From Phaeosaccion multiseriatum (taxonomy: Eukaryota; Protista; Ochrophyta, other classes): DNA of 64,000 nucleotides. The position numbers and the translations under genes are program-made. The stretch is taken from NCBI GenBank assembly GCA_965112735.1, contig OZ218953.1, forward strand, positions 1,426,001-1,490,000, in the 5' to 3' direction. Numbering within the stretch: position 1 is the stretch's first letter; the number at the start of each line of letters is the position of its first letter. Shown here in pieces: positions 1-64,000 of the stretch. The notes beneath the pieces are model-generated. The model ran no database searches and was not told the DNA's origin. It saw only the letters and a program-made list of their open reading frames with translations.

Positions 1-212
1 CAAACGGGACAAGGCAATCTCTCTCTCTCTCTCTCTCTTCTCTTCCTGCCTCTCTCTCTCCCTCTATCCCGCTTGCCTCTCTGTCACTATTGCTGCATGC
101 AAACAACGACAAGACCAACGACAACATCAACCAAATATCACCACCAAAACACCAACCCCACCCCCCATCCTCCCCACCACCACCACCCGAACCACCCAAC
201 AAAACCGAACAG

Positions 213-2412
213 TACGCGCTGAGGATTTGTTCTGCTGCTGGCCACTCTCGTGCCTGCGTGCACGTGTACCTGGCGCTCGGCCTTTACTCCGAGGCCGTCT
301 CCCTTGCCCTCACCATCAGCGAGGAGCTTGCCAAACAGGCGGCGGATGCAGGAGGGAAGGTGTCTGATGAGAAGCGCAAGGAGTTGTGGTTGGAGGTGGC
401 GAAGCACTCCATCAGTGGATGGCAGTGGAAGGGGCAGAGGGGGGACGCGGATATGAAAAAAGCCCTCGCCATGCTGAATGAGTGCGACTTGCTAAGCGTA
501 AGTATATGTACCTCGCCTCCTCCGCCCACCCCCTCTCTCTCCTCCTCCTCCTCCTCCTCCTCCTCCTCCTCCTCCTCTCTCCTCCTCCCCACTCTCTCCC
601 CCCCACCTCTCGTTGCCTCTCTCCCTCCCTTCTCTCCCTCGCCTCCTCCTCGCCTCTGGTGGGAATGGAGCTCACTCAGTGCACCAACCGCATTCGTTCG
701 TTGGTTCGTTCAATCGAATGAATCGCCGCTCTTTCGCCACTCCCTTCACCCTCTCCTCCCTCCCTCCCTCCCTCCCTCCCTCCCTTCTCTCCCCTCGCTC
801 CACCCCCCCCCTCTTAGATCGAGGATCTGCTCCCCTTCTTTCCAGACTTTGCGGTCATCGACTCCTTCAAGGCGGAGATTTGCAACAGTCTGGAGAGATA
901 CAACAAGAGAATCGAGGTTGGTGTGGTTGATGTGGTGTGTTGGTGGTCAGTTGGTTGGTTCGTTGGTTCGTTGGTTGGTTGGTGTGGTTGGTTGATTAGT
1001 TGCCTAGAGAACCAACAAGAGAATCGAGGTTGGCGTGGTTGATGTGGTTGGTTAGTTGGTTGGTTGGTTGGTTGGTCGGTGTGTTTGGTTGGTCGATTGG
1101 CGTGGTTGGTTGGTTGGTTGGTTGCCTAGAGAGAAACGACAAGAGAATCGAGGTTGGTGTGATTGGTTAGTTGGTTGATTGATTGGTTGGTCGGTTGGTG
1201 TCGTGGGTTGGTTGGTTGGTTGGTTGGTTGGTTGGTGTGGTCAGTTGGTTGGTTGGGTGGTTGGTTGGTTGGGTGGTTGGTGGGTTGCCTAGAGAAAAAC
1301 AACAAGAGAATCAAGGTTGGTGTGGTTGGTTGGTTGGTTGGTTGGTTGGTTGGTCGGTTGGTGTGGTTGGTTGGTTGGTTAGTTGGGTGATTGGTTGGGT
1401 GTGGTTAGTTAGTTGGTTAGTTAGTTGGTTGCCTAGAGAGATACATCAAGAGAATAGAGGTCGGTAGGTCGGTTGGTTGGTTGGTTGGGTTGCTTGTTTC
1501 TCGGGTCTGTGTCTGTGGTACACTGATTCCCTTCTCTCCCTCCCTCGCTCGCTCGCTCGCTCGCTCTCAAGGGTTTCCGTCGTGAGATGGACGAGTACAT
1601 GGAGGGCGCTGAGGCCCTTGAAGCAGAAATGAAGCAGCTCAAGGGAAGGAGCATTTATGTGTCTTGCCATCAGACGTGTGAGCTCTGCGGCGGCAACATA
1701 CTTAACAGCGAGGTGAGGGAGGGAGGGGGGGGCGGGGGGGACTTGGAGGGAGAGGAGTAGATACATAGGTATTAGACAGATAGATGGACTGATACAATTG
1801 TAGGTTAGTTGGGTATAAAGATCGGCTACATCGAGCGTCACCCAGAGACAGATGGCAACACAGCATATAGATACAAAGGAAGGACCTTGCCCACGTGCAT
1901 CAGCACCCCAAACAAAGGGACATGTCCAACTCTTGGCTCAACCCCTCTTGTTCTCACCCTCCTGCTCTACTTACTCTCCACGCCACTGCCCATACCCTAC
2001 CCCTGTCGTAAGCAATGGATACCCTTGACCCATGCAAGACCCCTGCCCCTGCCCTTGTTGCCCCTGTCCCCCAGTTCTATGTGTTCCCGTGCGCCCATGC
2101 CTTCCATGTGCACTGTCTGACTGCGCATGTGTCTCCTCACCTTAGCAAAGGGCAGCTCGAGGCGGTGCATAAGCTCAGAGAGAAGCTCCGGCAAGGCGCA
2201 GCGGTTGGTGATACAGCAGCAGCAGGAGGAGGGGGGGAAGGGCCAGAAGGAGGAGGGGCCGTAAGCTTCAGAGCAGAGCACTACCTCAAGGCCCTGCAGC
2301 AGGAGCTCGATGGGTTGGTGGGGGCGGAGTGCCCGCTCTGTGGTGATCTGATGGTTGATAGCATTGACGTGCCTCTCACGCTGCTTGCCAATGGAGCAGG
2401 GGGAGGAGGAGG

Positions 2413-2447
<35 letters not shown>

Positions 2448-2551
2448 CAGGAGGAGGAGGAGGAGAGGCAGGAGGGGGGGAGGGGGAGGAGGGGGAGGAG
2501 GAGGAGGAGGAGGAGGAGGCAGAAGGAGGGGCCGCCGAGTGGGCGCTGTGA
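213..2551 (+). CDS. VPS18: Vacuolar protein sorting 18 (HOPS/CORVET subunit), 3' part; 5' end lies before the window
   Basis: Exons 213-497, 818-916, 1572-1712, 2075-2551 (GT-AG) join to give YALRIC..RKELWLEVAKH..LLSIEDLLPFFPDFAVIDSFKAEICNSLERYNKRIE..CELCGG..FYVFPCAHAFHVHCL..ECPLCGDLMVDSIDVP, the Vps18/Pep3 clathrin-repeat plus C-terminal RING region. Confidence 0.93.
890..1490 (+). repeat. (GGTT)n microsatellite containing four degenerate copies of the VPS18 exon end plus 5' splice site
   Basis: The motif ct(g/a)gaga..caacaagagaatcgag|GTtgg occurs at the real exon end (donor 917) and again with donors at 1029, 1153, 1316 and 1460, separated by GGTT repeats. Confidence 0.9.
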
Positions 2552-2731
2552 AGGGTTGGGCGGGAGGGGAGTGGAGGTGGCGTGGGAGAGTGGCGGGCTG
2601 ATGTCAAGAAAACGATGTCTCTGGCCCCCAAAGCTTAATGTAATTATGTAAGTCGTGCTTCGCTTACAAAACGATACTCGTTCTTCACCACACGTACAGC
2701 AGGGCAAAGCGAACTTTCCTTCATCTGTCCC

Positions 2732-2773
<42 letters not shown>

Positions 2774-2865
2774 CACTGAAACGTCAATTCAGCATCAGGC
2801 TCGTTGTCCTCTTTGCTGAGGCAAGCACGCTTGCCTACTCAGAGAGCTGGCTGCCCTTGTGGCTT

Positions 2866-5800
2866 TCAAGTGCTGGCTGTGGCTGTACGACCAACTAGTG
2901 TGGCTGTGGCTGTACGACCAACTAGTGTGGCTGTGGCTGTAGATATGCCTGTGGCTGCGGATGAGGCTGAGGCTGGGGCTGATGCTGATGCTGATGCTGA
3001 TGCTGATGCTGATGCTGATGCTGATGCCGAGAAGCGCCGGAGCAAGTCAGCGTGATCCTCCAGCTCCGCTGCCACCCGTCCCCGGGGGGTCAGCCTCCGG
3101 GGGGTAGAGGCGGCAGCGGTAGCAGTCTCGGGGTCTGCCGCCGCCCACTCTCGCACCAGCTTTATGAAGACACCTTCCTCCCCTCCCTCCTTCCCTCCCT
3201 CACCTCCCTCCTTCCCTCCCTCTCCTCCCTGCAGCCCTAGCACAGCGGCCTCTCTCAGCAGGCAGTTCAGCACGTCACGGGGGCTTGGCGTGAGGAGGGA
3301 ATAGCCACTCTGCTGCTGCTGCTCCTCCTCCTCCACGTCCTCCTCCTTCTCCTCCTCGCAGCACACACGCGCGAGAAGAGCGGTGATCATGCTCGCAAAG
3401 TCGAAACTGAAACTGCTAGTGGTGGTGGTGCTAGTGCCCGTGCTTCTGCTGCTCCCAGCTCCATCCCCATCCCCGCCCTCGCACCCTCCGGAAGAAGGCT
3501 GCTGCCCTTGCGCTTGCCCTTGTCCTTGCTCTTGCTCTTGCTCTTGCTCTTGCTCTTGGCCTTGGCCTTGGTCTTGATCTTGCTCAAGTGGGGACAGGAA
3601 GTGGAGCAGCAGGGACAGGGTCTCAAGGGCCCCCAATTGCACCGCCTCACTCTCCCTCGCCTCGTCCAACAGGGACAGCACGGCGGGGTACACAAGGCCT
3701 GCCAGGCGGGTGCTCGCAGGGGACTGGCACTGGCGGCCTTGCCCTCCTGTATCACCAACTGCTGTACAAGGTGCGGAGAGTCGTGTGTTGTCCGTCACCC
3801 TTGGTGAGGAGCTCAGCTGCAGAGCGCTCCTCACGGCGGCGAGGGCAGACACTCGGGCTTGTGATAAAGCCGTTGGTGATACGGCAGGGAGGGGAAAGCC
3901 TCGCTTGTCTGAGAGGTACGAGGAGAGCACGGCCATCACCTGCGCCATGCCGGCCTCTGGTACCACCAACTGCTGTACCACCTCCTCCTCCTGCTGCTGC
4001 TGCTGCTGCTGCTGGTCCACTCTCCTCAAAGTCCACGCTAAGACCGTGCTGAGGGCCTGAAGGCGGGGAGGAAGAGGAGCAGGAGGGGCGCCACTCGAGG
4101 AGGAGGAGGAGGAGGGCGCCGTCCATGTACCAGTTGGTGATGGAGCAGCGTACGCGGAGTCACAGGGTAGAGAGGCGAGCAGCGCCAACAGCCGAGGAGC
4201 CTGCCGCAGCGCTGCCTCGTTGTCAATGTCAAGCCCATGCGTTGGCGATACAGCAGGCGAAGAAGGCGAAGATGATGATGATGATGATGATGAAGCGGAG
4301 GAGTGCTCGTCTGCCCCACAGAGAGCTGTCACGCCCCTCGCCACAGCAGCGAACGCCTCCCCGCCTCCGGAGCCGCCGGCCGACAGACCACCGTCACCTC
4401 TACCACCACCACCACCACCACCACCACCACCATCACCATCACCAGCTCCCCTTCCACCTCCGCCCTCACTTCCCGCGCTGGTCTCTGCCTTTCCCTCTTC
4501 CTCTCCCTCCTTTCGGCCGTGACCGCCGAAGCAGCGCACCTGCATCTCCCAGCTTTCCACAAGTCCGTCCACACGATTCAAAGAGTAGCCCCCCCCCTTC
4601 CCCTTCCCCTCCGCCCTCCCCCACAATCCCCTGGCAATAGCAGGGCGGGCCAGCAGGGCGTCAAGCAGCAGCTGCTCCGGACTATCGCTAGACCAGGCCG
4701 GCCCCGCGGGGAACATGTCCAGCAAAGAGTCAAGCAGTGCGGGCGCGTGTGCCTTCAACATGTCCTCCTCCGAGTGCGCGTCTGTAACCGTCGTCAGAGC
4801 AGTCAAGCACCGCTGCACACGCGCCGCCTCCTCCTCCTCCTCCTCCTCCTCTTCCGCCTTCTCCCCCTCCCTGCGGCTGCCTACTTTGCCCGTTCTGCCA
4901 GCCCCGCCGTCGCTCTTGGTCCTCATGGCCATCCTCTCGCACAGCAGCAGGTACCTCACACAGCCCCTGAGCTTGGGCGTGAAGCTCACGAGTCTGCCAT
5001 TGGCCTTGAATTGCAGTGTCTCCAGTGCCTGCTGCCCGCCCAATTGACTGAGCGAGGCCAAACACACCTCAAGCAACCCCAGCATGGCCACACGCACAGC
5101 CGTGTTGTCAGTGCCAATACTGCCGACACCACCCGCTCCATCCATGGCACCGGCGCCCAGCAGCAGCGGCGGCGCTTCCCGCCCGCCCTCCTCCAACAGC
5201 CGCACTCCCTCTCCTCCTCCTCCTCCTCCTCCTCCTCCTCCTCCTCCTCCTCCTCCTCCTCCTCCTCCTCCAAAGAGCGTCTCTAGCAGCTGCCCCAGCC
5301 GTGGGGCCATAACCTGCGGTGCTGTGCCCTCCACAAACTTGGCCAACACAAGCAAGAGAGCCCTTCTCGTCTCTGGGGCGACCCCGACACAGTCCACCAC
5401 TGCCGCTTCCCCTGTAATGCGAGGCAAGGTGTGAGGGAGGTACGCCTCCGGCAGAAGGAAGCGACCGACGAGCTCACAGCACTCCAGGAGGGTGGCGAGG
5501 AGGGCGTTGTCGTTCTCCGACGCGGCGAGGGATACAGCCGTCTGGTTGGGGAGAGGGGTGGAGAGAGGGCAGAGGGGGGACAGAGAGAAGGTTGGGAGAG
5601 AGGGGAGAGAAAGGAGGGGGAAGAGAAGCCGCCACCGTTGAGCACTTTGCAACACACCGTTGCGGTCACGTGCGACAAAGAATGAAGTACTTCTTCCACT
5701 CCCCTACCACCCCCACCATCACCCCCTCACCCTCTCGTGCCGATCACACCCCCCTCCTTCACCTGCAGGCGCGGGATGAGTTCGTGCGTATCCACCGTCA

Positions 5801-8473
5801 GTGACTCCTCACAGTACACAAGCACGGTGCGCAACAGCCGGGCGGACTGCAGCCTTGTCTTGCTGATCCAATTACTGAGCTCAGCCAGAAGGGGCTTGAA
5901 GAAACGCTTGACGTTACCCCGAACATAGAGGCGTGTACCGATGCGCGGGCGGGCGTCGAAGGGCGGAGGGAGGGGCTTGGAGTGATTGGCCCTGTTGCAA
6001 GTTGGCATGTTGTTGTCAGTTTGTCGTCATGTGTGAGTGAGCTAGTCACTGAGTTCCGTATCAGTCAGTTGGCCCGTTAGCCAGTTCAAGTTTGTTCACT
6101 GTCAGCCACTCTCTGTCTCTGGCTCTGTGGCTGCGTCCTGCTTCCCTCCCCACTCCTCACGCCCCACCCCTCTCCCCTCTCCCCTCTTCACCCCTCCACA
6201 CCCACCCACCCACCTACCCACCCACCCACCCATCCACCTTTTGACTTACTACCCACCCATTGACTTACTACCCACCTGGAGTCGCCATCCACCCCAAACT
6301 GGCGCCGCTCAATGACGTCATCAGGATGCTCCCTCTCGTACTCCTCCCCACATGTTCCCAGCGCCGCAAGGGCCACTCCAGACACTTCTTCCGAGTCGTC
6401 ACCGACCGCATTGAGCAAGTACGGCAGCAGTCGTGTCTGGTGGTCGTAACGGTCTCCTAACGTTGTGATCCATTCTCCCAGCATCTTCACCACCTCCAGC
6501 CGGACCCTGACCACGCTGTCTGCTGTGAGGTCGGCAAGGTAGTTGTAGCTCACGTCCCCCTTGCCGTAGAAGGCTGCCACGGGGAGAACGTTCTCTTCTC
6601 GGAAGCCTACGAGGTCGGTGATAGCGCTCGTGCCTGCGCCCTTGCACTTGGCCCGGTCTGGGACCTGTTTTGGGCAGTTTTAGTGAACAATGTGTGTGTG
6701 AGTTTGTGTGTGTGTGTATGCGCGTGTGGCGTGGGCGGAGGGAGGGTATATATATATATATATATATGTGTGTGTATGGAATGAGGAGTGGGCCAAGTAG
6801 CTAGGTCGGCAGGCTGATGGATCAGAATCAATCCTCCACGACCTCCCCCCCCCCCCTCTTCTCCCTCCATCCACGCACCCCACCCACCCCACTCACTCAC
6901 TCACTCACCCACCCACCCTTCTCCTTCCCTTTCCCTTCTCTTACATAACTCTTACATGACCCTTACATAACCACCCACCGACCCCTATCCTACCCTCACC
7001 TGCACGAGCTTCCACAGCGCGTTGACTGCCGCGAGGCGGACCTTGGAGCGGCGGTGGCGTAAGAGAGGCAGCACCGCCCTCACCAGTCCCACGGCATAGT
7101 ACTTCATACCCAGCTCGAACTGGGGGTGAAGGGCCAAGCAAGCCAAGAAATCGCTGGCCTCGGCCTTGAGAAGGGGGAAGGCGTCGCGGGTTTGACTCTG
7201 GACGTAGAGAATGAGGTCGTCAAAGTACGGTCGGAGCACGGCTGCTGCTCCTCTCTGGGCCAAGCTGTCGAAGAGGGTGCGTACGAGCTGACAGAGGAGC
7301 AGGCGCATCTCTTCACTTGGCTCCAGAGCGGTGGCTGCGAGCTGAGCAGAGCGAGAGTCGCTCTTGTCTTGCCGCTCCACGGCCTTGCCTCTCTTGAAGG
7401 CTGCGTGCGCCTCTGCGTTGTGCACAAATATGAGCAGCTCGGTGTCGAAGCTGCCTCCCTGAGGCAAGCCCCTCGACAGGATGACGGGGAAGAGGTAGGC
7501 TAGGTGTGGAGTGAGATCCGTCACGTGACGCACAAAGAGCCGAACGGAGCGGATGGCGTGCCCTCTGCAGGCCTCGCACGGGTCCACCATCGCTCTAAAC
7601 AGGGGCTTGGCAAGCTCTGCCAGCAGATCGGATAGCACCTCGGGTCCGTCTTGTTGGCGTGTTGTTACTATGCTATCAAGGCCCTGTTCGATGGCGCTCA
7701 ACGCCCTTCTCCGGTCCACGATGTTGGTGGATGGCGCCAGTCTTTGGATGTCGCGTTGCCACCGCCGGAGCAGCTCCACAGCAACTTCTTCAGGAGACTC
7801 TATCGCTGAATGGGGGGGGGTGCGTGGCGCAGGAGAAGGGCAGAAGAGAGGGGAGAGGGGGCAAACGGATTAAATTAACATTTTTGTGGAAGTATTGAAT
7901 AGAGGCTGTGGAGCTTTGGTTCATCGTGTTCCCCCTTCTCTGTCTCTGTCTCTGTCTCTTTCTCTCTCACCATCCAAGCTGTGATCTATCGGGCGCTCAA
8001 CCGTTGCCGGGGGCGCTACTGCTTGGAGGGAATCGCTTGGAGAGGTCTGCGGTTTGGTTGGAAAGCACAGTGAATGGAGTGAGGGGAGATGGGTGTGAGG
8101 GTCGCGTTGTGAAGTCCTCGTTAATAGTTCTACCGCTGTTACTCTGCAACTGCTGCTCCTCTATTGCCGCTGCTTTGACAACAGGGCGTCTCACCTTTCC
8201 CATGTCCGTCGTAGAGCGCGACTCCAGGCCGCGCTTCCTCTGCTTCTGCTGCGCCGCCGTCTTGGCAGAGCCTTGCCAGGGCTGAAGCTGAGGGTCCAGG
8301 TCCTTGCCCCTCTGCGTGGCGTGGTGGCCCTGTTGCATTAGCCGCTGAAGCTTCTTCTCCATCTTCTTCTTGCTACCTTTGCTCAAGCTGCCTGCCGCAG
8401 AACCCTGCTTATCCTTCCCCGACTCGCATGCGCTCCTCTGCATGTCCGCCCATAGACTATCGATGTCCGCCAT
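2866..8473 (-). CDS. DNAAF5: Dynein axonemal assembly factor 5 (HEATR2)-like HEAT-repeat protein with a long low-complexity C-terminal exon
   Basis: Approximate exons 8473-8195, 8045-7970, 7805-6980, 6664-6276, 5991-5764, 5541-2866. Motifs LAKPLFRAMVDPCEACR, EPSEEMRLLLCQL, RHRRSKVRLAAV, VRLEVVKMLGEWITTLGDRYDHQTRLLPYLL and RPRIGTRLYVR match DNAAF5 as recalled. Confidence 0.85.
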
Positions 8474-8771
8474 TGCAGACTATCAGAACTCCTTCGGCCC
8501 TGATCCTTTGTCTCGAGCCAAGACTGGTGTCCCCGCAACCGTCGAGTGACCGACGGAAAATTTGGAAGCGGTGGTGGCAGGGAGCTCTTATCAACGGTCC
8601 AGTGGATCCACGGATGGAACAAGATTACGGCTTTAAAGCTCTCCCAGATTGAGGAGGATCGGGCGGCTGAAGCTGAAGCGCAGGTAACGGCGGTGAACCA
8701 ACGTGCATGCTGTGAGTCTCGACTTGCTTGAAAAATCTTCGTCCCGGGTGGTGCTCATTACAACAGCCGAG
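8474..8771. promoter_or_regulatory. Probable bidirectional promoter between DNAAF5 and NCBP1
   Basis: Divergent start codons about 300 bp apart; inferred from gene geometry only. Confidence 0.5.
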
Positions 8772-10495
8772 ATGTCTGGCTACGGGAAGTATGGGGGCGG
8801 GGGGGGGGGGAGAAGAAACAGGGGGGGGGGGGGAGGAGGGGGAGGGGGGCGGGATCCGAAGGAGCAATGGAGAACGACGTTGCTGAAGACCCTCACCCTC
8901 GTGGGAGACTTTTACTCGCGTAACTCTGAGTCCAAGCCTCTGGAAGACAACGTCCGCAGCCTCATTATGATCCTGGACAAGCAGGGCGTGCTCAAAGGGG
9001 GCGAGCAGACGAAGGACTTTGCCGGCATGATTGTGCAAGCGGCCAGCAGCTTGGGGATGCAGGCTCCGGTGTACGCCTTGCTCACCGCACTGCTGTCCAT
9101 GAAGAGCACTGAAGAGGGAGGTCCCTCTTTCGGCCGCGCTGTGGTCGATGGGGTGTGTGCTTCTCTTACCGGGGCTTTGAACGAGGGCTCCTTCATCCAG
9201 GCCAAGCTGCTGGTGCGCTACTTGGGCGAGCTGGTGAACTGCCAGCTTATTCAGGCACAGGAGTATGGGGACTTGCTCACGGCCCTGACGGAGGGATACG
9301 TTGCGGCAAAGGAAGCCGACGACGAGCACGTGCAGCAGGTATGTCATGTTTTATCTGAGATCAATCTCACCAGACCAAACCAGATCACAACGGCCCAAGG
9401 ACGCGAATGAGTGAAGAAGTAACACAGCGCTGGATGTCCCTCCCCCCCCTCCCCACTGATCCACTCCTGCTATGATATCCCCTCCCTCTCCCTGACAGCC
9501 TTGCAGGGATCTGGTGGCTTACGTCGTGCTCGCCAGCCTCCCTTGGTGCGGTGTGGCGCTCCACAGCCAGTGGATGGCTGGGCTCAATGGGCTCATGGAC
9601 ATGGTGAGAACAAGATTCATGCTGGATGAGTGTAATTGCTTGAGTTTGAAGAAATGAGAGGGGTATCCTCATTCATACCTCACGGCCGAACACGCCAATG
9701 CCCTTGGCCCTACCCACGCCCCCTCTCTCATATTCCTCTCTCTCTCCATCTCTCTCTCTAGATGAGAGAATACATGTCGAGTCGCAAGAGCCTCTTCACC
9801 AAGAAGGGCCTCTTCCCCATCTTCCACGCCTCGGAGGAAGAGGACGAGGACGACGAGGACGGGGAGGGCAAGAAGGACGAGGAGGACCAAGACCTCGTCC
9901 TCACGTCCCCCAAGGCCAAGACCAAGCAGCCCGCGTCCGAGAAGGAGCCCGTGTCGGACGCTCTGGAAAAGCTATGGGAGACTGTAGTCGAGGCCCATGA
10001 CGGCGGCTGGGAGTCAGAGCACTCGGTTCATGCCATTCCCCAGCCCTGGCAGGGGCAACAACAGGCAGAGCTGGAGAGCGTGACGAAGCTATCCTTGCCC
10101 GAGAATGTGATTACAGCCTCCACCATCCCCCTGGAGGTGAAAGGGATGGGCCGGGCGGAGTTCTTGGGGGCCAAGATGCCTCGACACAGGCCCCCTGCCG
10201 AGGCCGTGGCTCCGAGCTATGTGTTGATGCTCATGGGGGAATGGGAGATATTCGGGGAGGATAGTGGGGAACCTGCGGCGTCGGTGTCTGCGGAGGGGAG
10301 AAGACTCGAAGCAAGGGAGAGAGTGGTAAGTGAAGGGTGTGTAGGTGGGTAAATGATGAGACCGAGGGAAGGAAGGAAGGAAGGAAGGAAGGAAGGAAGG
10401 AGCGAGGGATGGAAGGAATGAAGCAGCAACATATAGACACCACCACCACCACCACCACAGAACAACACCACCAAACGACATCAACGCCACGAAGT

Positions 10496-10571
<76 letters not shown>

Positions 10572-12322
10572 GCAGTAATCATAACTCCAACCATAACTCC
10601 ACCCCAACACAACAACAACCTCAGGTGCTACGGGACTACGTCAAGGACATTCTTGCGTGCTTCCACCCTTACATCAAAGACAACTGCAGCGGGATGGTGG
10701 GCAGCTGGGCCACCCTCGCACAGCAGCTCCTCTCCATCGCCAAGCTTGCCCCCGATGGAGCTCACACCGAGTACCTAATCGTCGAGGTGTTACTCAGTGT
10801 CGTGTTGCAGCCGTCTTGTCCCCCGCACCTCTCTATGGTAGCGAGTCGGGCGCTGCTGGAGCTCTGCCGCGTGGGGCCCAAGCTAGTCCCTCCGGCAGTG
10901 GCGTGTGGGACGGAGCTTGTATTTCGAGAGCTGGGAAGGATGGACGCGTCTGTGGCCAACCAATTCGCGGGGTGGTTCGCGAGTCATCTGAGCAACACGG
11001 AGTACCGATGGCCGTTTTGGAAGCATTGGGTGTTTACGGCATCGCTGGAGCAGCAGGACCCGCAGAGAGTGTTTGTGTGCAGTGCGTTGGAGCAGCTTGT
11101 ACGGCTGAGCTATGTGGACCGCATCAAGCAGACGTTACCCGAGGAGATGGCAGAGCTTCTCCCTCCGCCGCCCACGGCCGTCAATGTGTGGGGTGGGGAG
11201 CCTCCCAGCGAGGAAGAAGAAGAAGCAGCTGGTGGTACAGCAGCAGCAGAAGGAGAAGGAGAAGGCGGTAGTGGTGGTGGTGGTGGCGGTGGCAGCAACA
11301 GCAGCAGCAGGGCCGTGTTCGCCGCTGCAGCACAAGTTCTTGAGAAAGTCAGGGCCAAGGAGGGCCCCGAGCGCATGCGAGAGTGGCTGCTGGAGGAAGC
11401 CGACGTGGCCGATGACAACATGGTGTTGGGTCACAGTTGGCGAGCCGGACTCTTGGCCCAGGCTATTGCCGTGTGCGGCAAGGCCAGCCCCAGCCACACG
11501 GTGACGCTGCTGGACCGTTACCTAGACCTGCTCACAGAGATGGCAGGCGACGAGGAGCTGGGGAGAGACAATCAGATGGCCATTCTCGCGGCGGTGGCGC
11601 AGGTGTGGCAGCTTAGCTCGCAGTGGTTCTTGCTGGTGCTGGACATGTTGGTGCGTCGCCGAGTGCTCGCCCCTGCCACTGTGACCCTGTACTTTTTCAA
11701 TGAGGAGAACATGAACGTTGTGGCCTTTACTCCGAGCCTGTGGGAGATGCTCGACGCGGCCATTTTGGCGGAGATTGAGCTTGTGCAGGCTGCAGTGAGG
11801 AGGGTGGACGCGACGATCGGCATGGGAGGAGGAGGAGGAGGAGGAGGAGGAGGAGGAGGAGGACGAGGAGGAGGAACAAGAGGAGCGAAGGAGAAGGGCG
11901 GCGAGGGGGAGGGGGAGGGCCAGGAGGAGGAGGAGGAGCAAGACGCGGACATGGACCAAGACAACAACAGCAATGAGGAGGAGGAGGAAAGTAAGGCGAT
12001 GCTGGCCAGTGTGACGGCGGAGGGGCAGGCGCTCTGCTGCGAGGTGACGCGTATGTTCCACCACGCCCTGCTTTCGGCGGTGACGCAGTACGCAGCGAAC
12101 GGCATGGGCCCTGCTGACTACGAGCAGGATGCTTGGTGGACTACGGTGGTGTCTTGCTTCAAGCACGCGCTCCGGACCTTTGCGGGGGTGAGCTATCCCA
12201 GGCTGTGGCAGCCGCAGGTGCTAGAGAGCATCTTGGGAGGTGGGGGGGTGGGGGCAGGAGGAGAGGGAGGCATCAAAGCTCTGCAGGATATTTTCGCCGC
12301 TGTGCAGGGGGGGGGGTCGTAG
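8772..12322 (+). CDS. NCBP1: Nuclear cap-binding protein subunit 1 (CBP80), MIF4G domains
   Basis: Exons about 8772-9338, 9499-9603, 9762-10325, 10625-12322. Motifs YALLTALL, AKLLVRYLGELVNC, DLVAYVVLASLPWCG, FAGWFASHLSNTEYRWPFWKHW and LVRLSYVDRIKQTLP. Confidence 0.9.
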
Positions 12323-12359
12323 ATGATTAAGACGAGCGGAATGGATTGGTGCGGGAAGT

Positions 12360-12599
12360 GATTTGCGTAAAAATGTGGCCCAAATCGCCTGAAGTAGAGT
12401 TTTTGGACACATGCAGCAAAATGAAGCTGGGAGAAGCGCTATAGCTCTTCGTGTAGCTCTTTGAGATGCCTATCGATCCGTAGTCTTTCGGCTTTCATCG
12501 CTTTTTCCCTTCCCTACTTGTCAGCATTTCTGCAAGAGCACTCCCCCTTGCACCCCGATTTCTAAAAAACGGGCGCTTTGGGCGATTCTTACGCAAATC
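12360..12599. mobile_element. Degenerate MITE-like element (about 240 bp) between the convergent NCBP1 and P5A ATPase 3' ends
   Basis: Left end gatttgcgtaaaaatgtggcccaaatcgcc versus reverse complement of right end gatttgcgtaagaatcgcccaaagcgcc (imperfect TIR of about 30 bp); no clear TSD. Confidence 0.6.
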
Positions 12600-12723
12600 G
12601 AGTGTGAAGACTGTGCGTGTGCGTGTGTGTGTGTGTGTGTGGCTCATCATCATCATGACAGAAATCTAGAGAGCAGCCTCTTCAAAAGAACAAGAAATTT
12701 GGATAGCCGCTCCACCACAACCG

Positions 12724-13163
12724 TTACAGAAATTTAGATAGCCGCTCCACCCCGAACGTCCCAACCGTGTCCCCCAGCATGATGAGGATGAGGCCTCTAG
12801 ACCACTCCTCCGAGGGGGCGGGGCTGAGCTGCAGTAAGTCATTGAGCGGGGGAAAGGCCTCTGAAGCCGCTGCGAAGACGGTGAGGGTGGAGGCAAGGAG
12901 CAGGCGGAACAGCGCCGTGTTGTCGCGGAGAGATTGCATAAAGGGTTCACCGGTATAACAGTTGGTGAAGGTGTTGATCTGTTACAGAGAGGGGGGGAGC
13001 AAGAGAGAGAGGGGGGGGTGGGGTGAGTGGTTGGTGATGCTTTCTTTCCGTGAGGAGGAGTCTCGGCTGCTCTTGCTGGCACATCGAATGAGAGAGAAGC
13101 GCAAAGAGAGAGAGAGAAAGAGAGAGGAGAGGGGGGGGGTGGGGTCCTTTTAACCTTCCAGAT

Positions 13164-13214
<51 letters not shown>

Positions 13215-14079
13215 CCACCTGCATCATGGTAGACAGCAGGAAGATTGCCGAGTTGAGGCAATTGGGGATGAAGGGCCCGTCCGCTGCCATCGAAGGGTCG
13301 TCCCGGCGGATGTACGGCTGACAGAGCTTCACCACACACACCAGGGAGGCGAGGTGGACCAAGAACTGCCCGCAGATGGAGCTCACGGCTGCTCTGTTGA
13401 AGATGCAGCTGGGCGGCCTGTGGTGTATAAGGGGGGTGGTGTTTCGAGGTTTCGGTGTTTCGGTAGTTTGATGATTTCAAGCGTCGATGTTGTTGATGTC
13501 GATGTTATGTTTCGATGTTGGGTGTCGATGTCGAGATCGGGGTTGAGGCGGGGGCGTATTGGATACCAGGGGGGGTGTTGGTTGACGTATTGTAGTGTAC
13601 TTCATGCACCCACAAAATATATATATATATACAAACGTGTGTACACCCACCCACACCAACACACACGCACCCACACATGCACACACACGCACACACACAC
13701 GCACACACACGCTCACACACTCACCTCTGCGGGCTGAGGCGTTCCAGCGGCGTGGCCCGGCTTGTGCAGTAGAACAGGGCAGTGACCGCAAGGCCCACGG
13801 CGGTCATCTGGTAGTCCCCTTGCTTGACGCCGTACAGGTACAGCCCGGAGAGCATGTAGGCACACGTCAGGCAGTTCAGGGCCAAGATCTTGTACACCTG
13901 GGGGGGTGGGGTGGGGATTGAGTTTGAGTGTTGAGTGTTGAGTGTTGAGTTTTGAGTTTCAGGTTCATGAGGCCAGTCGTCTATCGCCTGTCACCCATAC
14001 ATACCCTCACACACACACTCATACACACACAGACACACAGACACAGACGTGACACATACACACAACACACATGACCCCC

Positions 14080-14110
<31 letters not shown>

Positions 14111-15443
14111 ACACACACCTGCAGAGTGGTTACGAGAGTGCATCGGCCCTGCCTGACGACGGACAGTACGCAACTAATGGAGGTGGTGCGGGCCGTGAAG
14201 GGGCTGGCCACAGAGGCGTCACCGAGCTGCACAAGGGTGGGGTCTCTGTGAGCCTCCTGCGTCTCTGCCATGCTTAGAGCGAGGCTGTGTTGTCGCTTGG
14301 AGCTGAGGGGGAGGGGGAGGGGAGGAGAGGGGAGGGGTTGGCGAGGGGGAGAAGAGATGTATGATGAGATTGGGATCGGTAAGAGAGACATTGGATACAA
14401 AACACAGCTCAGCTCAACCCTGCACGGCACGGGGCCGCGCCCCTACTGACTCACTCACTCACTCCCTCCCTCCCTCCCTCCCTCCCTCCCTCATTCACTC
14501 ACTCCCTCACTCACTCACTCACGCACTCCCTCACTCACCCAGTCACTCCCTCCTTCCCTCCCTCACTCGCTCACTCACTCTCATTCACTCACTCACTCAC
14601 GCACTCCCTCCCTCCCTCATTCACTCACTCCCTCACTCACTCATGCACTCCGTCACTCACCCACTCACTCCCTCCCTCCCTCACTCCCTCCCTCATTCAC
14701 TCACTCACTCACTCCCTCCCTCCCTCACTCCCTCACTCACTCCCTCCCTCCCTCATTCACTCACTCACTCACTCACTCACGCACTCCCTCACTCACCCAC
14801 TCACTCCTTCCCTCACTCACTCCCTCCCTCAGTCACTCACTCACTCGCGCACTCCCTCACTCACCCACTCACCCACTCACTCCCTCCCTCACTCCCTCAT
14901 TCACTCACTCACCCACTCACTCACTCACGCACTCCCTCACTCACCCACTCACTCCCTCACTCACTCACTCCCTCATTCACTCATTCACTCACTCTCTCCC
15001 TCCCGCACCCCCTCCCTCCCTCCCGCACCCCCTCCCTCCCTCCCTCCCTCCCTCATTCACCCATCACTCATTCACTCACTCACTCACTCACCCGCTCTTG
15101 GCGTCCGCACTGTGGCCCTGCAGCCTCCTCTCCAGCTCTGGCGAGTTGACAATGCTGATGCCCACATGAGACAGCTTTAGCGCCCCCACATCGTTTGTCC
15201 CGTCGCCACACATCATGGTTATCAAGCCGGCGTCGTTCAGAGCAGCCACTACGGTCTCCTTCTGATCCGGGGAGGCCCGGGCGAAAACGGTGACGTGTGG
15301 ACAGAGCTTCCCGAGGAGGGCCTTGCGAGAGAGGCTCCGGCTGTTGTCGAGCTCGCCGTAATGTCCCTGTTGTTGCTGCTCTTGCTTGCGCTGCGCATCT
15401 ACTGGTCCTTCTAATCCTCCTCCTCCTCCTCCTCCTCCTCCTC

Positions 15444-15477
<34 letters not shown>

Positions 15478-16015
15478 ATCCAAAGCCAGCAATCGACTCA
15501 GGCTCGGCCCTGTCATGCACAACGAGTAGCGCTGGGCCAGACCCTCCACCTCGTCCACGTCAAACTTGAACCCCCCATCACCACCACCATCACACGCCCC
15601 TTCCCCTTTCTCCTCCTCCTGCTCGTCCGAAAAGTCCGCGAGTGCATGCCTCCACTCCATGCGCCCCCCAGCTCTCCCCTTCCCTCCCCCGTCCCCCTCC
15701 CCTGACCCTGACCCATCCTCTCGTCGAGGGCCAACAAAGGCTAGTGCCAGCGTCTCCTTGGGCTCGTGTGGCACCATGCCGACTTGGCGACCCACGTCCG
15801 CCGCTGTCAGCAACGCATCACCCGTGATCATGACTGTGCGGTGTCGGGACTGAATGAGATCGGCGATCACATCCTCCACGCCTGGTTTGAGCGGGCATGA
15901 CAGCACGAGGAAGCCGGCGAAGACCAAATCGCGCTCGCACTCCGATCGTTCTAACTTGGTCACATCCACCTCCACCTCCGTCCCCTTGCTACTGCTACTG
16001 CTGCTGCTGCTGCTG

Positions 16016-16050
<35 letters not shown>

Positions 16051-18074
16051 CTTGTTGTTACCCGTCCCCCCCTTTCTCATCATGTCCGATGCGTCCAGAA
16101 CCCTGTAGCCCATGGCCAAGACCCTCCTTCCCCTGCTCATATGGTAGCGATAGGTGGCTCTGTAGTTATCAGGGGGGTCCTTGAGGAGCCCTTCGAGGGC
16201 CTCGGGGGCACCTTTGGCCACCAGCCACAGAGGCTTGTCGAACGGGTGTACCGCGGGGGAGGGGGAGGGCTGCGGTGGAGTGGAGTGGAGGGGTGGAATG
16301 GGGGGGGGGGGAGGAAGACTACAATCTGAGAACAAGGAGGGAGCTAGGCCATAGATATATGGGTGGATAGAACGATAGAAGATGGATAAAAAGAGAGAGA
16401 CGAGCATATCCATCTCTCTACCGCACCTCCTCCTGTGGTGTCTGCACTTCCAACTGCGTCACCACCGTACTCATTCTCCGCAATGAGGCCTCAAAAGAAA
16501 ACGTGTGGAGGATGCGAATGGGGGCATTGCCCTTCTTCCGCGCCGCCGCATCAGGAAACACCGTTCTGCCCGGCCCCATCTTCCACCCCAAGCCTTCGAG
16601 GGTTGCCTTCTCGAGAGGGTCTCCAACAAGTTCAGAAGAGAACATGACAAGGCTGTGGCACCCGCCGAGGACACGGAGGGTCACAGGGCCAAGGTTCTTG
16701 GGCTTCTTGATCTGTTGGAGGGAGAGGGAGGGGGGTGGGGTGGGGTGGCATAGGGTTGGGGGAGGGGAGAGGGAGGGGGAGGTAGCGTGGATCAGAACTG
16801 AGTTGTGCCCTTCCGTCAAAACGCACCGATCGATTTACTGACATAAAATGAAGCTCTCTCTCTCTCTCTCTCTGGAGGGGCGCGCGTACCTTAGTGACTG
16901 CTGCTGCACCTCCTTGCTGCGGTTTGGACTGCTCCTTCGCGTGGGTGGCTTCGCCCTCCTTACTGCTGTTGCTGCTTGATGCTTTTTGATTCGCTACAGC
17001 ATCGCACGGTGCAGAAATCTGCGCACACCAGCGGGGACGTTGGTACGTAAGTAGGTGCGTAAGTATGTACGTACGTAGTTAAGGTACGTGCCCCAAAAGA
17101 GGGCAAAGGAAGGCCTTAGGATCAGACAGGAAGGTCAGCCGGGGGAAGTCAACATCACTCGCAGACTCAAAACCCACACTCAAACTCAAACTCAAACTCA
17201 ACCCCAAACTCACCCCGCGTAGCACGAGCCCGTCCGTAGTGAGCGTGCCCGTCTTGTCGAAGCAGCATACGTCCACCTTGCCCCCATAAGGGATGCGAAA
17301 GGGCTCTGTACAGAACACACTCACTGCCTGCAGGGCGGCCAGCGAGTTTGTCACTGCCAGACTCAGCTCCATGGGCAGCTCCGGAGGGACCACGCTGGTG
17401 ACGATCATGATGCAGTGAAGGATCAGCTTGAACATGTTGCGGGTCTCGTCCTGTGGGTGGTAGTAAGTTAATGGAGGGGGGAAGGGGAGTGAAAGGAAAA
17501 AAAAGATGGAGGGGTTCAGTGAGTGAGTGAGTGAGTGAGTGAGTACGAAACGCAGAGACACAGATCAAGACGCAAACAGCAGTTGTACAACCACAGCACA
17601 ACCACAGCACAACCACAGCACAACCACAGTACCTGAAGGCCTTGGTGCAGCACGTAAGCCGAGGCCATCATGGCACAGAGGAGAAGCACGCAGATGAAGC
17701 CCACCGTCTCTCTGTCTCCCCCCACGGAGATCCTCTCGGAGGCAAAGAGGATCGTCTTGAGTAACTGCCCCTGACTCGTCTCAAAGCCCGTTCGGAGCGC
17801 GAAGCAGAGACAGCCTCGATCAGGGGGCTGGGGGATACCACTGCTGCTACTAGCAGGAATGCTTCTGCTGCTGCTGCTGCTACTGCTGCTGCTACTGCTG
17901 CTACTGCTATCGCTCCCTGCATTGTCGTGCTGCAACAGCTTGGTCCCGCTGTACACGATGTGGCGGCGATGGGCGCTCATGGTGCCATCCCCGATCTCAA
18001 GCACTGTCTTCTGTGCCTCCACACCGCCCGCCGCAGCCACACTCTCCTTCATCTTCTCAGCAGAAGGCGGTAGT

Positions 18075-18128
<54 letters not shown>

Positions 18129-20504
18129 GTGGTGGTGGTGGCGGAGGTGTGGTTGTGGGGAGGGGGGGGTGGGGGGAAGGGGGCAAGAGCAATGAGGGGC
18201 AGGCAGCGGCGACGAAGAAAAAGGACAAAGGACAACAGCCAGGCGGGAAAGGGAGAGGAGACAGGACAACCTCCAGGGAACTTTCCAGGGAATACTCCTG
18301 TTGCCGTTCGTTCTGTTCGTGGCAGGAAGCAAAAGTCATTCACTCCCCTCTTCCGCTCCGCTCCAAGGGGGGGCAGACTTCGTCCAGCTCCACTGCCCAC
18401 TCACACTCACTCACCCACCAAATCACCCACTCAGTCACGAACCCGCCTATTCACCCGCCCACCCACTCACCCACCCCCTTTACTCACCCACACACTCACC
18501 CACACACTCACCCAAAAACTCACGCACTCACTCACTCACTCACCTGGGGAACGCTCTCACCCGTGAGCATGGCCTCGTTGACCACCGCTGTCCCGCTCAG
18601 CAGCAGCATGTCACATGGAACCAGTGCATCGGCCTGTACCGCCCAGTCCCCCCCAGTATAGGACCCCGGCCGCAGCCCCTGACGCAGACTCTGGAGGGCG
18701 AGCTCCCAGCTGGGTGGGGAGCTGACCAGAGAGACGATGTCGCCAGGCAACACGAGCTCGCTCGAGATGAGCTGCCAAGTGCCCTACGGTTGGGGTGAGA
18801 TGCGCGTGTGGATGACACAGGACAAGGAGGATAAAAAATCGGAGAGAATGATAGGAAAGGTACAGACACACACACACAGAGAGAGAGAGGGAGAGGTAGA
18901 GAACCTCGTCAGAGAAGCAAGGTTTTCCCTCCCTGGCACGACAGAGATGGGCTGACCGACTGAATGCTGTCTGACCGGCTGACTGGTTGACCAATCGACT
19001 GACCGACCGACCACCCGGACAACCAACCCACCGACCGACGCGATCGACTGATCAGCTGACCCACAGACCGATGTCTGTCTTTCGACTGTCTGACTGACTG
19101 ACAGACAGACTGACTGACTGACCTGCCGGAAGACGTAGACGGCATGGGGAGGTCTCCTCATTGAGCGCATCTCCTGCAAGCTCCTCTTGCGTGTATAGCA
19201 CATGGTGGCCTCGAATATGACGAGCATGACGAGGGTGAAGAAGCTGTAGTACCAGTACTCGTCCAGGCTCCACAGCACCACGCAGAGGACCTGAGGGGGG
19301 AGGGGCAAGCGCGGAGGGAAAGGAAGGGAAGGAGAAGGGAAGGGCCAGACCAGGCGAGGTGAGGTGAGGATGGGAGGGGGGGGGGGGGCGCACGCGAGCC
19401 CGTGTCCAAGAGCATCCAAGGCACCCCTGGGTAAAACAGAAGGTTAGCTACATGTCCTCCTCCAAAACAAAGGGTGCTGGAGCTGGCCAGACAGGCAAGC
19501 CGACAAGACGAACCCGAGGCCTTCCTCTTGGCACAACAGGTTCGTTGCTTTGATACATGTGTGCTTAAATGCTTCAATCGTACCTGGAACACAAAGAAGG
19601 GCGCCACAGCATGCTCTCGAAAGAGGTCGGCGAAGGAAGGCTCCGGTATGTCGAGCTCGTTTACGCCCCAGCGCTCCCGTGCCGCGTCCGCCTGCGCCCG
19701 GCTGTGGCCCCGGTGCGCCAGGTACTGTGCGAAGGTGCAGGAGGAGGGGTAGTCAAGCTTCCTGAAGGCCTTCTTCTCGCCCTCATCCCCCCCGTACACG
19801 TAAGTGCACTGTTGGTAGGTGAACCATGCGGTCGGAATGGGGAAGCGCACGCCGCCGAGTCGAATGCTGCTGTCGTCTTTAGACTGATTGCTGCTGCTGC
19901 TGCTGCTGCTGCTGCTTCTGCTGCTGCGCCTTTCACAGTCCTGCTGCCGCCGACAAATCTTGACCAGCTTTGCCTGCCCAGGGAGGACGGCGATGGGACG
20001 GGGAGGATGCACGCACCACTGCAAGCTGAGACAAAATATTGATCCCCCTTGAGAAGGCTTCAGATATAGGGGCACTTCCTCTTGGAGGCTTCCTCTGCTT
20101 GCACTCACCTTGCCACTGTTCTGCGCGGAGGGGACGACCATGAGCATCTCGGCCTTGTCCACGCTGGATACGGGGGAGAAGCCGACAAAGCACCGGAAAG
20201 CAACGCTCCACTGGCAGCTCAAGAAGACGCCGACGTGCGCCATCAGCAGCAGAGGAAACAGGAAGACTATGGCAGAGGAAGGGGGGCTTGCGGACCGCTG
20301 CGCCAACAACACCTCAATATCACCGCAGCGGACCAAAAGAAGCAGGTAGAGCGCCGCGAAGGGGAGAATGTCGAGGCGAGAAAGCCAGCTGTGGCGCACA
20401 CAGGGCTCCACCCTTTGCACCACATTGTCGGCGACGAGCACCTTGGCTGGGGATGCTACTTGAACCTTGTTATTTAGGGTATCTAGTAGAAGGCGTCTGT
20501 CCAT
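12724..20504 (-). CDS. ATP13A1: P5A-type ATPase (ATP13A1/Spf1, ER transmembrane-helix dislocase)
   Basis: Multi-exon. [13 protein letters not shown]|[30 protein letters not shown]5A signature [21 protein letters not shown] (about 17240-17270), [23 protein letters not shown] and [11 protein letters not shown]; stop at 12724. Confidence 0.95.
14447..15090 (-). repeat. About 640-bp degenerate (GTGA/GAGT/GAGG)n microsatellite filling an ATP13A1 intron and starting at the GTGAGT donor
   Basis: The + strand reads (ctca)n/(ctcc)n; on the sense strand the intron begins gtgagtgagtgagtgagtga. Confidence 0.9.
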
Positions 20505-20890
20505 TTTTAGAGCAAAAGGAGGACTTGCAGATCCAGATTGATTGCAAGGCTGAGGAGTGGCTGCCAATTGGAGGTTGGACCACCAACACGAGAGCTTGGG
20601 GGTTACCGCCACAGAGTCCCACGACGTTGCGTTGCGGGATGGCGCCCTCCCTCCCTCAATTGAGGGCGAGAAAGAGGCCTCTACCGACCTCCATAAATTC
20701 GATGTCTGCAGGGGCTGCTCCTGCTCTCCCTGCCGCAGAAAAAGTGGGTCTTTTGGGGCTGGCCACAGGTATCTCCTCGATCTGGTCGCCTTATCAACCA
20801 CCTCGTATCGGCAGCGGCGGCGGCGGCGGCGGCGGAGAGAGGAACGCCGCGAAGAAAGCTGTGGGAGTGGTTCCCTCTCGATTGGGGGGA

Positions 20891-23182
20891 ATGTCGCTGC
20901 TGGACGTGTTGAGGCGGTGGAACACAGCCTCAAGAGCCATGCGCACAGCGGTGCTGCGTGGGATCGTCAGGGGCTTTGGTGGGCACTGCAGCGGCAGTGA
21001 AAGCATGCTGGAGGAACGAGAGTCTATGTTGGGTCCGGAGCTACCGAAACTGAGGCATGTGTGTGTCCCTGTCAGCATTAGCCAGCAGGACCTGTTTGCA
21101 CCAGAAGCAGGGCTCCTCATGATGCGTATCATCGGGCACCTGCACTCATCGTACAGTCAGGGAAGGAGGTGCGCCGCGCCCATCAAGGTGATCTCTCTCC
21201 TGCTAACTGTGACCTCGGGCTGCCAGCTTCTTCAAGATGTCAAGGACAGCGACTGTGTCTCCACTTTGCTTCGAATCCTTCGCGACCAGGGCCACCCATG
21301 GCCCGACGACCGTGCCGCTGCTCTGACTCTACTGCACACTCTGACCATCGTAGGGGGGCGGAGTGCGAAGGAGAGTCTAACTTGCGCCGGCAGCGACGCT
21401 GTGGAGGCGGTGGTGGTGTCTTTGAGGGCGTCACACACCCCTGCGGAGATTGCTGCGGCCTCCTTGCTCCTGTGTCAGCTCGGGATGGGCAACCCCGACG
21501 GCCGGCAGTGCGTCACAAATGGCCTGCTATGCCTGTTGGTATCCCACGGCAGCCCCGAGGTGCAGAGACTGGGGTGCAGTGTGATCAAATTCCAACTGAC
21601 GCGAGGGGACTGCTTTGCGCTTGTGGAGGAAGACCACCATTCCAAAACTACCCTTTTGCTCTCTCTGCTGAACCTTGTCTTTAACGAAGATGAGGACTTG
21701 AGAAAAGAGGCAGAGCACCTCGTGCTGTTTGGGTTCGCAGAGATGGGGAGCATCGCAGGGAATATGCTCAAATACCTCGGCAACATGATGGGAGCAGTGG
21801 AGGAAGGGGCGCCGACGGAGCTGGAGGTGCGCCGCGCGGTGCAAGCCTGTGCTCTGGTTTCCGAGCTCCTTAAGGTGAAGGGCAGTGCCCTCTTGGGGGC
21901 GCTTGAGGAGACCAGGACGGAACTGTCGCTAGTGCAGGCACTCTGCCTGGCCGCGGAGGGGGTGCGACCGGCGATGGCTGTCAAGGAGGAGGAGGGGGAG
22001 GAGGAGGAGGAGGAGAAGAAGAAGGAGGAGGGAGTGTTCGTGACCGCCCTGGCTGATGGCGAGCAGCCCCGCCCCCCCCCCGGGTCCACTTGCATACGTC
22101 TCTTGAGGCTGAACGCCGCTCGGGCTGTGGTGCGACTGTGCGAAGTGTGTGAGTCGTCGGTTGCCCAGGACGGAAGGCTTGCCGCAGCAAAGGCGCGCAA
22201 GAACTTGCAAGCTGTCCGTGAGTTGTTCAGTCTTGCCGCTGAGGAGACAGAAAACCAGTACTCTGAAGAGGAGGAAGATTTGCACCAACTACTGAGGAGC
22301 CCAGACGAGATTGTGGCCTTGGTGGAGGACCCGGAGGAGCGGGACGCCCTCCGAAAGGTGTGTTCTCGCGTACGTCGAGTGTGGGAGTATCGACAGCTGC
22401 TCAAGCCCGCCCGTGCCAAGCGCCGCTCTCTTAGTGCCGGCCTCGCTCCTGCCTCGAGGCAAGGCTCGAGGCAAGGGAGTAGTCGGACCAGCAGCCGCAG
22501 CAGCGGGGGGGGGAGGAGGAGAGGGTTGAGCATTCCAACCTCGCCCTCGCCCTCTGCTCCACGCCCGTCTGCTGGCCTGGAGCGATTGTCCCCCTTCCTC
22601 CCCCAGCAGGGGAATGGGGAGGAGGGGCGGATTCGGGCTGCACGAATGTGGGACCTTGAACAAGTCTCTGTCAGGGCCTCCTCTTTGGCCGATTTCAACG
22701 CCTTCGATCCGATGGGCCCGAGGAAGCGGTGGCGGCAGCAGCAGGAGGAGCATCATCGAAAGCAGCGCCAGCAGCAGCAGCAGCAGGAGGAGGAGCAGCA
22801 GCAGCAGCAGCAGCAGCAGCGGCAGCAGCGGCAGCAAGAGCAGCGCGCTGGAATGACAGAGGACGCGCGGAACTACAGAGAGGCCATGCATCGCATCATG
22901 AGTGGAAGTGCCGCACAAGAGGGGCAGGAACGGCAGGAACAGCAGGAGGAGCAGGAGCAGCAGCAGCAGTGGCGGGCAAAGTTTCTCGTGCCTCCTGCGA
23001 CGAGTCCTTCTCCTCCGCCGCAGGCATTGGGCGGCAGCAGTAGCAACAGACCGCCCTCCCTCAGGGGAAGGAAGCTCCCCCAGCGGGTGAAGCGCCCCCA
23101 GGGGGAAGGGCCACAGCTCGGCGGGGCACTGACCGCGAGGGGCATTCGGAAAGAGATGGTCGACGTGCTCGTGGCATTTTGA
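20891..23182 (+). CDS. Armadillo-like helical domain protein, ARMH1 (C1orf228)-like, with a Q/S-rich C-terminal extension
   Basis: LLDVLRRWNTASRAMRTAVL, DLFAPEAGLLMMRI, VSTLLRIL and LLCQLGMGNPDGRQCVTNGLLCLL..SPEVQRL parallel human ARMH1 as recalled ([48 protein letters not shown]); possible 75-nt intron at 21014-21088. Confidence 0.7.
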   Translation: MSLLDVLRRWNTASRAMRTAVLRGIVRGFGGHCSGSESMLEERESMLGPELPKLRHVCVPVSISQQDLFAPEAGLLMMRIIGHLHSSYSQGRRCAAPIKVISLLLTVTSGCQLLQDVKDSDCVSTLLRILRDQGHPWPDDRAAALTLLHTLTIVGGRSAKESLTCAGSDAVEAVVVSLRASHTPAEIAAASLLLCQLGMGNPDGRQCVTNGLLCLLVSHGSPEVQRLGCSVIKFQLTRGDCFALVEEDHHSKTTLLLSLLNLVFNEDEDLRKEAEHLVLFGFAEMGSIAGNMLKYLGNMMGAVEEGAPTELEVRRAVQACALVSELLKVKGSALLGALEETRTELSLVQALCLAAEGVRPAMAVKEEEGEEEEEEKKKEEGVFVTALADGEQPRPPPGSTCIRLLRLNAARAVVRLCEVCESSVAQDGRLAAAKARKNLQAVRELFSLAAEETENQYSEEEEDLHQLLRSPDEIVALVEDPEERDALRKVCSRVRRVWEYRQLLKPARAKRRSLSAGLAPASRQGSRQGSSRTSSRSSGGGRRRGLSIPTSPSPSAPRPSAGLERLSPFLPQQGNGEEGRIRAARMWDLEQVSVRASSLADFNAFDPMGPRKRWRQQQEEHHRKQRQQQQQQEEEQQQQQQQQRQQRQQEQRAGMTEDARNYREAMHRIMSGSAAQEGQERQEQQEEQEQQQQWRAKFLVPPATSPSPPPQALGGSSSNRPPSLRGRKLPQRVKRPQGEGPQLGGALTARGIRKEMVDVLVAF

Positions 23183-23290
23183 ACCCTGATGCTCGACCCT
23201 GACGTGCTATGGTCGACCCCTGGCTGCTAGCCGCCAGCCGGCGTGCTATTTGCTATCGACCAATGCAGGGGTCGACTATCGACTATGGGG

Positions 23291-23568
23291 TCGGCTCCAG
23301 GCGAGGTTTCTCGGGCTTTAGGCTTCTGGGCCGTAGCCCCCTCCAGGCTTCGGGCTTCTGGCCGCAGGCCAGCGCAGGCTTCTGGCCGCAGGCCAGTGGT
23401 CAGGCTTCAGGCTTCGCAGGCTGGGAGAAAAATGGGGGACTTGGCAGGCTTTTCGCTACTTTCTGCAGGCTTCTGGCCGCAGGCCAGCCGCAGGCTTCTT
23501 ACTTTCGGCCGCAGGCCGCCGCAGGCTTCTGCTTTATCGGGGGCCCGAGAAACCTCGCCTGGAGCCGA
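23291..23568. mobile_element. 278-bp MITE with perfect 26-bp TIRs and a 6-bp TSD (ATGGGG)
   Basis: TIR tcggctccaggcgaggtttctcgggc at 23291-23316 and its exact reverse complement at 23543-23568; atgggg at 23285-23290 and 23569-23574; internal repeats of ggcttctggccgcaggcc. Confidence 0.9.
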
Positions 23569-23908
23569 ATGGGGGGGGATGTCAAAAAGAAAGAAAAAAG
23601 GACTAATGAACTGAAACTGGACATGCCTCCTCATCTCGCGCTTGGCGCGCCTTCGCGACTCTCCCTCCCTCTTCCCGCTGCCCTCTTCAATCCACCTTAC
23701 CCCCACCCCTTCTCTTCATATCAATAGAGAGACAAGTGATTATCGCATCAGCAGAAGCATTGTCTGCAAGGCAAACGACCTGGGGAGGCCAAGTGGCTGG
23801 CTTGGCTTGGCTTGAACGAACGAAAGCGGGCAAGTGAAGAGGCAAGCACAGAGCAAGAAGTAGGTACAGGAGACAGAAGGCAGGAGGCAGCCAGGAGGCC
23901 ACACGAGG

Positions 23909-23951
23909 ATGTTTGGCTCTTCTTTTGGGCAGCCCCAGCAACAACAGCAGC

Positions 23952-24033
<82 letters not shown>

Positions 24034-25193
24034 GCAACAACAGCTGCAGCAACAGGGCATGCTGCAGCAGCAGCATGCCCCCCCCCTCTCTGACCTTGAG
24101 AGGCGGGTCAAGAAGTTGGGAGAGTCGTATCTGGATCGAATGGGGACTGAGCCCAACCCAAAGTCTAACTTCACAGCCATTGTATACAACATGCTGGGCA
24201 AGGGCGAGGCGTCTTCGACAATGGTAGAGCGTCCGCCTTTCTTCGACCAGGACAAGTGGAACGAGGGTGAGCGTAACAACCCCGAGCCTGGCGAGTGCAA
24301 GCCCGTGCCCCTTGTCGGCTTCCAGGGCCTGTACGACCGAGTCAAGACGCAGCAGGACAGCGTGGATCAGTTCATCCAACACGTTCAGGTTCGTATTGCA
24401 GCAACATAAGTGGACCATTCTTGCCCCCAAGCTTTGATACTTACACGTGAGATTATTCCAACCTCGTCTCGGATGGGCGGTTTGTCCTTCCCCCTTCCCC
24501 TCTTCCTCGCCCCCCTTTGTTATATCTACACACAGCACTTCCGAAAAGAGGTGGAGCAGCTGCAAATGTCCGCCACACGCACCGCCGCTGGTGTGGAGGG
24601 CGCTCGGAGAAAGCAACTGGACCAGGCAGATCGCTTCCTGCATGTGCTTCGAAAGATTGAGCTCCTGCGCTGTATAAACGAGCCCCTGGACCCGAAGGAG
24701 AACGAACTGAGGCTAAAGCTGGAGAAGTTGTGCCAGGATCTGCAAACCCCGCACGCCAAGATCAACAAAGTTGCTTCCATGCAGGAGCAGGTAGCAGCGC
24801 TGCCGAATTGCACTTGGGCTTCACCGTATTTGTCCTGTACATGCATGAGTGGCCTACGTTTTCCCGTGCGACCTGTTGGCTTGCTCATGCCTCGCCCCTG
24901 GATTATGCCCCCCGCCACCCCCCCCCCGCCCTTAACTCCTCTCTCTTGTCTCTCCCACTCCCCTCTCTCTCTTTCTCTGTCTCTTGACAACGATCGATGA
25001 CCATAACACTGTACAGATGGAGCAAAGCACGGAGCACGTGCATGAGATTACCCGGCCCGAGGACCTTGCGGCTATCTACCAAGTGCTGGCCGACCAAAAG
25101 GCAGGCCTAGGACACCTCACTAGTGTGCTGGAGAATGACTTACGCGACCTTGACATCATGCGCAGAGACCTTGCAAAAAGCCGCGCCCCTTGA
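23909..25193 (+). CDS. NUP54: Nucleoporin Nup54/Nup57
   Basis: Exons 23909-24388, 24536-24790, 25017-25193. RPPFFDQDKWNEGERNNPEPGECKPVPLVGFQGLYDRVKTQ and C-terminal IYQVLADQKAGLGHLTSVLENDLRDLDIM coiled coil; the N-terminus is FG + polyQ. Confidence 0.85.
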
Positions 25194-25578
25194 ATTACCA
25201 ACACTTGGACAAACACACACAAGCTTTTGTATAGAAAAGTTCACAGCACTTACGAGGGAAGAAACAAAGCCACTCGGTATGTGTATGAATCGCCATACAC
25301 TAAAGCATACTGTATAGAATCGTTCACCCTCTTTCCTTGGTTGTGCTTACTATTGTGCTGTGCTACAAGACAACATCAGCAACTTGAGTAGAAAGAGAGG
25401 GAACTGGTCGTGCAAGGTCACGCGGGCGAGGAGAGGAGGCACGATTACACCACACACACACACACACACGCAAGCACGCACGCACACGCGCTCTCCCCTC
25501 CCTCCGTGGGGTGGGTGGACAAGGGCCGCCTCAGTATTGGCTTGTGCCTCTGTGGGCCTCTCGCTCAGGGTGGTCACA

Positions 25579-26791
25579 TCATGCCTCCTTCTCCGGGTCT
25601 GCTGCAGCTGCGTCTCCTCCCTCCTCCCCCTTCTTTTCCACGCTCAGCGACTCAAGGGCGGCGACGGCGTCGTTGGCCGCCGCGTCCTCTGCGGCCCCCT
25701 CAGCGTCTGCCCCCGCCAGGAGCTTCTCCATGGCCGCGATACTGGAGTTAAACTGCTCCTTGAAGGCCTTCGCGTCGTCCACAGACCCCAGTCTTCATAT
25801 TCACAGCAAGGGGGCAAGGGGGGGGGGGACAGAGCATTGAGGGACAAACAAAATAGGGCTTCAGGTGTAGTTTGCTGCGTGGGATGAGAGGCAGGCGCGC
25901 TACTGCTGCTGCTGCTGTCTGTCTCTCCGACTCGCGCTTGCACTTACCGGAGGGCAAAGGTGGTCTCCTCCAGCTCTCCGCTGTCCTGAGCAAAGTCAAA
26001 CGCCACCCACACCCAGCTCTTCTCGCTGCCGGCGTTGGGAACCAGCTTAATGCGGGGGTCAATTACGTGGTTGGCGATGACCTTCATGGTTTTCTCCTGG
26101 CGCATCAAGACTCTAATCTTCTGGTGTTCCTTGTGTCTGCATTGTGCAGGATATGGAGCGAGTGAAAACAAGCAAGCATCATTAGTGGGGCAGTCATTGA
26201 GTCACCCCCCCCCCCCGTACTTGCTTTTGAGCCTTACCTTAAGAACTTGATCTCTCCGGTGCCTCGTTCCCGCCAGTTCTTCGTGCCTGTGCCCTTGTCG
26301 AGCAGGGTCTCTCCGAAGATGAAGAGCTTGGCTCTCCTGTAAGGAATATGGAGTGAGAGAGAGGGAAAAGAAGAGGAGAAAAGAGGCCAGGGAAAAGCAA
26401 GCAGCACACGCCATCACCTTCCCGTCGCACGATACAATTCGCTCAAGGAGTATATTCGACTCATGTGGACAGTTCTGTGCTTTCCTGCGTTCACAAACAG
26501 CTGGCCCGGCCTTTAAGAGAGGGTTGCTAACACTGACCTTTTCCAAAGCACTTCCTCCTCCTCTTCCATCGTCTTGACCTCAACCTCCTCCAATCGTACG
26601 ACAGGCTCGAAATGAGCAGTGCTCTCCTCCTCGGCGGCTGGCTCCTCTCCTCCCGCTTCTCCAGCCACCGCCGCTGTTTCTTCGCTCTTGTCCGGGGTGG
26701 TCTCCGGTTTGGATTCATCCCCAGCCGCGCCAGATGCTGGGGCATCCTCAGTCTTGGGCTGAGTCGCCGCAAGCGCAGCGAAGTCGCTCAT
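25579..26791 (-). CDS. RANBP1: Ran-binding protein 1 (RanBD)
   Basis: Four exons: AHFEPVVRLEEVEVKTMEEEEEVLWK|RRAKLFIF..WRERGTGEIKFL|RHKEHQKIRVLMRQEKTMKVIANH..PNAGSEKSWVW..FALR|LGSVDDAKAFK. Confidence 0.95.
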
Positions 26792-27231
26792 CTTGGTCGA
26801 TTACTGCTACTGGGTGTTTACTTTGAAATGGCTGTCCCGGTCTTCTTTCTCTCCTCTGTCTTTGAAATTGAGGCTGTCCGCTTCACAGGCACAGAGCCTG
26901 GGCCTATGCAATATTATTGGTCCCGACACCACATACTCCTCTTTTCCACTTCGTTCCTTCAATGTCTCTCTCTCTCTCTGCGTCAATACATTATCTCTCT
27001 CTGTGCGTTGTACGAGGGTGAGCGTGACGAGTGGTGGTGTCGTCTACTCCTCTCCCCCATGTATCCGCCGCTTTTCTCGGCACTCCGCCCCCTCCTCCTT
27101 CTCCCTTCCCGCCATCTCTTGCTCTCCTCCTTCACTCCCCCCCTTAAACGCTATTGCTTGTTCCCTCCTTTCCATCTTACTTCAGGTGCTTCAGGGCTTC
27201 TTTCTGTGAAGTGCTCAGCAGCTCAGGAGAC

Positions 27232-29705
27232 ATGGCTGCGCCACCGCTGTCCAACAAGGGCCTCCACAGGCAGCTGACTGGGGGAGGCATACAGGAGGAG
27301 GGGGAAGACAGCTGCAGGATGGAGGACGGGGCAGGCAAGACCAATGTGTGCATGATAGGCACTGGCGAGTACACCACTGGCTACGTGCACGGCAAGGCGT
27401 CCGATTCGGACAAGGGGGGCGGAGGTAAGCTGGTGCTGTGCTGTGCTCTCATGACTCATGCTCTGCTCGCTTTCACTCGTTGCAGCTGTTGCTGTTCCAC
27501 TGGCCTTCACTGCTGCTGCTACTGCGGCCTGCTGAAGAGGCCGATGGACGTGCTCTTAACACCTGCCCACGTGTGTGTGACGTGTCTTCTAATCTACGTG
27601 TGTGTGACGTGTCTTCTAATCTGCTCCATCCTACCCCATGGGATCAACAACATCCAAGTGGTGGGCTTGACTATGATTGACTTGAGGCGTCGGGGGAAGG
27701 TGGCCCGCATCGGCCTGTGTGGTACCAACGGAAGCAAGCACACGGGCATCAAGGCGCACATGGACAAGTGCATTGGGGGGGTGTACAAGGATATGAACCT
27801 GCAAATGGACACGTGGCCGGCAGAAGGCCAAAGAGACCCAAAGGCCTATGAGAAGGTGAATGAGTATTCTTCGACCCGAGGCAGCAATACCCCCTCTGCC
27901 TTGCCGCTTTCCCTACCGAAGAAGGACCTTTCCCGACTCTTTTAGGTGTGCTGCTGCTGCTGCTACTACTGCTGCTGCTGACTCTGAACCCCTGTTGCTA
28001 TTGCTGCTGCTCCCCTGTCGTCCGCCCCACCTAAACCCCATCACCCATGTGTGTGTGGCAGGCATTAGACTCATTCAGCGCCGGCGATACCTGCACCATC
28101 TTCACCCCCGATGACACCCACTTCGAGATTGCCATGGCAGCCGTGAAGCGCGGCCTGCATACCATGGTCACAAAGCCAGTCGTCAAGACCCTCGACGAAC
28201 ACCGACAGCTCTACGAAGCCGCCAAGGAGGCGGGAGTGCTCGTCATGGTAGAGGTACATAAGCGCTTCGACCCCATTTATGTGGACGCAAGGGACAAGAT
28301 CCAGGCGCTGGGGCCCTTCAGCTACATGTATTCGTACATGAGCCAGCCCAAGCACCAGCTCGAGACCTTCCGCGCCTGGGCAGGCAAGGGCTCAGACATT
28401 TCATACTACCTTAACTCGCACCATGTGGACTTTCAGGTGCGTGCGTTTGCGTGTGCGTGTGTGTGTGTGTTCGCCTTGCGACCCTAGCCTTACCAAGAGC
28501 AAGAGAAGACAGCTCAGCTCTCTGCTCAGCTTTTTGGGGATATCAACTCATTGGTGACAAGGACTCTCTATTCGGGTCCTTTTTTGCTGCGCTGACGCCC
28601 AATCCTGCTGCTCCACTGGCTTACCTGTGCCCCTCCCCCCCCCCCCCGAGCAGGAGTGGGCGGTGGATGGCAAGTCACGACCTGTGCGAGTCTCGGCTGC
28701 GGCATCCACAGGGGTGGCGACCAAGCAGTTTGACATTGACACCGAGGACACCATCACACTCTTGGTAGAGTGGGAGAACCTAGAAGACAAGAGCAGGTGT
28801 GTGAGAGTGGGAGGGAGTGCCGCTTCCCTTTCTCTTCTCTTGACTGACTGCTGATGGCAGCTCTATCGACTGCCTCCTAAGGCGGGCAGGGTTAAAGCAA
28901 AGCTACCCCTCTCTCCGTCCGGATTCTCTTCCTTCTTCCCTCCTCCTTCCTCCCTCATCTTCCTCCTCCTCCTCCTCCTCCTCCTCCTCCTCCTCCTCCT
29001 CCTCCTCCTCCTCCTCCTCCTCCTCCTCCTCCCTTCCCCCTCCCTCCCTCCTCCTCAGAGGCACCGCTGTGTACACGAGCTCCTGGGTAGCCCCCAAGAG
29101 CGACGTGCACAGCCAGCAGCGCTTTTTCTACATGGGGCAGAAGGGAGAGGTGACTGTGGATCAGGCGCATCGCGGGTACAACATGGCAGACGACAAGGGT
29201 TTCCGCTCGGTCAATCCTCTCTTCATGAAGTACACCCCTACCAACGGTGAGTGCTTTTCCTTGTACCCTCCTTGGACTCTACTCTCCTTAAGACCCCGGG
29301 CTACAGCCTTCTTTGGGAGGGGCACTTTGGAAGCGTTCGTGTGAGCTCTGGAATGCACTGACAGATAGATAGATATATACGTATGGATAGAAAGGTATAT
29401 TCACTGGAACTGAAACTAAGGGTAGAGGAGAGCTTCCATGGTATGCGCGTGTGGGTAGGTATGCCCTGACTGACGTTCATCTTGCATCTTAAACAAGCCC
29501 CCTTCTTCTCCTTCGTCCTCTGTTTCTTCTTTCCTCCCTCTTCCACGTCCCACAGGGCAATTCTCCGGCCAAAATGGCTATGGATACCGCAGCTTTGAAG
29601 CCTTTATCGACGCGGCGCTCTCCATCAACGCGGGAGAGTCCACCCCGGACGACTTCGACAGCACACTGGTACGACGTGCCCCTCCCTGGCCACCAAATGC
29701 TGCTG

Positions 29706-29743
<38 letters not shown>

Positions 29744-30031
29744 TTCATGCCCTGCCTCTGCCTGTAGATGACCGTGGTGTGCATCTCTCTCTATCTGATG
29801 AACTATACGACCCGCGTTGTGCATCACCCTTTCCTCCTTTGCGCGACCGACCTGTCACCCTTCTTCGCGGCATGACCTCAGGCCACGGTCAGCACCACCT
29901 TCCTCACCACAGCCATCCTGGAGGCGGGCAGGCGAAGCTTGGACAGCGGCGGGCGGCATTTCAACATAGTTTACGACGAGGCGGGCCCAAGCCACATTCC
30001 CACCGACATTGTCCTCGCGGAGTACACATAA
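27232..30031 (+). CDS. Gfo/Idh/MocA-fold oxidoreductase, homologue of fungal D-galacturonate reductase GaaA
   Basis: Seven exons. [92 protein letters not shown] and [13 protein letters not shown] closely follow Aspergillus GaaA as recalled. Confidence 0.85.
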
Positions 30032-30308
30032 AATAGACGAAACATCTACGTAATATAGAGCCCTTTGGACGAACACACACACACACACACACACGGGGTG
30101 GAGGAGGTTGCGGTCCTCCTCCTCTGCCTCCTCTCGGCTGAGCCCTCGAGGGAGAGGACTCTTGAGATTCTCAAGCCTTCCACCCCATGCCCGTATGCCT
30201 GGATTAGCCTGCTGCTTGTGAGTCTCCAGACCCTCCCGAACAGCCTTGGCATCTTGGTGTTTGTCGTTTCGCTCCTTCCTCGCCAGCTGTCCGCCGCTTG
30301 TCGCAGCC

Positions 30309-30373
30309 AGCTCAGGTATCGAGCTCAGATATCGAGCTCAGGTATCGAGCTCAGGTATCGAGCTCAGGTATCG
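30309..30373 (+). repeat. Minisatellite, 5 x 13 bp AGCTCAGGTATCG
   Basis: Five near-perfect tandem copies, one with a G>A variant. Confidence 0.9.
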
Positions 30374-31095
30374 AGAGAGAGGACAGACTCTCCCTCTGTG
30401 CTTTGTTGGCGAGGTCACACGCTCCTTCAGAGTGGCCGCGGATGGGTGGGGTTCCATGTGATCATCATCGTCGTCGTCGTCCTCCTCGTCCTCCTCCTCC
30501 TCCTCCTCCTCCTCCTCCTCCTCCTCCCTCTCCTCCTCCTCCTCCTCCCCCTCCTCCTCCTCCTCATCATCATCATCATCATCGTTATGAGAACCATCGT
30601 AGTCATCGCTCTTCCTCGGACAGGAGAAGGCACAGCACCGGTAGGCCCCCCGCCGAAGGGGTCCAACACATCAATCACACGAGGTGAGGAGTGCGCGGCT
30701 GGTACTCGTTGCGCCTCGTCTTCTAGTCGGCCCCAGGTACGCCTGCCCAGGGGGCCACCAGGGAGCGCCAGCTGTGGCATGCTCTCGAATCGCTCGCTGC
30801 TCGCTGCCAGGCTCACTGCCAGTCCATGTGGGCGCCAGAACAGAGAAAGCTCATTCGCGTGATTTTATCCACCCACCAAGCAAGCTCGTGGTGGCCTTTA
30901 TGGAGAGGATTGGCGGAGTCCGCAGCTGAGGTATGCAACAGAAAAGCTCAACACCGCCTCCTGCCCTCTCCAAAGGAAGAAAGCACGATAGAGCCCGAGC
31001 CTGGCAAAGGACGCTCGTACCTCTCCCCCAGTGTCCCAGTGGTCCCAAAGAGAGACGAGGAGCAAGGACTGACCACCAAACCAAGATCCTCCACT

Positions 31096-32936
31096 TCACG
31101 GTGGAAGCCGTGGCACCGAGCCCGGGCGGTATCCTCGAGGCGGGATAACGGGGTTGAGTTGAAATGCGTGGCCGTGCTCCTCCCCCAGGCCCCTTGTCTT
31201 AGCCGCTTTGTCCCTCCACGTCCCAACACGCCTACGAAGCTGATCCTTCACGCTGCCGCCGCTGTCACTGCCACCGCTGCTGCCGGCATGGTGCAGTGAG
31301 GCCAGAGTCCTGCTCTTGCTCAGAAGCCACACCTCACGGCCCGCGTGCGGGTCTGAAGGCAAGCAAGGCACCACCCCTCCTCCTTCAAACTCGGACTCGC
31401 GCCGCCCGGATGATATATCTGATGCACCTTCGCTGCTGCTGCTCTGGGCGGGACTTGGTGGGGGCATGCCTTGCTTCTCATCCTCTTGCCCCACCTCAGT
31501 AGATAGAACAGGCCGCCGATTCGGTGGGGACGTGTCTTGCTTCCCGTCCTCTTGTCCGATCTCATCAGATAGAGCAGGCCGCCTCCCCTCACTCCCCTCT
31601 CGAAGCTGTCTCAACCCCTTCACCATGCTCCCGGAGAAAGTCACGCCGGTGCCAAAGGTCAATGCCGAAGACGTCTGCACCTTGGTCTCTGTAGCGCAAG
31701 ACGACGCAAAGTCGGGCAGCTGAAGAACTTTGAGAATGGCATGCTGCTCAGAGGAGTATTCCGCAGCGTCAGCAGCATCATCTGACCGTGGGACGACCAT
31801 TGCCTTCCTCCGCTGCTTGCGATCGTCGAGGCGAAAGTGCTTGAGAGAGGCAGCAATGATGTCCCCTTCGTCACAGCGGGACGACTCCTCGCCCTCCTCG
31901 TTCTCTATCTCGTCCTTGGTCTCGCCACTATTTCTACTATAACCACCGCTACTACTCCCATTTGGTTGCGCGCTTGCGAGAAGTGCTGTTCCATAGCTGC
32001 GCTCTCGCTCCGAGTGTTCGACATTTTCGTCGTCCAGAGCCTGTGTCGTACGTAAGTAGAGCATTGGCATTGGCGCCACGGTCAGTCTTAACAGAGCTCC
32101 GCCGATGCCTTGCGACCCTCAGCCCTTCTCCGACGCATGTAGAACAATCAGTTCAGTACCCACCTGGAGCTCTGGAAGCTGTCTCAACACCTGCTGCCGA
32201 TAGGTAGGGGCCTTGGCTACTGGGTTGGAAGTCAGCGTGAGGGCCCACAGCATGGAGCAAGAGGCCAGCTCTGTGACATCCTCCCAGTTGGACACGCGGT
32301 TGCTCTCCAAGTCCAGAATCTGTACGACAGCGTGGTAAAGAACGGAGGGTATCAAGACGAGGAACAAGAAGGGAGAAATCAGCATCTAGGAGTGCCATTT
32401 TTTCTTTTCTTTTACTCCTTACTTACATACCTGCAGTCGATCGTGGAAGGCGACAGGTGCCAAGTCCGACACGTCGTTGAAGGAGATGTACAGCTCCTCG
32501 AGGCAGCCCATACATCCGATGCCATCCAAATCAGTTAAACCACAGTTGGAAGCCCACAGGATCCGCAGAAAGCTGAGCTTGGTCCCCAGGCTTCGGAAGG
32601 TGGAGACGGTACTACGTGTGAATCGAAGCTGTTCAAGCTTGGGCAGCAGGCGGCCAATGTCTTCCACGCGGTCTTCTTCCGTATCCACTATCATCTGGAG
32701 CTCATTCACGTCGCTCAGCTCCTACGGAAGTGAAGAGGGGGAGGGGAGCAGGGTTGGCGTCCGTTCGATGCAAGTTTGTGCAGGGGGGGAGTATGGCGCA
32801 CCTCAGCGCCAGTGATGGCTCTCAGACTCTCTTGCGTGATACCGGGCCCAAGCGTGCGCTCAGTATGTGATGAATCTCCAGCAGCATCCGGCACCGGCGA
32901 AGACTCGATGCCCTCCTCCCAGCAGGAGAAGCTCAT
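31096..32936 (-). CDS. LRRC56: Leucine-rich repeat protein 56 (ODA8-like outer dynein arm maturation factor); 3' end uncertain, possibly more exons to about 30300
   Basis: ITQESLRAITGAE|ELSDVNELQMIVDT..LPKLEQL..FRSLGTKLSFLRILWASNCGLTDLDGI..LEELYISFNDVSDLAP..LQ|ILDLESN..LTLTSNPV..YRQQVLRQLPELQ|ALDDE matches the LRRC56 LRR and LRRcap pattern. Confidence 0.8.
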
Positions 32937-33275
32937 GGTGCGGAGCTCCTCGGCCTATTTCTCCTTCTCGACCAGCAGCGGCAGAGACTGCTGCCCAGCT
33001 GGCTCCATCGTTCAACTCTCTCACCTGACGATGATTAGATATACACCTACTTTTGTGCTCTACTGCAGGCCATTCTTGCCTGAGGGACAGAGAAAGAGAA
33101 GGGAGAGAGGGGGGGGTTCCGTCAGTCAACAAAAAAACAAAACGAAACCGTCAAATCTCTGATCCTGCTCTTGCCCGTCCTCGAAAGCTTCAGTGCATGT
33201 AATTGGACGAGCACTCCCTGTGGTAAGACCTGCAAGTCTCTGGCTGTAAGAAGAGGTGTTCGTACAAGCCCTGCC

Positions 33276-34469
33276 ATGGCGGTGGGCCCGGAGGAGGCCA
33301 CGGAGTGGGGAGTGTCGCCCTCTCCTCTCCCCAGCGAGCACTTGAGGTACAATGGAAAGCTTCTCGCTGCACAGCAAAGAAAGAAGCACGCAGGACACGA
33401 TGCCCAAGTGCTGGCAAATAGGATATCTCTTCTGAAGAAGGAGGAGTCGAAAGCCTGGAAGAAGATCTCTACGACAAGAAAGAGAGCAGAGGAGGTGTTA
33501 CGGATGAGGTAAGGAGGAAGGAAAGGGAGGGCGTCTTGCTTCATTTCGATGCGCCCACATTACTGACTGCTGACGCCGGTCGTTTCAGGGAGGACAATGA
33601 GCGGAGGGCATTGGAGCGAATAAAGGCAGCTGAGGCGGCGGAGCTGAACCAAAGGGTCGTGGCAGCCCGCTACGCGGCGACTGAGGAAGCAGCCAGGATT
33701 CAGCGACTAAAACTGCTCGAAGACTTGCAGAATAAGAGGCGTGAGGGAGTAGCCCAGGTGAGGAGAGGGGGCAGGGGGTGAACCTGCCTAAAGACAGGTG
33801 CGTTGTTTCTTCGTCGCTCTAACCTTCTGATGGGATACCGCGCTCTCTCAGGTGAGGGCCGAAAAGCAGGTGTGGCGACGAGACCTCGTCACTCAGAGAC
33901 AGATCAACATTATGGACAATCAAAGAAAGCGAATGGAGATCAAGGTACGTCGAAGGAAGTACTGAAAAATCTCTCATTGTGTGTGGGCAACAATCATTTC
34001 TAACTCTATTCTTCTCCTTTTCTCGAAATGTGCATCCCCTCTCCCCGCCACTACAGGCCCGGGAAGAGGAGCAACGCCGGCTCCGAGAGAATGAGCGCGC
34101 TCGCACTATCGAAATGAACAAAAGAAAGTACAAAGAGAGAGTACAGAGCGAGGAAGCCAGCGTCCGAATGAAGGAGAGAGAGGTACGTGGGACGGCAAAA
34201 GAGACGTGCAGATCGTCCACTCTACTTTGTCCTCTCGCCCCTCTCCTCCTGCCTCCACACGCAGCGCATCCCCATAGCAGCATGAGTACACGCACACTCT
34301 AGTTGTGACACGTCCTCACCCTTGCCCCCTATACCCAATCGTCGCACAGGTGGCGCAGATGGAGAAGGTCGAAATGCAGCTCATCCAGCAGCTGAAGGAT
34401 GCCCAAACTCTGCAGCAGCACGCTTACCACCAGCTCGAGAACGCACTCAACGACTCGCGCACAAGTTAG
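33276..34469 (+). CDS. Uncharacterised coiled-coil protein
   Basis: Five GT-AG exons join in frame: QVLANRISLLKKEESKAWKKISTTRKRAEEV...EVAQMEKVEMQLIQQLKDAQTLQQHAYHQLENAL; resembles unnamed proteins I recall from flagellated protists. Confidence 0.75.
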
Positions 34470-35416
34470 TAAAGGAGACGACAGTGAGCCGCCTTGCGTG
34501 TACGAGTAGTCAAGAGAACCGTAGGACAGTGCGATGGAAATGGAAAGAACCGTAGAATTATGGAGAAAAGAGCAGAACAGAACCACATTTGCACTTACAT
34601 AAGGCGTCACAGGACCCTTTCCTGCTGCCCTTGTGAGAGGCCATTCCATCATGAATCGGTATGAAACTCTTGGGCTTTGTTAGCTTTTGTAAGTACATAT
34701 GACTCTAAGATGAAGCGCTTCTGCCTGCCAGGGTCCTCCTAACGAGCCCTCACCAAGGGTCAGGTCGGTCGGGCAGATTGTGTCAGCCGGCGGGTTGTCT
34801 TCAATGCAGTCTTGAGTGAGAAAGATTGGTATCGCTACCTCCCTCTGCTGCTGTGAGACTCACTCGGACAACCTGACTGCCATCATCTGATGTCCGTTCA
34901 CGTGCATCGGCCGCAGGACTAGCACATTGACAGAGTCAACGAAGGCCCACCCCCACATTCTGACTCACACTTAAGAGAGGCAGTGGTGATTCGGGACGAG
35001 TGGATCCCCGTGAGAGTTGCCAGTGCCTTCGAGCGGTATTCACGACGAGGACTGCGTTCGATGCCCGTCCTGCGGCGACTCCGAGGCCTCCCGAGGGAGA
35101 GGACTCGTGCATTTAGCACGCACCTGTCACGCACCCTGTTGAGCCCTCTGACCACTTCACCTTGGATTGGCTTTCAAGAGACATACATGGATGCCCTCCA
35201 CTGGGTCAATGGCTCCCCTCTATCTCAGCCGAAGCGGGGCAGCAATGCCCAGGCGTGGCAGTGATGCGACCAAGTGTCCGTCATGCCTCCAGCAAGCAGA
35301 TGCAAGTATCGAGCTTCGGTGTGAGCGCTGGCTGATGGACGTGAGTGGCCAGGGCGGCCCCAACAGAGAGGAGCAGCGGTTCTGCGCTCGTCGTGGGGGG
35401 GGTCCAGCTGTCGCCA

Positions 35417-36676
35417 TCAGCTGCCATTCGAAGGCCCGCACACCTCGCCGGCATTTACCCACTGCCCTCGAAGGTTCTTCTTCCACAGCCGCACCACGTT
35501 CTCATCTCCCCCCGTCGCGAGGACGCTTCCCGTTGAATTAAAATTGACCCTAGTGGCGGGCACGGTTGCCGACAAGGTGGAGGGCGCGTCTTCGACCACC
35601 ACGCTGCCGTTGCGGCGTCTGAGCTTGTTCACAAACAATCTTCCGTCTTTGCTCGTCGAGGCAATGAGATGGTATGATCTGCCCACGTTGGGGGCCCAGT
35701 CCACGTCGCACACAGACCTACTGTGAGTCTCCAAGTGGACGCAGAACTTCCACGCCCGTGCAGCCTCGTCATAGCTCCACACCTGCACACGGCCGCTATC
35801 CGTCCCCACAGCCAGCATGGGCTGTCGGTCGTATCCGCGGCAGCACAAGGCAGAAGGGGCGATGGACTCTCTAGGGTTAGGCTCCATCGTCTACTTAGTA
35901 TGGCAAGTGTGGCTGGGAAAGAGGTGAGGTGTGTGTGCGTTATGCCTTGTGTGGTGAAACAATGTCCTTGCCCGCATCTTGCTTCTTTCTCACCTTGTCG
36001 AAGCGGCACTTGCTCCACGAGAGGCATGTCGCACCCCTGCTGTCCACCTGGAAACAGTCTTCCCTGTTCCAGTGGCTGAGATTCATCACATCAATGGCCT
36101 CGTAGATCCTCACGTGCCCTCCGGCTGCTGCCGCCGCGAGTTTCAGCCCCATATGATGAGGTGCGAACTCCACGTCCCTCACTTGCTTTCGGCTGTCGCC
36201 CAGCTGCGCCTTAGGATACCAACGGGACTGACCGCCCTCCTCTTCCGTAGGCAAGCCCTCCTGCTCCTCCTTTTGACGGAGAAAAGCGAGACGGTAATCA
36301 GCGAGAGGCAGAGAATAGATGCATTCCCACCTTCCTCCGTCGTCAGGAGCTAAACCAGCGCACCCCCACTCCCCCCTCTACCCTCTCCCCCTCCCCGTCC
36401 TTCCCACTCACTCACCCATATCTTGACTGTGCGATCAGACGAGCACGTTGCGATGATGCTTCCAAACTCAGGATGCGCCCACGCAAGCTTCCAGATCATC
36501 CCCTGGTGCGCGGTCTTCCACTCTCCCCCTTCCTTGACGTACCACTCGCCTTTCTCATTCAGGTCCCACACCTTGACGGACTGGTCGCTGGAGCACGTAG
36601 CGAACCGCTTGCCGTAGTAGTCGTAGCGAACGTCATGAACTGCGTCCATGTGGCCCGTGGGAAAGGCTCGCGCCAT
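35417..36676 (-). CDS. SEH1: Nucleoporin/GATOR2 subunit Seh1 (WD40)
   Basis: HMDAVHDVRYDYYGKRFATCSSDQSVKVWD, WKLAWAHPEFGSIIATCSSDRTVKIW|EE, DVEFAPHHMGLKLA, RIYEAIDVMNLSHW and DVDWAPNVGRSYHLIA. Confidence 0.95.
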
Positions 36677-36895
36677 TGTAGTTCTTCCTTGAAAAGGAGG
36701 AGAGAAAGGGGAAAAAAGAGTTTGGAGAGCTGCGATTTCTGGTGTCGAGATCTGCGACTTCTGAAGTCGATAGTTGGGGAAACGCCTCAACTCTTTTTTC
36801 TCCTCTCTCTCTCTCTCTCTCTCTCTATGGTCTAAGGTCGGTCTACTGCCTCGCTCATTGTGGAACTTGGAGAAGCGAAGGAAGACGTGGGAGTC

Positions 36896-38252
36896 ATGAA
36901 CTTTGACCCAGAACTTGAGGAGAAGTCAGAGGTGAGAGAGAGGAAGCAAGTGCTCGTGTGTTCCATTTTTTTTCAGCTCTCCCTTGCGCCGCATTCACGT
37001 CTTCCCTCTGCTCGTTCGTGCAGGAAAAGGAGAACAAGGGCGCCTATGCACCTATGCTCACAGGTGAGAAGCAGTTGGACGGCTGAAATGCGTGTGCTGC
37101 TCCTTCTCTCGGGCCATGTTCTCTACTCTTCACACCGGCGGGGGTTAAGAGGGCTCTGTGTCCTCTCGATGAGCATGCCAGCGTGGATACCAGCAGCGAC
37201 ACTGGCAACACTCCCCTCATCGCCGCTGCTCTGGGTGGGCGTTTAGCTGTCGTGGAGAAGCTGTTGTTCAAGTAGCAGGCCCAGGAACTCGGAGCTGATC
37301 GTCGCGTTTTCTCTGCTGTGTTCACCCACCGCGGCTCTCCTTTGTGCGTGCGTCCCGTCTTGCTATGGAGCAGGGAAATATGATATGGCGGTGCTGAGGG
37401 AGATCGCTCGAGTGGAGGAAGGCGTCCTAGAGGAGCTCGTGGAGCTGTACGGATGTGAAGACGAGGATGACCTCCCAATTGAGTTAGATATCCACGACTA
37501 CATCAGGTAAAGGAGGTGCCCGCGAGGATATGGGGGGGGGGGGGGGGGGTTGGGGTCAAGAAGAGTGGGAGAGGGCGTAGTCAAGCACGCAATGCCTACG
37601 TGAGAGACACTTGGGCTTACTCGGTCTACTCACAGCCGTACAACCACGGCACCCGTCCCCCTCCCCCCCATTCGCCATTCTATTTGTGCAGCATGGACGA
37701 CGCAGATGTAAGGCCTTCGCTGGAGAAGTTATTAAAGGACTGTCCAAAAGCTACCGACGAATGGATATCGAAGTTCTGTGCGAAAATTAAGGTAAGGAGA
37801 AGGCGCTTGGGCGGGGGCGAGGAATGTGTGGGTGGACTTCCATGAGGGGCGAGGAATGTGTGGGTGGACTTCCATGAGTTGATTTGGGAGTGACTGAGTG
37901 CTTCAGGAGGGGGGAGATGTGGGCAGTGAGCAAGCAAACGAGTTGAACGCGTGAGTGAGGATATGAAGGAGTTGGCTGCAATCGAACGAGTGGGGTGGAG
38001 TGTGGGAGGGGGATGCTGATCGAGAGTGGGGAGGGGGGTGGAGGGGGTGAAGGGCTGCTTGCTGAGTGAGTAGTGCGTAAGAGAGTAAGCAGTGTACTAT
38101 TAGCAAACTCCAACGAACGGACTTTGCGGGTGGTGCAACGTGCATGTATATATAATGGGTGTTACAAAGGTACATAACAAACTAACTACTTGCGTGAACT
38201 GACTGAACAAACGCTCTGTCTGTCTCTGTAGGATCTCAATCCGCGTTTGTAA
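36896..38252 (+). CDS. CPI-17/PHI-1/KEPI (PPP1R14)-like protein phosphatase 1 inhibitor, 109 aa, 5 exons; absent from the ORF track as a unit
   Basis: Exons 36896-36931, 37024-37063, 37374-37506, 37692-37791, 38232-38252 (all GT-AG, phases consistent, 330 nt) give MNFDPELEEKSEEKENKGAYAPMLTGKYDMAVLREIARVEEGVLEELVELYGCEDEDDLPIELDIHDYISMDDADVRPSLEKLLKDCPKATDEWISKFCAKIKDLNPRL. Confidence 0.75.
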
Positions 38253-38424
38253 ATGCGAAGACCCTAAAGGAGACAAAGGAGCCGTGGATGGGCAGGCACG
38301 GGTGAATCGTATTTGTGGAACAGGATTCCTCATCACGGAGACTATACATATGAGAGGCAATTGAGAGGACAAAGCGCGATGGGTGGGTGAGGCCGAGAGA
38401 GAGGTGACAGGCAGTCTACTCTAC

Positions 38425-41400
38425 TCAGCTCTTGCCCGTGGCTTGAGCAGTCTTTTCCCGGGCTGCAGCAACGGCTGCCATGCCAGTTCTCTCAGTGAAA
38501 GTGAAGCCGTCGAAGACGTTTGGGTCATGACTACCCATCTTGGAGTCCTTCGTCTCCGGAGAGAAGATGGGCATGGATGTGAACTCCCGATCGAACTGAC
38601 TTGTGTCCAGGGAACCCACGACAGCCGGCTCCCAGGGGGGGGTGGCTTCTTTCCGTCGAATGGCGTCCCAGTCGAGCCCGTTAAAGAAGGGGTGGCGTTT
38701 CACTTCCTCGGCGTCATCGGCGGAGCTTCCCAATCTCTTGGTCGGCTCGCGCGTCAGAAGACCTTTTCAGTAGTAGACAGTGGGAAGGGGGTAGGCAGGG
38801 AGGAGGTAGTGGGTGAGGGTCGGAGCACACGGAAGGCGGACAGGAGGAGCTCTTTAGAAATGAGGCAGGCGCGCATTGACGTTGCGAAACTAAACTCGTG
38901 TGTTGTAAGTAATGAACTCACTCCAGCCAATGAAAATCACTCCACCCACCGACACCCTCTCCATCTCCACAGCCAACTTCAACTCTCCTCCCACACATAC
39001 ATACACCAGCCACCACAGCCCAGCCACAAAGCACTCTCTCTCTCTCTCTCTCTCTCTGTCTGTCTGTCTCTCTCTCCCTCTCTCTCTCTCTGTCTGTCTG
39101 TCATACCTCCCAAAATGCTCTTGGCGTGCTCGCTGAGGTATCTCGGCAGGGCTAGCTGCCCTCTGCGGATCTTCTCAAAGAGCATCTCCCTGTCGCGGCT
39201 GTAGAACGGTGGTAGGCCCGTCAGCATCTCATAGAGCAAGGCTCCGAGACTCCACCAGTCCACCGAACGCCCATGCCCCTGCCGGTTGAGAATCTCCGGC
39301 GCCAGATACTCGGGAGTGCCGCAGAAGGAGTGGGCCCCGGAAGTATTGTCGCTAATGCCCTCCTTGGACAAGCCAAAGTCCGTGAGTCGAATGTGGCCCT
39401 GTCCGTCCAGCAGCACATTCTCCGGCTTGAGGTCTCTGTATACTATGTCGAGCTTGTGCACGTGCTCGAGGGCGAGGCTGATCTCCGCAGCATAGAACTT
39501 GGCCCGTTCTTCCTGGAACTTTCCCAGCTTGCCCAAGTGGAAGAAGAGCTGAGGAGGGTGGAGGAGGGTTTGGAGAGCGGGAAGGGGGGTGGGTTGAGTC
39601 GATGGAAAGAGGGACGAAGGTTGACCACTGAGTGGCCACCTGACTTGCCACGTGACTCCACCTTCCAGCCCTCCCCTCCTCCTCCTCTTGGGTGGGGTGC
39701 AAACCGGCCTAATATATCACCGCTCCCTTGCAGCCCTCCAGCCATACTCTTGGGAGACACACTTCCATAACAATGCACATACGCTGTCTGCCTCTAGGGT
39801 GGGGCCAATCGCCTTTGATAGCCAAGCCCGCAAGTGCAGCAGCAAGAAGCTTAAAAGTACACGCACCTCTCCACCGGCGCAGTAGTCCAAGACGAAGAAG
39901 AGCTTCTCGCGCGTCTGGAAGGCCATGCGCAGACCCACAATGAAAGGGTGCTTGACGTAGCCGAGGACATTTCTCTCGGTCTTGGTGTGCTCCACCTGAT
40001 TTCTCTTTATAATGTTATCCTTCCGCAACACCTGGGTACGTACACACAAGCACACAAGCAAGCGCCAAAATGCGAAAGTCACATTTTGACCGTCAGAGAG
40101 TAGCAGGCAGTACGGGGCCGAGCAGAAGCAGCAGCGTACGGGTGTGCAAGGCTCTGATCCTCCTATTACCTTCTCTCTCACCTTCATTGCGTAGATCTCT
40201 CCTCCCATCTTCTCGCGCACGAGGAACACCTTCCCGAAGCTTCCCTTGCCGATCACTCTAATGATCTTGAAACTGTCCAACCCCACCTTCTTCTCCCCGG
40301 CCAGCGCCAGTGAGTTACCAAGTCCGCTCACCGCGGGTATGTTAATGGCGGTGTTCGTCCGTACCAACCCCCCGTCCGCTCCTTCATGCCTGCATGATAT
40401 GGAGAGAAGCGGGGGGCAGGGGAATCAGGAATCAGTTGCTGGAGACGGTTGAAGGGGGGGTGAAGTCATTCTCGAGCAGCAGCGGGGCCCAGAGAAAAAC
40501 AAGGCAAAACGATGCGATGCGTGCTCTTGTCTCACCTCGGTGGTTCTCGCCAGCTAATCTGCAGCGGCACGGACGACGCAATGTCATCTTCGTTCGGCAT
40601 ATCTTGCCACCCGTTGTCGTCGATGTGCGACTGAGCCATCATGCTCTTGCCTATACTCCTGCCCCCCGAATCCATCATGATATCTGCCACGTCTCCGTAG
40701 CTCGACTCACGAGGTTCCTCGTCCTCCCCATCCCCCTCCACGTCCCCGTCCGACACTACTCCGTCCTCCTTATCCTCCAGGTGGCGGTCAAAGAGCTCAT
40801 CCATCTCCATCTCGTCCACAGGGCTGGAGCCCCCATTGATAGCCCATGTGATCTCCACCCGAGGAGGGATTACGTTAGCGTTTGCGCAGAGAAAGTTCTC
40901 GAGTACCCTGGACTCCTTCACACCGCCACAAAGCAGCACCTGCGGGGAAGAGAGAGAGAGAGAGAGAGGGAGGGAGGGAGGGAGGGCGGGGGGAATGGAT
41001 GTAAGGCACAGGGAACAGCCTCTTCCCGAACATACGTATTGATGACTGCGGGCGCAGCTCCCTTCTTCCAACACAGAGGGAGGGTGGAGATGGATGAGCA
41101 GACTCTCCCCTAACACGTGCATTGCCAAGGGTGGTGCAAACATGCAAGTCTCACCTGATGTAGCCATTGCTGGAGCAAAATCCTCGCCCTCTCCAGCTGC
41201 TCCGCATCGTCGATGAGCATTTCATCCGTGAGGCCCGGAATTTGTGGTATACCCGGAATGGCACTTCTCAGCGAGCTGTAGAGGGAATCGAAGCTGGAGT
41301 ACCTTCTGTAGGTGGTCCACGTCTCAACCGGCTGCGATACGGTGATCACAAACACTGAGCCAGAGAGAAGAGTTTTGCCGAGTTTTGCAGAACGAGATGA

Positions 41401-41745
41401 ACGTAGAGGGCGTAAAGTGAGGTTTAAGGCTTCTTGAGCGAGGGAGGGGGGGTCATGGAACCCTGAACTCTGCCACTCTTCCCACAGAAAAGGGTGCTAC
41501 TCTGTGCACCCACAAGCATCAATCATCACCCTCAAACAAAAGTGCCGAAGCTGACATTCATGTACGAAACGGCTCGTGGCGGAGCGACCTGGCCATACGC
41601 CTGGGTTAGACATGCATAGCAAGGCCACCGGCCTACCCCAACCCGGCAAGCAGCCCGCACCGACTTCAATAATGGAAGCACATTCATCTACGCCATCGAT
41701 CACGTGTCCCAAGACCAACAAGATTACCCATGTGGGCAGCACCAT
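38425..41745 (-). CDS. PX-domain AGC protein kinase (SGK3/Akt/S6K-like); first exon tentative
   Basis: PX core WTTYRRYSSFDSLY..LQQWL..LENFL; kinase GKGSFGKV, HTKTERNVL..HPFIVGL, YRDLKPEN, DFG, SFCGTPEYLAPE; AGC tail with hydrophobic motif FDGFTF. Confidence 0.92.
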
Positions 41746-42556
41746 CCAGAGAGGGCAGAACGGTACCGCTCGTGATGGAATGGATTGGACGGATTGGATG
41801 TGATTGCTTTCCCACAGTCTTTGCCTTTCTGTTAAGATCCCTCCCTACTAATCCTTTCCCCACCTCCTTGAAACACCTCCGTCTACTCCCACTCTCTTCC
41901 TCTTCTCCGGCCGCTCTTCTCCACCCAACACCACACCACCCCTTTCAGCCTAATCATCCTTAGACAACACTCCTCATCTCCTCGGGATACGCCTTAGGCT
42001 CAATCAAACATAACAACATTTCATCTCAAACCTCCTCCTCCTCTTTCCTTTTTCAATAAAAAAATGTCCCAGATTCGACGAACACACCTGCGTAGGGCGG
42101 GAAGGCAGGGTCGCGGACAATGCCGTAGCCAGCCAGCTCAGTAGAGAACATCTTGAGGGGTGGATGGCGGCGGGCAGCAGCGCCCCCACCTCCAAGGTTA
42201 AGCCTTGAGTACAAGTTGAGAAAGGGGAGCGTGCTGTGAAAAGCAGCAGACAGCAGCAATGTCCCCCCCGCGGCTGTTCTCCCGCCCCTGTCACCGCCCG
42301 TTTGCTCCTCCTTTTTGCGTGCTGGGCGCTTTCCCCTCTTCCTTCTCTGAGCACTGGACTCCTCGATAACAACACCCTCTTCTCAAAAGCAAAGCTTTCC
42401 GAGGTAGGTGGGGAATCCCCCTCGGGGTAAAAATTAATTCTAATTTCAGCTTTTCAGTTCGTCTATTTTTTCTTCTCGTGCAGGAAGCTCTGAGTTCTCA
42501 GGCATGAGAGGACTGGGGGCTGATGAATAACGGGGGGGGGCTGTTCTGGTGATAGA

Positions 42557-43713
42557 ATGGATGATAGTGGGGAAGATAGCGATAGTTATGGGTATTTTGA
42601 GGAGCGGGAAGCTTCTGGGTTGCGGTTGAAGGAAGGCACGCAGGAGGAGGAGCAGGAGGGGCCGGGTGGACTTCAACAGGATGCCTCCGAAGCAGGCCAG
42701 GAGGAAGGAGAGGAGGAGGAGGAGGAGGAGGAGAGGGGGGATAGAAGGGATAAGGTTCAGCCGTACGAATGGGAGTGGATTACCGTCGAGACGCCCACTG
42801 AGCTGCGCGGACCAGCCAGGAAGGGGAAGTGGAGCCCGGAGGAGGAGGCTTACACCAGTCGGATTATAGACGACTTCAACGCTGGGCTGCTCGGGCTCCC
42901 ACCAGGTACCACCCTGCGCTCATTTCTGAGTGTGAAGCTCAATTGGTGAGTGGTCGAAGTTAGCGCCTCCCTCAACTTGAATTGTTCAACTCAACGTAGC
43001 ACCGGCCACACGGCCTGCCGCTCCCCACAGCCTCGCTCCCAACCCCGTTAAACTCCCCCGCGCCCCTGTGAATCGAAAATCGAGCTCCATACCAGTGTTG
43101 GGCTCCCTGGCCCACACACTAACCTACGTTTAGGTCTAGGTCTTGATGCCCCGTTTTTTTGTTTTCACGCACCTACAGCGACCCCATGAGGATAACCAAA
43201 AAGTTCGCGGGGGCCTCGTGCATCGGGAAGCGAGTGTTCCAGCCTTGCGTGCCCACTACCGAGACGATAGCGGCGATGAGGCGCAGTAAGGAGCAGCTGC
43301 AGGCGATGGAGACCAAGTTTCTGCAGCGGCTCTTGGGAGGAGGGCCGAGGCAACCCCCACCAAAGTATAAAACGGACACTACAATTAGCGCGAAGCGGAG
43401 CAGTATGACCAGCATGAGTGGAGGAGGAGGGGGGGATATTGGCCGCATACCAGAGCAGTGTGCCATTTCAGATGTAGATTCGGCCGGGCTCCTCTTGGGC
43501 TTTTTCAAGTCTGTGCAGGACGAGCTCGAGGAGGAGCGACTACCAGAGGAGGAGAGGCACCTCAGCAGGAAGTCCTCCATGGCCAAATCAACCTCAACAC
43601 CAGCCCTCAGCGCCATGGCGGGGCAGGAAGCTCCCCGCCAACGACCACTAAAACGCCAAAAATCAGTGGAGTCCTTCCTGATGCGGTACACACCTCCGGC
43701 GGGGTCATCATGA
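42557..43713 (+). CDS. Stramenopile-type putative DNA-binding protein (Myb-like 'KGKW..EEE..Y / TLR / CDPMRI.KKF' domain)
   Basis: Two exons (intron about 42946-43178): RKGKWSPEEEAYTSRIIDDFNAGLL..GTTLRSFLSVKLNC|DPMRITKKFAGASCIGKRVF, a pattern I recall from diatom and oomycete hypothetical proteins. Confidence 0.75.
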
Positions 43714-44152
43714 CGGAGCTTATACATAAATAGAAACTCTCTGTGGGCACACGTAGCACACGGAGCGGAACGGAGAGGAGGAGGCAACACACATCTACAC
43801 CAACATACGATATGACATACATGACACGTGGGCAGAGCGGGGAGGAGGGGAACACATCTTTAGAATATATAGCATCAGCGGCAGCAAGTTTATGCATGCG
43901 CACATGGCATGGATAATTTGTGCGCATAACAATATACTACACATGCTTCCTCGTTCGTCTACTCATCTATCGGCATCAGTCATGCAAGTCTTCTCCCCTT
44001 CCCTAGCATGCAGGGCCTCCTTCTATTACCCAGCTATAGCTGCACAAGGGAGAGGATGGCGTGGGATGACCAGCAGCTGTCCTGTGTCCTCCAGCCTTCG
44101 TCTGCTCTCGCTCTCTATATATGTTACACTTGATCACGCCAAAGAGAGAGCA

Positions 44153-45127
44153 TCACTTGATCTTGGCTTCGGAGAACATAACGTGCCTGGGAAGGGGGGC
44201 AGACAAGCAACGCATTACAAGGCATCACAGTAGATTAGGCCAGCGTGTGAGGGAAAGCGAAAGGCAACACACTTCAGCAGTACACACACATGCAAGGAAG
44301 GCTCTCGCGCCTACGTACCGGCGAACGATGGGGTCGTACTTGCGAAGGGCCAGCTGGTCGCGGGGGGGGTGGGGGGGGGGAGAGGGGACAAGCACGGCAG
44401 ACAGGAGATGATCAGCATCCCACTCTATGACTGGGATCGTGAGAGCAAGAAGCTTGAAAAGGTGTTTGAGTGAGTGGTGGGTGAGACGGCAGCACACGGC
44501 CTCGGTGACCACCACCCTCCTTCCCTTTCATCAAGACAAGCAAGTGAATGTCAGGGCGACGTGTGGATCCCCCCAAGCGACAACAGCGTACCTTGCGGGT
44601 AACCTTTCTAGGGTTTTTCCGCGTCGTGTAGAAGAACCCCGTCCCAGCTTGGCTCAGCAGCTTTATCACCACTGTGGCCATCTTTTTCTGTGTGGCATAC
44701 ACGCACAGGGCAGAAGAAGAGCAGGACCAGGAGCGAGGCGTCAAGGCACAGTATCACAAGGCAGAAGAACGCTCTTCCTCTTGTCTTGTGGTGAGCTGCT
44801 GGACAGGGCAGGCGCAGGGCGATTAGTGAAGGCAGAGTATCACCAAAGCAAGTTCGCCTTGAGCCAGAGAGCAGGGCAGATGCAAGGAAGTTCCACCCTC
44901 TACCTCCCTTGGACAGCCCCTCAAGTCAGAGCACCACAAGGCAGAAGGAAATTTCCCTTGTAGCCCTCCTGAGAGGGAAGCTCCCTGTGGTGAACCAACC
45001 CCTGCTCCCCCAGCACCCTCCCTCCCTTCTCCAAGGGCGAGAGAAAGGTTAGAGAAGGGGCAGGACAGGAAAGACAAGGTGGAACGGCTGCACCGCACAT
45101 ATATCTCACCTTCCCCCCCCCCGCCAT
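44153..45127 (-). CDS. RPL33: Ribosomal protein bL33, probably mitochondrial
   Basis: Four exons give MAGGGK|KKMATVVIKLLSQAGTGFFYTTRKNPRKVTRK|LALRKYDPIVR|RHVMFSEAKIK. Confidence 0.92.
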
Positions 45128-45245
45128 GATGCAACTGTTGTTTGCGTGAAGGCCCGATCAGGACTCAGGTTTCCAAGCATGGATGGTTCTTTTTTTCAGG
45201 CAGGGGGGGTCGTAGCGGCAAATCCAAATCAAATCCCCGTTTAAG

Positions 45246-46475
45246 ATGGGCCGTAAGAGCGCACCTCCCCCACCGCCCGCGTCCTTGTGGGACGATGCGG
45301 CGGATGTTCTAGATGAGGCTTGGCCCTCCATCTTCATTATTGTAGCCATTGCCATGCTCTTTTGGGTCTCCTCCCAGTTTTTCTCTGGCCAAAGCAAGGT
45401 GCGGAGCTTGTCTGTCCTTCCCTGCGGCTGCAACTCGCTTACCAACCTCCCGCGTCTTGTGCACCCAGGCGATATACATGTCCGTCTTCTTCAGCGGGGC
45501 ATCTGCGTGGGCTGTGCACGCCTTGAGTGCTGATGGTGGTCTCCAACCGGCAAGTATCTACGTGGAAACAAGCCGAGGACTATGTCTGAGGCTTGCTCTG
45601 ACTCCTTCACACTGCTCTTCACCATCAGGTTTGGCGTACGTACACCGAGCTCAGTGACATGTCAAAGTATATGGTCACAGTGTTGCTCGTGACGTTCGCC
45701 TACTTCGCTTCGCGCTTCGCTGGTACGTGGGTGCCACGGTTTTGATGCGGATCCCAAATATATGCAGCCCGTCTAAGTCAGCCCATTCATTGCGTGTGCG
45801 TGCGCCTGTCAGCAATGTTTGACGGGGAAGGAAGCGCTGGTGCCAGCATGGGCGCTGACTGTATAGCGTCAAAGAAAGGCGTGGCGGTCAAGTACCCAGC
45901 CACCTTGAGTGGCGACCCGAAGAAGGCCTTCGTCCAGATTTGTGACATGCTCATAGCTGAGAACGTCGAGGAGCTCACACTCAAGGTCGGTACTTGGGGC
46001 GCAGTGCAGAGCGCGCAATGCGAGGGACAGAGAAAGAGAAAGAGGGAGAGAGAGATCAGTGTTTCACACCACTCACGCGGGTCTTGCCATGATGTATCAT
46101 ACCACAGTATGAGGCCATTCCCGAGCAAGTCGAATGGGTAAAGAAGATGCTGGAGTACAATGTGAAGGGGGGTAAGATGAACCGAGGTATGGGCGTACTC
46201 GATGTGCTGGCGGCCTTTGCTGAGAAGGAAGGCCGCGAAATGACCAAGGCAGACACCTGCAAGGGAGCGGTTCTGGGCTGGAGCATTGAGTGGCTCCAGG
46301 CGTTCTTCCTGGTGGCGGATGACGTTATGGACGAGTCCATCACAAGGCGTGGTCAGCCCTGCTGGTACAAGCAGGAGCACGTTAAGCTTGTGGCTATCAA
46401 CGACTCTTTCATCCTCGAGTCGCTTGTCTTCATGGTACGTGTGTCTGTCTGTCTGTCTGTCTGTCTCTGTCTCTA

Positions 46476-46524
<49 letters not shown>

Positions 46525-47746
46525 GTGTTCGTCTGTCGGAGCGGAACGCAGGTAGCCCCCCTCTCATCATTTGGTCGATGAGTCTGATAGGCACCCTCTC
46601 TTACCCTCCTCCATAGAACCTGAAACGCCACTTCCAGGGGGAGAGCTTTTACGGCCCAATGATGGACCTATTCCACGAGGTAACGTACCAAACCGAGATG
46701 GGTCAGCTTCTCGACCTTACGTCGCAGCCCATGCACGAAGCTCCGGACCTCACTCGGTGAGTGCTGTCACCGCAGCTTATGGAGTGGAAAATTCCATTTA
46801 ATGGCGAAGGTCTTAAGGGCAGGCTTTCATTTACTGGCTGGCTGCACGCTGCAACAGAGCAGCAGGAGGACGTTGCTTACTTTCCCCACTCTGACCCCTA
46901 TCATTCATGACTCTGTCTTTCACGTCATGCCCTCTCTCTCTCTCCCTGTTTTTCTGCCCTTCACTTCGTAGGTTCACCGAGACGCGCTACAACATGATTG
47001 TCAAGTACAAGACGGCATTCTACACCTTCTACCTGCCCTGCGCCATCGGCATGATCTACGCGGGCGTCACCAAGGTCAAGTCCTTCGACCTTGCCAGAGA
47101 GATCTGCTGCTCCATCGGTAAGTTGCTGCTGGTGCCTCTTTTGCGGTTTTGATGCGCCCACCTCCTTCTGCCGTAACTCAAACGTTTTCCACATCTGCTG
47201 CCCCTGCTCCTGCCACTTGCTTTGCTTTGCCAGGCACCCTGTTTCAGATTCAAGACGATGTGCTAGACTGCTATGGCGACCCCGAAAAGATTGGGAAGGT
47301 CGGGACGGATATCCAGGACAACAAGTGCAGCTGGCTCGTGGTGCAAGCGCTCAAGACGGCCAACCCCGCCCAGAAGCAGATGCTCATCGCCTCGTACGGA
47401 AAGGACGACCCTACTGCCATTGGAAAGGTGAGTAAGCTCTTGTGCCGGCGTGGCGGCCTGTGTTGTTGAGTACTGAACGAGCTCCCTCTCCGACGCACAC
47501 GGCCTACCTGGTGACCCAACACTCTCTGATGTGTTCCTGGTCAACCACTCCGACGCGCACACTCGCTTTTCCCTCTCTCCCTCTCAGGTGAAGGACCTGT
47601 ACAAGGACCTCGGGCTCCAAGCGAAGTTCAAGGCCCACGAGGAGGCCCAGTACGCGTCCATCAACGCTCTCATCCAGCAGGTGCAAGACGTGCCCCCCAA
47701 GGTCTTTTCCATGTTCCTCGACAAAATATACAAGAGGGAGAAGTAG
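45246..47746 (+). CDS. FDPS: Farnesyl diphosphate synthase with a predicted N-terminal extension carrying about 3 hydrophobic segments
   Basis: Exons 45246-45398, 45469-45549 (GC donor), 45629-45722, 45813-45985, 46108-46434, 46617-46756, 46972-47117, 47234-47427, 47588-47746. GGKMNRG, FARM QAFFLVADDVMDESITRRGQPCWY, KYKTAFYTFYLP and SARM FQIQDDVLD. The catalytic part is secure; joining of the first three exons is inferred. Confidence 0.9.
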
Positions 47747-47890
47747 AGAGTGGGGCCTAGCTACACTACATGCAGGTAGCCTGTTGTCTCCTATTTCTCT
47801 TCATCCTCGACATCTTAACTCCTTGTCATAGGCATTGTGAAGCTAAGATATGGACAACAGAAAAGGGGTTTATATAAATGATACAGGTCC

Positions 47891-48745
47891 TCATTTCTCT
47901 GCCATTGCGTGCGTGAGAACCTTGGCCCACTCTCCGGAAGACATTCCGTCTCTTCCCTGCGCCCCTACATGCAAAGCAGTGTCTGTGAACCGCCGCGATG
48001 AGTTCACCAGGGCAACCTGACTGCTGCTACTATTGCTGCTACTGCTGCTGATGCCATTCTTCGGGAGGTGCATGTCTGCAACACTACCGGCATGCGAACA
48101 TGGTTGGCCGACTCCGGGATAGAGCCCAGAGTCCACAAAGGCCACAGTCAGGCTGTCTATGGTGGATGTGTCGAGCAGGTTGGTGTTGACCAGGGCAGCT
48201 AACCCCGTGGTTTGCACCACATGCGCCCCGCACGAGGAGCAGAAGAAGAAGATGGAGGCCTCCCCCTTGTGGGTCAGCACATAGTGGGCCCCGTCTGAGT
48301 CGTCCGAAGTCAAGTGGAAAGCCGCGCTGGGCACTCGGATGAAGGGGAAACGCAACTTGCCCGGCCCCTCCATAGCTGCCAGGTGAGCGGGAGCCTCGAC
48401 GTTGAATGTGAGCCGTTGGCAGTGGCAGCAACCCTTGTGCACAACCTTCCCGGCCTTCGAACCATACACATAGCTGTGATACGCATCCTCCTCACCCTCT
48501 CCAGTGGGAGGTCTTGCCGAGGGTCTCGGCCGCCGCCTGCTGCCGTCTCTCCATCGCTGCTCACTGCTGCTCTCCTCGTTCTCCTCCTCTTTCCCATCCC
48601 CCTCCTCGCCGCCGTCTTTGTGAGAGCCTCCTCGAGGCTTCTGATGCCATACTACCTTGACGTAGGACGAGAGTCGAAGCACCAGAACGCAGGCTATTGA
48701 TGTCGCAATGAACCCAATCACTCTATCCGCGACCTCATTTGCCAT
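47891..48745 (-). CDS. GFA/CENP-V (Mss4-like) family protein with an N-terminal transmembrane segment
   Basis: Single ORF: hydrophobic VIGFIATSIACVLVLRL, then HKGCCHCQRLTFNV ... FFFCSSCGAHV ... VNTNLLD. Confidence 0.7.
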   Translation of the reverse strand: MANEVADRVIGFIATSIACVLVLRLSSYVKVVWHQKPRGGSHKDGGEEGDGKEEENEESSSEQRWRDGSRRRPRPSARPPTGEGEEDAYHSYVYGSKAGKVVHKGCCHCQRLTFNVEAPAHLAAMEGPGKLRFPFIRVPSAAFHLTSDDSDGAHYVLTHKGEASIFFFCSSCGAHVVQTTGLAALVNTNLLDTSTIDSLTVAFVDSGLYPGVGQPCSHAGSVADMHLPKNGISSSSSNSSSSQVALVNSSRRFTDTALHVGAQGRDGMSSGEWAKVLTHAMAEK

Positions 48746-49077
48746 CAGCTTTGCCCGATTTCAGTCATGCAGACTGTTGCGCTGCTGCTGCTGCTGCTGG
48801 TTCCGCTGCTGCTGCTGATGCTCCTGCTACTTTCCTGTTTCCCCTCCTTTAGAAGGGAAGACTGCGAGGAGCAAGGAGGAGAGAAGGAAGAGCAACGAAG
48901 GACGAGGAACAGCACCACCAGCGACACAGGAAACAGTTGAAAGGCAGAGGAGAAGAGAGGGGGGGGGGGGGGAGGAGAGAGGAGAGAGGAGAGAAGGGGG
49001 AACATCATTTGAAAGAATACGGATATTTTACTTTTAGCCCGACGGTTGGAGAGGTGGGACGTCACATATCACACCGC

Positions 49078-49596
49078 ATGACCTCCTTTGTGAGATCTCC
49101 GGGATGCTCTCCGAGGAGGAAACTGCAAACTGCTATGCAGAGGGACCGCTTCTTGAATGACAGTGATTCAGATGAGGAAGTAGAGAAGAGGAAAGGAGGA
49201 GGAGGAGGAGGAGCAGGAGGAGGAGCAGGAGGAGGAGCAGGAGGAGGAGCAGGAGAGAGCAGCAAGACAGTAGCAACAGGAGGAGGATCATCAGGAGAAG
49301 GATTGGGAGGGGTAGGGGAGATAGGAGATGGAACACCCAGAAGAAGAAGCGTAGCAGGGGAAGAAGAAGAAGTGGGAGAGGAGGGAACGGGGAAGCCCAA
49401 CGGGGTGCGAGAGCACAAGGGAGAAGGGTGCAGGAACAGCAACGAGAGCGTGCAAATATCTAACCCAGCGCCAGCGGAGTCCAAGAGCGAATCTATGGAG
49501 GAAAAGAGAAAGGGAGTTGAAGCATTCGTGACGGACCTGGTTTCCAATCAGATTGAGCTGATGACCGACGCACTGACCGATGCAGTGCGGAAATGA
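49078..49596 (+). CDS. Hypothetical low-complexity protein
   Basis: ATG-initiated ORF of 172 aa (MTSFVRSPGCSPRRKLQ..FLNDSDSDEE..VEAFVTDLVSNQIELMTDALTDAVRK), divergent from the GFA gene; no recognised domain. Confidence 0.5.
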   Translation: MTSFVRSPGCSPRRKLQTAMQRDRFLNDSDSDEEVEKRKGGGGGGAGGGAGGGAGGGAGESSKTVATGGGSSGEGLGGVGEIGDGTPRRRSVAGEEEEVGEEGTGKPNGVREHKGEGCRNSNESVQISNPAPAESKSESMEEKRKGVEAFVTDLVSNQIELMTDALTDAVRK

Positions 49597-49811
49597 GGGA
49601 GCATCACGCCATGCAAATGATTTTGGGGGTACACGAGGATGTGGGGGAGAGGGAGGGGATGATGAGAAGGAGTCTTTTCGCATTGTCCTGTTCCAAGCCC
49701 CCACCCACATCGTCCAGCCGTTAACAGAAAGAGATCGGAGGACACAGCGAATGTGTCTCTTTACAGTATCAGCCCAAGCCAAACGATCCTTGTACAAAAA
49801 TGGAAGATTCT

Positions 49812-50755
49812 TTACGCAAATTTCTGGACTATTCTTGTCTTGCTCAGAGGAGAGGGCCCCAGAGAGGCTTCGAAAGCCGTGTTTGAGAGAAAGCCCACCA
49901 GCTGCCCGAGTCGGCTGGAGAGAGCCGCGAGGCACTCTTTCGCACTCGTTCTCACTTCCAATCGACCGCAGTACGCTCGTCCACTACTTGGAAGGGCTGG
50001 TGACTGCATTGCCATCGCCGTGAGAACGACTGCAATTGGGGCTCCCTGCCAGGACTGGAACATCCACGCCGCAGTCACAAAGTAGTTCTCCTGCTGCTCC
50101 GCGGCTGACGCGAGCACTCGCGCCGCCTTGCGAGCATCTGCGGGGGCGTTGGGGTCCTCCCGCGCGTCAAGTATCGTGTACACCTCCTCGGCAGATTGGC
50201 AGTAAGGCTCCATCTCCCGCCGGCTGTGAATGGGCACGCTCTGCACAAAGGGGAGGCCCAACCCACCCCACTTGTCCTGGAAATCCGTCCACAGTAGCTT
50301 AGCATCCCCACCCGAGTAGGGGCGAAGCAGCTCCTCGGCAGGGATACTGTACGAACCGCAGCTCACGACGGCCCCTGCACTCGACGCCGTTGCACCTTGC
50401 TGCCCACCGGAGGCCACCGCTGCTGCTCCGCCTCGCAATTGGGATGAATGGTGGAACTCCTCTTCCGTTGTAGTGAACGGGAAGCGCAGAGAGGCGTACA
50501 CGTGGACATCAGTCAAGTGCTCATTCCCACTGGACGCCTCGTCCAGAGGAATGACTGTCTCCCAAGTGTGGCTCTGCCCCGGGTACAGGACATGAACCAC
50601 GTGCGTTTCGGCCCTCTTCCTCTTCCAGGCCCCCTTACTGGAGCACGATACCGCGAGCTCCACCACAAACCCATCTGGGAGCGTCTGCCCTGTCGCGTTA
50701 TAAGCACGCATCCGTATCGTCAGGCCCTCCAGCCGATGGGAGGAGCCTCTGCTGC

Positions 50756-50789
<34 letters not shown>

Positions 50790-53718
50790 GCCTCCCCCAC
50801 CTCTTGCTGCGAAAGAGTGGCCAGCTTCGAGAAGTACCGGGTCGCTGCCACCGTTCAGTGCCTGCATGGGATGGTCCATACCCTCGCACGGCTCGTTGGG
50901 GAAGAGGTGGTGTGTGTCACCCCCGTGCAAGAATCCACCACCAGCAGTAGCAGCAGCAGCAAGCGCAGCCTCACATCGCCCCCCCCACGCCGGTAGAGGT
51001 GCCAAGTCTGTGAGGTAGGCCCTCTTAAACTCCGCCGCTAGCCCCTCCTCGGCAGCCGCAAAGGCTGCAAGTAGCTTGATGGCTCTAGCCGTGCATGCCG
51101 TGCATGCCTGTTTGGCTCCCCCCCCTGCCAACTCACTCCTACTGCTCCTGACCAGCTGCCGATGGTCATGCCTCAGCACACGCGAAGCAGACGTCAAAAT
51201 CTCCTCCCCCCCCGCTCCTCCCAGGCACAAGCGTATGAGACTGTCCACAAGCATAAAGTGCGCCTGCTCGTTCAGCTCCTCCGACACTGACCCACCGCCG
51301 CTTCTTTGAGAGGCCGGCACGTTCTCCCACCCCTCTTCCCCCTCCTCCTCGTCCTCCTCATCCTCCTCCTCGGCCCCCTCCTCCCACCCCGCCTCTGCGA
51401 ATCTCTCATATCCAAAGTCCGAAGCCAAGGTGGCAAGAAGGTTCCTTGGTGCTTCGGCTGCGTCGAACTCGTCCATCATATCCAGTGAGACAGGGGAATC
51501 AGGGGTGGACGAAGAGTCGCCGTGCAGCTGCCCCAGGTATGTCGCGAGCACCTGTTGGCGGATGCGGGGGGGGGGGGGGAGGTGGACGGACAGAGGGAAT
51601 CAGAGCGCAGAGTGCGGCCGGGAGAGTGCCGACAGAAGGGGAGGTGTAGCAGTTGTGCAAAGAAACACAGCAAGTCAGTCCCCAACTCCTTCTCTAAGGC
51701 TGCACTGCATGATGAAAGGCTTCGTTGACTTGACTTACATGCTGCAGCTGTATCTTAAGGCCTGCGGACCGACCAACGTGGCCGAGCCACAGCCACATGG
51801 CGAGGTCATCCACCACTTCGCACAAGTCTCTTCGGTGCAACGCGAGAGTGGCCAGGGACGATGGTGCCGCCTCTGAGGGGCGGCTCTTCTCCACAGGGCA
51901 AGCGAGCTTGAGCACAGTCGCCAGCAAATCCACATAGGCCCGAGCGCTGTCGGAGGAGCCGTGACTGCTGCTGGTGAGGCTGCCTCCGTCCCCTGGTGTG
52001 GACCACATGAGGCACAGGCGGCATTGCTGGAGCAGTACCATACTCAGCTGCAGCCAGCAAGGCAGCTCAGCATCCTCACGAAATAGCAGGCCTCCCGTCG
52101 CCCCGGAGAGGAGTGCCACCGCACAAGTGCAGAGGGATGCAACAAACTCCTCGCGCACTCCTGCAAGCTTGTCGTTCTGGTGGTGCTGCTGTCGAAGGAG
52201 ATCAGTCAGCAGTGCAGTGCCCAAAACGGCTTCCAGCTGAGATGCCGATGCAGGTCGGGGACTCTCTCCTCCTCCTTTCGCGACAAGGACAATGTGTGAG
52301 ACTTGGCTCATGATGGCTGCTCGCTCTGCCGAATGGCGCTGCGGCGACAACGAGGCTACTTCGAGCAGCAAGGACGGCACCAGCTCCACAATGACCTCGG
52401 CATCTCTCATCCCTCGCAGACTCAGCACCACCCCCGTAAGTATGTGTTCCCTCCCCATTTGCTGCGTGAGGGAAGAAAAGGTCTTGTTGTCCTGTTGGTC
52501 CCCACTTTCAATGCCATTGGAGAGCAAGCGGCGCAGAATGACAGGGACGAGAGCGTGTCTCTCGGCTTGCAAGGCGGCGGAGCACTGCAACAGCTCCAGT
52601 GCCCCGAATGCGGACGCCACCGCCACTGCGGCGCTCAGACCTTCGGTGCGAGGCAATAGAGTGCAGAGAAGCCAGTCTTTGACCCGAGCTCGCACCGTAT
52701 TCTTCGGCCCAGTGTTTTCGTCCAAATCGTCCTGACCACCAAAAGAGGAGACGCCAAAGGCCTGCTGCTGCTCTGCAAAGACGTCTTCTCGGCCCACAAT
52801 GGGCACGCCGCTGGCGGCGGATGTACCGAGACGAAGGGCGGCCGAGAAGAGGTGCACACAAGTGCGCGTAGCAGGGGCTGAGTAGCGGTCTCCGAGGCTA
52901 TCGTGTCTATGGACGAACCTAGAAAGCCTTGGAAATGCCCGCCGTCGAACATGCTCACTCAGGCTCTCCAGCTCAGATGCCACTGCTCGATGTGAAGCCG
53001 CGCTCACACCACCATGGAGAAGGGTGTCCATCTGTTCTTCGAGACTCCCTCTCCACACGAGGGGGTGCAGGCCTAGAAAGCGATTGACGAACCCAAAGGC
53101 AGCAGAGGATACCTTGTCTGACTCGTCCTCGCACGCGCGCAGAGCGGCTCCCAAGAAGTCATCCACCACCCAGTCCTTAACGCGGTTGACGGCCCGTTGA
53201 GCGTCAGCTCCTGACTCGAAGCTGCCGTTCACGAACCCCTCGTGACCCAAGGCAGCACTCCAGCAGCGACCGACTGCATCCGAAACCTTCGTCAGCACAA
53301 AGGCCCGGCCTGCACTGCTGCCGCTCCTATCGTTGAGACTTGAATCGTCGGTGACGCAGGCGACGAGACCGCGCTGAACGCCCTCGTCTTGAAACACACC
53401 AAGTTGAGCCACCACTGGAAGGCCCAAGGCCAAGTTCACAGCTGCATACTCTTTCCTATCGAACGAGGAGCCCACAGCCGAACTTGGAGAGAGGGTATCC
53501 AAGGCACGAAGAAGCCAAGTCTCGGGACGGAGAAGCTTGCACTCCTGCTCGGACAGGTCGCTGCGGGCACGCGCGAGGGCAGCAAGCGCCTCAAGCGCAT
53601 TCGTTGCAGCCTCGCCCTCATCCACATCCGAAGCGAGGACTTCCACAAGAGAGGAAAGGCTGGCCGCTTCCATTCGTTGATGCAACCTTTTGGGTTGATG
53701 AGGGGAATTAGGTGCCAT
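49812..53718 (-). CDS. Beta-adaptin-family large subunit, best resembling TPLATE (TSET complex)
   Basis: Two exons (53718 or 53673 to 51739; 51551-49812), about 1240 aa. Helical trunk, then appendage motifs LNGGSDPVLLEAGH, LTIRMRAYNAT, VVSCGSYSIPAEELLRP, FQDKWGGL, FQSWQG and RLEVRTS. Confidence 0.62.
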
Positions 53719-53795
53719 CTTGGCTCACATGCGGAGGCATATCGACACGAGTTCCTCCTTCCTTCTTGAGCCTGCTGCAAGGCACAGCCAGCATC

Positions 53796-55425
53796 ATGGC
53801 TGACATCCAGAAAGGACGGAATGAAGCGGAGCTGGAGAGTATCAGAGATCTCATCAAGAAGGAGGAGCGAAGTGGAAAGGGCCAAAAGGGGGGAGGGCGG
53901 GGCGGAGGAGGCGACTCTGATGGGGAGGAGGAGGAGGAGCGGGTGGACAGGACGGCCAAACAGAAGGGCAAAGGCGAGAAGGAGAAAGTCAAGGGGTTCT
54001 GGAAGAAAGGGCAGTTCTACGCGCCGGACAGAGGGCAGAAGGCGAGCGACTACAGAGACCGGGCTGCCGAGAGAAGGAAGGGGCTGAATCCGGACTATGA
54101 TGACCAGGTGAGTGGCTTCCAGCCGGGCTTTTGAGTCCTTCCATAGCCATGAGATGTCTACAGTCTACTGTGTGCACCCTTATAGCTTGGTGTTGCTTTC
54201 TTCTCCACCTTTACCATCCACTTCAGTGCCCTCTCCTACCCCATGTGCGCTCGGTCTGCGACGCGCCTACGTTGGGTTGGCCGTGAAGCTCATTTCCCCC
54301 GTTCTTGCCCTTCTCTCGATCGTTTCTGGAATGGTGTATATGTATATATAGGTCAACCGCTTGGTGGAGATGGATGCCGAAACCAGCAAGTACCTTGGCG
54401 GTGACCTGAAACACACGCATTTAGTCAAGGGGTTGGATTACGCTCTTCTCGTCAAAGCCCGGGAGGAGATGGAGAAGGCTGAAGATGAGGAGGCGCTGGA
54501 CGGAGAGGAGCAGCAACAGCAGCAGCATAAACAGGGCTCCGGCGCGCTTGCAGATGGTATCCAGCATGTGACGGTGGGGGAAGGAGGCAAGGGGGCGGCG
54601 TCGGGGCTGCTACCGCCTCGCGATGCAGGACCTGCTGTGATTTCAAAGCGGGGGCAGCGCTTGTTGGAGGTGTGGCAAGCAGTGCAGGCCCGCAGCAAGG
54701 GCGGCAAGAACGTTTCGCGGAAGGATTTCAAGCTCATCGGCTACGAGTTCGACCTCGCTGAGGAAATGGTGACCGATGTGCCCGTCATTCTCTCTCGCAG
54801 CACCGTGGAAGACGGGCCCGAGGATGGGGAAGAGGATGAGAATCTGTGCATGCACTTTATGATGGCTGCCGACTTGCATAAGAAAGTGGAGAAGGGGCTG
54901 GTTCGATATCGAAGACACGGCAACGTTCGCAAGCACAAAAAGCGGCCGAGGGCTGAGGGCGGCGGCGGCAGTGGTGGTGGTGGGACTGATGTCATCGCCG
55001 CAGCGCCCAAGAAGAAGCCCGTGAAGGCAATGGACATTTTCGCTGACATCTCCCTGGGGGCACCAAATACACAGACCAAGCCACGGCCAGCTCCATCAAA
55101 GCCTGGCTCCTCCGAGGGCGGCTACTTCCCCAAATCGCAGCAGCAGAGCCTCACGAGTACAGGACCCTCCAAGGCTGAAATTACCGCCTCTATCAAGGCC
55201 GTCGTCGCCACATCAGGGGCCGCCGATATGGTTGGAAAGAAGGCAAGAACGGACGGTTACTCGCTCAGTGAGAACACCGGATACGCCATGGACTACGTGG
55301 ATGTGGACAGTGATGACGAGAAGAGACTTGCGAGGGAAGAAAGGGAAGAAAGGACCTCGGGCAAGCGGAAACGCACGAAGAAGAAGGGCGACGCCAAGGA
55401 CAGTGACGCCGACACAGCGTCTTGA
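53796..55425 (+). CDS. IK: Spliceosomal protein RED/IK (Smu2), RED N-terminal domain
   Basis: Exons 53796-54107 and 54352-55425; YRDRAAERRKGLNPDY and SKYLGGDLKHTHLVKGLDYALL. Confidence 0.88.
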
Positions 55426-55940
55426 CGTTCAGCATTCGTTTTTTTAACTTCCTCCCGGTAGGGCGCGAGACGCGCCTGAGCTGGAGAAATACAATCGCGC
55501 CTTGGAAGCACGAGAGTGTTGAGGGGCCTGTAGATCAGCGGCATTTTTTCTCCTCCTGGCTGCTCACGCTCTCTCTCTCTCTCTACAAAGCATTGCTTGG
55601 GGGCTACTACCTGGGGCAACTACCCTAAGCCTGGCTGGTGTGTTCCATTTGTGCTTGGCCCACCCCCCCTCGTCTGGCGTGTCAATTTCACTTTGCCTCT
55701 TGCTCTATGGGCCAAGTGGGGGGTTTCAAGGGCCCTTTGCCTGCCCCCTTTCTTGCTCCTGAGATCAAGAGATCACTCGTTTTCTCGATCCGTATCCAGA
55801 AAAGCATGAGTGTGGGTGCGTTTGTCGTTTCCTCTGATGGCGCCAGTAGCAGGAACAGCAGCAGCAGCAGACCCATATCTGGCCAGCCCTGACGGGTGAA
55901 GAAGGTCAGCAGGATGTAGAGCAACACCGTAGCTCGTCGC

Positions 55941-56312
55941 TCAATCCGTCTTCGGCGTGTACCGGTTTGGACGTCGTTGACTGCTCTCCCCAGCCTCCTC
56001 GGCAGACTCCAGGAGGGCAACGCGGACGTACAAGGCAATGACGATGTTCACCGCAAGCACCGCCGACAGACCGCTCCAGAGTGTGCGAGTCTTGGTTGTC
56101 ATGTCCTTGAGAAGCACCTTCTCCATGAGAAAGTACGTGGCGATGGGTAGTATCATCATGATGGCAGAGTACCTCAGCAGCGTACGGACCACCTCCCTGT
56201 TCTCCTCCGCCTTGAGCACATCCATGGTTCCCCACCGGCGAGGGACGCGGCTCTCCTCAGGTGGCGAGGATGGTACCGGAGAGGGAGTCGAGGGTTCATT
56301 TTCTGATCTCAT
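55941..56312 (-). CDS. VMA21: V-ATPase assembly factor Vma21
   Basis: VVRTLLRYSAIMMILPIATYF and WSGLSAVLAVNIVIALYVRVA (two TMs), with a C-terminal KTD ER-retrieval-like end. Confidence 0.88.
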   Translation of the reverse strand: MRSENEPSTPSPVPSSPPEESRVPRRWGTMDVLKAEENREVVRTLLRYSAIMMILPIATYFLMEKVLLKDMTTKTRTLWSGLSAVLAVNIVIALYVRVALLESAEEAGESSQRRPNRYTPKTD

Positions 56313-57326
56313 TCTTGGCCAGAGTGCGCAAGGCTGCCGCTCAATAAACCAGCCCAGCCTTGTCCCGATACTATCTGTTTGAAAGCTGCTCCTGCTGCAT
56401 TCTCCTACAGCACGATCAGGTCGGAGGGGAGGGTACAACAGGGGGAAAATGGATGGTACCGAATAAAAGTAACGAGTTTCAAAAATCAATTGGAGGGGGG
56501 GGTGAAAAAAAAAATGGGCAAAAGTCATCAAATTACGATCAAATTACACGGCCAAATACACATCAACTGTTTTTTCTTTTCGGCAACGTTTGTGCTGAAA
56601 GTGTGAGTGTATACATTACCGTGGCGAGATGGAGAGGTCGTCCGGGCTGTACATATCACCCACTCCTTCCATGCAATGTCCATCGCGTCCTCTGTTGTAC
56701 ATCCTCTCCCTCAAACTCCACGTCCTCCCCTTCTTCCACTAATTGCACTGGATGGCACCTATGGTGATACGTAAAGACCTGACGCGCAGAAGGCTCTCCC
56801 GACTCACCCGCCGATGACGACTAGCATCATGAGCCTCCTGTAGTGCTCTCCTCCGACTCCAGTTTCAGTTCCAGGTCCCCCCCCCTTAAAAAAAAAAAAA
56901 ATAGAAAAGTATGAGCTACTGGTATTAATACAGCTTAGCCCGAGAGCAAGCCTGCTGGCCGCTCTGTCCTTACACAACCAGGCTCTGAGAGGGGAACCCA
57001 GGCTCCTGAGCAACGTGCGTCAGTAATTCGCATATCACAAATGGCATCGACCTACAACACGGCTCGCTGTCTCGTTCTTCCATGGCTACCATGCATGTCT
57101 CCCAGGTTCAAACACCTGCCAGTTCCACACTTTAGAGGACTTTGAGCGCGAAGAAGAAGTGCTTCTCGCGTCTTGAATAGCCAGAACAAAGCGTTCCCAA
57201 AAAAAGGCTCCTCCCCTGATGATCCTGGTTGGTTCCGACGGCTGGCCTTTCCGAACGGGCGTTCTGACTGAAGCTGTTTTTTCGACCGGGCTCTCTGGCT
57301 GTTGCTGGTTGGTTGTTGGCTGCTGC

Positions 57327-60300
57327 TCAGCTGAAGTTGAATTGAGCGAGCGCAATACTAAAGGCCTGGAAGGCGTTGAGGGGTGCCCTGTGAAGATGTA
57401 CGGCAGACCAAGTTCAAGCCCGTCAGAGGTCAGAGAAGAGGCACTTAACCAGAACGAAGCGCAAGTATAGAGTAGCCAGACGGGTGCTACCCGCTGGATG
57501 GCGTAATCCGAGAGAGAAAAACGCCCATGCAGACGCAGGCTCACGCACCCCCACGCACGCACAGTCCTTACATTCCTCACAAACCGAGGCTGCATGTGGC
57601 GATTCGCGAGACAGTGCGTGGGCTCCACACACCTGTAATCTAGATTGAAGCGGTCGTCCCCCACCCGGCCGAACTGGCCCACTACGTAGTCGGGCTTGTC
57701 AGGAGACACTAACTGAAAGTTCTTGACTGATGCCACGGTGACTCGGCCCCTGGGTGAATAACAGGCCGGGCAGAGAGGCAAGCAAGCGCAGAAGAAACAA
57801 GCCAAGTACAGGCGACGAGTTATTCGACACACCTTGGGGCGCGTGCTCACCCAATCGTTTCTCTTCACCCACCTGAAGTTTAGTCGGTACTTCCCCTTTG
57901 TGTGGTGGAAGAGAGGCGAGCGGAAAGGCAAGCAAGCAGACACGGGCAGAAGGAAGAGTGAGGACGGATAGGAGGCTGTCAGCTGTTCTATGAGAGCGGC
58001 AATCTTACGTTCTCGAAGACAGGCTCCTTCGCGTCTAAGACGCGCATGTTACCAAATTTGCCCCCCTTGAGCACACCCATCATGTTGCCCAAGTCCGGGT
58101 CAAAGGGGTCCACCTGGAGAGTGGAAGTGGATCCAGGGACACAGAGAGGGGAGAGGGAAGTAGTCATTAGTGCATCCGCTTAAGCAAGAAATTAAAGCAA
58201 AGACAAGAACAACCGGCCAGCCCTCTGTGGCTCTCTCGCATCCAGCCTTCCCTCCCTCCTCTCAGCGACCCTCTACCAACCTTGTGAGCCATGGGCGTCG
58301 CGTCGTCGTGTACTGGGGGCAGGAGTACACGGAACTTCCGCGGTTGGGTGCCCTGGCCACAGGAGGGGAGTTGACATGCAGATGGCCCGCATGCGGCACG
58401 CAAGGAAGATGGGCAGACAGCGCAGCGAGCAGTACATACAATGGAGTGTGAGACGGGGGGGCTCTTGGCCAGCCCGATACTGATGAAACTCAGCGGAAGG
58501 GCAGACAGAGTGTCAGACAAGAGGGATCATCAGTCGATTAGAGGGGCAGTGGATGGAACCAATGCTGACCCTCTACTCTACTGAGAGCTCTGCACTGACT
58601 GACCTCTACCAGGTTCTCGACGATGCCCATCTTCTCGAACAGCACGGCCCCGAGCTCCTCCTTCTCCTTGTCGTTTGTGTAGATGGTGTGCTCCGTGCGC
58701 TTAAAGTTGGCCCGCACCTTCCCCAGGTAGTTGCCGCACTTTTTGCTCAACACGATTTTACCGGTGCCGCCCCCGCGCTGAAAGTCATAAATATGGAAGT
58801 TGGACGTCTTGCTCTTGCCGTGCTTGCGGGCCACCATCATGAGCACTTGCTTGTCTTGCAAGAAGAGCTTGTACGTGGGGAAGAGCATGTTTTTGCCGCT
58901 GCTCTCGCGCACCAGCTCGCACTGCACCATATCTGTCCCTTGTCCTCTCTCGTAAGCCACCATGAGGGGGGTCAGACTGTTACGGGGCGGGGGCAAGTAG
59001 GCAGCAGTGGCTCTGGTGGTGGTGGAGAAACTGCTACTTGCAGTGCTGTTTCGTTGGCCCACCCTATTGCGATTCCTATGCCTTTGTTGCTCTTGTACTA
59101 CTTCTCCCTCTGCGTCGCCCATATCCTCTCCCAAACAATCCTCCTCCTCCTCCTCCTCCTCCTCCTCTTCCTCCTCCTCCTCCTCCTCCTCCTCCTCCTC
59201 TCCTTCGTCGGGCCCATGGTTCCGGCCATGTCTACCATAGTCATCCTTCGCCTCTTCCATTCTCTGTCCCCTCGAGTCCCCTTCTGAGTGCTGCCTCTGT
59301 CCCTGCCCTGGGCTGCTCACTAAACTTGCATCACTTCCGTCATCGCAGGAGGAGTCACCTCCTTCGCTGCACTCATCGTAGTACCTCGACTTTCCCTTCC
59401 AAGCAGCCGCATCCTGTGATAATACGTTGAGCGGGAGAGGGGGGTGAGACTCGAAATCAGGAGATAGAGACCTTCACGACGTACAGGTGGAGTATATGAT
59501 TGCCATCTGGAGCGTCATGCTACTGCCGCTTTTGCACGTGGTGGTCTCCCCAGCCAGTCCCTCACTCTTTCATCAATTATTAGGTAGAGCATTTTGTGTC
59601 CGTGTGAAGAGAACATGCCAACTCACCTCGCTATCGCTCAAGTCGTAGGTTGATTGCGTGACGAGCTCCTCCCTCTTCGGAGAGTACAAGCTCGAAAGGG
59701 GCTGTCTATACGTCTTCTTGCCCATGCGCGAAGACTCTTCTACACCGCCCACTCTACCGCTCCCTTTACCTTCCCTTCTCTGGAGCAATATCTTTCCACT
59801 GCCGCTGCGGTACTTCTCAGTCCACTGCTCATCTTCTAGAGGGCATCCAACATCCCTGCTCTTTCCACGATGGCTCGCCCCATCTCTATCACCGCGCACG
59901 CCGTCCTCGTTTCCGGCCCACCTTGCCCTCAATTCGCTTTCATAAGCTCCGGAGCTTTCTCTTGTATCCTCTACCTCTGGTCTTCTGCCTTCCTGGTGGT
60001 TCTTTCGTCTCCAACCAGTGCTTGTGGATGGTGGGCCCCTGGATGCTCGCCTCTCTTGCATCTGGTCGTCGCTTCCACTGTCTGCTCCTGAACCGCTGCT
60101 ATGTCCCTGTCTCCTACTCGCATTACTTCTGCTCCGACGATTGGGCTGCCGTGTTTGTTCGTGCTGCTGCCTTGCCTCCTCCTTCCCCCTTCTTCTCCTC
60201 GGTCCTTGCCGCTGTTGCTGCCCAGTGCTACTGCTACTACTGTCGGTGCTGTGTCTGCGCCGTCCCGGATCCTTGCTGTATTGGTGCCGTTCTTCCTCTT

Positions 60301-60493
60301 CTTCTGCTTCTCTATCCTGGTGCGGCTGTTTCTTCTTCCTATGTCGGTTAGAGAGGGAAGGGGACTTCGACCCCACCGGCTCTACGGAAACGGAAGGGCC
60401 GCCGCCCTCACCAGCACTCCGATGGCGAGAGTGTATTGGGGGAGGGCTGCTAGGCGGGGGGATCCGTTCCTTGGTCCTCTTTGGTGCTGTCAT
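57327..60493 (-). CDS. Tubby-like protein with a long disordered N-terminus; 5' end uncertain
   Basis: Seven exons. [58 protein letters not shown]|GKYRLNF|[29 protein letters not shown]|[14 protein letters not shown]. Confidence 0.92.
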
Positions 60494-60585
60494 GGTGTTT
60501 TTGTTTTTGTTTATGGTAGGAAGCTCGTGTAACCGTTTTATTGGCATACGAAATGCACCGTCGTGCTTGCGTGTGATGAAAGAGA

Positions 60586-61007
60586 AGCGGACCAGGTATG
60601 GGGTGCCACAGGTAGGCATGGAAGGCCAGGGTGGGGACATCCACTATGACCCCACGCGGTACCACCTTGTCCCTTTTGCAATAGAACAGCAAGGTGCATT
60701 TGGCCCGTCAGCACAGATGTTTATCAAAACACTCGCCACCCACATGGCTGGGGGGCACGAACATCTTGACACGAGGGCTTATGCGAGGGCTGTTTGCGTC
60801 ATTCGGCGACGATTAGCCGTAGCGCTCCAGCGGGCCCGACACGAACGATCGGTTCGCCACAGGATCCTGGCTGGTATCAACTTTGTTCCAATGGGAAGAA
60901 CTGATGAGTCAGAGGGACACGACCTCGAGGGCTAAGTTCCCCGGGGCGGTGAGACATTACTTTTAGACAACCATAGATGGCACTTAAGGGTGTAATATAT
61001 AATCCTT
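60586..61007 (+). mobile_element. 5'-truncated non-LTR retrotransposon of the restriction-like endonuclease group (CRE-like), 422 bp, 12-bp TSD
   Basis: TSD tgatgaaagaga at 60574-60585 and 61008-61019. The insert encodes KRTRY..YHLVPFAIEQQGAFGPSAQMFIKTLA..RRRLAVALQRARH to a stop at 60935, then a short 3' UTR and an AT-rich tail. Confidence 0.82.
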
Positions 61008-62162
61008 TGATGAAAGAGAGGGAGTGAAAAGTGAGGAAGTGAGTGAGTGAGTGAGTGAGTGAGTAAGGGGGTGAGTGAGAAAGTACGAAATTCTTGATTT
61101 TTTTCTCCTTGAATGACCGGGTGAGGGAGTGGGTGTGAGTGAGTGAGAGTTGGTGAGGGAGTGAGTGAGTGGAAGTGAGGAGAAAGTGAGGGGGAGGGAG
61201 GAGAGAGGGAGGGGAGCAGGTCTGCCGACGGCTAGAGACAAGAGCACAGAGGATGTGGGACCTATTGCAATGGTTGCTTGAACCCAACCTGCTTGGCAGC
61301 AGATGGTGTTGGGAATGGCGCTGACCGTCAGGAGAGAAGAGGAAGGCCCGTCGCGCCAAACGGCATTCAATCGAAGAAACTTGGCCGGAATGGTGGGCGG
61401 ATGCGGATTTTCGTTCTTTCGTCATAGTAATCCTTTTGCTAGACTTAACACCTATCTGCCGATCCACTCTCTGCATGCGCTCACTCGCGTAAGCTCAGCA
61501 TGTCTACATGCATGGGTCCCGCTCGCGCAATTTCTACCCCTCCGGCTGATATGTACTCGCTGCCGTGCCTCCCCCCCGTGTAGAGCTGGAGTGAGCCCCT
61601 CTTGGGGCGGAGATCGCAGCTTGTTTAAATTTAAAAAAAAAAAAAAAAAAAAAAGCCGCTGCCGTTGCCGACGCTACTCGCGCTACGGACGCTGCCAATG
61701 GTCGTGCCGGCATATGCTCTGATATTCGCGGCGCTGCTTGGCACAGCGAGTGGAGGGCAGTCCGGGTCTATCTAGACCGAGGAGGGGGAGGGGGAGAGAG
61801 TATTCTATCAAGTCTCACAGCTCATGGCCAGATGACGGGAGGAGACGGATGGGAGAGCGAGGGCCACCACACCCTCGCAGATCGACCGATACTCCTCTCG
61901 CCACGCTGCAATCTCGTCTGAAAGCCCTCCAAGCGGTCTCGAACTGCTCACTTCCTTGGAGAGCAAATCTTCCGTCGCAGCAAAGCTTCAGCAAACGAGA
62001 GCCATCAAGGACCAAGCCTCGCCCAATCTCCACCGACATCTGCTTGCAAAGAACATGCGCATGCCATAGAAAAGAAGCTGCTGCCCGCACCACTGAGCGC
62101 GCGTATAGCACACGTTGGTGCCTCCCACAGCACTTCAGTCGTCGCAAAACTCAGTTTCCTCC

Positions 62163-62654
62163 TTAGGCCTCTTGCTCGGCAGGTAAATCCACACCCAGGA
62201 CATTGGCCACGTCAGCCTTGCTCTTAATTCGGTTGATAATCTTATTACGAACCTCAACATTTGGCCCCATGCCACACTCTCCCAAGCTGCAGACGGGAGA
62301 GAGCCAAGGGGGGGACAGGGACAGAGATGGGGGAGGATCAAAAGGTCAGTGTATCATGAGGCCCCACCAGACCCCCCCTTCCTTCTCTCACCACTCTATT
62401 TCCTCGATCTGAACGTCGGTGCCCTCTGCCAGCTCCTTGAAAATCTTCAGCACACGTGCAGATCCTTTGCGGGAGCAATCCTTCGACTTCGAGCAGACTC
62501 TCACGACATCTGGGGTGGCTCCTGCGTCTTGCGCACGGAGTAGGCCTCCCCGCCCTGCTCGTCCTCTTGTGGCTGCTCGAGCCGGCCCACCTTGTAGAAA
62601 GGACTCACATGGCACACACAGAAGCAGAAGCAGTAGCCCTACCATGCCATTCAT
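62163..62654 (-). CDS. Plastid-targeted thioredoxin-like [2Fe-2S] ferredoxin
   Basis: Exons 62654-62392 and 62286-62163. Signal peptide MNGMVGLLLLLLCVPCES|F plus an R/A-rich transit peptide; VRVCSKSKDCSRKGS ... EC|LGECGMGPNV supplies four Cys. Confidence 0.8.
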
Positions 62655-62738
62655 CAAGAGGAAGTGTAGGAATAGTCAAGTGAAAAAAAAGAAGGGGGGC
62701 AATTGACGACGCCCGTGCTACAACCGGTGTAGCAAAAA

Positions 62739-62910
62739 GTCGGCCCCTAACAAGAAAATTTGAAAAAACAAACCTAACAAGCCAGAACCTGGAACCTGGC
62801 CCGCTGGCGAGGCTTGGCAGAGCAGCCTTGGCCCTCATCATTGCCTTATTACATGGCTTTCCCCCAGAACCTGGAACCTGGGTCGCCTCAGAACCTTGTC
62901 AGGGGGCGAC
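62739..62910. mobile_element. 172-bp MITE-like element with 16-bp imperfect TIRs and a possible AAAA TSD
   Basis: gtcggcccctaacaag (62739-62754) versus reverse complement of 62895-62910, gtcgccccctgacaag (14/16); aaaa on both flanks; internal direct repeat ccagaacctggaacctgg twice. Confidence 0.65.
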
Positions 62911-63211
62911 AAAATGCCTCCTTCTTCGGAAAGAATGATAGAAGGAGGAGGTAACAACACTATACATTGAACGGGAGAGTTTCAACGCTATACTTAGGAG
63001 CGGTATCGGTCAGCTCCATACAGGACTACAGACCCGAGTGTGAACAAAAACCCTACAAGCCTACAAGCCTCCCCTGCTGCCTCCCTATAGCAATTACGCC
63101 CACGCAATTTTCCCACCCGGACATGCTGAGCGCACCATCGTAACGTGTTTAGTACGTGCCATGGGGAGGGGAAAAGGTAGTCACTTCACTCGCAGAAGGT
63201 GGCTTCACCCT

Positions 63212-63941
63212 TCAGCCCTCGGTGACCTCGAAGGTCATTCCCTTTGCCCGCAGTCGCTCCAGCAGCACATGCCCCAGCGCAGAAGCGGGCCCCAGCACGC
63301 CCCCCCGGGGGGACGGCGCCTCCTGCCCTTGGGCGCCGAGCACGAGGCCCAAGCCGCTCTCGCAGAGCATCTTTGCTGTCTCGTTGTACCTGTGTGGGCG
63401 CGTGAGAGTGAGGGACGCGTAAGTTGCGAAGGGCCACAGGAGGGAACTCACTCTATCACCATCATTCAATCACTCATCGCGCACTTTCTTCCTCTCTTAC
63501 CCACTCACTCACTCACTCACTCACGCACTCACTTACTCATTCTCTTCGTCCCTCACCCACCCTCACTCGCCCACTCACTCTCTTGCTCCACTCTCTGCAC
63601 TCACTCACTCACTCCAAAGCACACAGAACATCTCACAATGTTTACCTCAATCAATATCTCACAATATTTCACTCACTCACCCACTCACCCCCCCACGCTC
63701 TCCCTCACTCACCCGCAGTCGCCCTTGTCGCTCCCCACTCTTCCCCTGATGGCCACCTCCTTGCCGTCCTCCCCGGGGTAGGAGCGAGCAACAAAGTCGA
63801 GAAACCACTTGCTCGACTCGCGGAACTTCTTGCTGGGGCCGCTGCCGGTGGCGGGGAAAAGCTTGCGCACGAGAGGCCGGGTGAGGGGCAGGTAGAACAG
63901 CTTTAGCGTCAGGTTGACGACCGAGGTGAGCACCAGACCGC
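63212..63941 (-). CDS. SCCPDH: Saccharopine dehydrogenase-like oxidoreductase, 3' exons; 5' part lies beyond the window
   Basis: Exons 63941-63713 and 63389-63212: FPATGSGPSKKFRE..GDCG|YNETAKMLCESGL..GGVLGPASALGHVLLERLRAKGMTF. Confidence 0.8.
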
Positions 63942-64000
63942 CTGGCGAGGAGGAGGGGCGGGAGGGGTTGGAGTGAACATCGGGGTGGCGTGGGAGAGCG

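Follow-up and report, generated by a model that had tools for sequence, protein, structure and literature searches.

A divergent TPLATE-like protein encoded by a two-exon gene of the ochrophyte Phaeosaccion multiseriatum

Gene structure and ochrophyte relatives

The window analysed here is a 64,000-nucleotide stretch of Phaeosaccion multiseriatum contig OZ218953.1. At window positions 49812-53718, on the minus strand, lies a two-exon gene with a predicted product of 660 + 579 = 1,239 aa. The gene model is a predicted splice, read from the genomic sequence. The minus strand contains two open frames, 51694..53718 (674 aa, with an ATG start) and 49812..51551 (579 aa), which are out of phase without the 187-nt intron. 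Read from the DNA, the splice donor (GTAAGT) lies at 51738 and the acceptor (CAG) at 51552, which places the end of exon 1 at 51739. Joined through this phase-0 GT..AG intron, the two frames yield a protein of the length (about 1240 aa) that a first-pass annotation of the locus had claimed. A long poly-C tract lies just 5' of the intron acceptor. Homologues are continuous through the exon junction region, as seen in the consensus of the algal family alignment, and downstream of 49812 there was no convincing candidate for a third exon. Searches and folding were run separately for the two exons. The features of the locus are listed below.

51739..53718, minus strand: exon 1, 660 aa, alpha-solenoid trunk, its N-terminal and middle parts (ATG frame, all-helical AF2 model, BLASTP)
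53059..53445, minus strand: N-terminal trunk block, DESDKVSSAAFGFVNRF versus DRSDAVSKVAFESVGRLF, TPLATE residues about 89-196 (hhalign)
51751..52485, minus strand: middle trunk block, VREEFVASLCTCA versus FREELVASLVESC and CRLCLMW versus CRPCVKW, TPLATE residues 346-633 (hhalign)
51552..51738, minus strand: intron, 187 nt, GTAAGT...CAG, phase 0 (read from the sequence)
49812..51551, minus strand: exon 2, 579 aa and TAA, with the trunk end, acidic linker and appendage (open frame, translation, BLASTP)
51327..51386, minus strand: acidic Glu/Asp run, the linker preceding the appendage (translation)
50340..50837, minus strand: appendage beta-sandwich subdomain, with LNGGSDP and LTIRMRAYNAT (AF2 model mffd419a3c05b, Foldseek)
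50751-50792, minus strand: poly-Ser loop inside the appendage beta-sandwich (low pLDDT in the AF2 model)
49866..50339, minus strand: appendage platform subdomain, with YSIPAEELLRP, FQDKW, FQSWQG and RLEVRTS (AF2, colinearity with the TPLATE platform, in-register match to a TPLATE segment at E 0.0025)

Only 12 relatives were found among 1.84 billion representatives, and all of them are unnamed ochrophyte proteins (e.g., Ectocarpus CBJ33764.1). The family is represented by orthologues in Ectocarpus, xanthophytes, Phaeothamnion, Choristocarpus and Chrysoparadoxa, which are alignable across both exons. Exon 1 matched the xanthophyte-like protein P0003 (BLASTP E 9e-22), and exon 2 matched both P0003 (E 2e-20) and P0017 from Ectocarpus (E 2e-21). 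The two-exon gene and its family are real. The brown-algal and xanthophyte relatives carry a short conserved C-terminal motif, and low-complexity runs are numerous in the window protein.

Standard searches did not name the family. Neither window exon matched Pfam at E<=1, none of six relatives did so at E<=0.1, and plain HMMER gave no name for the window protein. Sequence searches of the PDB with each exon and with an appendage profile returned nothing relevant, and exon 2 had no match in a word-indexed protein search, within the length range of that search. In an ESM-Atlas feature search, the trunk exon retrieved generic HEAT families only, and exon 2 retrieved nothing above 0.79. The first-pass annotation had expected automated annotation to miss this protein. 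This is indeed the case, as there is no Pfam match and the orthologues are labelled 'unnamed' or 'expressed unknown protein'.

Fold and profile similarity to TPLATE

The AlphaFold model of exon 1 is all-helical at moderate confidence (pLDDT 61.5), and Foldseek matched it to ARM/HEAT solenoids, AP-3 beta among them. The appendage model (pLDDT 74.7, pTM 0.69) consists of a beta-sandwich, whose strands span residues 25-189 of the model, and an alpha/beta platform with a pLDDT of 76-96. Its Foldseek matches were the COPI, gamma-COP and AP-2 ears (E 8e-11 to 4e-5), with a COPI appendage chain at E 7.9e-11. The earlier proposal of a helical trunk followed by an appendage is thus supported by both models and by the COPI-appendage match. 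The nearest predicted structures in an Atlas structure search with the appendage were beta-COP clusters (TM 0.54-0.56, rmsd 3.5 A), and a TPLATE cluster was absent from the matches.

All five motifs on which the TPLATE assignment was first based lie in exon 2 and in the order claimed: LNGGSDPVLLEAGH, LTIRMRAYNAT, VVSCGSYSIPAEELLRP, FQSWQG and RLEVRTS. The plant TPLATE motifs with which they had been paired agree with the Arabidopsis sequence in the supplement of PMC12167817, KTWYG aside: this motif holds for the seed-plant majority, and Arabidopsis reads KTWHG. A further claim, that beta-COP shares only the first of these motifs, proved wrong, as the alga's own beta-COP shows the whole landmark string (DPVYAE, INRT, DYITP, WAEFEW). 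As beta-COP carries the same string, the case for TPLATE needed statistics.

We therefore compared the algal family alignment with a plant TPLATE alignment using hhalign. The TPLATE profile was built from 20 seed-plant sequences that are 75-96% identical, and is hence shallow. Three regions matched TPLATE in colinear order, two of them in the trunk (N-terminal and middle) and one in the appendage. The middle trunk matched with a probability of 95% and E 4.1e-8 over 279 columns, and the appendage with E 7.2e-5. Subsets of the family alignment matched the N-terminal trunk at E 7.9e-5, 1.5e-3 and 2.4e-3 in a constant register. The trunk E-value varies with the alignment rows, from 4e-8 to 2e-3; after removal of the window row, three colinear trunk matches remained (E 0.0024, 0.039 and 0.065), together with the appendage match (E 1.8e-4). 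In an extended alignment (mact 0.1), the appendage platform was colinear with the TPLATE platform and all five motifs paired up. Identity to TPLATE within the aligned blocks is approximately 13-26%. Controls with reversed TPLATE profiles gave E 0.65 and 0.029, and open frames from other adaptin and delta-COP loci produced nothing comparable (E at least 0.03). The TPLATE-like identity suggested in the first-pass annotation is upheld by these colinear matches.

The alga's own beta-COP served as a further control, which was run exon by exon only and is handicapped by this. Its appendage exons gave E 0.069-0.69, as compared with 0.03, 0.016 and 0.0025, in register, for TPLATE pieces of similar size. 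Its trunk exons gave E 0.23-0.8, as compared with 1.7e-4 and 1.8e-3 for TPLATE trunk pieces. Judged with the seed-plant profile and this exon-wise control, the sequence homology of the algal protein along its length appears to be greater to TPLATE than to beta-COP.

Single sequences and plain HMMs gave no link between the family and TPLATE. Single window exons matched the TPLATE profile at E 0.016-0.027, which is no better than null, and the family HMM (A1) scored a non-significant 5-7 bits on plant TPLATE. Queried with a plant TPLATE protein and with its HMM, the six-frame genome yielded no match at E<=10. By this search, the genome has no rival TPLATE of lesser divergence, yet there is also no formal reciprocal match. 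Given this divergence, the protein can be named by profile-profile and structural comparison only.

Other coat genes, candidate partners and alternative explanations

A canonical beta-COP is encoded on contig 9. It passes the Pfam thresholds for Adaptin_N, Coatamer_beta_C and Coatomer_b_Cpla, and the latter two families match this contig only (85 and 69 bits, respectively). None of the three families matched either window exon at E<=1. With the canonical gene located elsewhere, the window gene is, by these sequence criteria, not the beta-COP orthologue. The genome contains ten Adaptin_N loci, which account for AP1-4 and COPI.

The search for TSET partners that the first-pass annotation had proposed was partly successful. 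Motif searches, followed by block-by-block comparison by eye with published sequences, located TSPOON on contig 7 (C7:3231413-3232249) and TSAUCER on contig 15 (at about C15:829.3-838.05 kb). The sequence blocks of both agree with published Ectocarpus, Cladosiphon and Vaucheria sequences. The PF01217 profile did not pick up TSPOON at E<=10. TCUP and TTRAY1/2 were not found. No TCUP emerged from the five mu-homology loci, which resemble mu1-4 and delta-COP; this search depends on a mu-homology domain, which TCUP may lack. For TTRAY1/TTRAY2, the query was the COPI alpha/beta' propeller family, which matched two loci only; with this query, a TTRAY may have been missed. Two candidates were rejected: the fifth mu-homology locus, on contig 3, considered as TCUP, is delta-COP, and a weak Adaptin_N match at C5:600 kb, considered as TSAUCER, is an AP beta.

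Taken together, the most likely reading is that the window gene is the orthologue of TPLATE, in a TSET core that the alga has retained. The likeness to TPLATE could also reflect common descent alone, if the gene had arisen by a lineage-specific duplication of beta-COP, or were a coat-like offshoot of the beta-COP/TPLATE ancestor, and acted outside TSET. Beta-COP appendages are the best structural neighbours of the window protein, the landmark order is identical in beta-COP, and the two families are close, as illustrated by the weak match of plant TPLATE to the beta-COP Pfam family (E 3e-4). We nevertheless regard such an origin as unlikely. Every appendage segment fits TPLATE better than the alga's own beta-COP, and for the trunk there is a match to TPLATE at E 4e-8 and none to any beta-COP exon. 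Pfam, moreover, is silent on both exons (E<=1) and on six relatives (E<=0.1), and the retained TSPOON and TSAUCER need a beta-type partner.

Very little probability attaches to an unrelated solenoid protein with an acquired or convergent sandwich-platform ear, for which the hhalign matches would be solenoid or compositional artefacts. Such ears do occur in other settings, as FAAP100 and BBSome chains are among the Foldseek matches; these chains, however, are longer and were matched only across the ear-sized model. The many low-complexity runs, the proneness of solenoids to false profile matches, and the feature searches, in which the trunk exon gave only generic HEAT families and exon 2 nothing above 0.79, would also fit an artefact. 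Against this, three regions match TPLATE colinearly in a register that is stable over row subsets, whereas reversed profiles and frames from other adaptin loci remain at E of at least 0.03. An AP-5 beta subunit or another divergent adaptin is slightly less probable still. The subunits of AP-5 share the high divergence and, in many cases, the lack of a Pfam match, and in them, too, a solenoid precedes an ear-like C-terminal part. The profile matches, however, are to TPLATE-specific trunk blocks and to the SDP...EA / N.T / Y.IP..ELL.P series that is common to TPLATE and beta-COP, no AP-5 chain is among the 50 best Foldseek matches listed, and AP1-4 and COPI are already covered by the ten Adaptin_N loci.

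A putative ochrophyte TSET and its relation to known coats

TSET is the third ancient heterotetrameric coat family, the other two being the AP complexes and the COPI F-subcomplex. If the window gene is TPLATE, it would encode the beta-type large subunit of this complex. By analogy with the Arabidopsis TPC and Dictyostelium TSET, its alpha-solenoid trunk would pair with that of TSAUCER, and between them the two trunks would enclose the longin domains carried by TSPOON and by a medium subunit. The C-terminal sandwich-platform appendage may act as a hub that, in endocytosis, keeps the outer scaffold and the accessory proteins in place at the plasma membrane. Complex assembly, cell location and endocytic role of the algal TSET are inferred only, from this analogy. 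According to Yperman 2021 (PMC7909872), the complex no longer assembles in Arabidopsis when the best-conserved parts of the sandwich and platform are mutated.

Published surveys seem to have overlooked this family. Hirst 2014 (PMC4031984) listed TSAUCER, TCUP and TSPOON for Ectocarpus, and no TPLATE or TTRAY. Penot-Raquin 2025 reported 'TPLATE' in 81% of stramenopile libraries and also in haptophytes. The 'validated TPLATE' set of that study carries beta-COP hallmarks throughout, and its stramenopile 'TPLATE' sequences look like beta-COP. As Hirst 2014 has no Ectocarpus TPLATE and the 2025 set has beta-COP hallmarks, the algal TPLATE-like family appears to be so far unrecognised. On balance, we favour the combined reading that this family is the TPLATE long missing from brown algae, xanthophytes and related ochrophytes, giving them at least a TPLATE-TSAUCER-TSPOON core, and that the stramenopile and haptophyte 'TPLATE' of 2025 is beta-COP.

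If both parts are true, the real distribution of TPLATE, and hence of TSET, in ochrophytes, stramenopiles and haptophytes would have to be determined anew, and what the 2025 marker was taken to show for diatom co-expression and in Tara Oceans data would need re-checking. The comparison also points to a probable error in a publicly available data set, and the Ectocarpus gap in the 2014 survey would be filled by the algal family. With candidate TPLATE, TSAUCER and TSPOON in one genome, an ochrophyte TSET core becomes directly testable. The family also suggests that TPLATE can drift far yet keep its appendage landmarks. TSET has been lost in animals and fungi and, to our knowledge, has been studied in plants and Dictyostelium only. 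Its distribution therefore shapes the reconstruction of the endomembrane system in the last common ancestor of eukaryotes (LECA).

Among known coats, the AP-2 beta2 and alpha adaptin appendages have the same bilobal ear fold as the window protein (Foldseek E 3e-7 to 4e-5). They show no sequence-profile relation to it, and the large subunits of the clathrin adaptors are explained by the ten other loci. Beta-COP (COPB1) resembles the window protein in overall architecture and in the order of its ear landmarks, and offers the closest appendage structure (TM about 0.55). The contig-9 copy, however, lies above the curated Pfam thresholds, whereas the window protein has no Pfam match at E<=1 and its trunk has no profile similarity to beta-COP exons. 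From TPLATE (Arabidopsis At3g01780; Dictyostelium), the window protein differs so far that the link is invisible to BLAST, HMMER and Pfam, and it has long low-complexity insertions (poly-Ser, Gly/Ala and the acidic run). It also lacks the 115-aa lysine-rich 'anchor' tail, termed plant-specific by Yperman 2021 (PMC7909872), and ends about 30 residues past the platform. In length, the two are similar, with 1,239 aa in the window protein and 1,153-1,176 in TPLATE, and both consist of a solenoid trunk and, after it, a canonical sandwich-platform appendage (PMC4031984; PMC7909872), whose five landmarks pair one to one. The window protein is, most likely, a divergent new member of the already known TPLATE type.

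A two-exon gene of an ochrophyte family

The candidate gene for TPLATE, the beta-type large subunit of the TSET coat, is built from two long frames on the minus strand of this region (51694..53718 and 49812..51551 in the ORF listing). They are predicted to encode a product of approximately 1,239 aa:

53718-51739, minus strand: exon 1, 660 aa, with an ATG start
51738-51552, minus strand: intron of 187 nt, with a GTAAGT donor from 51738 and a CAG acceptor up to 51552
51551-49815 plus TAA, minus strand: exon 2, 579 aa

Both exon edges at the intron lie between codons, as read from the DNA. The putative splice between 51738 and 51552 is supported by the DNA sequence and by homologues that are continuous across the junction region. 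A run of about 15 C lies immediately 5' of the acceptor (51562-51580, minus strand).

Inspection of the DNA downstream of exon 2 revealed no credible third exon. In brown-algal and xanthophyte orthologues the C terminus is extended and ends in a conserved P-L-x-R-x-L motif with a basic tail, as read from columns 560-655 of the appendage alignment A1 (rows P0003, P0013, P0016, P0017, P0021 and others). In the window protein there is no more than a short PLSKTRIVQKF tail, which could be a lineage difference or reflect a missed 3' exon. An open frame on the plus strand (48937-49596) runs towards the gene's 3' end; its DNA is a long GAG/GAA-type repeat that reads CTC CTC on the minus strand.

Each search or fold of the window gene took a single exon, or a piece of it, as the query. 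Neither exon matched a Pfam family at E≤1 or a PDB chain in a sequence search, and a word-indexed protein search found no match within its length range. An exhaustive phmmer search of 1.84 billion representatives with exon 2 identified only 12 proteins at E≤1e-3, the named organisms among them being Phaeothamnion, Choristocarpus and Chrysoparadoxa. A 1,407-aa relative with 82% identity to a Heterococcus protein pointed to CAB1120325.1 and CBJ33764.1 of Ectocarpus, the latter labelled 'expressed unknown protein'. As both window exons align to these relatives (E 9e-22, 2e-20 and 2e-21), the protein belongs to a real, ochrophyte-conserved family that is unnamed in databases.

Similarity to TPLATE and distinction from beta-COP

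To obtain a TPLATE reference, we looked in metagenome contigs for back-translations of the plant motif GSSDPCY[IV]EAYH, which yielded 19 plant loci. One of these, L023, contains an uninterrupted 1,153-aa frame whose relatives are named 'protein TPLATE'; 20 of these relatives form alignment A2, a shallow profile as it contains seed plants only. Plain HMM searches detected no relation between the window family and TPLATE, and single window exons scored at null level against the TPLATE profile. The A1 profile (17 rows, the C-terminal 365 residues of the family) matched A2 at E 7.2e-5 and a single TPLATE at E 4.1e-5. In the extended appendage alignment, all motifs of the first-pass annotation pair in order with their plant counterparts, and FQDKW of the window family additionally pairs with FRIWP of TPLATE. 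The plant motifs given in that annotation agree with the Arabidopsis TPLATE sequence in the PMC12167817 supplement, apart from KTWYG, for which Arabidopsis has KTWHG.

In the middle of the trunk, the exon 1 alignment A3 matched A2 with 95% probability (E 4.1e-8) over 279 columns, corresponding to TPLATE residues 346-633 and including VREEFVASLCTCA of the window family against FREELVASLVESC of TPLATE. Subsets of A3 rows recovered an N-terminal trunk block at TPLATE 89-196 (E 7.9e-5 to 2.4e-3). With the window row removed, three colinear trunk matches (E 0.0024, 0.039 and 0.065) and the appendage match (E 1.8e-4) were retained.

An AlphaFold model of the appendage based on A1 (pLDDT 74.7, pTM 0.69) has two parts, a beta-sandwich and, after it, an alpha/beta platform. 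In Foldseek searches of the PDB this modelled fold resembled COPI, gamma-COP and AP-2 ears: the top match was a COPI-leaf chain (E 7.9e-11), followed by gamma-COP appendages, FAAP100 and the AP-2 beta2 and alpha ears. The Atlas structure search returned beta-COP clusters (TM 0.54-0.56, rmsd ~3.5 Å). Modelled together with seven relatives (A3), exon 1 gave an all-helical solenoid of moderate confidence, with only generic ARM/HEAT neighbours.

In a six-frame search of the genome of this stramenopile alga (67 Mb, 22 contigs), the families Coatamer_beta_C and Coatomer_b_Cpla (85 and 69 bits) were found on contig 9 only, adjoining Adaptin_N matches, in a textbook beta-COP gene with many short exons. 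Ten Adaptin_N loci, none of them in the window, account for AP1-4 and COPI. We therefore reject the window gene as the beta-COP of this genome. The genome's own beta-COP exons, a control handicapped by having to be run exon by exon, gave E 0.61, 0.069, 0.22, 0.69 and 0.6 for the appendage against the family profile and E 0.23-0.8 for the trunk. TPLATE appendage pieces of similar size gave E 0.03, 0.016 and 0.0025 in the correct register, and TPLATE trunk pieces E 0.029, 1.7e-4, 1.8e-3 and 0.099 in colinear order. Reversed TPLATE profiles gave E 0.65 and 0.029, and all open frames taken from delta-COP or from another adaptin locus gave E ≥ 0.15.

The frames, intron and models bear out the protein of about 1240 aa with helical trunk and appendage motifs described in the first-pass annotation, and the colinear trunk and appendage matches, beside lower-scoring controls, support its interpretation as TPLATE. 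We consider it quite probable that a TSET core has been retained here and that this gene is its TPLATE orthologue.

Candidate TSET partners

The genome search for TSET partners that had been proposed was successful in part: motif patterns yielded candidates for TSPOON and TSAUCER, and generic families yielded none for TCUP or TTRAY.

C7:3231413-3232249 (L079:1459-2295), plus strand: putative TSPOON orthologue, 278-aa single frame, single exon
C15:~829300-838050 (L080/L081), minus strand: putative TSAUCER orthologue, roughly ten exons

The TSPOON pattern, an LLSRYF-type N-terminus common to the published Ectocarpus and Phytophthora TSPOONs, had one match in the genome and none in the control. 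The TSAUCER pattern, SLALEAMFLL, common to Vaucheria and brown-algal TSAUCERs, had a one-mismatch match at C15:833.8 kb. Compared by eye with sequences printed in papers, not as scored alignments, three conserved blocks of the TSPOON match that of Ectocarpus, and the C15 exons carry successive blocks of Ectocarpus TSAUCER (ALALEAMFLL, VWLLGEYC, ILMRLKVLAMYE and LDVYSFLQAL). No SH3-like tail was seen on the latter. In the TSPOON, a Gln/Ala/Glu-rich insert of ~190 aa separates the first of the conserved longin-domain blocks from the second. Clat_adaptor_s scored a sub-threshold 16 bits on this protein and did not detect it in the six-frame search. Generic families identified four sigma genes, zeta-COP, two COPI propeller genes and loci that appear to be four mu genes and delta-COP; they gave no additional TSPOON, TCUP or TTRAY candidate.

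Comparison with published TPLATE

For Ectocarpus, Hirst 2014 (PMC4031984) lists TSAUCER, TCUP and TSPOON, but not TPLATE or TTRAY. According to Penot-Raquin 2025 (PMC12167817), 81% of stramenopile libraries contain TPLATE. In its TPLATE file 'validated by phylogeny' (supplement file 42, covering stramenopiles and haptophytes), beta-COP hallmarks occur throughout, the platform hallmark FEWENK 282 times and DPVYAEA 258 times, and the TPLATE trunk block REELVA and the window family's NGGSDP and GRLEVR are absent. The Ectocarpus entries CBJ27676.1 and ID6576 read as beta-COP; the Ectocarpus entry has the same stretches as the canonical beta-COP at G000:C9:~166.6-177 kb (L045, L001). The reference taxa that carry labels in the tree file comprise only AP beta and TPLATE sequences, with none labelled beta-COP, and CBJ33764 does not occur in the supplement. 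Judged by these motifs, we read the 2025 set as probably largely beta-COP. Phatr3_J54511, the diatom 'TPLATE' used there for co-expression analysis, deserves re-checking. The window family itself appears to be unrecognised in the accessible literature.

According to Yperman 2021 (PMC7909872), TPLATE consists of a trunk, a canonical appendage and a plant-specific 115-aa anchor, and mutation of conserved appendage stretches abolished complex assembly. Unlike plant TPLATE, the window protein lacks the anchor; as the anchor is plant-specific, this is no argument against membership. The window protein is most likely a divergent new member of the known TPLATE family.
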